NCBI GenBank assembly: GCA_964016885.1 | Contig: OZ024740.1 | Span: forward strand, 5,518,001-5,582,000 | Source: Eledone cirrhosa | Taxonomy: Eukaryota | Length of the DNA: 64,000 bases | Reading direction: 5' to 3' | In this document: one piece after another, positions 1-64,000 of the stretch | Layout: each line of letters starts with the position of its first letter | Position numbering within the stretch: position 1 is the stretch's first letter | Translations under genes and position numbers: made by a program | Notes under the pieces: generated by a model | Told to the model about the DNA's origin: nothing | Seen by the model: the letters and a program-made list of their open reading frames with translations, nothing else | Databases searched by the model: none

Positions 1-17
1 CTATATTTACTATTATA

Positions 18-175
18 GGTGACAAATTGGCAGAGTTTGTTAGAACATTGGATAGAATGCTTTATGGTATTCGGTCTGTCTCTCTGCTCTCTCAGTTCAA
101 ATCCCACCAATGTCTACTTTGTCTGTGATCCTTTTGAGGTCGATAAAAAAATGTACCAGGTTAATACTGGGGTCT
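18..175 (+). mobile_element. Degenerate tRNA-derived SINE (MetaSINE-like core)
   Basis: B-box-like GTTCAAATCC followed by ATCCTTTTGAGGTCGATAAAAAAATGTACCAG; homologous to the copies at 5701-5890 and 58050-58180. Confidence 0.5.
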
Positions 176-617
176 ATTCTTCCTCCCTCTTGAAGAAATC
201 TGCTGTATGCAGATCTGGAGAGGAATGGGCTCCGCCAGGCTCAAAAATGCTCAAGAAACACTGTATGTCACTCCTACGACTATATCAAGAGTTATGGACC
301 ATACATATATACTATTACATTTTCATGGTAAAGGCTTTACCTCACATAATTATCTCACATAATATTGAATCTATGAGATTTTGAATTATTTTTTTGAGAA
401 CAATACCTTAACCTTACAGCCGGTTTGAACAGAAAGAGGTGAGAGAATTTTGGACAGTTATGGCTGGTTTAAATGCTAAACGGTTAATGTCACCGGCACT
501 AGAGAGATTGTCATGCCTTTAACACAGTTAAAGAGTCTTCTTAACCTTTTTTTGGCAGTTTCTACAGCTGGATTTTCTTCCTATGAACAACCAACGCAAT
601 CCAATCCAAATCCATTC

Positions 618-690
618 CTGGTTTAAAAGCTGAAGGGTTAAGGTGACTTGCAAAGAATATTGCAAGTCACCTTAACTCTTTAGTATTTAA
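618..690. repeat. Short palindrome / TTAA-bounded MITE-like ends
   Basis: TTAAGGTGACTTGCAA-agaata-TTGCAAGTCACCTTAA is a perfect 16-bp hairpin, extended by imperfect arms; similar TTAA-bounded ends at 408-487. Confidence 0.35.
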
Positions 691-1162
691 AAGAAAATAT
701 TTATATTACCCACAAAAATATTTTCTGACATGACATCTTTATATTTTTGTTAATAATATAAATATGCTCCTAAATATTATTTAAGTAGAGCTTCATACTG
801 TTGAAAGGTTTTGGTTATTTCTAGATGTCAATATATCTATTCATGTCACCGGGTACACTGTTAAGTTGTGTTGGTTTCTCCATAACTCCATGTGCATTTT
901 CGTCAGTCTCTGATTTATCTCAGCAGTGTATAATTCGATTTTCTCTTTTGCTGATTGACTATTGAACTTCACCAATTAATGGAGAAACATATTTCTAAAG
1001 CAATAATGGAATATGTATGTAGGAGTATCAATAATTAATGCCAGGTATCTTTATTTGAAGTTTTTGTTAAATTTTAATATGCTACCTTTTGTAACTATAT
1101 GATCTTACATTGTTGGCAAATTATCTCCTGTTAATCTTTGATATATTTATATGTCAATCGTT

Positions 1163-1203
<41 letters not shown>

Positions 1204-1299
1204 CATATATATTAATATATTCCTTCCATATACTGTACCGATTGTGTTGTTATTTCTGTTTACTTTTTACTACATATATACATACATAGATACACACGC

Positions 1300-1330
<31 letters not shown>

Positions 1331-1537
1331 AACATATCTAACCTATGCTAGTGTGGAAGATGGACATTAAACTAAGATGATGATGATGATGATGATATAA
1401 ACAATGAGTTATATGGTTTGCTGATTATTCAACAGGTTAATTTTACAACAGATTAGAAGCACTCTACAATATTTATCTGGAGTATCATTAATATTAAGAA
1501 TATTAATAAATGGAAAATATTTTTATAAAACCATATT

Positions 1538-1598
1538 TATTTTATTATACGTATTTCAAAGGTGCTAATATTTAAGTAAGCTTTCATCAGATAAAATA
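1538..1598 (-). ncRNA. Type I hammerhead ribozyme (family A, inverted copy)
   Basis: The reverse strand reads TATTTTAT-CTGATGA-...-GAAA-TACGTA-TA-ATAAAATA. Confidence 0.65.
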
Positions 1599-1719
1599 TA
1601 ATAATTGATGGATAGTGACATATCTTCATGTGAATTTAATGGTATAAGCCCATATCTTCATTGAGCTTATACCATTACATTCACATGAAGATATGTCACT
1701 ATCTTAACACCAAATATTA

Positions 1720-1780
1720 TATTTTATCTGACGAAAGCGTACTTAAATATTAGCACCCTTGAAATACGTATAATAAAATA
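1720..1780 (+). ncRNA. Type I hammerhead ribozyme (family A)
   Basis: TATTTTAT-CTGACGA-(AAG...CTT imperfect stem II)-GAAA-TACGTA-TA-ATAAAATA: 8-bp stem I, palindromic stem III, AUA cleavage triplet. Confidence 0.7.
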
Positions 1781-1837
1781 AATACGGTTTCATAAAGATA
1801 TTTTCCATTTATTAATATTCTTAATATATGAATATAT

Positions 1838-1839
<2 letters not shown>

Positions 1840-1872
<33 letters not shown>

Positions 1873-2192
1873 TTTACGTCAGCTTTTCCCTGCTTGCAAG
1901 GGTGGGACGGGAACTGATTCTGGCTTGATTTCTACAGCTGGATGCCCTTCCTAACACCACCTCATTTACAGTGAGTGCTGGGTGCTTTTTTGCCGTGGCA
2001 CCTTCACGACCACTTTGCAGTGGAATGATATGGACCCCAGTCCTATCATCTCATTTTTACAGCTGAGTAAACCGGAGCAATGTGAAATAAAGTGTCTTGC
2101 TCAAGGAAACAACACATCACCCGGTCTGAGAATTGAACTCACAACCTTTCGATTGTAAAGCCAATGCTCTAACCACTAAGCCATGTGCCTCC
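1840..2192 (-). mobile_element. tRNA-head SINE with CORE-like middle and RTE-derived 3' tail
   Basis: Minus strand: A box TGGCTTAGTGG, B box GAGTTCAATTC, then CCTTGAGCAAGACACTT, then the TTAGGAAGGGCATCCAGCTGTAGAAA tail shared with the RTE LINE 3'UTR, ending in (GAT)n. Confidence 0.75.
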
Positions 2193-2200
2193 ATATATAT

Positions 2201-4842
2201 AGGAATTATGTTAGCAGAAAAATGGGTAGATAAGGTAATAGATGTAATTAGAGTGAATGACAATAATTAAAATAGAGCTACTGTCCTAAATAGAGCTACT
2301 GTGACAATAATATCCGCTTATGCACCCCAATCTGGACTGCCTGGCGTTATAAAAGACAGATTTTATGAGTCGCTAATGCTCACTACCTCCCAAATAACTG
2401 ATAGTTACTACATAATTATTGCTGGCGACCTAAATGGTCATGTTGGACAACATTGTGAAGGCTATGATGGAATCCATGGAGGCTATGGGTTTGGTACTAG
2501 AAATGAGGAAGGCTTCAGAATCCTGGAATTCTGTGACGCTAATAACCTAACAGTCTATAACACAAACTTCAAAAAATGAGATAATCAATTGATCGCCTAT
2601 AGATCAGGGGAACACGCCAGTCAGATAGATTATATCCTTACCAGAGTGTCTGTTGTAAACACTAAATCCCTCCCCCATGAAGAATGCACCTCTCAACATA
2701 GACTCATAATTAGCGACCTCATAGTCAGGACGAGACGTACAATATAGAGGAACAGTGGGAATTCCTGAAAGTTAACCTGCTGAAGGCAACAGATGAAATC
2801 TGTAGCTGGAGCAGACCTATAGGCAGGAGGAGAGTAGCGTGGTGGTGGAACAGTAAGGTGAAGGAGTCAATCAAGGCCAAAAAGCAGGCTTGGAAAGTAT
2901 GGTGGAATGGGGGAAGTAGAGAAGACTATCAAGTGACCAGGAGGGAAGCTAGAAGACAAGTGTAGTCTGCAAGAAGGGAAGCAGAGGAAAGAAAGTTCAA
3001 GCATGTTCTACAACATGAGGACCAAAAACGTGAGGTATTCAGGATTGCTAAGCAATGTGTCAAGGAATACCGTGATATTGTCGGGGAGAAGTGTGTCCTT
3101 AATGATGATGGTGTACTTGCCATCACTGATGCTGATAAGAGGGTAGCTTGGAAGTGTCACTACGAGAGGCTACTAAATGAGGAAAATAAATGGGAAAAAG
3201 ATAGTCTGCCCCAAATCGATCCAATAGAGGGAGCAGCAGTGTTGGTTGAAGGTAGTATAATAAGTAAGGCAATCAAAGATATGAAGACGGGCAAGGCAGC
3301 TGGGCCTTCGGAGATAGTTGCTGAAATGCTGAAAGCTTCTGGAATGGTGGGACACACCATGGTCACCCAGATAGTATACCAAGTCATACAGAACGGGGTC
3401 ATACAAAATGATTGGCATAGCAGCATCATCATTAACTGCTACAAGGGTAAAGGGATGCACTAGATAGAGGAAACTATAGAAACATTAAATTAATTGACCA
3501 GGTCATGAAGGTCACAGAAAAAGTTATAGCGCAACTAATCAGAGAGCGAATTGATCTAGATGAAATGCAGTTTGGGTTTGTGTCAGGTAAAAGTACCACA
3601 GATGCCCTTTTCCTTGTACGACAACTACAGGAGAAGTACCTAGCTAAAAGTAAACCCCACCCCTATACTTAGCTTTTATTGACTTGGAGTAAGCCTTTGA
3701 CAGAGTCCCCCGCACCATTATCTGGTGGGCCCTTAGAAAACTAGGGGTTGATGAATAGCTTGTGAGAGCTATACAAGCTATGTATAAAGAAACAGTCAGT
3801 AAGGTTAGAATTAACAACGAATATAGTGAAGAATTTAGCGTAAAAGTTGGTGTTTATCAGGGCTTCGTCCTTAGCCCCCTCCTATTTATTATTGCCCTTC
3901 AGGCTATAACAGAGGAGTTCAAGACCGGCTGCTCATGGAAACTTCTATATGCAGATGATCTAAAGCTCATAGCTGAATCGATGGCTGAACTAGAAAAGAA
4001 ATTCCAAACATGGAAGCATGGCCTAGAATCAAAAGGCCTTAAAGTTAACTTGTCTAAGACTAAAGTTCTAGTATGTAGGAAGGAAAATAGGGCACAGGTT
4101 CCCTCAGGGAAATGGTCATGCTCAGTGTGTAGGAAAGGAGTAGGCAGAAATTCCATTTTATGCCCCAAATGCAAAGTATGGGTACATAAAAGATGTAGTG
4201 GGATCACAGGTAAACTATCTAAGAACGTAGACTTTATATGTGGCCGATGCTCAGGTGCAATAGGTAGCAGCTGTCCACAGGATACTAGCTCCTTCTATTG
4301 CCCAGATGGTTCTATAGAAATAGTAGACACTTTCCGTTACCTGGGTGACAAATCAGCAGTGGTGGAGGGTGTTCTGAAAGTACAGTAGTCAGAGTCAGAA
4401 CAGGACGGAAAAAGTTCAGAGAGCTTATACCACTATTGGTCGCTAAAGGTTTCTCTCTAAAAATTAAAGGCAGACTGTATGATGCCTGCATACGAACAGC
4501 AATGTTACATGGCAGTGAGACTTGGGCATTGTGTGCAGAGGATATACCCAGACTGGAGAGGAACGAAGCTTGCATGCTCCCCTGGATGTGTAATAGTAAT
4601 ATATGTGAACGGCAAAGCATAAACGAACTAAGGGAAAAATTAGAAATAAGAGGGATCAGATGCTGTTTACTCGAGAGAAGACTACGTTGGTACGGTCACG
4701 TGATGCGCATGACGGACGACAGCTGTATAAAAAGTGCAGGGCGATCAAAATTGATGGAAGTTATGGAGTAGGCAGACCCAGAAAAACCTGGGACAATTTG
4801 ATAAATTCCGACTTTACACACTTACACCTCTCCAAGACAATA
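2201..4842 (+). mobile_element. Decayed RTE-clade LINE (APE + RT + PHD finger)
   Basis: ORF fragments with SAYAPQ and GDLNGHVG (APE), LLYADD (RT), CSVC..CPKC..HKRC..CGRC, and LRWYGHVMR; several stops and frameshifts. Confidence 0.92.
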
Positions 4843-4906
4843 TAAAGTAGTGGCCGTACTCAAAAACGAGTTGGAAGCCATCATATATATATATATACAT
4901 ATATAT

Positions 4907-5420
4907 GGTGGCTGCCAACTCGTTTTCGAGTACGGCCACTACTTTATATCCATGTAGGAGAACCCCTACTGATGCCTTGAACGAGTGTGACTTTTTAGTC
5001 CAGCCAGCGACTTGAGAACTCTGATACAAACACTACACTTGTGACAATTATTGACACATAGTGCTGGGCCCATGGTACCATGTGATGACAAGTGCAGAGA
5101 GATCTCCAGATATAAAGCAATGCCTGTGCCGTGAAGCTTTTATAGTGAGCAAAGGCAATGCACAAAGCCAGTGGCACTCTCTTAACCAAGATAATATTTA
5201 CCAAAAAGAAGAACAAGTCAACATCATTGGATACCATCAGGGTTGCAGGTGTTATATCAGAGTTTTCCTTCTCCTAGAATTCTGCCTTGACAAAGGCTAA
5301 GGGGTCATCTCTCCCGGTGATTTTGGATGGCCATTGACTCTTAAGAGCTCCTTTTCCCTTTGACAGGTTTTGTTTTTAGTCCTACAGGATGTCCAAAGTT
5401 ACCCTCCTCACCAAGAAACC
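4907..5420 (-). mobile_element. Bipartite non-autonomous RTE-derived element (5'-truncated)
   Basis: Near-identical to 6683-7294 and 11288-11897; contains CTAGGAGAAGGAAAACTC and ends in GGCAGCCACC plus a microsatellite tail. Confidence 0.75.
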
Positions 5421-5442
5421 AAGAAATATATATATATGTATG

Positions 5443-5473
<31 letters not shown>

Positions 5474-5561
5474 ATATATGTATGTATATAAATATAGACA
5501 TATGTGTGTGTGTGTGTGTATTTATATAAGTATATTCTTCTCATTTGTGTATGTTTGACAG

Positions 5562-5665
5562 AACTGCAGAGAAAATTCCTTACCTTGCAACAACAACTGA
5601 AGGAAATTAGTGAGAAACATGAGAAAGAGAAGAAACAAAGGAAACAGCTACACAATGACTTGATG
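5562..5665 (+). CDS. Probable internal exon of a C-terminal-motor kinesin (kinesin-14, KIFC3/KIF25-like): coiled coil and neck
   Basis: Acceptor tttgacAG at 5560-5561 and donor GTatag at 5666; encodes (E)LQRKFLTLQQQLKEISEKHEKEKKQRKQLHNDLM, matching the kinesin-14 neck E..RK.LHN.L that precedes ELxGNIRV. Confidence 0.6.
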
Positions 5666-5700
5666 GTATAGTATCCTGCTTATTATTACAGACAAGTATT

Positions 5701-5890
5701 GGCGGTGGATTGGCAGTATCGGTAGAGGGTCGGACGCCATGCTTTGACGCATAGAGTTACGGTCCTTGCCATTCTGAGTTCAAATCCCGCCGAGGTTTAC
5801 TTTGCCTTTCATCCTTACGGGGTTGATAAAATAAAGTACCAGTAATGTACTGGGTAATTGCTGGCCTTGTGCCAAAAGTAGAAACAATTA
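5701..5890 (+). mobile_element. tRNA-derived SINE (MetaSINE-like core)
   Basis: GGCGGTGGATTGGCAG head, B box GAGTTCAAATCC, core GCCTTTCATCCTTACGGGGTTGATAAAATAAAGTACCAG, (ATT)n tail. Confidence 0.7.
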
Positions 5891-6400
5891 TTACAGACAA
5901 GGTTGAAAGGGTTGAAGACAGACACTTTCCTCTTCGGCGAATCTCTGATTAACTTTTTCAAGTTTCACTTGAAGAGGAAAATGAGGGTGGAGAGGCAAGT
6001 GCTGCCTTCTAGCAAGTTTGTTGAAAGGTGGGTGAATGTAGCGAGTGAACAAGACCACTCTGAATATACGCTTGTAGTTTGAGGAATGGAAATATTGAGA
6101 GAGGGCGCTTGCCCTGGTGGTCAGGGTGGCTGTGGTCTTTTGTGTGGTTTTCGCCACGAGTAACCCTCGAAGGTTTCCCCCTATTGGGGAATTTTTCATT
6201 GTTTCAATTTTCATTTTTATTGTTTATATATATATATATGTTTCTATGTCTTTTTTTTTCTTTTCTTATATAAATAATAAAAATCTTTACACGCACAAAA
6301 CCCACATTGTACCATACCGTACCGTCCTGTGCCGTCTGCAATGTTTTTCTTGATGTCAGCCCTTGTGGCCAATAAAGAAATCATTATTACCGTCAACTTT

Positions 6401-6431
<31 letters not shown>

Positions 6432-6643
6432 AATTATTGTGTACAGTGCTCAGGTGCACTACAACTCGTCAAAGGTGCTATATAACTATATACACTATAT
6501 ACACTCTACTTTATAAATTCTACTCTGCAGTGTTAGCATGGGTGAGTAGTTAAGAAATTCACTTTGCAATCATATGGTCTTAGACGTTGGGATGTGCAAT
6601 GCCTTGTGAGGGGTTTAGTAGAAGGAAACTGTGAAGAGGCACA

Positions 6644-6677
<34 letters not shown>

Positions 6678-6682
6678 CATAC

Positions 6683-7294
6683 ATGGTGGCTGCCAACTCG
6701 TTTTCGAGTATGGCCACTACTTTGTATCCATGTAGGAGAACCCCATTCCGATGCGCTGAACGAGTGTGACTTTTTAGTCCAGCCTGCGACATGAAAACTC
6801 TGGTACAAACACTACACACTTGTGACAATTATTGACACATAGTGTTGGGCCCATGGTACCATGTGACGACAAGTGCAGAGAGATCTCCAGATATAAAGCA
6901 ATGCCTGTGCCGTGAAGCTTTTATAGTGAGCAAAGGCACTGCACAAAGCCAGTCCCACTCTCTTAACCAAGATGATATTTACCAAAAAGAAGAACAAGTC
7001 AACATCATTGGATACCATCAGGGTTGGAGGTGTTATATCAGAGTTTTCCTTCTCCTAGAATTCTGCCTTGACAAAGGCTAAGGGGTCATCTCTCCCGGTA
7101 ATTTTGGATGGCCATTGACTCTTAAGAGGTCCTTTGCCCTTTGACAGGTTTTGTTTTTAGTCCAGCAGGATGTCCAAAGTCACCCTCCTCACCAAGAAAC
7201 CTTGGTGGGGTTGCCAGTTTAGTCGCCAACGACCCGACTATGAGACAGGTTGTACTGGGATACATGTTACCAGTAGCACCAACTGGTGACCTGA
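6683..7294 (-). mobile_element. Bipartite non-autonomous RTE-derived element, full length (about 610 bp)
   Basis: Starts GTCAGGTCACCAG; the 3' part encodes the C2H2 finger remnant CSVCTRVFMSQAGLKSHTRSAH; (ATGT)n tail; sits in (TACA)n. Confidence 0.8.
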
Positions 7295-7436
7295 CATAAT
7301 ACATACATACATATATACATATATACATAAATACATACATACATATATACATATATACATATATACATAAATACATACATACATATATACATACATACAT
7401 ACACATACATACATACATACATATATACATACATAC

Positions 7437-9698
7437 GTAGCTTGGACGTGTCACTACGAAAGGCTTCTAAATGAGGAGAACAAATGGGAGAAAGACAGTC
7501 TCCCCCACATCGACCCAATAGAGGGACCAGCAGTGTTAGTCCAGGGTAGTACAATAAGCAAGGCAATCAAAGATATGAAGACGGGTAAGGCGGCTGGTCC
7601 TTCGGAAATAGTTGCTGAGATACTGAAGGCATCTGGTTCGGTGGGACACACAATGGTCACCCGGATAGTTAACCAAGTCGTACAGAATGGGGTTGTTCCG
7701 AAGGACTGGCGTAGCAGCATCATCGTTAACTGCTATAAGGGAAAAGGAGATGCCCTAGATAGGAGTAACTATAGAGGCATTAAATTAATCGACCAGGTCA
7801 TGAAGGTCACGGAAAAAGTAATAGCGCAACTAATCAGAGAGAATTGATCTAGATGAAATGCAGTTCGGGTTTGTGTCAGGCAAAAGTACCACAGACGCTC
7901 TTTTCATTGTACGACAACTACAGGAGAAGTACCTAGCTAAAAGTAAACCCCTATACTTAGCTTTCGTCGACTTGGAGAAAGCCTTCGACAGAGTCCCCCA
8001 TTCCATTATCTGGTGGTCTCTTAGAAAACTAGGTGTTGACGAATGGCTTGTGAGAGCTATACAAGCCATGTATAAAGAAACAGTCAGTAAGGTTAGAATT
8101 AACAACGAATATAGTAAAGAGTTTAGCGTAAAAGTTGGTGTCCATCAGGGCTCTGTTCTTAGCCCCCTACTATTTATTATTGCCCTTCAGGCTATAACAG
8201 AGGAGTTCAAGACCGGCTGCCCATGGGAACTCCTATACGCAGATGATCTAACGCTCATAGCTGAATCAATGACCGAACTAGAGAAGAAATTCCAAACATG
8301 GAAGCACGGCCTAGAATCAAAAGGCCTTAAAATTAACCTGGCTAAGACTAAAGTTCTAGTTTGTAGGAAAGAAAATAAGGCGGCAGTCCCATCTGGGAAA
8401 TGGCCATGCTCAGTGTGTAGGAAAGGCATAGGTAGAAACTCCATTTGATGTCCCAAATGCAAAGTATGGGTGCATAAAAGATGTAGTGGGATCACAGGTA
8501 AGCTAACTAAGAACATAGATTTTAAATGTGGCCGGTGCTCTGGTGCAATAAGTAGCAGCAAGTGCCCACAAAATACTAGCTCCTTCAACTGCGCAGAGGG
8601 TTCTATAGAAATAGTGGACAGCTTCCGTTACCTGGTGACAAAATCAGCAGTGGGGGAGGGTGCTCTGAAAGTACAGTAGCTAGAGTCAGAACTGGATGGA
8701 AAAAGTTCAGAGAGCTTATACCACTATTAGCCGCTAGAGGGTTCTCCCTAAAAATGAAAGGCAGGTTATACGATGCCTGCATACGAACAGCAATGCTGCA
8801 TGGCAGTGAGACCTGGGCATTGTGTGCAGAGGATATACGCAGACTAGAGAGGAACGAAGCTTGCATGCTCCGCTGGATGTGCAATAGTAATATACGTGAA
8901 CGGCAAAGCATAAACGAACTAAGGAAAAAATTAGAAATAAGAGGGATCAGATGTTGTTTACTCGAGAGAAGGCTACGTTGGTACGGTCACGTGATGCGCA
9001 TGAAAGACGACAGCTGTGTAACAAAGTGCAGGGCAATAAAGATAGACGGTAGCCATGGAGTAGGCAGACCCAGAAAAACATGGGACGAGCTGATAAATTC
9101 CGACCTCACACGCTTACACCTCTCCAAGACAATGTCACTGGACCGAGACCTTTGGCGGTACTCAGTAATAGAGAAAACCCGCCTTACCTAAATACAAAGT
9201 AAAAACCTACTACAGTCAGTAGGCATCTCTATCAAAACACCCCCCGTCCCACCACCTCCACCCCATCCACACCGCCCCTTTCCATGTAAAGTTATGTTGG
9301 TCCCACAACATCCAGGTTGAAACAAATGAGATCGTGTAGGTGTCACGATAAAAAAACACACAGTCCACGCTGTAAATGTGGCCGTGTAGGCAACACGGTA
9401 AAAACCTCCCAGCCCCACACTGTAAATGTGGTTGGTGTTAAGAAGGGCATCCAGCTGTAGAAAACCCGCCAGACAGTCCACGCTGTAATGTGGCCGTGTA
9501 GGCAACACGGTAAAAACCTCCCAGCCCCACACTGTAAATGTGGTTGGTGTTAGGAAGGGCATCCAACTGTAGAAAGCCCGCCAGACAGTCCTATGCGAGC
9601 AAGACAACCACTCTTGCCTCAAGTGGGAAAACCCCCGTCCAAACCCATGCAAGCGTGGAACACGGACGCTAAACCTGATGATGATGATGATGATGATG
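7437..9698 (+). mobile_element. 5'-truncated RTE-clade LINE with 3'UTR and (GAT)n tail
   Basis: MQFGF, FVDLEKAFD, GVHQGSVLSP, LLYADD, PHD finger and GRPRKTW motifs; the 3'UTR has an internal duplication at 9358-9590. Confidence 0.93.
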
Positions 9699-9761
9699 AC
9701 ACATACATGCATACATACATATATACATATATACATACATACACATACATACATACATACA

Positions 9762-10781
9762 TGGACATGTTGCCAGGAAGCTCCAGAGTGAGAGTAATAT
9801 AGATAAGGAAAGTAGTCTATCTTGGACCAACAACCACTATATTGGCTCCCACTTTGAAAGATACGCTTTTGCAATCGAAGAACAGGAGATTAACACGAAA
9901 TACCTGATTCACAAAAGAGATAGGGATGCAGGCAAAACACCTAGATGTGATAACAAGTGCAGACTCTGCAGAACTAACATCGAGGATATCACCCATGTCA
10001 TCAGCAGCTGTCCAAAGATGTCATCGTGGTACTATCTACCTATGAGGCATGATGTAGTGGCCAAAACAATGTACAATGCAGTTCGTAAAAAAGATAGCCC
10101 CGATAATAAACACATTAAAAGCTACAGCAATGTGGAAGACATCCACGTACATAATATGAAAGAGTACTGGTGGAATGTTCCAGTAAAAACCCCAATTAAA
10201 TGCAGGCATAAAGGACCAGATATTATGATATTGGACAGGGAGAAGAAAGCATGCACAGTAGTGGAAATTAGCTGCCCAGCAGATGCCAATATAATATCAA
10301 AGATTAGTGAAAAGGAGAATATTTATGCAGAACTGATGAGAAATCTGCAGATACTCCACCCTGATTACACCTTCAGATTTATGCCTGTGATTATTGGGGC
10401 ACTGGGGTATGTTAGTAACTGCCTCAATACAAATCTTGAGAAGCTAGGCTTCACAGAAACAGAAAGAACACAACTAGTTAGGAAATTACAAGTACAATCC
10501 ATTAATGGAACAGTAAAAATATGTAAAACATTCCAAAAATTTTGCATCTAATAACTGCATATACACATGTACAGATACAAAGCATATACACATGCACACA
10601 TACAACTCAAAACATCCACATCCACACATACAATAACATCCATATCTACACATGCATGCATACATACATACATAATCTACCTAGTTGATATATAAATTCC
10701 AATGAGAGAGTCTTGTGTCTATGTTAGAAACCGACTCTCTCTCTATTGGGAAAACTTTGTGAAATTATAAAACAAGAAGAA
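9762..10781 (+). mobile_element. 3' end of an R4/Dong-like non-LTR retrotransposon (restriction-like endonuclease)
   Basis: CRLC..E..TH..SSC zinc knuckle followed by RHD, PDI..D, VVEISCP, K..Y..L and PVIIGALG (ORF 10018-10551); flanked by (TACA)n on both sides. Confidence 0.85.
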
Positions 10782-10858
10782 CATACATACATACATATAT
10801 ACATACATATATACATACACACATACACACACACATATATAAACACATACATACATAC

Positions 10859-11137
10859 ATGGTGGCTGCTAACTCGTTTTCGAGTACAGCCACTACTTTA
10901 TATCCATGTAGGAGAACCCCTACCGATGCGTTGAATGAGTGTGACTTTTTAGTCACACTTACCAAGATGATATTTACCAAAAAGAAGAACAAGTCAACAT
11001 CATTGGATACCATAAGAGTTGCAGGTGTTATATCAGAGTTTTCCTTCTCCTAGAATTCTGCCTTAACAAAGGCTAAGGGGGTCATCTCTCCCAGTGATTT
11101 TGGATGGCCATTGACTCTTAAGAGCTCCTTTGCCCTT
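10859..11137 (-). mobile_element. Internally deleted copy of the bipartite RTE-derived element
   Basis: Same sequence as 11288-11897 with a deletion at about 10955. Confidence 0.7.
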
Positions 11138-11227
11138 ATATACATACATACATACATACATACATACATACACACACATACAGACATACATACAAACACA
11201 TACAAACATACATGCACACACATAAAA

Positions 11228-11272
<45 letters not shown>

Positions 11273-11287
11273 TACATACATACATAC

Positions 11288-11897
11288 ATGGTGGCTGCCA
11301 ATTCGTTTTCGAGTACGGCCACTACTTTATATCCATGTAGGAAAACCCCTACCGATGCGCTGAACGAGTGTGACTTTTTAGTCCAGCCAGTGACTTGAAA
11401 ATTCTGGTACAAACACTACACCTGTGACAATTATTGACACATAGTGCTGGGCCAATGGTACCATGTGACGACAAGTGCAGAGAGATCTCCAGATATAAAG
11501 CAATGCTTGTGCCGTGAAGCTTTTATAGTGAGCAAAGGCACTGCACAAAGCCAGTCCCACTCTCTTCACCAAGATGATATTTACCAAAAAGAAGAACAAG
11601 TCAACATCATTGGATACCATCAGGGTTGCAGGTGTTATATCAGAGTTTTCCTTCTCCTAGAATTCTGCCTTGACAAAGGCTAAGGGGTCATCTCTCCCGG
11701 TGATTTTGGATGGCCATTGACTCTTAAGAGCTCCTTTGCCCTTTGACAGGTTTTGTTTTTAGTCCTGCAGGATGTCCAAAGTCACCCTCCTCACCAAGAA
11801 ACCTTGGTGGGGTTGCCAGTTTAGTCGCCAACGACCCAACCATGCGACAGGTTGTACTGGGATACGTGTTACCAGTAGCACCAACTGGTGACCTGAC
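11288..11897 (-). mobile_element. Bipartite non-autonomous RTE-derived element, full length
   Basis: Colinear with 6683-7294; (ATGT)n tail. Confidence 0.8.
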
Positions 11898-11929
11898 ATA
11901 CATACATACAAACATACTTACACACATAT

Positions 11930-12277
11930 CATCATCATCATCATCATCACCGTTTTACGTCCGTTCTTCCACGCTAGCATGGGTTAGACGGGTTGTCCTG
12001 TTTTGGGCAGTGTCTGGTCGGCTGACCATGCCTTGCTCATACAGGAACTGATCTGGCTTGATTTCTACAGCTGGATGCCCTTCCTAACACCAACCTCATT
12101 TACAGTGAGTGCTGGGTGCTTTTTCGTGGCGCCTACACGTCCACTTTACAGTGTGGGCTGGGTGCTTTTTTGCCGTGGCACCTCCACGACCACCTTGCGG
12201 TGGGGGGGGGGGGGGCATATTGTTTATATGCTTCAGCATGTACCCATGGGAGGTCGGGTACCCTGTATTACTGCGTG
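11930..12277 (-). mobile_element. RTE LINE 3'UTR-only fragment
   Basis: Matches 29045-29377, the 3' end of the LINE at 29043-32605; (GAT)n tail. Confidence 0.75.
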
Positions 12278-12797
12278 ACACACACATATATATATATATA
12301 TATGTGTGTGTGAGTGTATGATGGACTCTCCCATCGATTTCAATGAGTGAGGATCCAAACAACCTAAGCAGTTGATTCAGTTTGGATGTTTATATGAGGT
12401 ATGACATTTTAGACCTGGCAAGGCTTTGCAAGCAAGTCCATCTTATATTCTCATTGGTGTGATAAATTAATCTCCTGGTGAGATGCATTTACAGTCTTAA
12501 CAGCAAGTAAATCATTTACTCTAACTGGTTCATTGTTTCTATATATTGAAATGACGCTTATATGTATAGAAACAATTGTAAGATTAAAAATGGATTTAAT
12601 TTAACTACCCTGGCTCCTCTCTGTATTGAATATTTATGCTCTGCAATTCTCACTATCTTCAAATGCAGGTAGTTTAACCATTCCAAATACACCTTTGATT
12701 AGACTGGGATTCCTGGTTGCTGCCCACCTTACGTATACATAGAGCTTTACACACCTTACCAAAAATACAATAGTGGACCCCTCCACTTTAATTGCTT

Positions 12798-12832
<35 letters not shown>

Positions 12833-13044
12833 GGAAAAGAGTCAGGACATCGACAGCTGAGCTCCAGCTGTTTCGACAGCAAGATTCATGTCTATTGGTT
12901 GGTGTTATGAAGGGCATCCAGCTGTAAACATTCCGGCCTAATTTACAGTTCCATCTGATCAAGGTACAATCTGGCCAGACTTGTCTCATGATGCGGACGA
13001 CCCGTCTAACCCATGCAAGCATGGAAAATGGACGTTAAATGGTG

Positions 13045-15500
13045 ATCATCATCATCATCATTTTACGTCCGCTTTTCCCTGTTTGCAAGGGTGGGATGGG
13101 TCCTATTCAGCTCAGTATCTCTCCACTTGTCACGGTCCTTTGTCATCTCCACCGTGAGCTTCAGCAATCTGGGGTCAGCTCTCACCACCTCCATCCATGT
13201 TTTTTGTGGTCTACCTCTACTGCGTCTTCCTTCAACTGGGATTTCTTGTTACGTCTTTACCCAGCGGTCATCCTCCATGCACATCACATGTCCATACCAT
13301 CGCAATCTTCTCTCCCGCACATCAAAACTTATCTCTCTTATACCCAGTTTCTCTCTCAACTCATTTATGCTTGGTCGTTCACTCACATTGACATTATATA
13401 TATTATCATAATTGATGATGATGATGATAATATATATATATATATGTATATATATATCATCATCATCATCATCATCATTTTACGTCCGCTTTTCCCTGCT
13501 TGCAAGGGTGGGACGGGTCTTATTTAGCACAGCATCTCTCCACTTGTCACGGTCCTTCATCATCTCCACCGTGAGCTTCAGTGATCTGAGGTCTATTCTC
13601 ACCACCTCTGCCCATGTTTATCGTGGTCTACCTCAACTGGTATTTCGGTCATCCTCCATGCGCATCACATGCCCATACCACCTCAGTCTCATCTCTCGCA
13701 CACTACATTCTATTCCTCTCAGACACAGTTTCTCTCTCAACACATACATACTGGGTCGTTCACGCACATTGACATTGCACATCAAACGGAGCATGCTTGC
13801 CTCATTTCTCTCCAGCCGTCGCATATCCTCTGTAGTTGCTGCCCATGTCTCACTACCATGCAGCATCGCGCTCCTCACACAGGGAATCATATAACCAGCC
13901 TTTCGTACGCAGAGAGAAACCCTTCTTCATCAGCAGAGGAAGCAGCTCCCTAAACTTCTTCCAACCCGTCCTTATTCTAGATACTATGGCCTTGGGACAC
14001 CCCCCCTCCTACGCTAATCAGATCTCCTAGATACCGGAAGCTATCCACCAATTCTATAGCACCCGCCTGCATTTGAAAAATGTGTCTATCAATGCGACTT
14101 CTACTGTCTAATTTCCCTGTACATCTACTGCATACGTATTTCTCCCTACCTGTTTTTTGCCTGCTATCCCACTACATCTCTTGTGTACCCAGGATCTGCA
14201 TTGTGTGCATTTTATAGAAGTTATGCCAGTTCCTTTTCTGCATATCGAACATGGCCATTTCCCTGACGGAATCAGAGTTTTGTCCTCTTTTCTACTCATC
14301 AACACTTTTGTCTTAGCTAGGTCACTCTCAGTCCTCTTGTTTCCAACTGCTGTTTCCAGCAGTTGGAAGCAGACCTCTACTGATTCTGCTATAAGAACTA
14401 GATCGTCAGCATAGAGAAGTTCCCATGGACAGCCAGTCTTAAACCCCTCTGTTATGGCTTGGAGAACTATAATGAACAAGAGTGGGCTGAGGACCAAACC
14501 TTGATGTACTCCTACTTGTATCTGAAATTCCTCACTAAACTCCATTCCTACCCTGACTTTACTGACAGTACCTCTGTACAAAGTTTGCACTGTCCTCACA
14601 AGCCATTCCTCAACACCTAGTTTCGTTAGGGACCACCAGATGACAGATTGGGGTACCCTATCGAAGGCCTTCTCTAGGTCAACAAAGGCTAAGTATAGTG
14701 GCTTATTTTTCTCTAAGAACCTCTCTTGTAATTGTCTCACCAAGAAGAGGGCATCTGTTGTACTCTTCCCAGGCACAAAACCAAACTGCATCTCATCTGG
14801 TTTGACCCTTTCTCTAATTAGTTGTGCTAATATCCTTTCTGCCACTTTCATAACCTGATCCATCAGTTTTATACCCCTATAATTGCTCCTCTCCAAAGCA
14901 TCCCCTTTACCTTTGTAGCAATTTATGAGAATACTGCTGCACCAGTCTTTGAGTATGACACCACCATATATAGCCTGATTGATGATGCGTGCAACCAGTT
15001 TAGTGCCTACGCCCCTTGGTGCCTTCAGCATCTCAGCAACTATCCCAGATGGTCCAGCAGCCTGACCATTTTTCATTTCCTTAAACGCCTCTTGGACCCT
15101 ATATTCGTCAAACTCAATAGCTGATCCCTCTGTCGGATCTACTAAGGGTAATTTCTCTCTCTCCCATCCGTTCTCCAGATTCATCAGTCTCTCATAATGA
15201 CATTTCCAGGCCTCCTTTTTCTGATCATTCGTGACACTAAGTACACCGGCATCATTCCGGACACATTTATCTCCAACAACATCCTGATTTGCATTGACAC
15301 ACTGCCTTGCAATGTGGAACACTGCACGCCTCTGATCTTCCCGTTGCAGAACATTGGCAAACCTCCTACTCTCAGCCTCCCTGCGTGCTAAGTACACCTG
15401 ACGTCTAGCTTCTCTCTTAGCGGCTGTATATTCTTCCCTACTCCCACCCTTTTTCCAAGCCTTCCATACAAAGGAAGGCTTGGAAAAAGGGTGGGAGTAG
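13045..15500 (-). mobile_element. Decayed RTE-clade LINE (different subfamily) plus a second 3'-end copy
   Basis: ORF 14108-15397 has RT motifs and a PHD finger; two tandem 3' ends (13062-13395 and 13476-13900), each with a (GAT)n tail; 28-bp fold-back at the 5' truncation. Confidence 0.9.
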
Positions 15501-16361
15501 TTTGAGAATGTGAGTATCCTAACTAAGAAAATGACTATAATAACTCAATCACTATAAATAATAGTTGAGAAAATGGGTAAAATACCCTTGAGACATGTGT
15601 ATATATGCATCATTCTCTTCATTGTCATCATTATCATCAACATCATCCTCATCAACACCTCCATCATCGCTATGTTATATATATTATATGTATATGTTCA
15701 TATATTACAATATATATGTAAATGCTTATACACTTGCCTTAGATGTGCACATGACTGTAGCAACACAACGAATCACCATGGAGAACCACAACACTTCCAA
15801 TCTTATTCTAAATTCAGTTTGAAGTGTTTTCCTGTTACATACATAGCCACATTTACTTACACACATTTACATATGTACATACACATATACACACAGAAAC
15901 ATGTATAGTATACTCATTTGCATACATTTTATGTACATACACAATCTTACAAATATAAACATTTATACAAACGTATATACATACATACACATACATATAT
16001 ACACATATACTCATGTCTATACACACATGCACAAACACACACATACATATATATGTACATGTGTATATATATATTTATTTATAAACACACTCACACACAC
16101 ACACCTATATATACATATGCACACACACTCAGACACGAACATACACACACACACAAATATATACATATATATATATATATAAACATTTTTAAAATAAGCA
16201 TTTGTGTGTTTACATATGTACATGCCTATAAATACATTAAAGTGCATGCCCCCCCCCCCCCCCCCACCCACCCACACACACACACCCACACATACAGACA
16301 CATACATACACAAACACATACACACACACGCACACACACACACACTTACACACACACTCTT

Positions 16362-16922
16362 ATGGTGATCGTCATGCTGATGATGGTATTTTTGAAGGTA
16401 TTCATGATGATGATAATATCACTGATGATGATGGTGATGATGGTGATGGTGATGATGGTGATGGTGATGATGATGATGGTGATCATGGTGATGGTGATGA
16501 TGGTAATGGTGATGGTGGTGATGATGATGATGATGGTGATGATGATGGTGATGGTGATCATGGTGATAGTGATGATGGTGGTGATGATGATGGCGATGGT
16601 GGTGATGATGGTGATGATGATGGTGATGATGGTGATGGTGATGATGGTGATGGTGATGATGATGATGGCGATGGTGGTGATGGTGATGATGGTGATGATG
16701 GTGATGGTGATGATGATGGTGGTGATGATGGTGATGGTGATGATGGTGATGATGGTGATGGTGATGATGGTGATGATGGTGTTGATGGTGATGATGGTGA
16801 TGATGGTGATGGTGTTGATGATGATGGTGATGGTGTTGATGATGATGATGGTGATGGTGATGATGGTGATGGTGATGATGGTGTTGATGGTGATGGTGAT
16901 GGTGCTAGTATTGGTGGTGGTA
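16362..16922. repeat. (GAT/GGT)n trinucleotide microsatellite
   Basis: Long imperfect GATGGT/GATGAT tract. Confidence 0.9.
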
Positions 16923-16982
16923 GTTGAAATAATAATAGTGTCTTCTTCCATTCAGCCATGAAGTAAATAGAAAACAGCAATT

Positions 16983-17139
16983 CCTCCTTCCCTCACCACT
17001 GAGTCATGACACCCCCACCCCCCTTCCCTCACCACTGAGTCATGACAACCCCCACCCTTCTTCCCTCACCACTGAGTCATGACAAACCCCCACCCTCCTT
17101 CCCTCACCACTGAGTCATGACAACCCCCCACCCTCCTTC
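16983..17139. repeat. About 38-bp minisatellite, 4 copies
   Basis: CTTCCCTCACCACTGAGTCATGACAACCCCCACCC repeated 4 times. Confidence 0.9.
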
Positions 17140-17347
17140 AGAACCTCTTTTTACTTCCTTTTAAACTGGAAGATGAAATTCCTACAAAACAAACAAAACT
17201 ATCAGCAATATTTCTCTGTGATTATAAGAGTAATTAAAATAATTGATTAATGAATTTGAAACGAAGCTGTTTGTTCTGGTCTCTGACTTCTTGGCAAACA
17301 TTACAGTTAGAACTGAGAACTTCACAAAAATGAATGGAGAAACATAA

Positions 17348-17398
<51 letters not shown>

Positions 17399-17399
17399 T

Positions 17400-17462
<63 letters not shown>

Positions 17463-17463
17463 T

Positions 17464-17516
<53 letters not shown>

Positions 17517-17582
17517 GATTGATATATATATATATATAGACAGAGACAGATAGATCGGTAGATAGAGAAAAAAATTGGTTAT

Positions 17583-20134
<2,552 letters not shown>

Positions 20135-20231
20135 ATAATAATAAAATTGAAGACTAAAATCCAAAGAGGGCTCGATAAGGAAAATATATATCAAATATAT
20201 AAGAACCGTAGAGCAAATATTTATTAAAATA

Positions 20232-20307
20232 ACAGATTAAAGTTTAAGCAAAGAATCGCTGCTTTCACCCTTAACGGGATCTTCTGAAACTAACAAAGTC
20301 AATCTGT
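20232..20307 (-). ncRNA. Type I hammerhead-like ribozyme in the PLE 3' region (family B, variant core)
   Basis: Minus strand: ACAGATTGA-ctttgtt-AGTTT-CAGAAGA-T-CCC-gttaa-GGG-T-GAAA-GCA-gcgattctt-TGC-TT-AAACT-TTAATCTGT. All three stems pair; core has U4A; triplet is CUU. Confidence 0.65.
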
Positions 20308-21219
20308 AAACGCAGAACTGGATATTTAAAAAAACGTTGCAACCGGAGGAAGACAGGAAGACGATACTTTGGTTCGTGGTAACGTTCGCTGGCAAAGAAC
20401 GGGAAAAAACGAATAATACGTCATTAATAGGAGCGGTGAAAAACAATTACGCGCAAAGACAAAACCACGTTTATGGTATAAAAGAGGTCGTAGACTAATG
20501 TTCTCTTAGGTGGTGCATAGAGACGTTCTCTGGCAATGAACGAAAAAACGAAGATAATAAGTCATATGTGGAGCGTGGAGAACAATAGCACGCAAAGACA
20601 AAACCACGTAAATGGTATAGCAGAAATCGTAGACTAAAATTCTAACTAGGAGACCAAATGAATCTCCGCTACAGAGTTAAGAACAAAGTAAATAAATACA
20701 ATACGGAAGTAATAGGAACAAATAAATACATACACGCAAACAGATACGTACATACACAAGCATACGCAAAACCTTACCATGGGTATACAAAACCACGCAC
20801 ATATAAATATGTGTGTGTGTGTATGCTTGTGTACAAATAAATAAATAATTATATAAACGTATATAAGTAAATAAATACGTATATAACAAGCGCACACGCA
20901 TACCTACATATAAATACACGAATGTTCGGAGACGTAAGTCAACTAAAACAAGAAGTACACGTATACACACACCCACCATACGTACGAACCTGCACACTCA
21001 CGCGGACGCAAAACTCCCGTATACACATAGCCAAACCCTAAATACCAGAATATGTAAAAATGATACGCTATAACAGTCAAATATACGTACGAGAAGGTAT
21101 ACATACCTTCACAAAACATACGGGTAATATATACTTACCTATGCAAATACGTAAAGGAATAAACAAAACATATACTTAGCTCCCACATCAAGACGTAAAA
21201 TATCCACGTATAGATCGTG

Positions 21220-22354
21220 CTATCCGTTAGGGTATAACGTGGGGCTGTAATACAGGAAAGTTTTGTGCAATTTATGTTTACAAGCCGAAATTGCCTCAGA
21301 TTTTTTGTTTAAGATGTGGTCTGTAGCGTAGAGTATTTCCAGGGCCTCAGCGGCGCAGAGGTCACATGGTCTTTTATTTCCGTTATACGATCTAGCCCTA
21401 GCTAGGATCTCCCAGTGTAACTTATATTGGGTGTGGTTGTCTTTTAGACTCCAGATATAAGCTGAAAGTGACGTCATATTCCTTCTTAGAGGGTAACGAA
21501 AAGAATGGGTATGCATGTAAAGACGCTGCTTGAAACTATTGGCGGTTAACCCTATGTAGGCCCTACGGGACGTGGGTGTTACAACCTTACATTTGTAGAC
21601 AATGTTACTAGAGAGGCAATTCCCGGATAGGGGGCAATCAGTCCGATTCCTACAATTACAGTTAGTACTACCTACAGGGTTGCACGTGTTCCTACGGCTA
21701 GGTAGTTTAGCTAAATTTAAAGCTGTGATGTTATATGCAAGGTTAGGAGTAGTAGAGTAAGAAATTTTAATAGTATTTCTATTAAAAATTTTACTATATT
21801 TATGTGTAGGGGGGAAATGCTTCGTAATAAGGGAAAGAAAGATCTTAGCTAATGGTGTGGCCACCTCCATATTATATGGTGGGTTAAACCAACAAATGCG
21901 ACGGGATCTATTCCTTCTAGGTCTATTTTCGTACACTGTATATGCTACCTTATCGACAAATCCACTTCGAGCAAGAGCTTCATTGTAATAAGTGGAATGG
22001 TCGTTGAAAATGCGCTCGTTGGTGGAAAGACGGGAAAGCCTCAACGAAACGTTTCTTACCAGGTTCTTGGTTATGCTGGCAGGATGGTTGGAATGCTTAC
22101 TTATGTAATTAAGCGTATCATTCGGCTTTCTATACGGGTAATACAACCCATTCAATAAATTGAAGGTAACGTCGAGGTAATTAACGACCGAGAGATTGGC
22201 CTCAACCTGTCTAGAGAGGTTGAAGCCTTTAAAGAAGGCTGTGAGTTCTTTTCTGAACCTGTCGCAAGCACGAGGTCCGCACTTAGTCATGGTCAAAAGA
22301 CCATCGTCACGGTACAAACCACCGCCCGCGTTGGGGAATTCGTCCTTGATAGAG

Positions 22355-22357
<3 letters not shown>
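21220..22357 (-). CDS. PLE RT (C-terminal half) + GIY-YIG endonuclease, open frame, 5'-truncated
   Basis: Uninterrupted frame from FSIKDEFPN to PTLYPNG (about 378 aa); the N-terminal IYIY part of the listed ORF is microsatellite read-through. Confidence 0.85.
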
Positions 22358-22406
<49 letters not shown>

Positions 22407-22409
<3 letters not shown>

Positions 22410-22466
22410 AATGTAAGTATGTATGTATACGTACATACATATATGTATACAGACGTACAGTAGCAA

Positions 22467-22503
<37 letters not shown>

Positions 22504-22958
22504 TATATACATATGCATACAGGTACACATACATATATGCACGCATCAGTTTAGCCTACGTTTATTATAACGCCGGCCGCTTTGTTCGTTTGTTTGTCAA
22601 CAAAGCGAACAGCCTGAATTTATGCCATACGGTGTTAAGGCAACCACGTCACCTTTTTTTGTTCAACACTGACACAGGAACGATGTACTAATTTCAAGCT
22701 TGTTAGCTATCATCAGCACCGTTTACCCATCTGCCAGATAGTTGAACGTTCGAAAGTATATACTTTCCTTATGAAAATTAACGGCTGAGCAGCCTAATTT
22801 GCATATAGAGTGAGTTAAATCGGTCAGGCATACCGAAAACGATAAGTTGAAAAAAATGAAAACGAAATTTCATTTCTCACTCTTAGTATGGCACTTACTT
22901 AAATGTAAGTATGTATGTATACGTACATACATATATGTATACAGACGTACAGTAGCAA

Positions 22959-22995
<37 letters not shown>

Positions 22996-23414
22996 TGCAC
23001 GCATCAGTTTAGCCTACGTTTATTATAACGCCGGCCGCTTTGTTCGTTTGTTTGTCAACAAAGCGAACAGCCTGAATTTATGCCATACGGTGTTAAGGCA
23101 ACCACGTCACCTTTTTGTTCAACACTGACACAGGAACGATGTACTAGTTTCAAGCTTGTTAGCTATCATCAGCACCGTTTACCCATCTGCCAGATAGTTG
23201 AACGTTCGAAAGTATATACTTTCCTTATGAAAATTAACGGCTGAGCAGCCTAATTTGCATATAGAGTGAGTTAAAAAGGTCAGGCATACCGAAAACGATA
23301 AGTTGAAAAAAATGAAAACGAAATTTCATTTCTCACTCTTAGTATGGCACTTACTTAAATGTAAGTATGTATGTATACGTACATACATATATGTATACAG
23401 ACGTACAGTAGCAA

Positions 23415-23455
<41 letters not shown>

Positions 23456-24392
23456 TATACACATATGCATACAGGTACACATACATATATGCACGCATCA
23501 GTTTAGCCTACGTTTATTATAACGCCGGCCGCTTTGTTCGTTTGTTTGTCAACAAAGCGAACAGCCTGAATTTATGCCATACGGTGTTAAGGCAACCACG
23601 TCACCTTTTTGTTCAACACTGACACAGGAACGATGTACTAGTTTCAAGCTTGTTAGCTATCATCAGCACCGTTTACCCATCTGCCAGATAGTTGAACGTT
23701 CGAAAGTATATACTTTCCTTATGAAAATTAACGGCTGAGCAGCCTAATTTGCATATAGAGTGAGTTAAATCGGTCAGGCATACCGAAAACGATAAGTTGA
23801 AAAAAATGAAAACGAAATTTCATTTCTCACTCTTAGTATGGCACTTACTTAAATGTAAGTATGTATGTATACGTACATACATATATGTATACAGACGTAC
23901 AGTAGCAAGCATATATATATATATATATATATACATATATATACACATATGCATACAGGTACACATACATATATGCACGCATCAGTTTAGCCTACGTTTA
24001 TTATAACGCCGGCCGCTTTGTTCGTTTGTTTGTTAACAAAGCGAACAGCCTGAATTTATGCCATACGGTGTTAAGGCAACCACGTCACCTTTTTGTTCAA
24101 CACTGACACAGGAACGATGTACTAGTTTCAAGCTTGTTAGCTATCATCAGCACCGTTTACCCATCTGCCAGATAGTTGAACGTTCGAAAGTATATACTTT
24201 CCTTATGAAAATTAACGGCTGAGCAGCCTAATTTGCATATAGAGTGAGTTAAATCGGTCAGGCATACCGAAAACGATAAGTTGAAAAAAATGAAAACGAA
24301 ATTTCATTTCTCACTCTTAGTATGGCACTTACTTAAATGTAAGTATGTATGTATACGTACATACATATATGTATACAGACGTACAGTAGCAA

Positions 24393-24441
<49 letters not shown>

Positions 24442-25378
24442 TATACACATATGCATACAGGTACACATACATATATGCACGCATCAGTTTAGCCTACGTT
24501 TATTATAACGCCGGCCGCTTTGTTCGTTTGTTTGTCAACAAAGCGAACAGCCTGAATTTATGCCATACGGTGTTAAGGCAACCACGTCACCTTTTTGTTC
24601 AACACTGACACAGGAACGATGTACTAGTTTCAAGCTTGTTAGCTATCATCAGCACCGTTTACCCATCTGCCAGATAGTTGAACGTTCGAAAGTATATACT
24701 TTCCTTATGAAAATTAACGGCTGAGCAGCCTAATTTGCATATAGAGTGAGTTAAATCGGTCAGGCATACCGAAAACGATAAGTTGAAAAAAATGAAAACG
24801 AAATTTCATTTCTCACTCTTAGTATGGCACTTACTTAAATGTAAGTATGTATGTATACGTACATACATATATGTATACAGACGTACAGTAGCAAGCATAT
24901 ATATATATATATATATATACATATATATACACATATGCATACAGGTACACATACATATATGCACGCATCAGTTTAGCCTACGTTTATTATAACGCCGGCC
25001 GCTTTGTTCGTTTGTTTGTTAACAAAGCGAACAGCCTGAATTTATGCCATACGGTGTTAAGGCAACCACGTCACCTTTTTGTTCAACACTGACACAGGAA
25101 CGATGTACTAGTTTCAAGCTTGTTAGCTATCATCAGCACCGTTTACCCATCTGCCAGATAGTTGAACGTTCGAAAGTATATACTTTCCTTATGAAAATTA
25201 ACGGCTGAGCAGCCTAATTTGCATATAGAGTGAGTTAAATCGGTCAGGCATACCGAAAACGATAAGTTGAAAAAAATGAAAACGAAATTTCATTTCTCAC
25301 TCTTAGTATGGCACTTACTTAAATGTAAGTATGTATGTATACGTACATACATATATGTATACAGACGTACAGTAGCAA

Positions 25379-25417
<39 letters not shown>

Positions 25418-25535
25418 TATACACATATGCATACAGGTACACATACATATATGCACGCATCAGTTTAGCCTACGTTTATTATAACGCCGGCCGCTTTGTT
25501 CGTTTGTTTGTCAACAAAGCGAACAGCCTGAATTT
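22407..25535 (-). mobile_element. Tandem array of about 490-nt HHR-containing monomers (putative non-LTR retrozyme family C), about 6.5 copies
   Basis: HHRs at 22679-22723, 23135-23179, 23629-23673, 24113-24157, 24615-24659 and 25099-25143 (periods 456, 494, 484, 502, 484). Units differ mainly in internal (TA)n length; the 3' end abuts (TA)n. Confidence 0.88.
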
Positions 25536-25883
25536 TTTTCAACTTATCGTTTTCGGTATGCCTGACCGATTTAACTCACTCTATATGCAAATTAGGCTGC
25601 TCAGCCGTTAATTTTCATAAGGAAAGTATATACTTTCGAACGTTCAACTATCTGGCAGATGGGTAAACGGTGCTGATGATAGCTAACAAGCTTGAAACTA
25701 GTACATCGTTCCTGTGTCAGTGTTGAACAAAAAGGTGACGTGGTTGCCTTAACACCGTATGGCATAAATTCAGGCTGTTCGCTTTGTTGACAAACAAACG
25801 AACAAAGCGGCCGGCGTTATAATAAACGTAGGCTAAACTGATGCGTGCATATATGTATGTGTACCTGTATGCATATGTGTATA

Positions 25884-25914
<31 letters not shown>

Positions 25915-26029
25915 GCTTGCTACTGTACGTCTGTATACATATATGTATGTACGTATACATACATACTTACATTTAAGTAAGTGCCATACTAAGAGTGAGA
26001 AATGAAATTTCGTTTTCATTTTTTTCAAC
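25533..26029 (+). mobile_element. Inverted single monomer capping the family C array
   Basis: Reverse complement of one unit; starts and ends at TTTTTTCAAC, followed by (TA)n. Confidence 0.88.
25666..25710 (+). ncRNA. Minimal type I hammerhead ribozyme (family C)
   Basis: AACGGTG-CTGATGA-T-AGCT-aaca-AGCT-T-GAAA-CTAG-TA-CATCGTT: 7-bp stem I, palindromic CTAG stem III, GUA triplet (predicted cut after 25703). Confidence 0.85.
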
Positions 26030-26065
26030 CTATATATATATTTTTCTCTATCAAGGACGAATTCC

Positions 26066-26141
<76 letters not shown>

Positions 26142-26145
<4 letters not shown>

Positions 26146-26375
26146 TATAGACATAGAATATTCGAAAATATTCTGTATGTTTATAATAAACATTTTGAAG
26201 ACCTAATCGCTATAGAATAGAATACGTCACGTATTACAATTAGATTCTCGATAAAAGCAAGGGAAGTAATCTACGCGTTTCATTCTTATTAGAAATCTTC
26301 AGGACTACATATCCAGTGCTTTTATCGAGAATGACACAGCTAGAGACTTATAGAATACTTAGCTGTGTACAGGAA
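26142..26375 (-). mobile_element. Inverted partial monomer capping the family D array (contains HHR 26266-26308)
   Basis: Reverse complement of 26376-26606; hairpin centre CTGTGTACAG-gaa-CTGTACACAG; its 3' end ATTCA abuts (TA)n. Confidence 0.88.
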
Positions 26376-28500
26376 CTGTACACAGCTAAGTATTCTATAA
26401 GTCTCTAGCTGTGTCATTCTCGATAAAAGCACTGGATATGTAGTCCTGAAGATTTCTAATAAGAATGAAACGCGTAGATTACTTCCCTTGCTTTTATCGA
26501 GAATCTAATTGTAATACGTGACGTATTCTATTCTATAGCGATTAGGTCTTCAAAATGTTTATTATAAACATACAGAATATTTTCGAATATTCTATGTCTA
26601 TATTCACATATATATCGCTATTTCAGAGCATTTATTCCAATTTCTAATTTCTGCCGGACCGGCAACCGCTCTTTCAAACCAGTTCCTGTACACAGCTAAG
26701 TATTCTATAAGTCTCTAGCTGTGTCATTCTCGATAAAAGCACTGGATATGTAGTCCTGAAGATTTCTAATAAGAATGAAACGCGTAGATTACTTCCCTTG
26801 CTTTTATCGAGAATCTAATTGTAATACGTGACGTATTCTATTCTATAGCGATTAGGTCTTCAAAATGTTTATTATAAACATACAGAATATTTTCGAATAT
26901 TCTATGTCTATATTCACATATATATCGCTATTTCAGAGCATTTATTCCAATTTCTAATTTCTGCCGGACCGGCAACCGCTCTTTCAAACCAGTTCCTGTA
27001 CACAGCTAAGTATTCTATAAGTCTCTAGCTGTGTCATTCTCGATAAAAGCACTGGATATGTAGTCCTGAAGATTTCTAATAAGAATGAAACGCGTAGATT
27101 ACTTCCCTTGCTTTTATCGAGAATCTAATTGTAATACGTGACGTATTCTATTCTATAGCGATTAGGTCTTCAAAATGTTTATTATAAACATACAGAATAT
27201 TTTCGAATATTCTATGTCTATATTCACATATATATCGCTATTTCAGAGCATTTATTCCAATTTCTAATTTCTGCCGGACCGGCAACCGCTCTTTCAAACC
27301 AGTTCCTGTACACAGCTAAGTATTCTATAAGTCTCTAGCTGTGTCATTCTCGATAAAAGCACTGGATATGTAGTCCTGAAGATTTCTAATAAGAATGAAA
27401 CGCGTAGATTACTTCCCTTGCTTTTATCGAGAATCTAATTGTAATACGTGACGTATTCTATTCTATAGCGATTAGGTCTTCAAAATGTTTATTATAAACA
27501 TACAGAATATTTTCGAATATTCTATGTCTATATTCACATATATATCGCTATTTCAGAGCATTTATTCCAATTTCTAATTTCTGCCGGACCGGCAACCGCT
27601 CTTTCAAACCAGTTCCTGTACACAGCTAAGTATTCTATAAGTCTCTAGCTGTGTCATTCTCGATAAAAGCACTGGATATGTAGTCCTGAAGATTTCTAAT
27701 AAGAATGAAACGCGTAGATTACTTCCCTTGCTTTTATCGAGAATCTAATTGTAATACGTGACGTATTCTATTCTATAGCGATTAGGTCTTCAAAATGTTT
27801 ATTATAAACATACAGAATATTTTCGAATATTCTATGTCTATATTCACATATATATCGCTATTTCAGAGCATTTATTCCAATTTCTAATTTCTGCCGGACC
27901 GGCAACCGCTCTTTCAAACCAGTTCCTGTACACAGCTAAGTATTCTATAAGTCTCTAGCTGTGTCATTCTCGATAAAAGCACTGGATATGTAGTCCTGAA
28001 GATTTCTAATAAGAATGAAACGCGTAGATTACTTCCCTTGCTTTTATCGAGAATCTAATTGTAATACGTGACGTATTCTATTCTATAGCGATTAGGTCTT
28101 CAAAATGTTTATTATAAACATACAGAATATTTTCGAATATTCTATGTCTATATTCACATATATATCGCTATTTCAGAGCATTTATTCCAATTTCTAATTT
28201 CTGCCGGACCGGCAACCGCTCTTTCAAACCAGTTCCTGTACACAGCTAAGTATTCTATAAGTCTCTAGCTGTGTCATTCTCGATAAAAGCACTGGATATG
28301 TAGTCCTGAAGATTTCTAATAAGAATGAAACGCGTAGATTACTTCCCTTGCTTTTATCGAGAATCTAATTGTAATACGTGACGTATTCTATTCTATAGCG
28401 ATTAGGTCTTCAAAATGTTTATTATAAACATACAGAATATTTTCGAATATTCTATGTCTATATTCACATATATATCGCTATTTCAGAGCATTTATTCCAA
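26376..28500 (+). mobile_element. Tandem array of 310-nt HHR-containing monomers (putative non-LTR retrozyme family D), about 6.9 copies
   Basis: Exact 310-bp period (GTCTCTAGCT at 26401, 26711, ... 28261); HHRs start at 26440+310k (k=0-6); no differences seen between copies; ends in (TA)n. Confidence 0.9.
26440..26482 (+). ncRNA. Minimal type I hammerhead ribozyme (family D)
   Basis: GTAGTC-CTGAAGA-T-TTCT-aata-AGAA-T-GAAA-CGCG-TA-GATTAC; distal stem I extension ATTCTCGATAAAAGCA/TGCTTTTATCGAGAAT (16 bp); GUA triplet (predicted cut after 26476). Confidence 0.87.
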
Positions 28501-29030
<530 letters not shown>

Positions 29031-29042
29031 GATATATATATA

Positions 29043-32000
29043 TCATCACCGTTTTACGTCTGTTCTTCCACGCTAGCATGGGTTAGACGGGTTGTCCTGT
29101 TGTGGGCAGTGTCTGGTCGGCTGACCATGCCTTGCTCATACAGGAACTGATTTGGCTTGATTTCTACAACTGGATGTTCTTCCTAACACCAACCTCATTT
29201 ACAGTGAGTGCTGGGTGCTTTTTCGTGGCGCCTACACGTCCACTTTACAGTGTGGGCTGGGTGCTTTTTTGCCGTGGCACCTCCACGACCACCTTGCAGT
29301 GAGAGGTGTGGGGGCATATTGTCTATATGCTTCAGCTTGTACACATGGGAGGTTGGGTACTCTGTATTACTGCGTGACGCCAGAGGTCACGGTCGTGTGT
29401 TATCGCCTTGGAGAGGTGTAATTGTGTAAGGTCAGCTTTTATCACCTCATCCCAGGTCATCTTGGGTCTCCACAGGCCGCGGTTACCATCGACTTCTAGT
29501 GCTCTGCACCTTTTTATGCAGCTGTCATCCTTCATACGCATCACATGTCCATACCCACGCAACCGCCTCTCCTGCACACAGCATTTGATTCCTCCTATGC
29601 TCAGTCTCTCTCTCAATTCATTTATGCTTTGTCGGTCGCGTATATTACTATTACACATCCATCGGAGCATGCAGGCTTCGTTTCTCTCTAATCTACTAAA
29701 CTAAAATGTTTCTACAGAGCCCTCCCAGAGATTGGTGGTACTTGTGGCTGTTTGCTGCTTGCTGTCTCAGCACAGCTGCTGCATGTGAAGCCTACATTCT
29801 TAATTAAGCTTCCTGAGATCCCGCTACATCTATTGTGTACCCATTGTTTGCATTTGGTGCAGAGAATGGAGTTCCTACCTACACCTTTCCTACATACTGA
29901 GCAAGGCCATTTCCTTGAGGGTTCTGGGTTCTGTTTTCTCGTCTACTTACAAGGACCTTAGTCTTTTTCATGTTGACTTTGAGACCCTTTCTTTCTAGTC
30001 CCTGCTTCCAAGTTTGGAATTTCTTCTCTAGTTCTACCATAGATTCAGCTATAAGTGCGAGGTCATCAGCATACAGGAGTTTCCATGGGCATCCGGTCTT
30101 AAACTCCTCCGTTATTGCCTGCAGGACTATGATGAACAGGAGAGGGCTAAGAACAGAGCCCTGGTGGACACCAACCTCTATGCTAAATTCCTCGCTATAC
30201 TCATTGCTAATCCTAACTTTGCTGACTGCTCCCCTATACATGGCTTGTACAGCTTTCACAAGCCATTCATCTACTCCTAATTTTCTAAGAACCCCCCAGA
30301 TTATAGCACAGGGAACTCTGTCAAAGGCTTTCTCGAGATCGACGAATGCCAGGTAGAGTGGCTTACTTTTAGCTAGGTACTTTTCCTGTAACTGCCTCAC
30401 AAGGAAGAGGGCATCAGTGGTGCCTCTTCCTGGTACAAACCCAAATTGCATCTCATCTAGTTTCACCTGGTCCCTAATCAACTGTGCTATAACTCTTTCT
30501 GTTACTTTCATGACCTGGTCCATCAGCTTTATACCTCTATAGTTTCCTCTATCGAGTGCATCACCTTTACCTTTAATGATACTACTGCACCAATCTTTTG
30601 GTATGACACCTTCTAGTATTACCTGGTTAACAATACGCGTGATTATAGTGTGACCTACAGACCCAGATGCCTTCAGCATCACGGCAGCTATACCCGATGG
30701 ACCGGTTGCCTTCCCCATCTTCATATCTTTGATTGCCTTACTTACTACGTTGCTGCTGACTTGTACTGCTGGCCCCTCTATAGGGTCTACTTGGGGTAGG
30801 GTCTCTTCTTCCCATGCATTCTCCTCAGTTAGTAATCTATCATAATGACTCTTCCATGCATCTTTCTTCTCAGCACTTCTGAGGGCAAGCTCACCTTTAT
30901 CATTCCGGATACACTTCTCTCCAATGACATCACGATTCTCTCTGACACACTGCCTCGCAATCTTGAACACCTCCTGTTTCTGGTCCTCTCGTTGCAAAAC
31001 ATGCTTGAATTTTCTATCCTCTGCTTCCCTCCTAGCTAAGTATACTTGTCGCCTAGCTTCCCTCTTGGTCTCTATGTAATGTACCCTGCTCCCCCCGTTC
31101 TTCCATTCTTTCCATGCCTGTCTCTTGGCCTTAACTGCTTCATCTACCTTATTGTTCCACCACCAAGTCATTCTCTTCCTGCTTGTGGTCTTACTCCAGC
31201 CACAGACCTCATCCGTCGCCTCTAGTAATTTTCTTTTTTAGTAACTCCCAGTGCTATTCTACATTGAATGTCTCTATCTGTTCTTCTTTACTGTCGTAGG
31301 CGTTGAGTAAAATATCTTTAAATCTGTTACTGGCTGAGGGGTCTTTCAGCTTCCAGATCTTTCTTCTCCAGGTTGGCCTCTGTTTCCAGGTTCGTCTGGT
31401 TCTGACCGTGAGGTCGCTGACAACTAAGCTATGTTGGGAGGTACATTCCTCACTAGGGAAGGCTTTTGTGTTTACGACCGTCCATCTGTCACGTCCTCTG
31501 ATGGGGATAAAATCTACCTGACTAGAATGCTCCCCTGATATATAGGTGATCAGGTGGTTGTCAGGTTTTTTGAAGTTTGTGTTACATATCGACATGTCAT
31601 TGGCGTCGCAGAATTCTAGAAATCTGAATCCTTCTTCAATTCTTGTGCCAACCCCATGGCCTCCATGGACTCTATTGAAGCCGTCACAGTGTTTACCTAC
31701 GTGTTCGTTAAAATCTCCTGCATTGATTAGGAAGTCATTGTCGTTTGTTAGAGCAGTAGTGTGCATTAGGAACTCGTAAAACCTATCCTTAAGTTCGTCT
31801 GGCAGCCCCGATTGGGGTGCGTAAGCTGATATTATTGTGGTAATTGTTTTATTCAGGACTAGTCTGAGTTTAATGATTCTTGCATTTACCCTGTACACTG
31901 AGATTACTTTATCTACCCACTTGTCAGCTAGTAGTATACCTACACCACCCATCCCATCGTCATTTCCCACCCAGAAAAATTTGTAGCACTGACTTTTTCC

Positions 32001-32605
32001 TACAAGGACTCTAGCAGACCCTCCTCTCCATCTAGTCTCTTGCACACAGCATACATCAATTTCCTTTCGCTCTAGCATTTCTACGATTTCTCCTGCTCTT
32101 CCTTTCATTGTGCTTACATTGATGGGGTTTTACACTCGGAGTTTTGGGCATTTGTCGACACTCGTAGGGAAGGGTCGATTTTTGCAAGGGTGTGTGTGTG
32201 CTTCCTTTCTCTGGATTGGGGCTTCACATGGGTGCTTGGTAGCTCGCGGATTCATATTCATTTCATCTATTAATTCAGAGTTGCTCCAATTTATTCTCAG
32301 CTCATCCATACATAACGGTAGGAAAATTCAGGGCTAGAAGAACAGTGGTGGTGGTAATAATGGCAGGGTGTGTTGGGTTGGGACGGCGGAGGAGAGAGTT
32401 AGGTAGTAGTATTAGTAGTAGAAGAAATGGCATGCTGAGGTTTGATTGGTCGAATAGGCTATGGTGGCGGGAAGGAAATTGTGAGGTAGGCAGTGAGGGT
32501 CGCCGTCAAGGCTAACAAAGTAGCCGATAGAATACAGCAACAATAATAGCCAGTCATGGCCTGTAGCCTGTGATGGAAAAATAGACAGATTGAGAATCAG
32601 CATGT
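29043..32605 (-). mobile_element. Near full-length decayed RTE-clade LINE
   Basis: APE ORF 31254-32108 (NV.TM, CCVQETRW, SAYAPQ, SQH), RT ORF 29879-31171, PHD finger, C-terminal ORF 29332-29670 and 3'UTR; putative 5'UTR to about 32605, homologous to 60970-61105. Confidence 0.9.
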
Positions 32606-33359
32606 TAGGGGAAAATGAGGATAACAAAATAAATGGGCACTACAACGCTATTAGCTGTCAGTCCAGTGGAAAACAGGCGAAGGTGACGTCACTCGTCAAC
32701 ATCGTTTATTTCCGTATTACTACCACGCGTAAGTGGAGTTTTCACGCGTTTTTTTGAGAGAGAGAGAGGGAAGAGGAGAGATAGGGAAGACTTAAAAGGG
32801 CCAAATTAGAAAACAAATAGAAAAAACAAATAGAAAACAAGTCATGGTTATGAAGCATATCGATGTAAGTGGAGTTACTTAAATGAAAATATAGGTGGCC
32901 CTTAAAAGGGCCAAATTAGAAAACAAATTGAAGTTAATTAGAAAACAAGTCATGGTTTTCAATGTAGAAAACAAGTCATTCATGTGGGTATGGTGTGGCG
33001 TGCGGTGGCCGGAAGCGGGGGAGTGCTCGACCGGAAGGGTGCTTGGCTGGAAGGATGCTCGACCGGAAGGGCCAGCAGATGTGCCTCTCTCTAATGGTGA
33101 CCAGCAACGGTGTGGACGCGAGTTCTGGCAGCTCCCGGTGTTAAGGAGCTGGACGCACGCGGAAGAGGAGAAACTAGCAGTGGAATTTAGTGGCGCCTAT
33201 GAAAAGCGGTAAGTGAGATAGCTTTTTCTAACTACAAGCTATTTCGGCACTGGAAACAGATCTGATTGAAAAAAAAAAAAAAAAAAAAAAAAGCTACTGG
33301 AAAGACAGAGAGGAGTCTGTTGTTGTTTTTTTATCACGTACCGCAAGACAAATTAGAAG

Positions 33360-34121
33360 ATGGCAACAAGACTACGAACAAGCGAAGCGATCAGGGCATT
33401 TACCGGTGAAGGTGATGTTGTTGCTTGGCTGCGAAAAGTCCGGCTGGTCGCAAGCTTGCAGAAGATAGAAGATGTGGCTGGCCTCATGGCACTGTACCTC
33501 GAGGGGGACGCGTTGGTACTCTTCCTTGAGTTGGACGAACACAGCTAAAGAGATGCGCAAAAGATTGAGAGGCGCATGATGGAAGCATTCGCAGAGGGAC
33601 CGTTAGCCGCTTTCGTTAAGCTGGCAAGAATTAGATTGAACGGTGAACGCGTCGACATTTTCGCAGCGGAAATACGGCGATTGGCCATGTTAGCTGGATA
33701 TCAGGTGGAATGCGAACGCACGGTGCGGTTGGCGTTCATACATGGATTTCCAGACAACATAGCGGTGAAACTGCAGCAAGTCCCGGGTTACAAAGAAATG
33801 GAAATATGTTCACTGGTGGAACAAGCTCGGATCATAGCAGAAGATGCCAAGAAGAGTGTTGCGGCGATAGCAACTACAGAGGCTCAAGACAGCTGGCAGC
33901 GAAATGGTGAAAGGGAGGCAACCACGGCACGCGATCGCCCGCGAACGTTTAGAGGTCGCTGTTTTCAGTGCCAAGGCCCGCACATGGCTAGAGACTGCAG
34001 AGAGTCAAGGCCGGAAATAATATGCTACCGGTGTAAGCGACCAGGCCACATCGCTATTAACTGCGACCAGGGAAACGATCCAAGGGGAACTACTGCGCCG
34101 GTAGTTGCCCCTTACGACTAG
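33360..34121 (+). pseudogene. gag: Gypsy gag with two CCHC zinc knuckles (one in-frame stop)
   Basis: CFQCQGPHMARDC and CYRCKRPGHIAINC; stop at 33546-33548. Confidence 0.85.
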
Positions 34122-36910
34122 AGGCGCTGTCCGTGGTGGAAGTCTTCGTGAGGAGAAAGCCACAGCGAGCCCTCGTGGACACGGGCTGTACGACGACACT
34201 GGTGACCGCGGGGGTGGAGAGAAAAGAGCAGCGTAAAGGCAGTCGACGGCAGGAAAATTGAATGCCGAGGTCGCAGCGAGATGGAAATAGCGGTACGGTG
34301 AAGGAAAATAAGGCTTTCTGCCATCGTAGTAGACAGCGTGGTGGATGGGATCGGCGTGGTTATGGGCAAAGACGCAATTGGTCGTCTAGGAGGCGTCACA
34401 GTGAACAACGTCGGTGTGTTGTTTGGCGCCGCTGCATCGGTATGCGCTGTGAGTACGCGACAGGAGAACCAGAAGGCCCACGAGGAGAAATACCCCGCTT
34501 ACACTGTGCAGGACAAAGACTTCAAGGCCGTGTTCGATGGGCAGCGATGGATTGTTGAGTGGTACTGGAAGGGAGAACCACCAACACTGAAGACCAAAGT
34601 GGGCTGCTATCAACACACATTGAGGGGAAACATCAGGAGCAATTTCGAGCGAGAGGTAGAGAGATGGATTCAGGAGGGCATACTGCTTCCCTGGAAAGAG
34701 GTGAAGTGCGGAATATTGCCGTTAATGGCGGTGGAGCAACCCACGAAGAACAAGGTGAGGCCGGTGCTGGACTTTCGGGAGGTGAACGACCACATGTCAT
34801 GCCACACAGGTGGCGAGGTCACGGATGTCTGTGGGGAAACCCTGCGTGAGTGGAGACGCATGACGGGGGGGGGGGGGGTCAGCAATCGTATATCTAAAGT
34901 CGGCATACTTGCAATTGCATATAGATGAGAAGCTCTGGCAGTAGCAGCTGGTCAGGTATAAGGGCCGGACATATTGCCTGACCAGGCTCGGTTTCGGTCT
35001 GAGCTCCGCACCGAAGATCATGGCGGCGGCCCTCAAAACCATTCTGGGAAAGGCCGACAAGATGAAGTGGGCCACTAGCTCCTACTTTGACGAAATCCTA
35101 GTGGACGAGTCTGTGGTGTCGCCGGCGGAGGTCACGAGCCATTTACAAGGGTATGGACTGGCTGCGAAGCCGTGAGAAGCGTTGGAGGGAGGAGCCGCGC
35201 TGGGACTTAGGCTACGGCGAGACAGGACGGGCGTCTTGGTATTCCAGAGGGGAAATGAAGTTCCAGAACTGGGCCCAAGTATGAGTAGGCGGGAGCTTTT
35301 CTCGGTGTGTGGAAAGTTGGTGGGTCACTACCCGATTGCTGGGTGACTCCGGAAGCATGCAGCTATGTCAAGAGACGAGCGGGAGGGGTGACAGAGTGGG
35401 AGAGAGGACGGTGGCCATGATGCAGGAGATCGTGGGGAGGGTCAAGGCCGACGACCCAGTGCGGGGACGCTGATATGTTCCCAAATCACAGAGCGGGACC
35501 GTATGGTGCGATGCCAGCAGCATAGCGCTGGGTGTCACGTTGGAGATAGAAGGTGTTGAGGTCGAGGATGCAGCCTGGCTTAGGAAGAAGGACGACTGCA
35601 ACCACATCAATGTGGCTGAACTGGACGCAGTGTTGAGAGGGGTGAACCTCGCCCTGAGGTGGGGACTGCGCACCATCGAGATACGCACCGACTCGGCTAC
35701 TGTACTCGGATGGGTGAGATCAGTGCTCACCAGTGAGAAAAGAGTGCGAACGAGAGGGGCGGCGGAGATGCTGATAAAGCGCCGCCTGGGAATTTTAGGA
35801 GAGCTGGCCACCGAGTTCGACCTGAGGCTGAGCGTAGTTTTCGTGCCCTCAGAGAAAAATAGGGCGGACGTCTTAACTATGGTGAAGAAAGCCTGGATGG
35901 AAGCGCCGGAGGAGGTAGAAGATGAGATAGCTGCCGTGTGTCGGCTGACCGAGTCGGATCTGAAAGGGTTGCATGACATGCACCACATGGGAGTGGAGAG
36001 GAGCCTGTTCCTAGCCAGGAGAATCGACTCGGACGTTAACAGACACAGTGTTCAAAGGGTGGTTAGAGGCTGCGTCCGATGTCAGTCCATTGATCCCGCT
36101 CCGCGTGTGCACGAAACGGGAAGCCTCCCGGTGGATCGCGACTGGAAGCGATTAGCGGTGGATGTAACGCACTACCGGCAGGGAACGTACCTCTCGATGG
36201 TCGACTGTGGACCAGGACGGATGGCGATATGGAGGGAGATGAAGACTGGAACGGCCGAGGAAATCATGCGGACGTTGAGAGAGGTGTTCTTGGAGTGGGG
36301 CCCTGTGGACGAACTGCTGATGGACAACAACGCAGCATTCCGCTCGGAGGCGCTGAGGGAGATGATCGATGGATGGAAGGTGGACCGTTTCTTCAGAGCA
36401 GCGCTCAGGCCGTGCGGGAATGGAATTGTGGAGCGACACCACCGGACGATCAAGGCAATGGCGGAGCGGGGCCATATCTCACCAATGGAGGCAGTGTTCT
36501 GGTACAACATGTCCCCTCGGGTAGGACAGGTCGAGGAATCGGTGCCACACAGAGCAGTATTCAAATACGAGTGGCGGCACCTGTGCGCGCCACCACAACG
36601 GCCAGTGGGGAGAGAGAGTGCATTTGTGCAGGTGGGCGAAGAAGTCTGGGTTAAGTCCCCAGATGCACGTTGCACATCTCAATGGGGAAGAGGAACGGTG
36701 ACGGCCGTAAATTCCCAGAACAATGTGTCCGTGGACGGAGTACCACGTCATGTCCTGGATGTCCGTAGAATCCCTGTGTCAACGGACTCCGAGGAAGAGG
36801 AAACCCAAAGTGCCGCCCCAACACTGCGGAGATCGCAAAGAAGTCGCAAACCACCAACCTGGACAGCAGACTTTCATATGCAGAAGGACGAGGGGGAAAT
36901 TGATCCTTGA
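34122..36910 (+). pseudogene. pol: Gypsy pol (protease, RT, RNase H, integrase), disrupted
   Basis: ALVDTGC protease; RPVLDFR, LGFGL and YFDEIL (RT); WCDAS/ELDA/TDS (RNase H); HH..CxxC, AVD, MDN and NGIVER (integrase). Confidence 0.88.
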
Positions 36911-37246
36911 GATCAGAGGAGCGTGTGTGGATGGTGTGGCGTGCGGTGGCCGGAAGCGAGGGAGTGCTCGATCGGAAGGGCCAGCAGGTGTGCCTCTCTC
37001 TAGTGGTGACCAGCAACGGTGTGGACGCGAGTTCTGGCAGCTCCTGGTGTTAAGGAGCTGGACGCACGTGGAAGAGGAGAAACTAACAGTGGGATTTAGT
37101 GGCGCCTATGAAAAGCGATAAGTGAGATAGCTTTTTCTAACTACAATTCATACATTTTCACCAACAATTTTTTTCACCAACAAATACGACAGCTAATAGC
37201 GTTGTAGTGCCCGCAATTCTGTATCTTTACGTATATTGCGCATAGA

Positions 37247-37490
37247 TACGAGGGTTGACAAAGATACTCTCATGGAATGTGACCAAATGAGGTTTATTTT
37301 TCAACATAGTCTCCCTTGCGTTCCACACACTTCTTCCATCGGTGTTGCAGTACTGAGATCAATGTTTTCCTCGGTAATGGCAGTTGTAGGACGTCCAGAC
37401 ATTGGGTCATCTTCAAGAATCCCTTATCCTTTCCTAAATTCGGCTACCCACTTTTGCACAAAGGAAAATTGTGGTACAATATTGTAAGGT
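37247..37490 (-). mobile_element. Mariner/Tc1 remnant
   Basis: TACGAGGG terminal motif; the minus strand encodes EDDPMSGRPTTAITEENID, typical of mariner transposases. Confidence 0.65.
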
Positions 37491-38243
37491 CTGCTTATAG
37501 CATTATCCATCTTTCAAAAATGAAGGTCCACATTTCGTCGACTTCAATACATTTTATTACATTTTATTGTATTGTAATCATTAACTTTTATGGAAATTTT
37601 ATTACAAAATTTCAATTAGTTCGATTTTTGGGAATTTATTTAACAAACATGGAAAAATAAGAAAAAGAATAAAATAAAAAATAATTTGATTGCCTTTAAT
37701 AAAGAAGATAAATAGAGTGGAACTGATTTCCAGGTCATACTAATGAAACAAAGTTTTTTCCATTACTGATATTATCTGTCTGCCGCAAGTCCTCGTAGAT
37801 GATACTACACGAACTAAAGTATTTTACTGAAGGACGCAACATGCTACAGGATCGAAGAAACGAGCCGATGACTTTATAATGGTTAGTCCAGTACCGTAAC
37901 CCCTAAGCCTGTGTCTTCACAGAGGAAAGGTAAATCATATTATAACAGATTAGATGGCTACTATGTTAGATATTACTATGTGTCATATTATACCAAAGAG
38001 GAAGTGTGCTGTATAATAAACATTGATATCAGGTTGATTCAATAACTACCCGGTCCCAAATATGAACCCATGAACTTATGGTCGTCAGTCAAACACTTTA
38101 ACCATTGTATGTATGTATACACGTATGGATGGATGTATGTATGTATGTATGTATGTGTGTATACATGTATGTATGGATGGATGGATGTATGCATGTATGC
38201 ATGTATGTATACATGTATATATGTAAGTATGTATGCGTGTATG

Positions 38244-40737
38244 AGAACAACCGGAAGGACTTCAGGAACTCGGTCTATGAGCCTTCAGCAGAGGTCGTTG
38301 GCATTGTCACATGAAAACAAGGACTGGTTTGATGAGAATGACCAGGAGGTCAAGGCTCTGCTAGACAGAAAACAAAAGGCACTTGATGCAGTTCTTAAAG
38401 GTGTAGCTCTGTTGGTGACAATTATGAGCGTTACAGACAGGTAAAGAAGGAAGTGCAGGTGAAACTCAGGGCTATGCAAAATACCTGGTGGAGCAACAAA
38501 GCAGATGAAGTTCAAGTGGCATCTGACGGCAACAATGTGAAACTGCCGCACTTTCTACTCACAGAGGTGCATGGCCCTTTCAGCTCTCCAGTGGCCCCTT
38601 TGAGATCGAAAGATGGCAAGCAATTACTGCGCGACCCAAAAGACACTCAACAGATAGAGAGATCACTTTGATGAGCTCTTAAACCAGCCATCCCAGGTTG
38701 ATGATGATTTCCTTTGTTCCATTCCTATTGAACCAGTGAAGCATATGCGATGGCTAATGTATCTTCTCTTGCAGAGGGGACTTCTGTTGTGCATAAGCTG
38801 AACTGTGGTAAGTCTCCTGGTATGGATGGTCTGAGTGGAGCGGTTTTGAAGTGTGGTGGTGAAAACTTCACGCAGCGCCTGACTGACCTCATGAAAATGG
38901 TGTGGGAAGATGAGAATGTCCCACAAGAAGGATGCGCTCATGGTGATTCTCCATAAAGGAAAGGACGGCAAGGACAAATGTGGCAATTATCATGTCATAT
39001 CCCTTCTTTCAGTAGTTGGTAAAGTCGTGTCGAATATTGATGGATAGATTGATCCCAAGAGTTGCTCTGAATGTGTTGCCTGAGTCGCAGTGTGGGTTCA
39101 GAAACGAAAGAGGAACAGTGGATATGATCGTTTCTGCTCGGCAGCTGCAAGAAAAGTGTATTGAACAATGTATGGACCTTTACCAGGTCTTTGTTGACTT
39201 GACAAAGGCCTTTGACACTGTCAATCGAACTGCGTTGTGGGAAAAAAATCCAAGGTAGGTAGAAGATTCTGCATCTTTTCCATGATGACATGAAGGCTTT
39301 AGTCAGTTTTGGTGGTAGCATCTCTGAACCAATATCAGTTGAAAATGGAATGAAGCAGGGGAACATTCCGGCTCCAACTCTGTTTTCCTTATATTTTACG
39401 ATAGTGTTTCTCATGGAATTCAAATATTGTTCTCATGGGGTTTACATCAGGTATCGCACTTCAGGAAGGTTGTTCAACACCAGGCGCTTTGGTACAAGCA
39501 CAAAGGTATTAACATCTATAATCCGAGAGTTTTTGTATGCAGACGACTGCGATCTTTTTGCACACTCACAAAGTGACATGCAGCATATTATGAACTCTTT
39601 TTCTGCAGCTTGCAGCACTTTGGGCGTCATAATAAGCTTGGAAAAGACTGTTGTGATGTATCAGCCAGTACCTGGAAACGAGTACACTGCACCAAGTGTT
39701 TTCGTGTACGGAAAGAGGCTAAAAGTTGCTGACAAGTTTGTTTACCTTGGTAGTACGTTGAACACTTCATGCACACGTGATAATGAAATATCCTTAAGAA
39801 TCAAGAAAGCCAGTGATGCTTTTGGACGGCTGCATCAACGTTTATGGTCCAGACGAGGTATCACTATCGAAACCAAGGTGAAAGTGTATCTGACTTGTGT
39901 CGTCTCCTCTTTACTTTATGTTTGTGAAACGTGGGTCACATACAGAAAGTACCTCAAGCATCTGGAGAGATTTCACCAACAATCTCTTCATAAGTTACTT
40001 GGGGTGTGGTGGAAAATGTTCGCCAGTGATTTGGAAGTTCTACAACGGAGCAGGTGCGTGACTATAGAGAGCATAATCTTTCGGTATCGGTTGAGGTGGT
40101 GCAGTCACGTGGTCCGGATGTCTGATGATCGTATTCCAAAGCAACTTCTCTATGGAGAACTGTGTGAAGGAAGGCGACCACCACATAAACCAAAAAGGCG
40201 GTACCGGGACTGCATCAGGAGCACCTTGGCTTGTGCTGGAATTTCATCTGACGAATGGGAGAAAATGGCTGACGAGCGTGTGAAGTGGAGACGTTTGATC
40301 AAGTCAGGTGGTGAACACTTTGAAACTCGTCGGAGAGAACATCTAACACTGAAAAGGAAGGTGAGGATTGAGACTGTTCTGAACTGCCTGCTATTGAACA
40401 TCATCTGGTTTGCCAGCACTGTGGTCGAGCCAGTCTGAGCAAAGCTGGTTTGATTAGACATGAACAAAGTCATATCAGTAGACCTCATGTAGATTATGAT
40501 CTGAAAAGGTGTAAGAAATGTACAAGCATGGGAGGTCTTAAAAGATACATGTGAACATACAGCCAGAACAAAGCAATGGAAGGTTTCGGGGGAGCCTAAA
40601 GTTGCCATGTGTGTGCCAGAGGGTGCAAGTATTTGGCTGGTTTAAAGAGTCACATTTGGGCTTCGCATTTTTGAACATTTTATCGGGTGATGGCATTACT
40701 TGAACATGAGTTTGCAGCCATCATGTATGTATGTATG
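38244..40737 (+). mobile_element. Decayed RTE (BovB-like) LINE with C-terminal C2H2 fingers and (ATGT)n tail
   Basis: DWFDEND, PESQCGFR, FVDLTKAFD, LYADD, RIPKQLLYGEL and terminal CHVC..GLKSH motifs; ends GCAGCCATC(ATGT)n. Confidence 0.9.
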
Positions 40738-41365
40738 TCGGATGACTCTTGAGTGCTATTGGTAACATGTAACCCAGTACAACCTGTCGCATGGTCGGGT
40801 CGTCGGCGACTAAACCGGCAACCCCACCATGTTTACTTGGTGAGGAGGGTGATTTTGGACACCCTGCAGGACAAAAAACAAAACCTGACAAAGGGCGGAA
40901 GATCTCATAAGAGTCAACGGCCATCTAAAAGTGTGTAAATATGTATATACACATGTACATATGTATGTATATGTATATGTGTATATACATGGGTGCATGT
41001 GTATGTACATGCGCGGGGACATAGAAATAATCGGACTGGACACCCGATCGCGCGGTTAAACCACTGGCAGTGAAGGACCCTAACCTTGGTCAGGGCATTC
41101 TTCTAGGAGAAGGAAACTCAGGAAACTGGGATAACTCCGATATAAAACCTGCGGCTCAGTAGTTACCGATGATGTTGATATTTTCTTCTTTTCGGGTTAT
41201 AGCTACTGTCGCTCAGAGAGTGGGATTGGCTCAGTGCACAGTCTTTCCTCATTTAAAAAAATATCTTCATGCACAGGCATTGCACGATAGAATTAATTAA
41301 TAATTATTAATAATGGTATATCGTGCAATGGCCATACTCGATAACGAGGGGGCAGCCATCATGTA
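40737..41365 (+). mobile_element. Related bipartite RTE-derived element split by a microsatellite
   Basis: 40737-40926 is homologous to the 5' part of the bipartite element; 41010-41365 contains CTAGGAGAAGGAAAC and ends GGCAGCCATC-ATGTATG. Confidence 0.55.
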
Positions 41366-41679
41366 TGCATGCATGCGTGTATGTATGTGTGTGTGTGTGT
41401 GTGTGTGTTTGAGTGTGTGTGTGTGTGTATATATGTGTGTGCGTGCGTGTGTGTATATATATATGTGAATGTGGGTGTGTATATATATATCTCCATATAC
41501 ATATTTATTCAGCTGATATAGGCTGGATTGGTTGGAATATTCTGACGCGAATTCTTTCTGCTCTGTTAAATCGAAACAAATCTTGACTTTTTATTTGAGG
41601 TTTTCTATATAAGAGACCGGGAGACCATGTTGATACTATGAAAGCCATTTGTCCTAAGCCGCCTGGACTATTGCTCCCA

Positions 41680-42245
41680 GCTGTGGTCACCCCATAATAT
41701 CAAACTAACCACGGAACTTGAGACAATCCAACGAAGCTACACCAAGAGGATTGAACGATGAGGGAGATGAGCTACTGGGAGAGGCTAAAAGAACTGAAAC
41801 TCTACTCCTTGGAACGAAGGCGGGAGAGATACGCAGTGATATACATATGGAAAATTCTGGAGGGACTAGCGCCAAACATTGGTATTGAGAGCGGGACCAA
41901 CCCCCGAACAGGACGTCACTGTGTGGTGACAAAGGTCCCGTCTTCCACATCTAGAACAAGAAGCAGATATTGCAATAGACTGGAGTTCAAAGGCCCTCAA
42001 CTCTTCAACAAACTGCCGAGGGATTTGAGAGATCTACATGGTGTGGCTGTGGATATTTTTAAGAAACTTCTCGACACCCCGTTATCCAGGATCCCGGATG
42101 AGCCCACATCACGGTACGAAGGTAACCTAAGGGCAGCAGCAACGAACTCCCTCTTACACAAATGGCCAGCCAACACAGGCTGGAGATAGAATGTGTAGCA
42201 ACAAGGACAGTGCCCAATCATGGTCTCAGCCGGATGGCTGGAACA
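41680..42245 (+). mobile_element. CR1/L2-group LINE 3' end
   Basis: SYWERLKELKLYSLERRRERY..IYIWKI..GPQLFNKLP; a homologous copy lies at 45072-45400 on the minus strand. Confidence 0.8.
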
Positions 42246-42528
42246 GCTAAAAGAGTATATATATATATTTAATATAGAAATGGCTTCAACAGGACTAGAA
42301 CTGTTTCATTCGGAGGAAATCATCAGAAAAGCCGACTGTCAATGTAATATGGGGGTATTTATACATTTTCTGGTGGTAGGGGAGGGTAGTAAATTGATGC
42401 TAAGTAGACAAACACATACACACTGACAGGCACTCCTAATTTTCAAGATTCATTTATTCCAAACAAAGGGTTTTCACTGAGTGGCAATATTAAAATGCTC
42501 TGCTAAAAGATATAAATATGTGTGTGTA

Positions 42529-42571
<43 letters not shown>

Positions 42572-42642
42572 TTGTGTATATATATATATATATGTGTGTG
42601 TGTTTGTGTGTATATATATATATATGTGTGTGTGTGTTTGTG

Positions 42643-42682
<40 letters not shown>

Positions 42683-43519
42683 CAAATTTCAATAATATTA
42701 AGACACCTTAATGGGGGTTAAACTCCCTATAGTGAAAAGTTTGGCCAATAAATGGAACAAGATTTTACGAACTCCTCCTATGGTTTTGGAGATAGACCCC
42801 CATAACCATATATATTCTGAAACTACATTGCCCAGGGTACTTGTATAAATATATTTCATTTTAATCAAAGGGTTCATCGGGGGCACAAAACCGCCGCTGA
42901 AACTTTACCTTCGATTTATATGAAATTTAAACCAAAGGTAAATGACAAGATATGATGCCTATTCACAAAATTTCAGCAAATTTCAATAACATTAAAATAC
43001 CCTAATGAGGGTTAAACCCCCTATTAGGGTTCACCGGTGGCACAACCCCCTGCTGAAAATGTTTTCGGTTCGATTTATATGCAATTTAAACCATAGATAA
43101 ATGAAGAGATATGATGCCTATTCACAAAATTTCAATACTATAAGACACCTTAATGGTGGTTAAACCCCTTATTAGGGTTCCCCGGGGGTACAAACCCCTG
43201 CTGAAAACTTTTCCCTTTCGATTTATATGAAACTTAAACCATAGGTAAATGACAAGATATGATGCCTATTCACAAAAGTTTTCAATTGATATTTAAAAAA
43301 AATTATTTACAAGAAACAAAATAAGAATAAGATTTAATAATGCAATTTTGATTTGATATATTACAAAAAATGATGTTTTCCAATTTTTCATGCATTATAT
43401 TTTACATTGAGTAATATTGAGTTTTTCTCCATAAATTATATCACTGATTTAAAATCAATCATCATTTTCTTACAAAAAAAATGTGTAAAACGCAGCAAGG
43501 TGCGGGTAATTCGGCTAGT
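42683..43519 (+). mobile_element. Non-autonomous Helitron-like element with internal about 150-bp tandem repeats
   Basis: Repeat units start AGGGTTC at about 42869, 43026 and 43174; the 3' end GCAGCAAGGTGCGGGTAATTCGGCTAG-T fits the hairpin + CTAG Helitron end. Confidence 0.55.
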
Positions 43520-43626
43520 ATATATATATATATATATATATATATACTAGCCGAATATATATATATGTGTGAGTGTGTGTATATATATGTGAGTGTGCGT
43601 ATATATATGTGTGTGTGTGTGTGTGT

Positions 43627-44615
43627 GTGCTCATTATGTAGGAGAGGTGTAGGTAGAAACTCCATCCTCTGCCCCATATGCAAACTATGGGTACACAAGA
43701 GATGTAGTGGGATCTCAGGAAGTTTAGTTAAGAATGTAGGCTTTACATGTAGCAGTTGCACCAGGACAGTAAGCAGCAAACAATCACTGAAAACAAGTGA
43801 CATCAAAGTCTGGGAGGACTTGGTAAAAACAATACCGAATTAGCAGCGGAGGGGGTGGTGGTCTAAAAGAACGGGATGGAAGAAGTTGAGGGAGCTACTG
43901 CCACAGCTGGATACAAAAGGCTTTTCCCTCAGAATAAAAGGTAGACTGTATGATGTGTGCATATGAATGGCAATGTTGCATGGTAGTGAGAGCTGGGCGC
44001 TGTGTGTAGAAGACTTGCGTAGATTAGAAAGGAATGAAGCTTGTATGCTCCGATGGATGTGTAATAGTAATATACGCGAACAGAAAAGCATAAACAAACT
44101 GAAAGAGAAACTAGGCATAAGAGGAATCAAATGTTGTGTGCAGGAGAGGAGATTATGTTGGTATGGACATGTGATTCGTATGAAGGATGACAGCTACATA
44201 AAGTCCCAGAAAGACTTGAGATGAAGTGATAAAAGCCGACCTTGCCCAATTGCACCTCTGAAAGGCAATGACACAGGACCAAGATCTCTGGCGTTATGAG
44301 GTAATACAGAAACCCCAACTTCCCACGGGCCCAGGCCAAGGCTGAAACATACATACAGTATGCACCACTCCATCCCACCCGCCAATATATCTTTCATGAG
44401 AACAGGCCGAAACACTGTAAAGTGGTTGTGATGGTGACACGGTAAAAAACACCCAGTCCACACTGTAAAGTAGTCGTGGAGGAATCACAACAAAAAACAC
44501 CCAGCACTCATTGTAAATGAGCTTGGCATTAGGAAGGGCATCCAGCTGTAGAAACCAAGCCAAAATCAGTTCTTTATGAGCAAGACATGGTCACCTGGCC
44601 TAACATTGCCAACAA
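43627..44615 (+). mobile_element. RTE-clade LINE 3' fragment (PHD finger to 3'UTR)
   Basis: CSLCRRGVGRNSILCPICKLWVHKRC and MLHGSESWAL motifs, followed by the 3'UTR. Confidence 0.85.
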
Positions 44616-44617
44616 TA

Positions 44618-45000
44618 GAAGGCACATGGCTCAGTGGTTAGAGCATTGGGCTTGCAATTGAAAGGTTGTGAGTTTAATTCTCGGACCGGGTGATGTGTTG
44701 TTTCCTTGAGCAAGACACTTTATTTCACATTGCTCCAGTTTACTCAGCTGTAGAAATGAGATGATAGGACTGGGGTCCCTATCATTCCCTTGCAAAGTGG
44801 TCGTGGAGGTGCCACGGCAAAAAAAGAAAAACACCCAGCACTCACTGTAAATGAGGTTGGTGTTAGGAAGGGCATTCAGCTGTAGAAATCAAGCCAGAAT
44901 CAGTTCCCGTATGAGCAAGACAAGGTCAGCCGACCGGACACTTCCCACAACAGGACAACCCATGCTAGCGTAGAATAACTGACATAAAATGTTGATGATG
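44618..45000 (+). mobile_element. tRNA-head SINE with RTE tail
   Basis: GAAGGCACATGGCTCAGTGGTTAGAGC head; homologous to 1840-2192. Confidence 0.75.
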
Positions 45001-45071
45001 AAATATAACAGAGTTTTATAGCTTGCTTGAAACATTGATGAATAGGAAACACAAATTTAAATTTTGAAAAC

Positions 45072-45400
45072 CAAGTTGAGGGCCTTTGAACCCCAGGCTA
45101 TTGCAATAGCTGCTCCTGATTCTAGATGTGGAAGACGGGACCTTTGGTACCACACAGTGACGTCCTGTTCGAGAATTGGTCCAGCTCACAATGCGAAAGT
45201 TTGGTCTTAGTCCCCCCAGGATTTTCCATATGTATATCATTGCATATCTCTCCCGTCTTCATTCCGAAAAGTAGAGTTTCAGTTCTTTTAGACTCTCCCA
45301 GTAGTTTATCTCCATCGTGGCAACCTTCTTGGTGTAGCTTCATTGGATTGCTTCAAGCTCCATGGTTAGTTTGATACTATAGGGGTGACCACACCTGGGA
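45072..45400 (-). mobile_element. CR1/L2-group LINE fragment
   Basis: IYIWKILGGLRPN...RTGRHCVVPKVP...GFKGPQL; same family as 41680-42245. Confidence 0.75.
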
Positions 45401-45612
45401 GCATTCATTTCATTTTACGTCCACTTTCTCCCTGCTTGCAAGGGTGGGACGGGAACTCATTCTGGCTTGATTTCTACAGCTGGATGCCCTTCCTAACACC
45501 AACCTCATTTACAGTGAGTGCTGGGTGCTTTTTTCCCGTGGCACCTCCACATCCACTTTACAGTGTGGGCTGGGTGCTTTTTTGCCGTGGCACCTCCACG
45601 ACCACTTTGCAC

Positions 45613-48310
45613 CGTCTGTGTCAGCGTCAGTATTTACATCTACATCAGCGTCAGCGTTTCAGTTAACGTCAGTGTTTACGTTAGCGTCTGTGTCAGCGTT
45701 TACGTTAGCTTCTAAGTCAGCGTTTCCATAACGTCTACGTCAGCGTTTCCATTAGCATTGGCGTTTCCATTAACCTTTCCTGTGGCGTCCGCATCATTGC
45801 AGCGTCTGCATATCCCATGTAAGCGTTAACTTCAGCATTTGCGTCAGCGTTAGCGTTAGCGTTAGCTTTAGCCTTAGCCCTAGCGTCCGCATCAGCATTT
45901 GCGTTAGCGTCAACATACACGTCAGCACCGGCAAAACTGCCTCAACATTTACGTCAGCGTTAGCTTTGGCTTTAGCAATCCGCATCAGCAATTGCGTTTT
46001 GGAGATCAGCTTCGGCGGTAAGGGTAAACGCTAACTTCTATGCCTGCTTCTACGTTAACAACTGCGTCAGCGTTTTGTTAGCTTCTACGTCAGCGTTTAC
46101 GTTAGCTTCTACGTCAGCATCTACGTTAGCTTCTACGTCAGCTTCTACGTTCACATCTACGTCATCGTTTACGTTAGCTTCTACGTCAGCATCTACATTA
46201 GCTTTTACGTCAGCGTTTACATCAATGTCTGTGTCAGCGTTTGTGTTAGCTTCTACGTCAGCGTCTGTATTTACATCTACATCAGCGTCAGCGTTTACAT
46301 TTGCGTCTGTGTCAGCGTTTACGTTAGCTTCTACGTCATCGTTTACATTAGCGTCTGCGTCATCGTTTACGTTAGCGTCTGTGTCAACGTGTGTTAGCAT
46401 CTGTGTCAGCGTTTATGTTAGCGTCTGCGTCAGTGTTTATATTAACATCTGCGTCAGTGTTTATGTTAGCATCTGTGTTAACGTGTGTTAGCGTCAGTGT
46501 CAGCGTCTGCGTCAGCATTTTCATTAGTGTTTGCATCAGTGTTTCCTTTAACTTCTACGTCAATGTTTACGTCTGCGTTAAGGTTCACATTAGCATCGCT
46601 GTCATCGTTTGCGTCAGCATTTGCGTTTGCTTTAACATCTGCATCAACATTTGCGTCAACATTTGCGTCTGTGTTTGCATTAGTGTCTGCATTTGCTTTA
46701 GTGTTTGCATCAGCGTGATCATTTGTGTCAGTGTCCACGTCAGCGTTAGAGTCTGTGTAGCATTTACATCAGGGTGTGCGTCAGAGTCTTTGCCAGCATT
46801 CGCTTTTGCACCTGCATCAGTATTCACGTTAGTGTTTATGTCAGCGTAAGCGATTGTGTCAACATTTGCGCTAGCGTTTGTGCCAGCATAGCCATCTTCG
46901 TCAGTGTCAGCGTTGGCGTTAGTGTTAGTGTTTCCATTAGTGTTCGTGTTTGATTTTGTATTAGTGTTAGCATTTTTGTTAGTGTTAGTGTTCAGGTTAA
47001 TGTTCGTGTTAATGTCAGTTTTAGTGTTAGTGTTCAGGTTAGTGTTTACGGTAGTGTTAGTTTTAGTGTTAGTGTTATTTTTTCCATTTGTGTTAATGTT
47101 TGTGTTAGTGTTTCCATTAGTGTTAGTGCTAGTCTTTGTTTTTCTGTTAATGTTAGTGTTTGTTTTAGTGTTGAGGTTAATGTTAGCTTAGTTTTCTGGT
47201 TAGTATCAGTTTTCGTGTTAGTTTTAGTGTTAGTGTTTTTTTTTAGTGTTAGTTTTTATGGTAGTGTTAGTGTTACTGTTAGTGTTCAGATTAGTGTTAG
47301 TGTTTGTGTTACTGTTTATGGTAGTGTTAGTTTTAGTGCTAGTGTTTAGGTTAATGTTAGTTTTAGTGTAAGTGTTCAGGTTAGTGTTAGTGTTAATGTT
47401 AGTTTTAGTGTTAAGGTTAGTGTTAGAGATTGTGTTAGTGTTAGTATTTGTTTTTGTGTTAATATTTGTGTTAGTATCTCTGTTAGCATTAGTGTTTGAT
47501 GTTTCCATTAGTGTTAGTGATTGTGTTAGCGTTAGTCTTTGTTTTTGTGTTAAGGTTAGCGTTAATGTTAGCATTATTATTTCTGTTAGTGTTAGCATTA
47601 GTGTTTATGTTAGTGTTCAGGTTAATGTTAGCTTAGTTTTCAGGTTAGAGTTAGTGTTCAAGTTAATGTTAGTTTTAGTGTTAGTGTTGAGGTTAGTGTT
47701 AGAGATTGTGTTAGTGTTTGTTTTTGTGTTAATATTTGTGTTAGTATCTCTGTTAGCGTTAGTGTTTGTTTTAGTGTTAAGGTTAGCGTTAATGTTAGCA
47801 TTAGTATTTCGTTAATGTTAGCATTAGTATTTCGTTAATGTTAGCATTAGTATTTCGTTAATGTTAGCATTAGTATTTCGTTAATGTTAGCATTAGTAGT
47901 GTTGAAGTTAATGTTAGCTTAGTTTTCTGGTTAGTATCAGTTTTCAGAATAGTGTTTGTGTTAGTGTTAGTGCTCAGGTCAGTGTTAGTGTTTATAGTAG
48001 TGTTAGTTTTAGTGCTAGTGTTCAGGCTAATGTTTGTGCTAATGTTAGTTTTAGTGTAAGTGTTCAGGTTAGTGTTAGTGTTTGTATTAGTGTTTACGGT
48101 AGTGTTAGTTTTAGTGCTGGTGTTCAGGTTAGTGTTAGTGTCAGTTTTAGTGTTAGTGTTCAGGTTAGTGTTTGTGTTAGTTTTCTATTTAATGTTAGTT
48201 TTCAGATTTTGTGTTTGTGTTAGTTTTCATATTAGCGCTAAGTTCACTGTTAGAGCCTGTGTGAGTGCAAGTGTTAGGGTAAGTGTTATTTTTAAAGTTC
48301 GGTTTTAGCT
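45613..48310. repeat. Degenerate hexamer tract grading from GCGTCA to GTGTTA
   Basis: About 2.7 kb of imperfect 6-nt periodicity with local higher-order duplications. Confidence 0.8.
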
Positions 48311-50227
48311 TAAAGTTAGGTTTTCTACTTTCCAGGAAAAAAGTTGATCCTCTCTAACTTGAGTGGTGTGATATAGTGTGGTAAAGTATAGTGTTTCATA
48401 GTCTTGTGTGGTGTTGTCTATTGTTGTATAGTGTAGTATGGTATAGTGTTTCATAACATGGTCTGATGTGAGGTCGTACAGTGTTTCGTAGTGTGGTGTT
48501 TGTCAGTGTGGTGTGGTATGGTATAGGTTGATGTAGTGTGGCTTAGTTTGATTATAATAATACAAATAATAATAACAATAATAATAGTAATAGTAATTGT
48601 TCTTCTTGTTCATTTTCTTTGTCTTCTTCTGTGCCTTTGACTGCTTCTGTGCCTTTGACTTCTCCTCTGCCATCTAATCTAAATACCAAAAACAAAGAGT
48701 GTAAAACATATATGTTGCCTATCTCTCAGATTTTACAAAGTGCTGAGGAGATAAAGTTAATTTAAAGAGCAGTGTGCTCATGCACTGTGATCCTATAATG
48801 TAGCTTATAAGCTATTTCATAACTAAAAGACAATGTCAAACATCAACAAAAGTATATACAAATATCTTTGAATGTTTAAGTTAAACCTAAATAGATCGTA
48901 TCTACAGGTCATTAGGTTAAGACTGAACTAAGATCATATCTATAAATCATTAGGTTTAGACTGAACTGAGATCATACTTTCTTCTTCTTTTCGTCATCTT
49001 CGTTTCCCGTGTTTTCTTTGTCTTTGTTGTCATTTTCATTTTAGTCGTCTGCTTCGTCGTCTTTTTCTTCTTTTCCATCTAAATATAAAAAAAATTGTAA
49101 ACAAATATATAGCTGATCTCTCAGACTTTCACGAAACACCGAGGAGATACAGTTAATATAACGAGTGGGGAGCTCATATATATATATATATGGTATAGCA
49201 TGGTGTTATGTGGTCTGGTGTGGTACAACATGGTGTGATGTGGTGTGATATGGTGAGGCGGGGGGGGGGGGGGGTTAACAATACACATGTAGCATCCACA
49301 TGTGATGAGAAGGGGGAAACAGTGTTTAACTAATTTTAACATTACATGTAGCATCCATCTACAGGTGATTAAGTTAAGATTGAGGTGTAATCATATGAAA
49401 AGGTCAATTTAAAACTACACTGAGATTCTGCTTAAAATGATGGTCAATGAAGTGTTTACTTACTCAGATCCTTTGAAATAACTTTCTTTCTCTTACTGTA
49501 ACTGGACATACCTACGAAGTAGAAAACAGTCGAATAGACAGTGGTGTGGTGTGGTGTGGTGTAGTGTGGTGTGGTGTAGTGCAGTGGAGTGTGGTTTAGT
49601 GTAGTGGACAGTGGTGTGGTGTAGTGGAGTGTAGTGGAGTGTGGTTCAATGTAGGGTGGGGGATATGGTGTAGTGGAGTGTGGTGGGATGTAGTGTGGTA
49701 GCATGTGGTGTGATGGCATGTGATGAAATGTGGCGTGGCGTGGTGAAATGTGATGTGATGTGATGAAATGTGGCGTGGCGTGGTGAAATGAGGCGAGGCG
49801 AGACGAGACGAGACGTGATGTGATATGGTGTGGTGTGATGTGGTGAAATATGGCGTGATGTGGTGTGGTGTGATGTGATGTGAACTTTTTTCATCCTTGT
49901 TTTCATGTGCTAATCCAATCTCCAAGATGCTTGAAACTGACTTTTTCCTCCCAGGAAAACGGCGGGGTGAGGTGATTCTCCCTTCACCCGGATAACCTCT
50001 GCTTACTCGGAATTTTCTCTTTGATTCTATTTTCATGCGTTATCAGTGAATATGACTTCCAAACCAGTCAAAAACAACTAGCTTTGGAGAAAGAGGAGAG
50101 GGAGAGGGGAAGAGTTTTGCAGATCTACACCCCACTTACATGTTGTGGGACTTAATCATTTTCGGTATATTTCCTGTGCTATTAATTAATCTGACCTCCT
50201 AGATGCTTCCAATCAACTTATTTCCCT

Positions 50228-50565
50228 GGGTTAGGTTTAGGGTTGGGGTAATGTTTAGGGTTTAGTTTTAGGGTTGGGGTAATGTTTAGGGTCTAGTTTT
50301 AGGGTTGGGGTAAAGTTTAGGGTTTAGTTTTAGGTTTGGGGTAAAGTTTAGGGTTTAGTTTTAGGTTTGGAGTAAAGTTTAGGGTTTAGTTTTAGGGTTG
50401 GGGTAATGTTTAGGGTTTAGTTTTATGGTTGGGGTATAGTTTAGGGTTTAGTTTAAGGGTTTAAGGGTTGGGGTAATGTTTATATTTAGATTTAGCTTGG
50501 TTTGGTTTAGATTTAGAGTTTAGGGTTGGGGCTAGATTTAATTTTATGTTTAATTTAGTTTTAGT
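50228..50565. repeat. Telomere-like (TTAGGG-containing) about 31-bp minisatellite
   Basis: TTTAGGGTTGGGGTAATGTTTAGGGTTTAGT repeated about 8 times, then degenerate. Confidence 0.8.
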
Positions 50566-50904
50566 TTCCAAATCCCAGAAAAAAAAAATTGATTCAGAGC
50601 AACTAAAAGGTCAAATTAGTTGATAGCACTCAAAAGGAGACCGAAGAAAAATCATTAGGGTATATATCTACAAAACGACAATGGTTTTTCCACCTGCTTT
50701 ACCCCTCCTTTTTCCTAGAACAACTAATCATTTCCAACTGGTTTGGAGGTCATATTCGTTGATAACATACGAAAAATCTTAGAGAAAACTCTGGGGTTAA
50801 ATGAGAGAAGTGCATCCACCTAAGTTTTCCATGAAGAGAGAGTCAATAACAAACATCTTGGAGTTCGGATTAGTTGATAACACATGAAAAAAAGATGAGG
50901 AAAA

Positions 50905-51710
50905 AATGTTGGGTGTTATGTGGTGTGGAGTAGTGTGGTGTGTTTTTATGTGGTGTGATGTAGTGAGGTCTGTTTTTATGTGGTGTGATGTAGTGAGGTG
51001 TGGTGTGTTGTGTTGTGGTGTTATGTGGTGTGGAGTAGTGTGGTGTGTTTTTATGTGGAGTGATGTAGTGAGGAGTGGTGTGTTGTGTTGTGGTGTTATG
51101 TGGTGTGGAGTAGTGTGGTGTGTTTTTACGTGGAGTAGTGTGGTGTGTTCTTATGTAGTGTGATGTAGTGAGGTGTGGTGTGTTGTGTTGTGGTGTTATG
51201 TGGTGTGGAGTAGTGTGGTGTGTTGTAGTGAGGAGTAGTGTGGTGTGTTGTAGTGAGGAGTAGTGTGGTGTGTTGTAGTGAGGAGTAGTGTGGTGTGTTG
51301 TAGTGAGGAGTGGTGTGTTATGTTGTAGTGAGGAGTGGTGTGTTGTAGTGAGGAGTGGTGTGTTGTTTGGTGGTGTTATGTGGTGTGTGTGTTGTGGTGT
51401 GGAGTAGTGTGGTGTGTTCTAATGTGGTGTGATGTAGTGAGGAGTGGTGTGTTGTGGTGTGTTTTTATGTGGCGTGGAGTAGTGTGGTGTGATGTAGCGA
51501 GGAGTGGTGTGTTGTGGTGTATTTTTATGTGGAGTGGGATAGTGAGGAGTGGTGTGTTGTGTTGTGGTGTTATGTGGTGTGGAGTAGTGTGGTGTAGTGT
51601 TGTATGTTTTTATGTGGTGTGGTGAAGTGTGGTGTGATGTGGTGCGGTGCACTGCGATGTGGTGTGGTGCAGTGCGGTGCAGTGTGGTGTTGTGCAGTGC
51701 GGTGCAGTGA
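50905..51710. repeat. Degenerate (TGTGG)n pentamer tract
   Basis: GTGTG/GTAGT/GTGAG units; similar tracts at 48362-48545 and 49540-49880. Confidence 0.8.
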
Positions 51711-52470
51711 GGTTCTTCATCTTTATCTTTCTCTTCTTCATCTGTGTATTCATCTTCTTTGTTTTGTCTTCCATCTAAACAAAAAAATATATATAAAACA
51801 TATATGTAGCCAATTTCTCAGACTTTTACAAAGCTCCAGGGAGATAAATTTAATATAAGTGGTGTGTTCCTGAACAGAGATACTACAAAATAGCTTAAAA
51901 GCTATATATATATATACATATATATATAAATAAATATACACGGGTGTGTATGATTGTGTATAGAAGATTATATTAATAAAAGGAATTCCAACTTTGTCTG
52001 ATTTACTCGTTTTATTTACAATCCTTTAAAATTATAATCGTATTAGAATGAAATAGTATGGTAGAATATTAAGTGTTAAGTGTTAATTGAACAAGTAATT
52101 TCATGCTTTCGCAATCTTCAGGTTCATATTCTGTGGTGACAGTCAAGTTTACAATTTTCAACTGTAATGAGATGGGTAAATTTTGTACCTTATATACAGT
52201 GAAAAGCGGCTACAGAATGCTAAATTTTGCAAACTGTATTTCGACCAATCGGTGTGTATTTTCACTAGATTACTGAAGCTGATTGGTTTAGGCATCACGG
52301 TTGATTGGGCATGTCTAACGACTTCTATTTGGCTCTATTCAAAGCATCAATTGTTTTGCTATTTTAAGAAATGATGAAAATAGCATTTTCTAGGGTTTTC
52401 ATACTCCTAATAATTATTATTGTTCATTTAGCTTGGGTTGGGATTTTGAAACATATTCCCAAATGCAAAT

Positions 52471-52761
52471 ATGAACTGCAAAAGCAGAAATCTAATTTAC
52501 TGGATTAAATGCCCGAATTGTGAAGAACTATATGTCGGTCAAACTGGAAATGCACTATCGGAACGTGCACGGGTGCACCGACAGCAAATCAGAGACCCAA
52601 ATGTCCGTCAGATACCCCTGAGTAACTATCTAGCAGCATGTCGTCAGAAAATATTTATAATATTTCCATTCTACAAATTACACAGGCCAAGTGAAATCAA
52701 GAGAAAAATCAAAGAAAATAATTTTATTGATAAATTCCAACCCAAGCTAAATGAACAATAA
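52471..52761 (+). pseudogene. PLE GIY-YIG endonuclease fragment
   Basis: CKSRNLIYWIKCPNCEELYVGQTG..L.ER..VH...E..FI....PKLN. Confidence 0.85.
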
Positions 52762-53051
52762 TAATTCTTGGGGGCGTAAAAACCCTAGAAAATGCTATTT
52801 ACATCATTTCTAAAAACAGCAAAACAATTGATTCTTTGGATAGAGCCAAATAGAAGTCGTTAGACATGCTCGACCAACCATGGCGCCTAAACCAATCAGC
52901 TTCAGTAATCCAGTGAAACTACACACCAATTGGTCGAAATACAGTTTGCAAAATTTAGCATTCTGTAGCCGCTTTTCACTGTATATAAGGCACAAAATTT
53001 ACCCATCTCATTACAGTTGAAAATTGCAAACTTGACTGTCACCACAGAATA

Positions 53052-53090
53052 TGAACCTGAAGATTACGAAAGCATGAAAGTACTTGTTCA
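53052..53090 (+). ncRNA. Minimal type I hammerhead ribozyme (family E)
   Basis: TGAAC-CTGAAGA-T-TAC-gaaa-GCA-T-GAAA-GTAC-TT-GTTCA; the inverted copy at 52088-52126 has an intact TGC-gaaa-GCA stem II. Confidence 0.75.
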
Positions 53091-53166
53091 ATTAACATTT
53101 AACACTTAATATTCTACCATACTATTCAGATTACATCTATAAAATTCAGATTACATCTATATATAT

Positions 53167-53228
<62 letters not shown>

Positions 53229-53269
53229 TCATATATACACTTCTACGAAATGTAATGTAAAAATACCAT

Positions 53270-55075
53270 TTTCTTCTTGTCTCCCCACCCTTCGGTTCAT
53301 TCATCCATATATCTGTATAATCGGCCAGAATCCAATCCTACTTTCTCAATGCTATTCTATAATTCTGTCTGGCTGTTCTAAATAATCTTGTGTATTTTAA
53401 AATCCCAGTATATCGCTTGTTACTGTTATATGCTTTATTTAAAACCTTCTCCTCACTCGCTAACTACCCCATACCCCTCCCTCCCGCCCCACTCTCCACC
53501 ATTATTATTTGGACCAATCATAAGTCAGCGGCCTATGCTATCACTTCTGGTTGCTTTTCGATATGATGGATGGACCAAGGAATTCTGGAGAGTCTGAAGA
53601 ATCTGAACACTCAGAGACAATGCCAAAGATAACGACAAATTCACCTCATGCTGCCGGACGAAAGGCAAGGACTCCTCCTCTTTGTTTCGGCCGCGGATGG
53701 CCAACATAACCCCAACCCCTCCCCCCTCCCCGCGCCCCACCCACCAGACGCAATCCAAAACTTCAGAGTTGGTACCATGAATGTAGGCACCTTAAAAGGT
53801 CACTCTAACGAGGTTGTAGAAATGATTGAACGTAAGGAGGTTGATGTTTGCTGTATCCAAGAGACCAGGTGGAGGGGCGGGTCTGCTAGATTCATTGTGG
53901 GTAAAAAACGATGCTATAAGCTTTTCTGGGTGGGAAATGACAATGGGCTGGGTGGGGTAGGAATCATGTTAGCAGAAAAATGGGTAGATAAGATAATAGA
54001 CGTAAATAGAGTGAACGACAGAATAATTAAAATAAGACTTGTTCTAAATAGAACTACTGTGACAGTAATATATGCGTACGCACCCCAATCCGGACTGCCT
54101 GGCGCTATAAAAGACAGATTCTATGAGACACTTATCCTCACTACCTCCCAAATAACCGACAGCGACTATATAATTATTGCTGGCGACCTAAATGGTCACG
54201 CTGGACAACATAGTGACGGCTATGACGGAATCCATGGAGGCTATGGGTTTGGTACTAGAAATGAGGAAGGCTCCAGAATCCTGGAATTCTGTGACGCAAA
54301 TAACCTAACTATCTGTAACACTAACTTCAAAAAGCGGGACAATCACTTTATCACCTACAGATCAGGGGAACACACCAGGCAGGTAGATTATATCCTTACC
54401 AGAAGACGTAACAGAGTGTCTGTTGTAAACACTAAATCCCTCCCCCATGAAGAATGCACCTCCCAACATAGACTCATAATTAGCGACCTCATAGTCAGGA
54501 CGAGACGTTCTCGACAACAGAAGAGGACTATCCTCAGGAGAAAAATATGGAAGCTAAAGGACCCCACAGCCAGTAATAAATTTCAAAGCATATTACTTGA
54601 TGCTTTCGACAGTAAGGAAGAGCAATTAGAGTCGTACAATATAGAGGAACAGTGGGAATTACTGAAAGCAAACCTTCTGATGGCGACAGATGAAGTCTGC
54701 GGCTGGCGCAGGCCTATAGGCAGGAGGAGAGTAACGTGGTGGTGGAACAGTGAGGTGGAGTAGTCAATTAAGACCAAAAAGCAGGCTTGGAAAGTATGGC
54801 GGGATGGGGGAAGTAGAGAAGACTATCAAGTGGCCAGGAGGGAAGCTAGGAGATTAGTGTACTTCGCAAGAAGGGAAGCAGAGGAAAGAAAGTTCAAGCA
54901 TGTTCTACAACGCGAGGACCAAAAACGTGAGGTGTTCAGGATTGCTAGGCAATGTGTCAAGGAAAACCGTGATATTGTCGGGGAGAAGTGTGTCCTTAAT
55001 GATGATGGTGTACTTGCCATCACTGACGCTGATAAGAGGGTAGCTTGGAAGTGTCACTACGAAAGGCTACTAAAT
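53270..55075 (+). mobile_element. 5' half of the RTE-clade LINE (5'UTR + APE), 3'-truncated
   Basis: ORF 53648-54763: GTMNVGTL, CCIQETRW, YAPQ, GDLN, VDYIL, SQH. Confidence 0.9.
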
Positions 55076-55105
55076 AAGATTTACCAAAGATCTCGTTAAT
55101 TTATC

Positions 55106-55147
<42 letters not shown>

Positions 55148-55297
55148 CACACATATATATACATACACACACATATATGCATACACACACACATATATAT
55201 ATATATATACACACACACATATGCATACACACACATATGCATACACACACATATATATACATACGCATACACATATATATACATATATATATAGATT

Positions 55298-55392
<95 letters not shown>

Positions 55393-56107
55393 AACGTACT
55401 TGACGATGAGCATTCTAGTTGTTCAATAAACTGATTGAATAATACAAACGATGTTTTAATATACAGATTCATTATTTGTGTATATATAATATATACAAAG
55501 CATATAAATAAATTTACAGTAGAATAACAGAGCAAATATGTTTTAAATATATTCATAAATAATATTACCAATGCTTAAATAACATTATAAATTGCTCGCG
55601 ATTCTTTCACAATGATATATTCCTTTAATGTTGCAATATTAAAGAAAATATACGTATATATATATACATACATATATTTATTCAACTAAGGAAAGTTGGT
55701 TCATTGAAAATCTGCCGACTCTTTCATAAGAGATGACAAACGCTCAACAGGTTATATTTATCCGGAGTTTTATTATAATAATTGTTTCTACTTTGGCACA
55801 AGGCCAGCAATTATCCAGTGTATTACTGGTACTTTATTATATACACACACACATGTATATATATATATATATATACACACATACATATATATACATACAT
55901 AGTAATAATAATAATATTTATACTTATATATGATTATAAATATGAATGGTAGTACTAAGTACTAGCCAGTTACCGGTAGCGGAAAAGGCTCAATGTAAAT
56001 TTTCAAATGTATTACAGAGCCGAGATACAAAATATAAAACAATAAAATCTTAGTTTAATACATTTAATTGCTGATAATTTTTTTTTTACATACATATATA
56101 TATATAC

Positions 56108-56478
56108 ATGGTGGCTGCCAACTCGTTTTCGAGTACGGCCACTACTTTATATCCATGTAGGAGAACCCCTACCGATGCGCTGAACGAGTGTGACTTTTTA
56201 GTCTAGCCAGTGACTTGAAAACTCTGGTACAAACACTACACTTGTGACAATTACTGACACACAGTGCTGGGTCCATGGTACCATGTGATGACAAGTGCAG
56301 AGAGATCTCCAGATATAAAGCAATGCCTGTGCCGTGAAGTTTTTATAGTGAGCAAAGGCACTGCACAAAGCCAGTCCCACTCTCTTAACCAAGATGATAT
56401 TTACCAAAAAGAAGAACATGTCAACATCATTGGATACCATCAGGGTTGCAGGTGTTATATCAGAGTTTTCCTTCTCCT
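56108..56478 (-). mobile_element. Bipartite RTE-derived element, 5'-truncated
   Basis: Matches 11288-11660. Confidence 0.75.
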
Positions 56479-56500
56479 ATATATATACATACATACATAG

Positions 56501-57457
56501 ACTAGACATGAAAAATGCGCAAGCTCAAAAGTGCCACAGAATGTTATAATAAACCTTCAAAAGTGTGGGACTAGAGTTGTTGCTAAAAAATATTGTAATC
56601 ATTATATATCGTACATTCTGTGGCATCCTTTATAAAAATAGCTTAAACCAACGAAGCCTTTATTTTTACGCTATTTCACTTAGTTAATTCTTAGAGTGTA
56701 ACATATAAAAATATGATTTACAACTATAAAATAAATTAATTAATATAATAACAGAGCTGCGGAGCTGAAATTTAGGAAATAATGGAGTATCGGATCCTGA
56801 GTTGGAGCCAGTCAATTTTTGGCCGACTCCGCAGCCCTGTATAATACATTTCATATTAAAGTTATTAATAAACCTATTTTACACTTCATGCAAATTACCA
56901 CGAGATATTGATATTAGATATAAGATACAGCGCAATATCTACAGCTGTAAAAGTACGAAAGCGAAGTAATAATAAGTGGCTTAAGGTAATTCCAATATGA
57001 AAGTTTGTAGTGATAAAAATTTGATAATGCAATACGATTGTTAATATTATAGTTCTATGAAAATGTAACAATATATAACTAAATTAGTTTACTATTAGTA
57101 TATTTAAGAAATTATCATTATAGATTTGATCGTTCATATAAGCATCATATTAAGTTTCAACACAATTATTTTGTTACTATGAGTATATGATAATAATATT
57201 ACGTAATTATTTATAGCTGTTATTACATTAAACATAGATGTATTTATTTTTATATGTTACACTCTAAGAATTAACTAAGTGAAATAGCGTAAAAATAAAG
57301 GCTTCGTTGGTTTAAGCTATTTTTATAAAGGATGCCACAGAATGTACGATATATAATGATTACAATATTTTTTAGCAACAACTCTAGTCCCACACTTTTG
57401 AAGGTTTATTATAACATTCTGTGGCACTTTTGAGCTTGCGCATTTTTCATGTCTAGT
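56501..57457. repeat. About 212-bp perfect inverted repeats enclosing about 530 bp (foldback-like element)
   Basis: 56501-56712 (ACTAGACATGAAAAATGCGC...) is the reverse complement of 57246-57457. Confidence 0.8.
56752..56839. mobile_element. Tiny hAT-like MITE
   Basis: TIRs CAGAGCTGCGGAG / CTCCGCAGCCCTG; near-TSD of 8 bp TATAATAA / TATAATAC. Confidence 0.6.
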
Positions 57458-58049
57458 TTAATATTTTTTTAAGGCAACGCTTGTAATAACTCTAGTTAAA
57501 CAGGATATATATTAATAATAAATTATCGTTGTAATGTAATTAGATTATGTAATTGTTATTATAAATTATCTTATAAATATTAGTGTAAGATGTATAAAAA
57601 TATTTTCAGACTTTTAATATAAACAACTACAAAAAACAATCAATATTAAATCAATATATTATACATAATAGAAAACATAAAATATACAATACAAAAACAA
57701 AATATTTACATACAATTGCAATTATCAGTGTATATACATTTTCTTTATATTCCCTGAGCAAATTAATAAGATTTGTTTTTATTGTACATAATTTGATGAC
57801 TTGTTGGAGTGTATTAAAAGATAGCAACAATTTGTGATTAAATTGTTATCTTAAGCAACTCACTTTTTAATAGTTGTTGGCTGAGCGAAATTGTAAAAGC
57901 CTATGAGCAAATATAAAAAAAAATACACAAACAACATTTCCTTGTGTTATTACAACATTAGATAAAATAATTGAGCAATGTCGTTATATTTTGCTCTTAT
58001 TGCACATTAATAGTGTTTCTATTTTTCGGCACAAATCCATTACGGCAGT

Positions 58050-58180
58050 CCATTACTGGTACTTTATTTTATCGAATTAGTAAGTATGAAAGTCGAAGTT
58101 AACCTCGGCAGGATTTGAACTTAGAATGCAAAGGACCATAACAATACTGCAAAGCATGGTGTCTGACGCTCTACCAATAC
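58050..58180 (-). mobile_element. tRNA-derived SINE (MetaSINE-like core)
   Basis: Reverse complement similar to 5701-5850. Confidence 0.6.
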
Positions 58181-58677
58181 TTGTGTTGAGCTGGTCATTA
58201 ATTTATGGTGGTCGTGCGTGGAGTAGAGCAATCGCTAGTTGAAATATTATGAACAAAACATTTTTATTTGCCGAAGAACATATTTTCGATACTGTTTGTG
58301 AATGTGACGAAGGAAATACATTCTGATATGGAACAGTGTACAAAGTGTGTCTGTGAATAACATAATGTTACCTCATGTTGTTAAGACATAATGGATTTCG
58401 TATATCCAGTTAGAAGATGAAACCTAGCCATCTCGGATTAGTTATATTTCATGCCATGTGTAAACGTGTTTGAGGATAGCAAAATATGCGTGTTTCTTGT
58501 CTGGAAACTTTCTGCTAAACTGATTGGTTTCAGTATATATTTAATATAATATTAATATATTTTGTAATATTATTAACTAATTATTATAATTAGCGCTTCA
58601 GGCTTTGTCTATATACTGAAATAAATTTGTAAGTCATTACCTAATTAAACTCTTTGCTTGAAATGTTATCATTCTTC

Positions 58678-58756
<79 letters not shown>

Positions 58757-60235
58757 GAGAGAGATTTATCTAGTCCTTCGCTCAAGATTAATCTATAAGT
58801 TTAGATGTCTGCCTTCGTTTAAGTAAATATTACAGTAAGATTTTTAATATAAACAACTACAAAAAACAATTAATATTAAAACGAAAAAATTATCAATGAT
58901 AAAAGAAGCGGATGCAACTTTTTTTTTTATAAAGTTATATTCCTGTTTCTTTAAAGAACATTTCATTTTTGTTCTATTGTAGGCGAAATAATGCAATGGT
59001 TTAATAGGGAAGATATAACTTACGAATTATGTCTCTAACCGTGTAACGCTTTTTAAGTAGATAACTACAATTGAAAATACTAAAGAAATGGAACCAACAA
59101 TTCAATTTGAAAGTCGTCTAGTGACAGTGTATTACTGGTACTTTATTTTATCGACCCCGTAACGATGAAAGGCAAAAATGCAAATGCTTAAAATTTAAAT
59201 TGCCTTAATTCTATCGTCTGCTGTTTCATTAAAGGGAGATTCTCGTCTGTATTTAATTCTATCGTCTACTGTTCCACTAAACAGATATACCTCCACTATC
59301 GTCTCTATTTATACATTTTAACTTATAACTTATACACATTTGATTTGAAATATTTTATCTAGTCCCCCCTCTCAATATTATGATGATTTCTTTCGAATGA
59401 AACAGTTCTAGTCCTGTAGAAGCCATTTATATATATAATTGAACTGAGTTAAAAATTCACAATATTTATAATTAAATAAGCTCATATATATATGTGTGTA
59501 TTTATCTGTTTATTGTATTATATATAATGTGTGTATATACAGGATGTCCCCCAAAAATATATACACACTTCAACAGCATTCTAATAACTATTGCCTGTAC
59601 AGGTGATCAAAGTGTCAATCGAATGTTAGTTTCGTGTTTTAACAGTACAAATTTACAATACACACATAAAACCAGTGTATATACATACATGAGTGTGTAT
59701 ACACATACATGAATGTGTATATACAATATATATGTATATATATATATATAGACACATATATTCACGGTGCAACGGTACATTAAAATATAGATGCGGGAGA
59801 GGGGGGGTGTATATATAGGGGCGCTGGGGATAAAGGAGTGTAAAGCGTGTGTAATTGATATATTGAAGGAGAGGAGCGTGCAGCGATAGAGTAACAAATA
59901 TATAGAGAGGGGGAGAGATGGTATTGAAGGGGAGGAGTGCAAAGCGAAAGAGTAAGAGATATAAATAGAGACGGAACAGATAGAGAGAAACAGGCGTAAG
60001 TAACAGTGGAAGAGATATAGAGAGAGGTACTCTGATTGGTTGAAAATTAGCCAATGACATACGATCACCACCACCACGGCTATCCCCGAAAAATTTTTAG
60101 AGAAGCTAGGCATATATGTTAGAACACGAAAAGTGAACATTCTGTTGGTTCACACTTTTCGTGTTCTAACAGATACATACATACATATATATATATACAT
60201 ACATAGATACATGCATACATATATATATATCATAT

Positions 60236-60317
60236 ATTAATAAATGGAAACTATATTTATAAAACCATATTTATTTTATACATATTTCAAGGGCCACCGC
60301 TTTCATCAGATAAAATA
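60236..60317 (-). ncRNA. Degenerate family A hammerhead/pLTR fragment
   Basis: The minus strand reads TATTTTAT-CTGATGA-AAG..CTT-GAAA-TATGTA; homologous to 1500-1598; the stem I/III junction is damaged. Confidence 0.5.
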
Positions 60318-60568
60318 CATATATATACATACATACACATATATATATATGTATGTATGAAACTTAATTATTCGTGTAATGCGACTCCTGTAACGTTTTT
60401 AATAATTATTTGATATTACTTACCATTTTCTTATCTTTTGCTTTTACTATTTCTTCTTTTCTCCTGCGTTTGTTGACATTTGCGCTATTGCCTGGAGAAA
60501 AATGGCGCCAAACTTTTCCTTTTGAAAGAATAATGTGATTTGTCACGTGATTGTGTTCACGTGATATA

Positions 60569-60735
60569 TAGCTGTCAGTTGTGAAAGCAAGCGAAGGTGA
60601 CGTCATTCGTCATCGTTTATTTCCGTATTACTACCACCAAGTAATTCCACTTACGCGTGGTAGTAATACGGAAATAAACGATGTTTTGGTTTCATCGGCT
60701 GCTTTCGACTGACAGCTAATAGCGTTGTAGTGCCA
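60569..60735. mobile_element. Palindromic MITE of the 32635/37212 family
   Basis: Internal inverted repeat CATCGTTTATTTCCGTATTACTACCAC and terminal GACAGCTAATAGCGTTGTAGTGCC. Confidence 0.6.
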
Positions 60736-61416
60736 ATAAATGTGTTGTGGTAGCTGAAATACCTGACAAAATTTGTATGGATGGATGGCTGGAACGTAGC
60801 TAAATCAACTCTAATGATTCATTTTAGCCTTTCAGGGTAGAGTGTGTCTTATCTCTTCAATAACTTCAAGATGAGTGAGGAGGAATGGGTGAAGAGGGAA
60901 AGGGAGGTAATAGGTGGCTTAGAGATAGATTGAAAGATAGAGATAGAGAGAGGGTAGCCATCATAGAGAGGGGATCGCCGTCAAGGCTGACAAACTAACC
61001 GATAGAATACAGCATGGCAAAGTAGCCGATAGAATACAGCAACAATAATAACCAGTCATGGCCTGTAGCCTTTGATGGAAAAATAGACAGATTGAGAGTC
61101 AGCATGTGTGTGTATATATATATATATACACACACACGCACACATATATGTATATATATAACTATATAGAAGTGATGGTGGTGGTGGTGGAGTAGGTGGT
61201 GTTGGTGGTGGTGTAGGTGGTGGTGGTGTGTTTTGTTTTATTAGGTGTTACTCAACAATTGTCATAGAATGTCAATGGTTTTTCATGACATTGAAATATT
61301 TATCACTCAGCTCTCTACAGTGGCCACCTGGCTGACAAACAGCTCCCACCACGGTCATTTCATCAACCTCCTAGTCACTACTAGATTCTACTGAATCCAC
61401 ACTAAACTGGGACTTC

Positions 61417-61455
<39 letters not shown>

Positions 61456-61457
61456 GC

Positions 61458-61506
<49 letters not shown>

Positions 61507-61590
61507 GCAACAACAACAACAACAACATCAATAACAACAACAACTATAACAAGAATAACAACAACAACAATAACAACAACAACAATAACA
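61417..61590. repeat. (CAA)n microsatellite
   Basis: Directly visible. Confidence 0.9.
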
Positions 61591-62139
61591 TCAACGTTAG
61601 TCTCCCCCTCCCCCTCCTGATATGCCACCCACCACTGTTCGCAGTTGCACATGTGCTGTTGTCATGGTGATTAAGATGCATGAGAACAGGTAATAACTGC
61701 AACTTCCTTAAATCAGTAAGATGTTGTTACTATGGTAACTGGATGAACCTCATTCATCAGTAGTTTTTCAACTGATATTAACTGAAACCTTAATGAGATT
61801 GCTTAATGAATCTCAAATATTTTCTCTTCTGATGTTCATCACCATCACCACCATAACCATCATCATCATCCTCATTACCATCATCATTATTGCCACCATC
61901 ACTGCCATCATCATCACTATCATAACCATCATCCTCACCATTAAGATCACCATCACCATTGACATCACTATCACTATCATCATCACCATCACCTTCACTA
62001 TCAACATAACCATCGTCATCACCATCACCATTGACATCACCAATATTATCACCATTACCATTTAATATACATATGTATACAGTATTTATATGTATACATA
62101 CATACTGTCAGCAGCGATTTGTGTTGAACAAAGCACATC

Positions 62140-63300
62140 TCTAAAATTGTCAAGAGGGCTGAGGGTGTCTTAGCATCACTCAGCAAGACCTTTGTCAGCC
62201 GCTTTCCAGCTATCTATTTAAAGCTGTACATGGCTATGGTGCGGCCACACTTAGAATTTGCATCACCAGTCTGGAACCCCTATCTTGCTCAGAACATTGA
62301 CCTCCTGGAAACTGTTTAGAGACGTGCAACCAAGCGAATACCCTCCATCAGGCATCTACCATACTCTGAACGCCTTGCTTCCCTGGGCATGGATACATTG
62401 AAGCTCTGACTTCTGGCAACTGACTTGGTAAACACCCAAAAAATTGTTAACCATCTTGCCAACAACAACCCTAAATACCTTTTTGATTTCCATGTGTCTA
62501 ACACACGTGGACATGCTTACAAAGTCAGAAAACAGCACAGCTCCCATGACTTTCGGAAACATTTTTTCACACTCAGAGTTGCTGAAGCATGGAACAAACT
62601 ACCTGCATCAGTTGTTAGCTGTCGAGACACTGCATCCTTTAAAACCTCTATGGAACAAACCACCTGCATCAGTTGTTAGCTGTTGAGACACTGCATCCTT
62701 TAAAACCTCCATAGAACAAACTACCTGCATCAGTTGTTAGCTGTCGAGACACTGCATCCTTTAAAACCTCCATGGAACAAACTACCTGCATCAGTTATTA
62801 ACTGTCGAAACACTGCATCCTTTAAAACCTCCATGGAACAAACTACCTGCATCCTTTAAAACCTCCATAGAACAAACTACCTGCATCAGTTGTTAGCTGT
62901 CGAGACACTGCATCCTTTAAAACCTCCATGGAACAAACTACCTGCATCAGTTATTAACTGTCGAAACACTGCATCCTTTAAAACCTCCATGGAACAAACT
63001 ACCTGCATCAGTTGTTAGCTGTTGAGACACTGCATCCTTTAAAACCTCCATGGAACAAACTACCTGCATCAGTTATTAGCCGACGAGACACTGCATCCTT
63101 TAAAACCTCCATGTTTCCTGAAATCTGCCAACACTATACCTGATATCCCCCTCCATACACACGCACACATGCATATCATGACTCATACACTGTTCACTTC
63201 CCTGACACTTGTACATTATTCTATGTACTATACATGTACCTGTGGTGAGTTGTAGTGTACCTGAGCACTGTACACAACAATTTCCTTATTATCATTGTTA
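62140..63300 (+). mobile_element. CR1-clade LINE 3' end with internal 61-bp tandem amplification
   Basis: LY.AMVRPHLEFASPVWNP, RRATKRIP, TRGHAYK and FFTLRVAEAWNKLP motifs; the 3'UTR tail also occurs at about 6400-6480 on the minus strand. Confidence 0.85.
62589..63110 (+). repeat. 61-bp tandem repeat, 8 full copies + one 34-bp copy
   Basis: ATGGAACAAACTACCTGCATCAGTTGTTAGCTGTCGAGACACTGCATCCTTTAAAACCTCC. Confidence 0.9.
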
Positions 63301-63701
63301 TTTATACATACATACGTATATATGTATTAATTTATAACTCTATAAAGTTAACTGTCTCTAACATGTAAACATCTCAATGAAAGGATAAGATAAATTCTTC
63401 TAATATTGGTTGTTCCAATGTCTTGGATTCCCTGATGTTGTATCTTGAGTTCCAGAAACCATGCTTCGGGTCTTAAATAAGTTAAAGCCAACCTTTTTTT
63501 TTTTAGCCAATTCAGTTTGTATCCCCCCAAAATGATATTTTTGCTTAAATTTAATATATCTTGTATATATCATCATCAACATCATCATCATTGTTTAATG
63601 TCTATCTTCCACGCTGGCATGGGTTTAGACGGGAATTGTCCCACTTGAGGCAAGATTGGTCAGGAGACCATGTCTCGCTTGTATAGGACTGTGTCTCTCT
63701 C

Positions 63702-64000
63702 TATATATATGAATGTATATATAGTGTATTTTGCAATACACTGTATGCTTAATTAAAAGCATTTTGAAGACCATGTTTTAAAGTAGCGCCATTGTCGCTT
63801 ACTTAAATTTTAGGCAGACAAGGGGAGATAAGTTGACAGCGCTGTTTCGTACTAATTGGCAGATGGGGGAGAGTACTGAGTTTTGACAAGTACCAATTAG
63901 TACGAAACAGCGCTGTCAACTTATCTCCCCTTGTCTGCCGAAAATTTAAGTAAGCGACAATGTCGCTACTTTAAAACAATAGCGTATGGTCTTCAAAATG
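63702..64000 (+). mobile_element. Retrozyme/pLTR-like element (family F) with inverted 5' head; continues past the window end
   Basis: 63760-63859 is the reverse complement of 63893-64000 (with an indel); contains an HHR; the 3' motif is homologous to family D. Confidence 0.75.
63858..63939 (+). ncRNA. Extended type I hammerhead ribozyme with U3-A8 core variant (family F)
   Basis: GGCAGAT-GGGGGAGA-gtact-GAGTT-TTGACAA-GTAC-caatta-GTAC-GAAA-CAGCGCTG-TC-AACTT-a-TCTCCCC-tt-GTCTGCC; GUC triplet (predicted cut after 63917). Confidence 0.78.

What the first reader, a model, noticed from the sequence alone, without database searches (positions are those of the whole stretch)
22407..26029. About 490-nt retrozyme-like array with an internal microsatellite and a full-monomer inverted cap
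Seen: six minus-strand HHRs plus one plus-strand HHR. Monomers span 456-502 nt and differ mainly in an internal (TA)n. Extra hairpins include CGCTTTGTT...AACAAAGCG and AAGGTGAC..GTTGCCTT. The inverted cap is one monomer long. The terminal copy has a CTAG to TTAG change in stem III (22691). From my recollection of the literature, the monomer is longer than the roughly 170-400 nt usually reported for metazoan non-LTR retrozymes.
Basis: partly seen in the sequence, partly recalled or inferred. Interest (0 to 1): 0.75.

Follow-up and report, generated by a model that had tools for sequence, protein, structure and literature searches.

The report
Hammerhead retrozyme array with Penelope-type ends
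A non-coding repeat of about 490 bases carrying a self-cutting 'hammerhead' RNA motif was pasted into a TA microsatellite in the pattern that Penelope-like retrotransposons leave; it is a new family of a known kind of animal parasite repeat, and its ends hint at how such repeats move.

Summary
Unit length is not unusual: a 2026 preprint reports retrozyme units of 51-972 bp. The array sits in the TA centre of a short 5' inversion of a truncated Hydra-clade Penelope-like element (RT-GIY-YIG frame, 21220-22356). A second, unrelated 310-nt hammerhead array with its own inverted cap lies next to it. Both arrays have Penelope-type ends: (TA)n flanks, an inverted arm, and outer ends 53 and about 30 nt apart in the unit. 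The unit is not the neighbour's terminal repeat, which carries a different hammerhead. One public run holds 5,021 variant contigs of it. Best reading: a non-autonomous Penelope-mobilised retrozyme with a dimer-type hammerhead, inserted as a ready-made multimer. Cleavage, transcription, circles and the mobilising clade (Hydra or Neptune) are not shown. Earlier scan notes describe similar architectures in other genomes, but no look-alike sequence.

The parts
20022..20131 (.). (TA)55 tract at the 3' end of the truncated Hydra element
20132..21219 (-). 3' untranslated region of the Hydra-clade Penelope-like element; no significant similarity to the 490-nt or 310-nt unit
   Evidence: blastn; local alignment against 200 shuffles
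20246..20286 (-). The Hydra element's own type I hammerhead: long stem III, U-U at the base of stem II, core change U4 to A (probably inactive, inferred), about 114 nt from the element's 3' end
   Evidence: relaxed scan
21220..22356 (-). 5'-truncated Hydra-clade reading frame (P0001, 378 aa, no stops): RT motif YRDD, thumb, CxCX5C linker, GIY-YIG endonuclease
   Evidence: model residues 250-353 match I-TevI at Z 9.4, rmsd 2.4, 89 aligned
22357..22406 (.). (TA)25 tract, left flank of the array and likely priming end of the long arm
22407..25535 (-). Direct arm: about 6.4 head-to-tail units of 456-502 nt, 35-36% GC, non-coding; outer end at nt 271 of the unit counted from the cleavage site
22686..22716 (-). 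Terminal hammerhead with the stem III palindrome broken (G22691A); predicted dimer helix -0.2 kcal/mol against -4.8
23142..23172 (-). Intact type I hammerhead: 7-bp stem I, U-U then 4-bp stem II, palindromic CUAG loop III, GUA cleavage triplet; the same at 23636-23666, 24120-24150, 24622-24652 and 25106-25136
23849..23977 (-). Example of the internal TA-rich block (about nt 142-261 of the unit; pure TA tract 23911-23933), folds as long hairpins
25532..26029 (+). Inverted cap: one unit plus 12 nt, intact hammerhead at 25673-25703; outer end at nt 324 of the unit, 53 nt beyond the direct arm's end
26030..26069 (+). Inverted copy of the Hydra element's 5' truncation end (26 bp identical to 22331-22356, plus a short TA run); reads in frame in the Hydra RT register
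26069..26142 (.). (TA)37 tract between the two arrays
26143..26375 (-). Inverted cap of a second hammerhead array (hammerhead at 26272-26302)
26376..28501 (+). Second array: 6.9 identical 310-nt units, each with a type I hammerhead (U-U at stem II base, palindromic CGCG loop III); no significant similarity to the 490-nt unit (best alignment is the ribozyme core)
28500..28845 (.). Long (TA)n tract, right flank of the second array

Best explanation
The 490-nt unit is a non-autonomous Penelope-type retroelement (an animal non-LTR retrozyme). SHOWN: a non-coding tandem array with an intact type I hammerhead per unit, an inverted arm, (TA)n flanks, two different outer ends, and a diverse many-variant family in one public run. 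INFERRED: minus-strand transcripts are multimers. The weak stem III forms only when two hammerheads pair through the palindrome ACUAGU, so multimers would be cut to units, which a host ligase may close into circles that are slow to re-cut. A (TA)n-targeting Penelope-like protein (Hydra or Neptune clade) nicks both strands of a TA tract and primes cDNA from each at two internal start sites, nt 271 and nt 324. One cDNA ran 6.4 units and the other one unit; they were joined head to head over 4 nt. Both cross cleavage sites, so the template was an uncut multimer or a re-ligated circle. The target was the TA centre of an older Hydra insertion's 5' fold-back, itself centred on TATA in that element's own RT codons. 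The internal microsatellite may be a former target site captured with a parent element's 3' end.
For: Hammerhead anatomy and chance control. Non-coding: longest ATG frame 48 aa minus, 83 aa plus; no tRNA. The minus strand folds better than shuffles even without the TA block (z -5.6; plus strand -3.2). Dimer helix -4.8 kcal/mol; monomer stem III probability about 0; dimer cleavage by such motifs is described. Tandem plus inverted 5' copy plus an optional 30-40-bp tail is the Penelope signature. A purified Penelope-like protein cuts and extends both strands, starts at two internal sites that define the tail, and mostly uses uncut RNA. Both arrays show such offset ends, 53 nt and 26-36 nt. Hydra elements target (TA)n. 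Other animal-derived loci show several hammerhead-bearing ends piled into successive TA tracts. Run X1: 5,021 contigs laid, 1,224/1,654/1,739/404 by identity band; the 4 variants inside the ribozyme fall at N7, loop II and two stem I positions, none in the core.
Against: No cleavage, RNA or circle was observed. The absence of core variants is not significant (about 13 core sites at 20 variable sites in 376; chance about 0.5). Of 21 family variants, 10 are unpaired, 1 keeps and 10 break predicted pairs, with none compensatory, so the fold outside the ribozyme has no covariation support. Stem I competes with another pairing (probabilities 0.18-0.80); the 111-nt ribozyme domain alone has z -2.0. 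Units are not identical and units 4 and 6 are exact duplicates, which fits later duplication or a mixed multimer better than one circle. 0 of 48 Hydra 3' hammerheads have a palindromic tetraloop, so the neighbour's clade need not be the mobiliser. In the 2026 preprint only 1 of 9 predicted retrozyme dimers cleaved. No other genomic insertion of this family was seen.
Confidence: 0.72

Rival explanations
1. The unit is the terminal repeat (pLTR) of a coding Penelope-like element elsewhere in the genome, and the array is an abortive, frame-less insertion of it rather than a self-propagating family.
For: 24 of 57 Xenopus retrozyme families match annotated elements, 21 of the 22 being Penelope-like, at their termini. 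Palindromic-tetraloop hammerheads lie 3' of a Neptune-like frame and just before (TA)n in L097 and, weakly, L088 (both from one assembly). No host genome was available to exclude it.
Against: The adjacent Hydra element has an unrelated 3' end and its own hammerhead. In run X1 the share of laid contigs running on into unlike sequence was 0, and the 6 loose ends shown for X1 mostly read as unit variants (8 of 109 rows shown; contigs are about 100 nt and the TA block was not covered). 6.4 seamless frame-less units need a short-unit template.
Confidence: 0.12
2. A single copy inserted and was expanded in place by unequal crossing-over, as a minisatellite; the ribozyme plays no part.
For: Units 4 and 6 are identical and share a private base. 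The 2026 preprint offers local amplification as one route.
Against: Two unrelated arrays each have 6-7 units, an inverted arm and tail-like offset ends. The 310-nt cap holds only about 230-240 nt, so a whole unit had to come in with the long arm. Some later duplication is compatible with the main reading.
Confidence: 0.08
3. One compound event: a Hydra reverse transcriptase began on its own RNA on both strands and jumped to the retrozyme RNA at the TATA run in its coding region, so the array and the truncated element were inserted together.
For: Both arms switch from Hydra sequence to retrozyme sequence at the same TA run; the right copy keeps the Hydra reading register up to the junction.
Against: It needs two independent jumps at one site. 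Self-priming at palindromes is described for Penelope-like elements, and a later hit in the resulting TA centre explains the same picture with known steps.
Confidence: 0.06
4. The array or the cap is an assembly artefact.
For: Tandem and inverted structures trouble assemblers; the 310-nt units are 100% identical.
Against: The 490-nt units carry distinct variants and TA lengths; the junctions show 1-4 nt microhomology in the known pattern; the unit exists in public runs X1 and X4.
Confidence: 0.02

Closest known systems
Animal non-LTR retrozymes (Cervera and de la Pena 2020, PMC7229834; Li, Clavereau and Pollet 2026, 10.64898/2026.07.22.740005)
   Same: Non-coding tandem units under 50% GC, one type I hammerhead each, self-paired predicted circle, about 7 units (75% of families have at most seven), co-occurrence with Penelope-like elements. 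The palindromic tetraloop is as in axolotl HHR_Amex1 and the U-U at stem II is as in HHR_Amex2.
   Different: New sequence family with an internal microsatellite. The hammerhead is dimer-type, whereas the review says most invertebrate retrozyme hammerheads work as monomers. Flanks are (TA)n with no readable target-site duplication. Inverted arm and tail-like offset ends are not mentioned for retrozymes in the parts I read. Expression and cleavage are not shown here.
Hydra-clade Penelope-like elements (Craig et al. 2021, PMC8557442)
   Same: The neighbouring frame has the CxCX5C linker, the CxxC and CxH motifs, and homologs of about 700 aa with RWK and DKT-type motifs; (TA)n target; 3' hammerhead. 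U-U at stem II occurs in 14 of 26 Hydra rows of their File S2 (counted by eye) and in 24 of 48 loci here.
   Different: The 490-nt unit has no reading frame and no similarity to the neighbour's 3' end; its stem III is a palindromic tetraloop, seen in 0 of 48 Hydra 3' hammerheads.
Non-autonomous Chlamys elements such as MRC1 (PMC8557442, passage)
   Same: [quoted passage not shown]
   Different: Green-algal, generally similar to their autonomous partner at the 3' end, and mostly without hammerheads.
Poseidon element of Anolis (PAc; Frangieh et al. 2024, PMC11167929)
   Same: Two internal start sites giving a tail, priming on both strands at AT-rich DNA without homology, uncut RNA as substrate: the mechanism borrowed here.
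   Different: Autonomous, a different clade, tail of 30-40 bp against 53 nt here; its mechanism was not tested on this RNA.

Membership tests
Animal non-LTR retrozyme | Type I hammerhead in each tandem unit, at least two consecutive | tested here: met
   6 of 6 full units, 5 with intact loop III
Animal non-LTR retrozyme | Unit length in the reported range | tested here: met
   456-502 nt: above 150-450 bp, within 51-972 bp
Animal non-LTR retrozyme | Non-coding, GC under 50%, no LTR pair | tested here: met
   GC 35-36%; longest ATG frames 48 and 83 aa; no tRNA; primer-binding site and polypurine tract were not searched separately
Animal non-LTR retrozyme | Stable self-paired circular fold | tested here: met
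   Circular MFE -147 to -167 kcal/mol, z about -8.5 with the TA block; z -5.6 without it; no covariation support
Animal non-LTR retrozyme | Multi-copy family | tested here: inconclusive
   5,021 variant contigs in run X1 show a diverse family in organism A; no host genome was held to count loci
Animal non-LTR retrozyme | Self-cleavage | not testable with these tools
   Needs an assay
Animal non-LTR retrozyme | Expressed as linear and circular RNA | not testable with these tools
   No raw RNA run could be laid
Animal non-LTR retrozyme | Target-site duplication when present | tested here: inconclusive
   Flanks are (TA)n, so none can be read
Penelope-type insertion (non-autonomous) | Head-to-tail copies with an inverted 5' copy | tested here: met
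   Both arrays
Penelope-type insertion (non-autonomous) | Optional 30-40-bp tail at one end | tested here: inconclusive
   Offsets of 53 nt and 26-36 nt, one locus each
pLTR of the adjacent Hydra element | Sequence identity with the element's 3' end | tested here: not met
   No blastn match; best local score 27, reached by 10 of 200 shuffles; different hammerhead
Hydra-clade PLE (frame at 21220-22356) | C-terminal GIY-YIG, CxCX5C linker, CxxC and CxH motifs | tested here: met
   Motifs read in P0001; I-TevI Z 9.4
Hydra-clade PLE (frame at 21220-22356) | RWK and DKT motifs in the N-terminal RT | tested here: inconclusive
   That part is truncated here; RWK and ADKT-type motifs are present in homologs
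Hydra-clade PLE (frame at 21220-22356) | Placement in the Hydra clade by phylogeny | not tested
   No tree with reference elements was built; assignment rests on motifs and a by-eye comparison

The most novel reading that the evidence does not exclude
The locus records reverse transcription of a circular retrozyme RNA by a (TA)n-targeting Penelope-like enzyme. The cap would be one lap round a unit circle, stopping 12 nt past its own start, and the two offset ends would be fixed internal start sites. Retrozyme arrays would then be inserted ready-made with the Penelope tail signature, possibly by the Hydra enzyme whose fragment frames the array. The internal (TA)n would be a captured former target that shows how a retrozyme is born from a Penelope 3' end.
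Probability: 0.2. Interest if true: 0.65.

Novelty: new member of a known kind. Interest (0 to 1): 0.4.

Why it matters
Which enzyme moves animal retrozymes, and whether arrays arrive ready-made or grow in place, is left open in the papers read. Here two young, unrelated arrays show the Penelope insertion signature side by side with a Hydra fragment. That gives concrete predictions: start sites at nt 271 and 324, dimer-dependent cleavage, and loss of it in the terminal variant. These can be tested by a genome census and by the published in vitro Penelope assay. The element itself is of a known kind.

Tried and rejected
No host genome was held, so copies were not counted. Run search: no RNA holder listed; this says nothing on expression. 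20 runs in 15 studies held part of the stretch, but only 4 runs were laid: X1 5,021 contigs, X4 3 contigs, X19 0, X23 0 (no test); the unlaid shares are not used as evidence. An exact ribozyme pattern found nothing in metagenome or viral contigs. Neither unit nor the neighbour's 3' region matched any of 97 Hydra-like loci by blastn. Pfam gave nothing for P0001 and one RVT_1 hit below cut-off among 5 homologs. PDB sequence search gave nothing; Foldseek gave nothing at E 0.001; viral contigs held no relative. Rfam microRNA hits on the TA block are composition artefacts, all below gathering. No convincing Neptune-like frame in the window (one hit, E 0.003). Rejected: 'unusually long unit'; 'one-unit cap as a rule'; 'unit is the neighbour's pLTR'; junction reads as a test for circles. 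Paper searches found no description of retrozyme arrays with inverted caps in (TA)n; the library lacks most subscription journals, and the 2026 preprint's supplements were not seen and may list similar families.

Full report
OBSERVATION. The array is real and as described. A type I hammerhead scan finds six minus-strand motifs and one plus-strand motif, with cleavage-to-cleavage spacing of 484, 502, 484, 494 and 456 nt. A stricter descriptor finds 17 motifs in the window and none in any of 100 shuffles. Each motif has a 7-bp stem I, the core CUGAUGA, a U-U then a 4-bp stem II, GAAA, a palindromic CUAG loop and a GUA triplet. The terminal copy carries G22691A. The cap (25532-26029) is one 486-nt unit plus 12 nt and shares four bases with the long arm. 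Outside the TA tract the units differ by a few events: unit 1 has three changes, unit 2 has a deletion of about 34 nt and a two-base change, and units 4 and 6 are identical and share a private base. Rfam does not recognise the motif at its cut-offs.

Directly downstream on the minus strand lies an open frame of 378 residues (21220-22356). It has 671 longer relatives; the 120 listed are 665-751 aa at 39-47% identity. Its model matches GIY-YIG nucleases at the C-terminus (I-TevI Z 9.4, rmsd 2.4, 89 aligned; T4 EndoII Z 7.5) and, more weakly, reverse transcriptases at the N-terminus (Z 5.8). It has the CxCX5C linker and the CxxC and CxH motifs that Craig et al. give for the Hydra clade, which targets (TA)n; I built no tree. 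Its 3' region ends at (TA)55 and holds its own hammerhead with a U4-to-A core change. That region is unrelated to the 490-nt unit. The last 26 bp of the truncated element recur inverted at 26044-26069, beyond the cap. Read in frame, this copy and its short TA run give [12 protein letters not shown], which fits the register of 82 Hydra-like frames (Y or F at -15, L or I at -14, L at -13). So the TA centre probably began as the element's own codons (inference). Beyond (TA)37 lies a second array of 6.9 identical 310-nt units with its own inverted cap of about 230-240 nt, ending in a long TA tract. It shows no significant similarity to the first; the best alignment is the ribozyme core.

THE ENDS. 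Counted on the RNA from the cleavage site, the long arm ends at nt 271 and the cap at nt 324, 53 nt apart. For the 310-nt array the offset is 26-36 nt. All four outer junctions meet TA sequence with a few bases of overlap, three of them with one mismatched base. Tandem copies, an inverted 5' copy and an optional 30-40-bp tail are the described Penelope signature. The purified anole protein cuts and extends both strands, starts at two internal sites that bound the tail, needs no homology and mostly uses uncut RNA. I infer the same steps here.

THE RIBOZYME. In context stem II is stable, stem I is partly competed (0.18-0.80), and stem III does not form in the monomer. The palindrome gives a -4.8 kcal/mol helix between two copies, against -0.2 for the terminal variant. 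Such motifs are described as dimer-dependent. Of 97 Hydra-like loci fetched, 84 had the C-terminus and at least 150 nt downstream; 13 were dropped. Of the 84, 48 have a sense hammerhead there and 3 an antisense one. Of the 48, 24 have the U-U and none a palindromic tetraloop. Six palindromic-tetraloop motifs occur elsewhere in the 97 loci; 5 of 6 lie within 150 nt of a TA tract and 3 of 6 follow coding sequence that I read as Neptune-like, one being the query itself and all three from one assembly. The unit therefore mixes a Hydra-like and a Neptune-like trait, and the mobilising clade stays open. Several of these loci show different hammerhead-bearing ends stacked in successive TA tracts, so pile-ups like this one are ordinary for such elements.

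THE FAMILY. Four of 24 listed runs were laid on 23467-23910. Run X1, whose kind is not on record, gave 5,021 contigs spread over identity bands (1,224 at 99% or more, 1,654, 1,739, 404). X4 gave three; X19 and X23 gave none. Summed depth is not a copy number. Of 21 variant rows, four lie in the ribozyme: loop II (48%), N7 (36%), and two stem I positions (7% and 35%). None lies in the core, but that alone is not significant. Mapped on the predicted circle, 10 variants are unpaired, 1 keeps a pair and 10 break one, with no compensatory pair. The share of X1 contigs running on into unlike sequence was 0, which is weak evidence against an attached reading frame, because the contigs are short.

MECHANISM. 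Shown: anatomy, nesting, ends, family diversity. Inferred: minus-strand multimeric transcripts; dimer cleavage and possible ligation to circles, as for mussel and axolotl retrozymes; two-strand priming at a TA tract by a Penelope-like protein; head-to-head joining. Both arms cross cleavage sites, so the template was an uncut multimer or a re-ligated circle. The mixed units favour a multimer or later duplication for the long arm; the identical 310-nt units and the one-lap cap are what a circle would give, but each is a single case. The internal TA block begins about 140 nt after the cleavage site. In the Hydra loci a TA tract typically follows the hammerhead start by about 60-165 nt (read), so the block may be a captured former target; this is speculation.

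COMPARISON. It works like an animal non-LTR retrozyme and meets the sequence criteria; cleavage and circles could not be tested. Its length lies above the 150-450 bp of the 2020 paper but within the 51-972 bp of the 2026 preprint, which also derives retrozymes from Penelope terminal repeats and found cleavage in only 1 of 9 dimers. My searches found no account of retrozyme arrays with inverted caps and tails in (TA)n; coverage is limited.

WHAT I SAW OF EACH PAPER. 10.64898/2026.07.22.740005: parts 1-3 of 5, no supplements. PMC7229834: parts 2-4 of 6. PMC8557442: passages, section 11, supplement parts 1-2 and one supplement search. PMC11167929: abstract and parts 1-2 of 4. PMC4209133: abstract and part 1 of 4. 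PMC3846280 and PMC7761336: passages. The host is an animal by its repeat content; I did not determine the taxon. Earlier scan notes report similar Penelope-type arrays in other genomes; none matches this sequence.

VERDICT. A good catch of a known kind: a new retrozyme family with clear Penelope-type ends and an informative neighbourhood. Interest 0.4.

Noticed in passing
window 26143-28501: Second hammerhead array, 310-nt units, 6.9 identical copies, own inverted cap; the inversion junction reads as a perfect small hairpin on the plus strand, and both arms stop within 6 nt of the same point of the unit.
   Followed up: partly
window 1491-1827: Older inverted pair (90% identity over about 340 bp) with two type I hammerhead motifs (1546-1590 minus, 1728-1772 plus) and a longer palindromic stem III; related fragments near 60215-60317.
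   Followed up: partly
window 20246-20286 (-): The Hydra element's own hammerhead has U4 changed to A although its reading frame has no stops.
   Followed up: partly
window 20382-20643: Two diverged 139-bp repeats (80% identity) inside the Hydra element's 3' region, which at 1.1 kb looks long for this clade.
   Followed up: no
window 32873-32917 (-): Rfam histone 3' stem-loop hit exactly at gathering score, just before what looks like a Gypsy-type retrotransposon (frames 33549-36910); no histone frame was looked for.
   Followed up: no
window 17817-19990 and 29332-32129 (-): Two decayed LINE copies with endonuclease and reverse-transcriptase frames flank the cluster (family label RTE-like is from recall).
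   Followed up: no
window 63702-63772: A 71-bp stretch at 76% identity to the 310-nt unit, possibly an older relative.
   Followed up: no
L088, L091, L092, L097: Contigs filed in a bacterial genome assembly hold animal-type Penelope elements stacked in TA tracts, so they look like host DNA; L091 has a short hammerhead element with an inverted arm.
   Followed up: partly

Follow-up and report, generated by a model that had tools for sequence, protein, structure and literature searches.

Metazoan non-LTR retrozymes consist of tandem non-coding units of ~300 nt, each with one type I hammerhead, and circular templates as well as mobilisation by Penelope-like elements (PLEs) have been proposed for them (PMC7229834; 10.64898/2026.07.22.740005). 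The insertions described here are alike in all these respects, whereas the accessible portions of those accounts hold neither a fold at the start site, nor a rule of two end sites, nor a back-to-back geometry; in our retrozymes there is no pLTR match to the sampled autonomous elements, and cleavage and circles are predictions. The hammerheads themselves resemble the minimal ones of PLEs, which are of type I, have a palindromic stem III and occur with C3-G8 and U3-A8 cores, the U3-A8 core variant being already described there (PMC4209133); that work, in its accessible part, covers the ribozyme and not a domain downstream of it. EN+ Penelope-like insertions share with ours the head-to-head arms, an inverted 5'-truncated copy, a 30-40-nt tail at one end and (TA)n targets, and their tail has been described as optional and explained by endonuclease resolution or by antisense self-priming (PMC8557442; PMC3846280). 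The one-sided tail found here is this known Penelope tail, but 65 of the 66 classifiable insertions carry it just once, and it is tied to a sense-strand fold that covaries.

For one PLE, the Poseidon element PAc of Anolis, the tail has been identified with the stretch between two RT start sites (PMC11167929). According to the main text of that study, both target strands are cut and extended in vitro, RNA 3' of the start is required, an RT dimer is predicted, and the start sites show no strand preference in vitro (PMC11167929). PAc resembles the present families in that a hammerhead is followed by two internal RT starts, of which one lies in a stem-loop, in the tail length of 30-40 nt and in AT-rich targets. 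It differs from them in being one autonomous element with the sites inside its ORF and no comparative structure in the main text, and in the lack of strand or site pairing in vitro (PMC11167929), whereas the genomic ends analysed here pair one site A with one site B. Neither the class of element nor the idea of two starts is new. A conserved fold around both starts, that is a covarying start-site domain, and a strict one-A-one-B rule were not found in the literature, in a search chiefly of openly readable papers; the earlier note on this DNA knew of no description of its motif, but two internal start sites in a stem-loop region had already been published for one PLE (PMC11167929).

That note had proposed a covarying two-hairpin motif, shared by two hammerhead families (D and F) and ending at the integration junction, in the window, i.e., the whole 64,000-nt stretch of Eledone cirrhosa DNA that was analysed. 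In D the motif lies at 26535-26615 as described, and each of the seven array units has it, as does the inverted arm (Table 1). The F motif, placed at 63702-63772 (-) and 63979-64000, is present as well, but the sequence quoted for it is a composite of two arms; it can be read in one piece in the forward arm, whose continuation beyond the window (locus L031) shows the whole sequence. Within the window, hammerhead motifs are found in all seven D units, in the D inverted arm and in F, and by motif reading the D hammerhead has a C3-G8 and the F hammerhead a U3-A8 core, both being of type I with a palindromic stem III. The D array is non-coding, the frames of at least 150 aa that touch it being TA-run frames only.

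Table 1. Positions of arms, ribozymes and predicted structural parts of families D, F and C in the window.
Feature	Positions	Strand	Remarks
Forward arm of family D, array of seven 310-nt units, the first incomplete	26376..28499	+	ends at site B, adjoins (TA)n
Family D inverted arm	26142..26378	-	ends at site A, adjoins (TA)n
D type I hammerhead, one per unit	26440..26482	+	core 26446-26452, palindromic stem III, predicted cut after 26476
P1, 5' strand	26535..26542	+	predicted partner 26614-26621 in tail; closes multi-way junction
Conserved unpaired linker	26545..26554	+	recognisable in D, F, G, H, I
P2 (first hairpin of the earlier note)	26555..26571	+	one U-A/C-G change, with U-G intermediates; absent in H
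P3 (second hairpin of the earlier note)	26574..26593	+	double changes: 2 within D/F, 5 with G
P4 hairpin	26594..26609	+	site A at ~26605-26606, in loop or at its 3' edge; register varies by family
33-nt tail, site A to site B	26607..26639	+	contains P1 3' strand (26614-26621) and P0 5' strand (26625-26629)
Site B	26639..26641	+	predicted single-stranded stretch
P5 hairpin, 3' of site B	26652..26664	+	predicted fold
P0, 3' strand	26668..26672	+	partner 26625-26629 across site B; possible only in tandem or circular RNA
Family F inverted arm	63710..63861	-	ends at site A
Family F forward arm	63857..64000	+	hammerhead core 63883-63889 (U3-A8 variant); reaches site B 83 nt past window end
Family C insertion	22405..26030	array on -, inverted arm 25545-26029 on +	A/B geometry as in D/F; weaker relative

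The core pattern of the motif is matched exactly at 22,467 places in the 3.0-Gb genome (G000) and its reversed control at 0, and the recurrence of the motif can therefore not be ascribed to chance; the domain family is extremely abundant and recently active in this genome. Judged from their sequences, D and F, which had been taken for two separate families, are subfamilies of one hammerhead retrozyme of 310-322 nt, 61-66% identical and homologous over the whole unit, with 61.5% identity (304 columns) and 66% between full units. The 98 full units reduce to 34 distinct sequences, 29 of which hold the strict hammerhead core, and these to 9 clusters at 90%, with 60-89% identity between clusters. 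Among the 9 representatives, column identity is 0.77-0.88 in the motif and tail, 0.76-0.85 in the next 80 nt and 0.48-0.62 in the hammerhead rod. Since D and F are homologous throughout, the motif is common to them by descent, and it lies in that half of the unit which is conserved best. A possible start codon in the linker, a possible intron and a possible pseudoknot of linker and tail were weighed by eye; the short frames of D are not those of F.

Collecting homologues and building covariance models, the check recommended in the earlier note, led to three more distant families (G, H and I). A weak match of model R1 in an unrelated locus (E 0.014) is family G (42 matches, with 40 of 318 candidates scored), which in turn led to family H (81 matches, with 40 of 2,025 scored). 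Model R3, for which only D, F and G supplied sequences, finds H with a best E of 6e-5 and an old family, I (52 matches), with a best E of 1e-13. Units measure 310 nt in D, 317-322 nt in F, 316-341 nt in G and 323-330 nt in H. In the old family I (L468-L496) the length of P3 is variable, and in many copies this hairpin is reduced to a short palindrome. Family C, a hammerhead retrozyme with a unit of 456-502 nt, a TA-rich inner part and a tail of ~50 nt, shares a 28-nt block with G (24/28 identical, above all 500 shuffles), folds P0 and P4 within a similar outer frame (P1, P4, P0, P5) and has a covarying helix across site B; with the covariance model it stays below significance (best E ~0.01), and we regard it as a weaker relative. 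Rfam 15 gave no match above gathering score over the motif in the window or in five loci of F, G, H, I and C.

Modelling suggests that the motif is the core of a conserved RNA domain of ~150 nt, common to D, F, G, H and I, whose predicted parts are a closing helix, hairpins and a long-range helix bridging the second end. The motif is larger than first described, since the sequence held in common goes on for 33 nt beyond ATTCA and for a further ~80 nt in the next unit. RNAalifold returned P1, P2 and P3 on an alignment of 43 D/F copies (from 61 distinct ones, large-indel or truncated copies left out), and with P4 added 95.8% of the cells are paired in D/F, compared to 19-59% in controls with slid partners, the structure being derived from the same sequences that were used to score covariation. 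The three compensatory stem changes named in the earlier note are present in this alignment. Four of the 26 pairs are double-changed, three of them with G-U intermediates, a count that does not beat a column shuffle (341/500). Simulations along the ML tree (400 for each of three roots, the tree being computed from 111 columns) reached the observed paired fraction or the observed double-change cells in 0/400, and the four replicated double-changed pairs in 1-6/400. On the sense strand G-U pairs outnumber A-C pairs by 30 to 13, where the null of the D/F tree simulations is about even, and the intermediates in P2+P3 favour sense RNA, 17 vs 4. P1 shows no double change in D/F, and its inner pair is broken in 8/43 rows.

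With G included, 11 of 32 pairs are double-changed, in all five helices counted, and 91% of the cells are paired (slid controls 26-47%), these counts being based on 20 of 34 tandem-internal copies, with family H outside them. The number of double-changed pairs again does not beat a column shuffle (59/500), and the double changes map to a few deep splits of the tree. Folding full units as circles adds a predicted long-range helix, P0, in which part of the tail pairs with a strand located ~30 nt beyond site B. Unit-wide, 28 of 92 predicted pairs are double-changed, the hammerhead rod having more such changes than the motif; since the whole unit covaries, covariation alone does not single out the domain, which is set apart by its higher identity and its position. 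Family H, folded unaided, forms P1, P3, P4, P0 and P5 (z -4.4) and swaps two further P0 pairs, in 19/19 and 18/19 copies. P2 is absent from H, so that an essential role of this first hairpin is not supported; it is also not formed in single-sequence folding of D. For the second pair of P5 a subfamily was sought, and of the 4 copies found 1 was complementary, which gives no support for a double change.

The extra-stable UUCG tetraloop is closed by C-G. The swap of a UUCG for a GNRA tetraloop between the two families, named in the earlier note, is not supported: GNRA occurs in one F subfamily only, others have non-GNRA loops, and the UUCG of D is closed by U-A. In the predicted fold, site A falls within the P4 loop or at its edge, whereas site B falls within a single strand enclosed by P0; as the 3' strand of P0 lies beyond site B, the fold can form only in an RNA that extends further than both starts. 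On the whole, the model points to predicted helices, including the one spanning site B, that are kept by compensatory change.

The inverted arms of D and F indeed stop at ATTCA beside (TA)n (26142 and 63710), as had been observed, but ATTCA is not the single end of the element: two ends exist, A and B, one per arm. Among 129 arms from 72 loci and the window, 54 end at site A, 57 at site B, 33 nt further on, and 18 elsewhere. The arms form 49 divergent pairs, 16 of which have an end elsewhere, and the 33 with both ends at A or B comprise 32 A+B, 1 A+A and 0 B+B pairs (binomial P 4e-9 for 32/33 vs 50%). The same regularity is seen in loci chosen by the core pattern alone, without regard to ends (24/25 A+B), and in another 28 loci selected because they have a B end, with 14 pairs of which 9 were classifiable (9/9 A+B). 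Read by eye, A+B pairs account for 13/14 in H, 2/3 in G and 9/10 in C, none being A+A or B+B and the remaining pairs having one end elsewhere or cut off. Over all families, 65 of the 66 classifiable pairs thus join one A to one B.

A TA run stands beside 44 of the 54 A ends, where the element's own letters are TA-like, and beside 51 of the 57 B ends, i.e., at 95/111 ends at A or B as opposed to 1/18 other ends. The tail from A to B measures 33 nt in D and most F, ~37 nt in one F subfamily, 32 nt in G and ~38-40 nt in H. The TA microhomology to the target that had been suggested is seen at site A in most families, but as a general or obligatory rule it is not supported: at site B it amounts to 0-4 nt by eye, with none in one F subfamily, and the family C copy in the window likewise lacks it, by eye, at site A. 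In family H, site A also occurs in a second position, ~10 nt upstream and again within TA-like sequence.

Of 32 insertions, 15 have a B arm that exceeds the A arm plus tail in length and 17 do not, so that neither arm is a fold-back copy of the other. Both arms belong to the same subfamily class in 27/27 readable pairs, F sequences differ by 2.3 per 58 nt within vs 5.0 between insertions (0/20,000 permutations), and among 75 full D units in 12 insertions 73 equal the majority of their own insertion, the insertions differing from each other by 0-10. This uniformity of arms and units within insertions indicates that each insertion was copied from one unit variant, which is expected of a circular monomer or of a uniform parent array. 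A look for RNA data sets carrying the unit listed none; three runs of unrecorded kind contain one 340-nt D-unit record each, a finding that fits an RNA circle and tandem DNA alike and was left out of the argument. A D insertion in locus L047 (4206-4650) has a double inversion where its two arms meet.

Covariation and fixed ends together support the proposal, already contained in the earlier note, of a selected RNA structure on the hammerhead-sense strand that is tied to the start of copying. We consider it probable that the domain positions a borrowed Penelope-like RT-endonuclease and that copying starts at two fixed sites on one RNA. The enzyme would be borrowed by D, F, G, H and I from a Penelope-like element, and a dimer of it would bind a single RNA in an asymmetric way, so that copying by one subunit starts in the P4 loop (site A) and by the other in the single strand inside P0 (site B). 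The two starts, 33-40 nt apart, would serve one cut strand each of the TA-repeat target, their position being set by the fold, while short TA-like matches might fine-tune site A. Both cDNAs would then run on, probably round a circular monomer, and joining of their far ends would yield a back-to-back insertion with a one-sided tail.

More speculative, and in our view rather doubtful in its entirety, is a picture in which an RT dimer grips one circular RNA via the domain, primes both nicked strands from A and B and carries both cDNAs round that circle by rolling synthesis; the domain of ~150 nt could then be seen as a portable boundary-and-start element, in its role like the template boundary of telomerase RNA. 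If true, such a mechanism of rolled cDNAs and an RT dimer would cover the Penelope tail and the inverted repeat at once. To the long-standing question of how PLEs make inverted arms together with a one-sided tail, and to that of what lets protein-free retrozymes borrow an enzyme, we contribute an RNA domain that is compact and covaries, in which loops contain both mapped start sites, and a strict pairing rule. The mechanism of Penelope tail and inversion is directly testable in the published in vitro assay (PMC11167929).

It is unlikely, in our estimation, that the fold serves instead the RNA's own life (stability of the circle, folding of the hammerhead, a host ligase or export), with the starts set by primary sequence and by TA matches that happen to lie inside it. 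Covariation extends over the whole unit and is strongest in the hammerhead rod, and metazoan retrozymes do form stable circles (PMC7229834). Regarding the starts, site A is TA-like in D, F, G, H and most C, as is the second A position of H, yet site B is precise with a match of 0-4 nt, and the A-B spacing, the location of A in the P4 loop and that of B inside P0 persist as the sequence changes. The one-A-one-B rule would be left unexplained.

The ends could also be made in DNA, by an endonuclease that cuts the tail region of a double-stranded or hairpin intermediate 33 nt apart, the stems being cruciform or protein-binding signals; to this we give little credence. A staggered cut would yield one A and one B directly, and the tail has been ascribed to endonuclease resolution of an intermediate (PMC8557442) and is, as cited in PMC11167929, needed for recognition by the Penelope EN; in vitro, however, RT starts at the tail ends (PMC11167929). 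Self-priming on an antisense template has been proposed (PMC3846280), but fold-back would demand that one arm lie wholly within the other, and this does not hold in either direction. As for the strand, stable antisense folds equal or beat the sense folds for D and one F copy, whereas two F3-type copies fold well on the sense strand only, and the G-U intermediates in P2+P3 favour sense RNA. That the motif reflects nothing but common descent, or a DNA-level internal promoter or splice signal with compensatory changes due to chance, is highly improbable. In favour of such a reading are the homology of D and F over their whole length, the promoters and introns present in PLE pLTRs (PMC8557442, PMC3846280) and the small number of independent change events; against it, the tree simulations fall short of the observed pairing, the long-range P0 and P1 covary across families, and the ends lie at fixed places in the fold.

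The preferred reading, a borrowed RT-endonuclease positioned by the domain, raises the issue of the autonomous partner. Among the PLE families sampled from a genome that holds more of them, the domain was not found on any autonomous element. It has no copy in the 3' flanks of Hydra-type (30 loci), Neptune-type (30 loci) and ~900-aa families, whose tails measure ~87, 60 and 42 nt, respectively (clade names being taken from linker motifs, Hydra according to PMC8557442), nor in 30 of the 150 listed GIY-YIG matches and the fragments in other loci. Covariance-model scans of PLE loci matched inserted retrozyme copies or TA-rich noise only. A pattern of the tail followed by new sequence had 338 matches, with no recurring new continuation among the 100 listed, and an ORF with RT and GIY-YIG endonuclease is absent from the units and from the sequence joined to them. 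Metagenome matches to the pattern (101) were judged to be chance, because none extends past the pattern. Junctions with D or F arms (L038, L123, L152, L108 and L349) were rejected as evidence for a partner, as they point to three different families.

An intact PLE of the ~900-aa family in the same genome (L364-L367, 3127-nt tandems) has the A/B layout in 3/3 insertions read, and its tail of ~42 nt covers the likely start codon. The window itself carries, at 21220-22353 (-), a 5'-truncated PLE ORF whose linker shows the CxCX5C motif typical for the Hydra clade; its family is young, has open frames of 713 aa elsewhere and shows two ends ~87 nt apart.

A further back-to-back hammerhead insertion is located at ~1400-1830 of the window (cores at 1590 (-) and 1728 (+)), and relatives of it are joined to D or F arms without TA in L038, L123 and L152. 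At ~51900-53150 the window contains a back-to-back insertion of a PLE 3' end, which includes part of an endonuclease and, near 53058, a hammerhead; in L108 a relative is joined to an F arm. A match to the histone 3' UTR stem-loop at 32873-32917 (-) has exactly the gathering score (34 bits), and no histone frame was noticed in the window. Finally, broken LTR-retrotransposon-like frames (zinc knuckle, RT-like and integrase-like) were recognised by eye at 33549-36910 (+).
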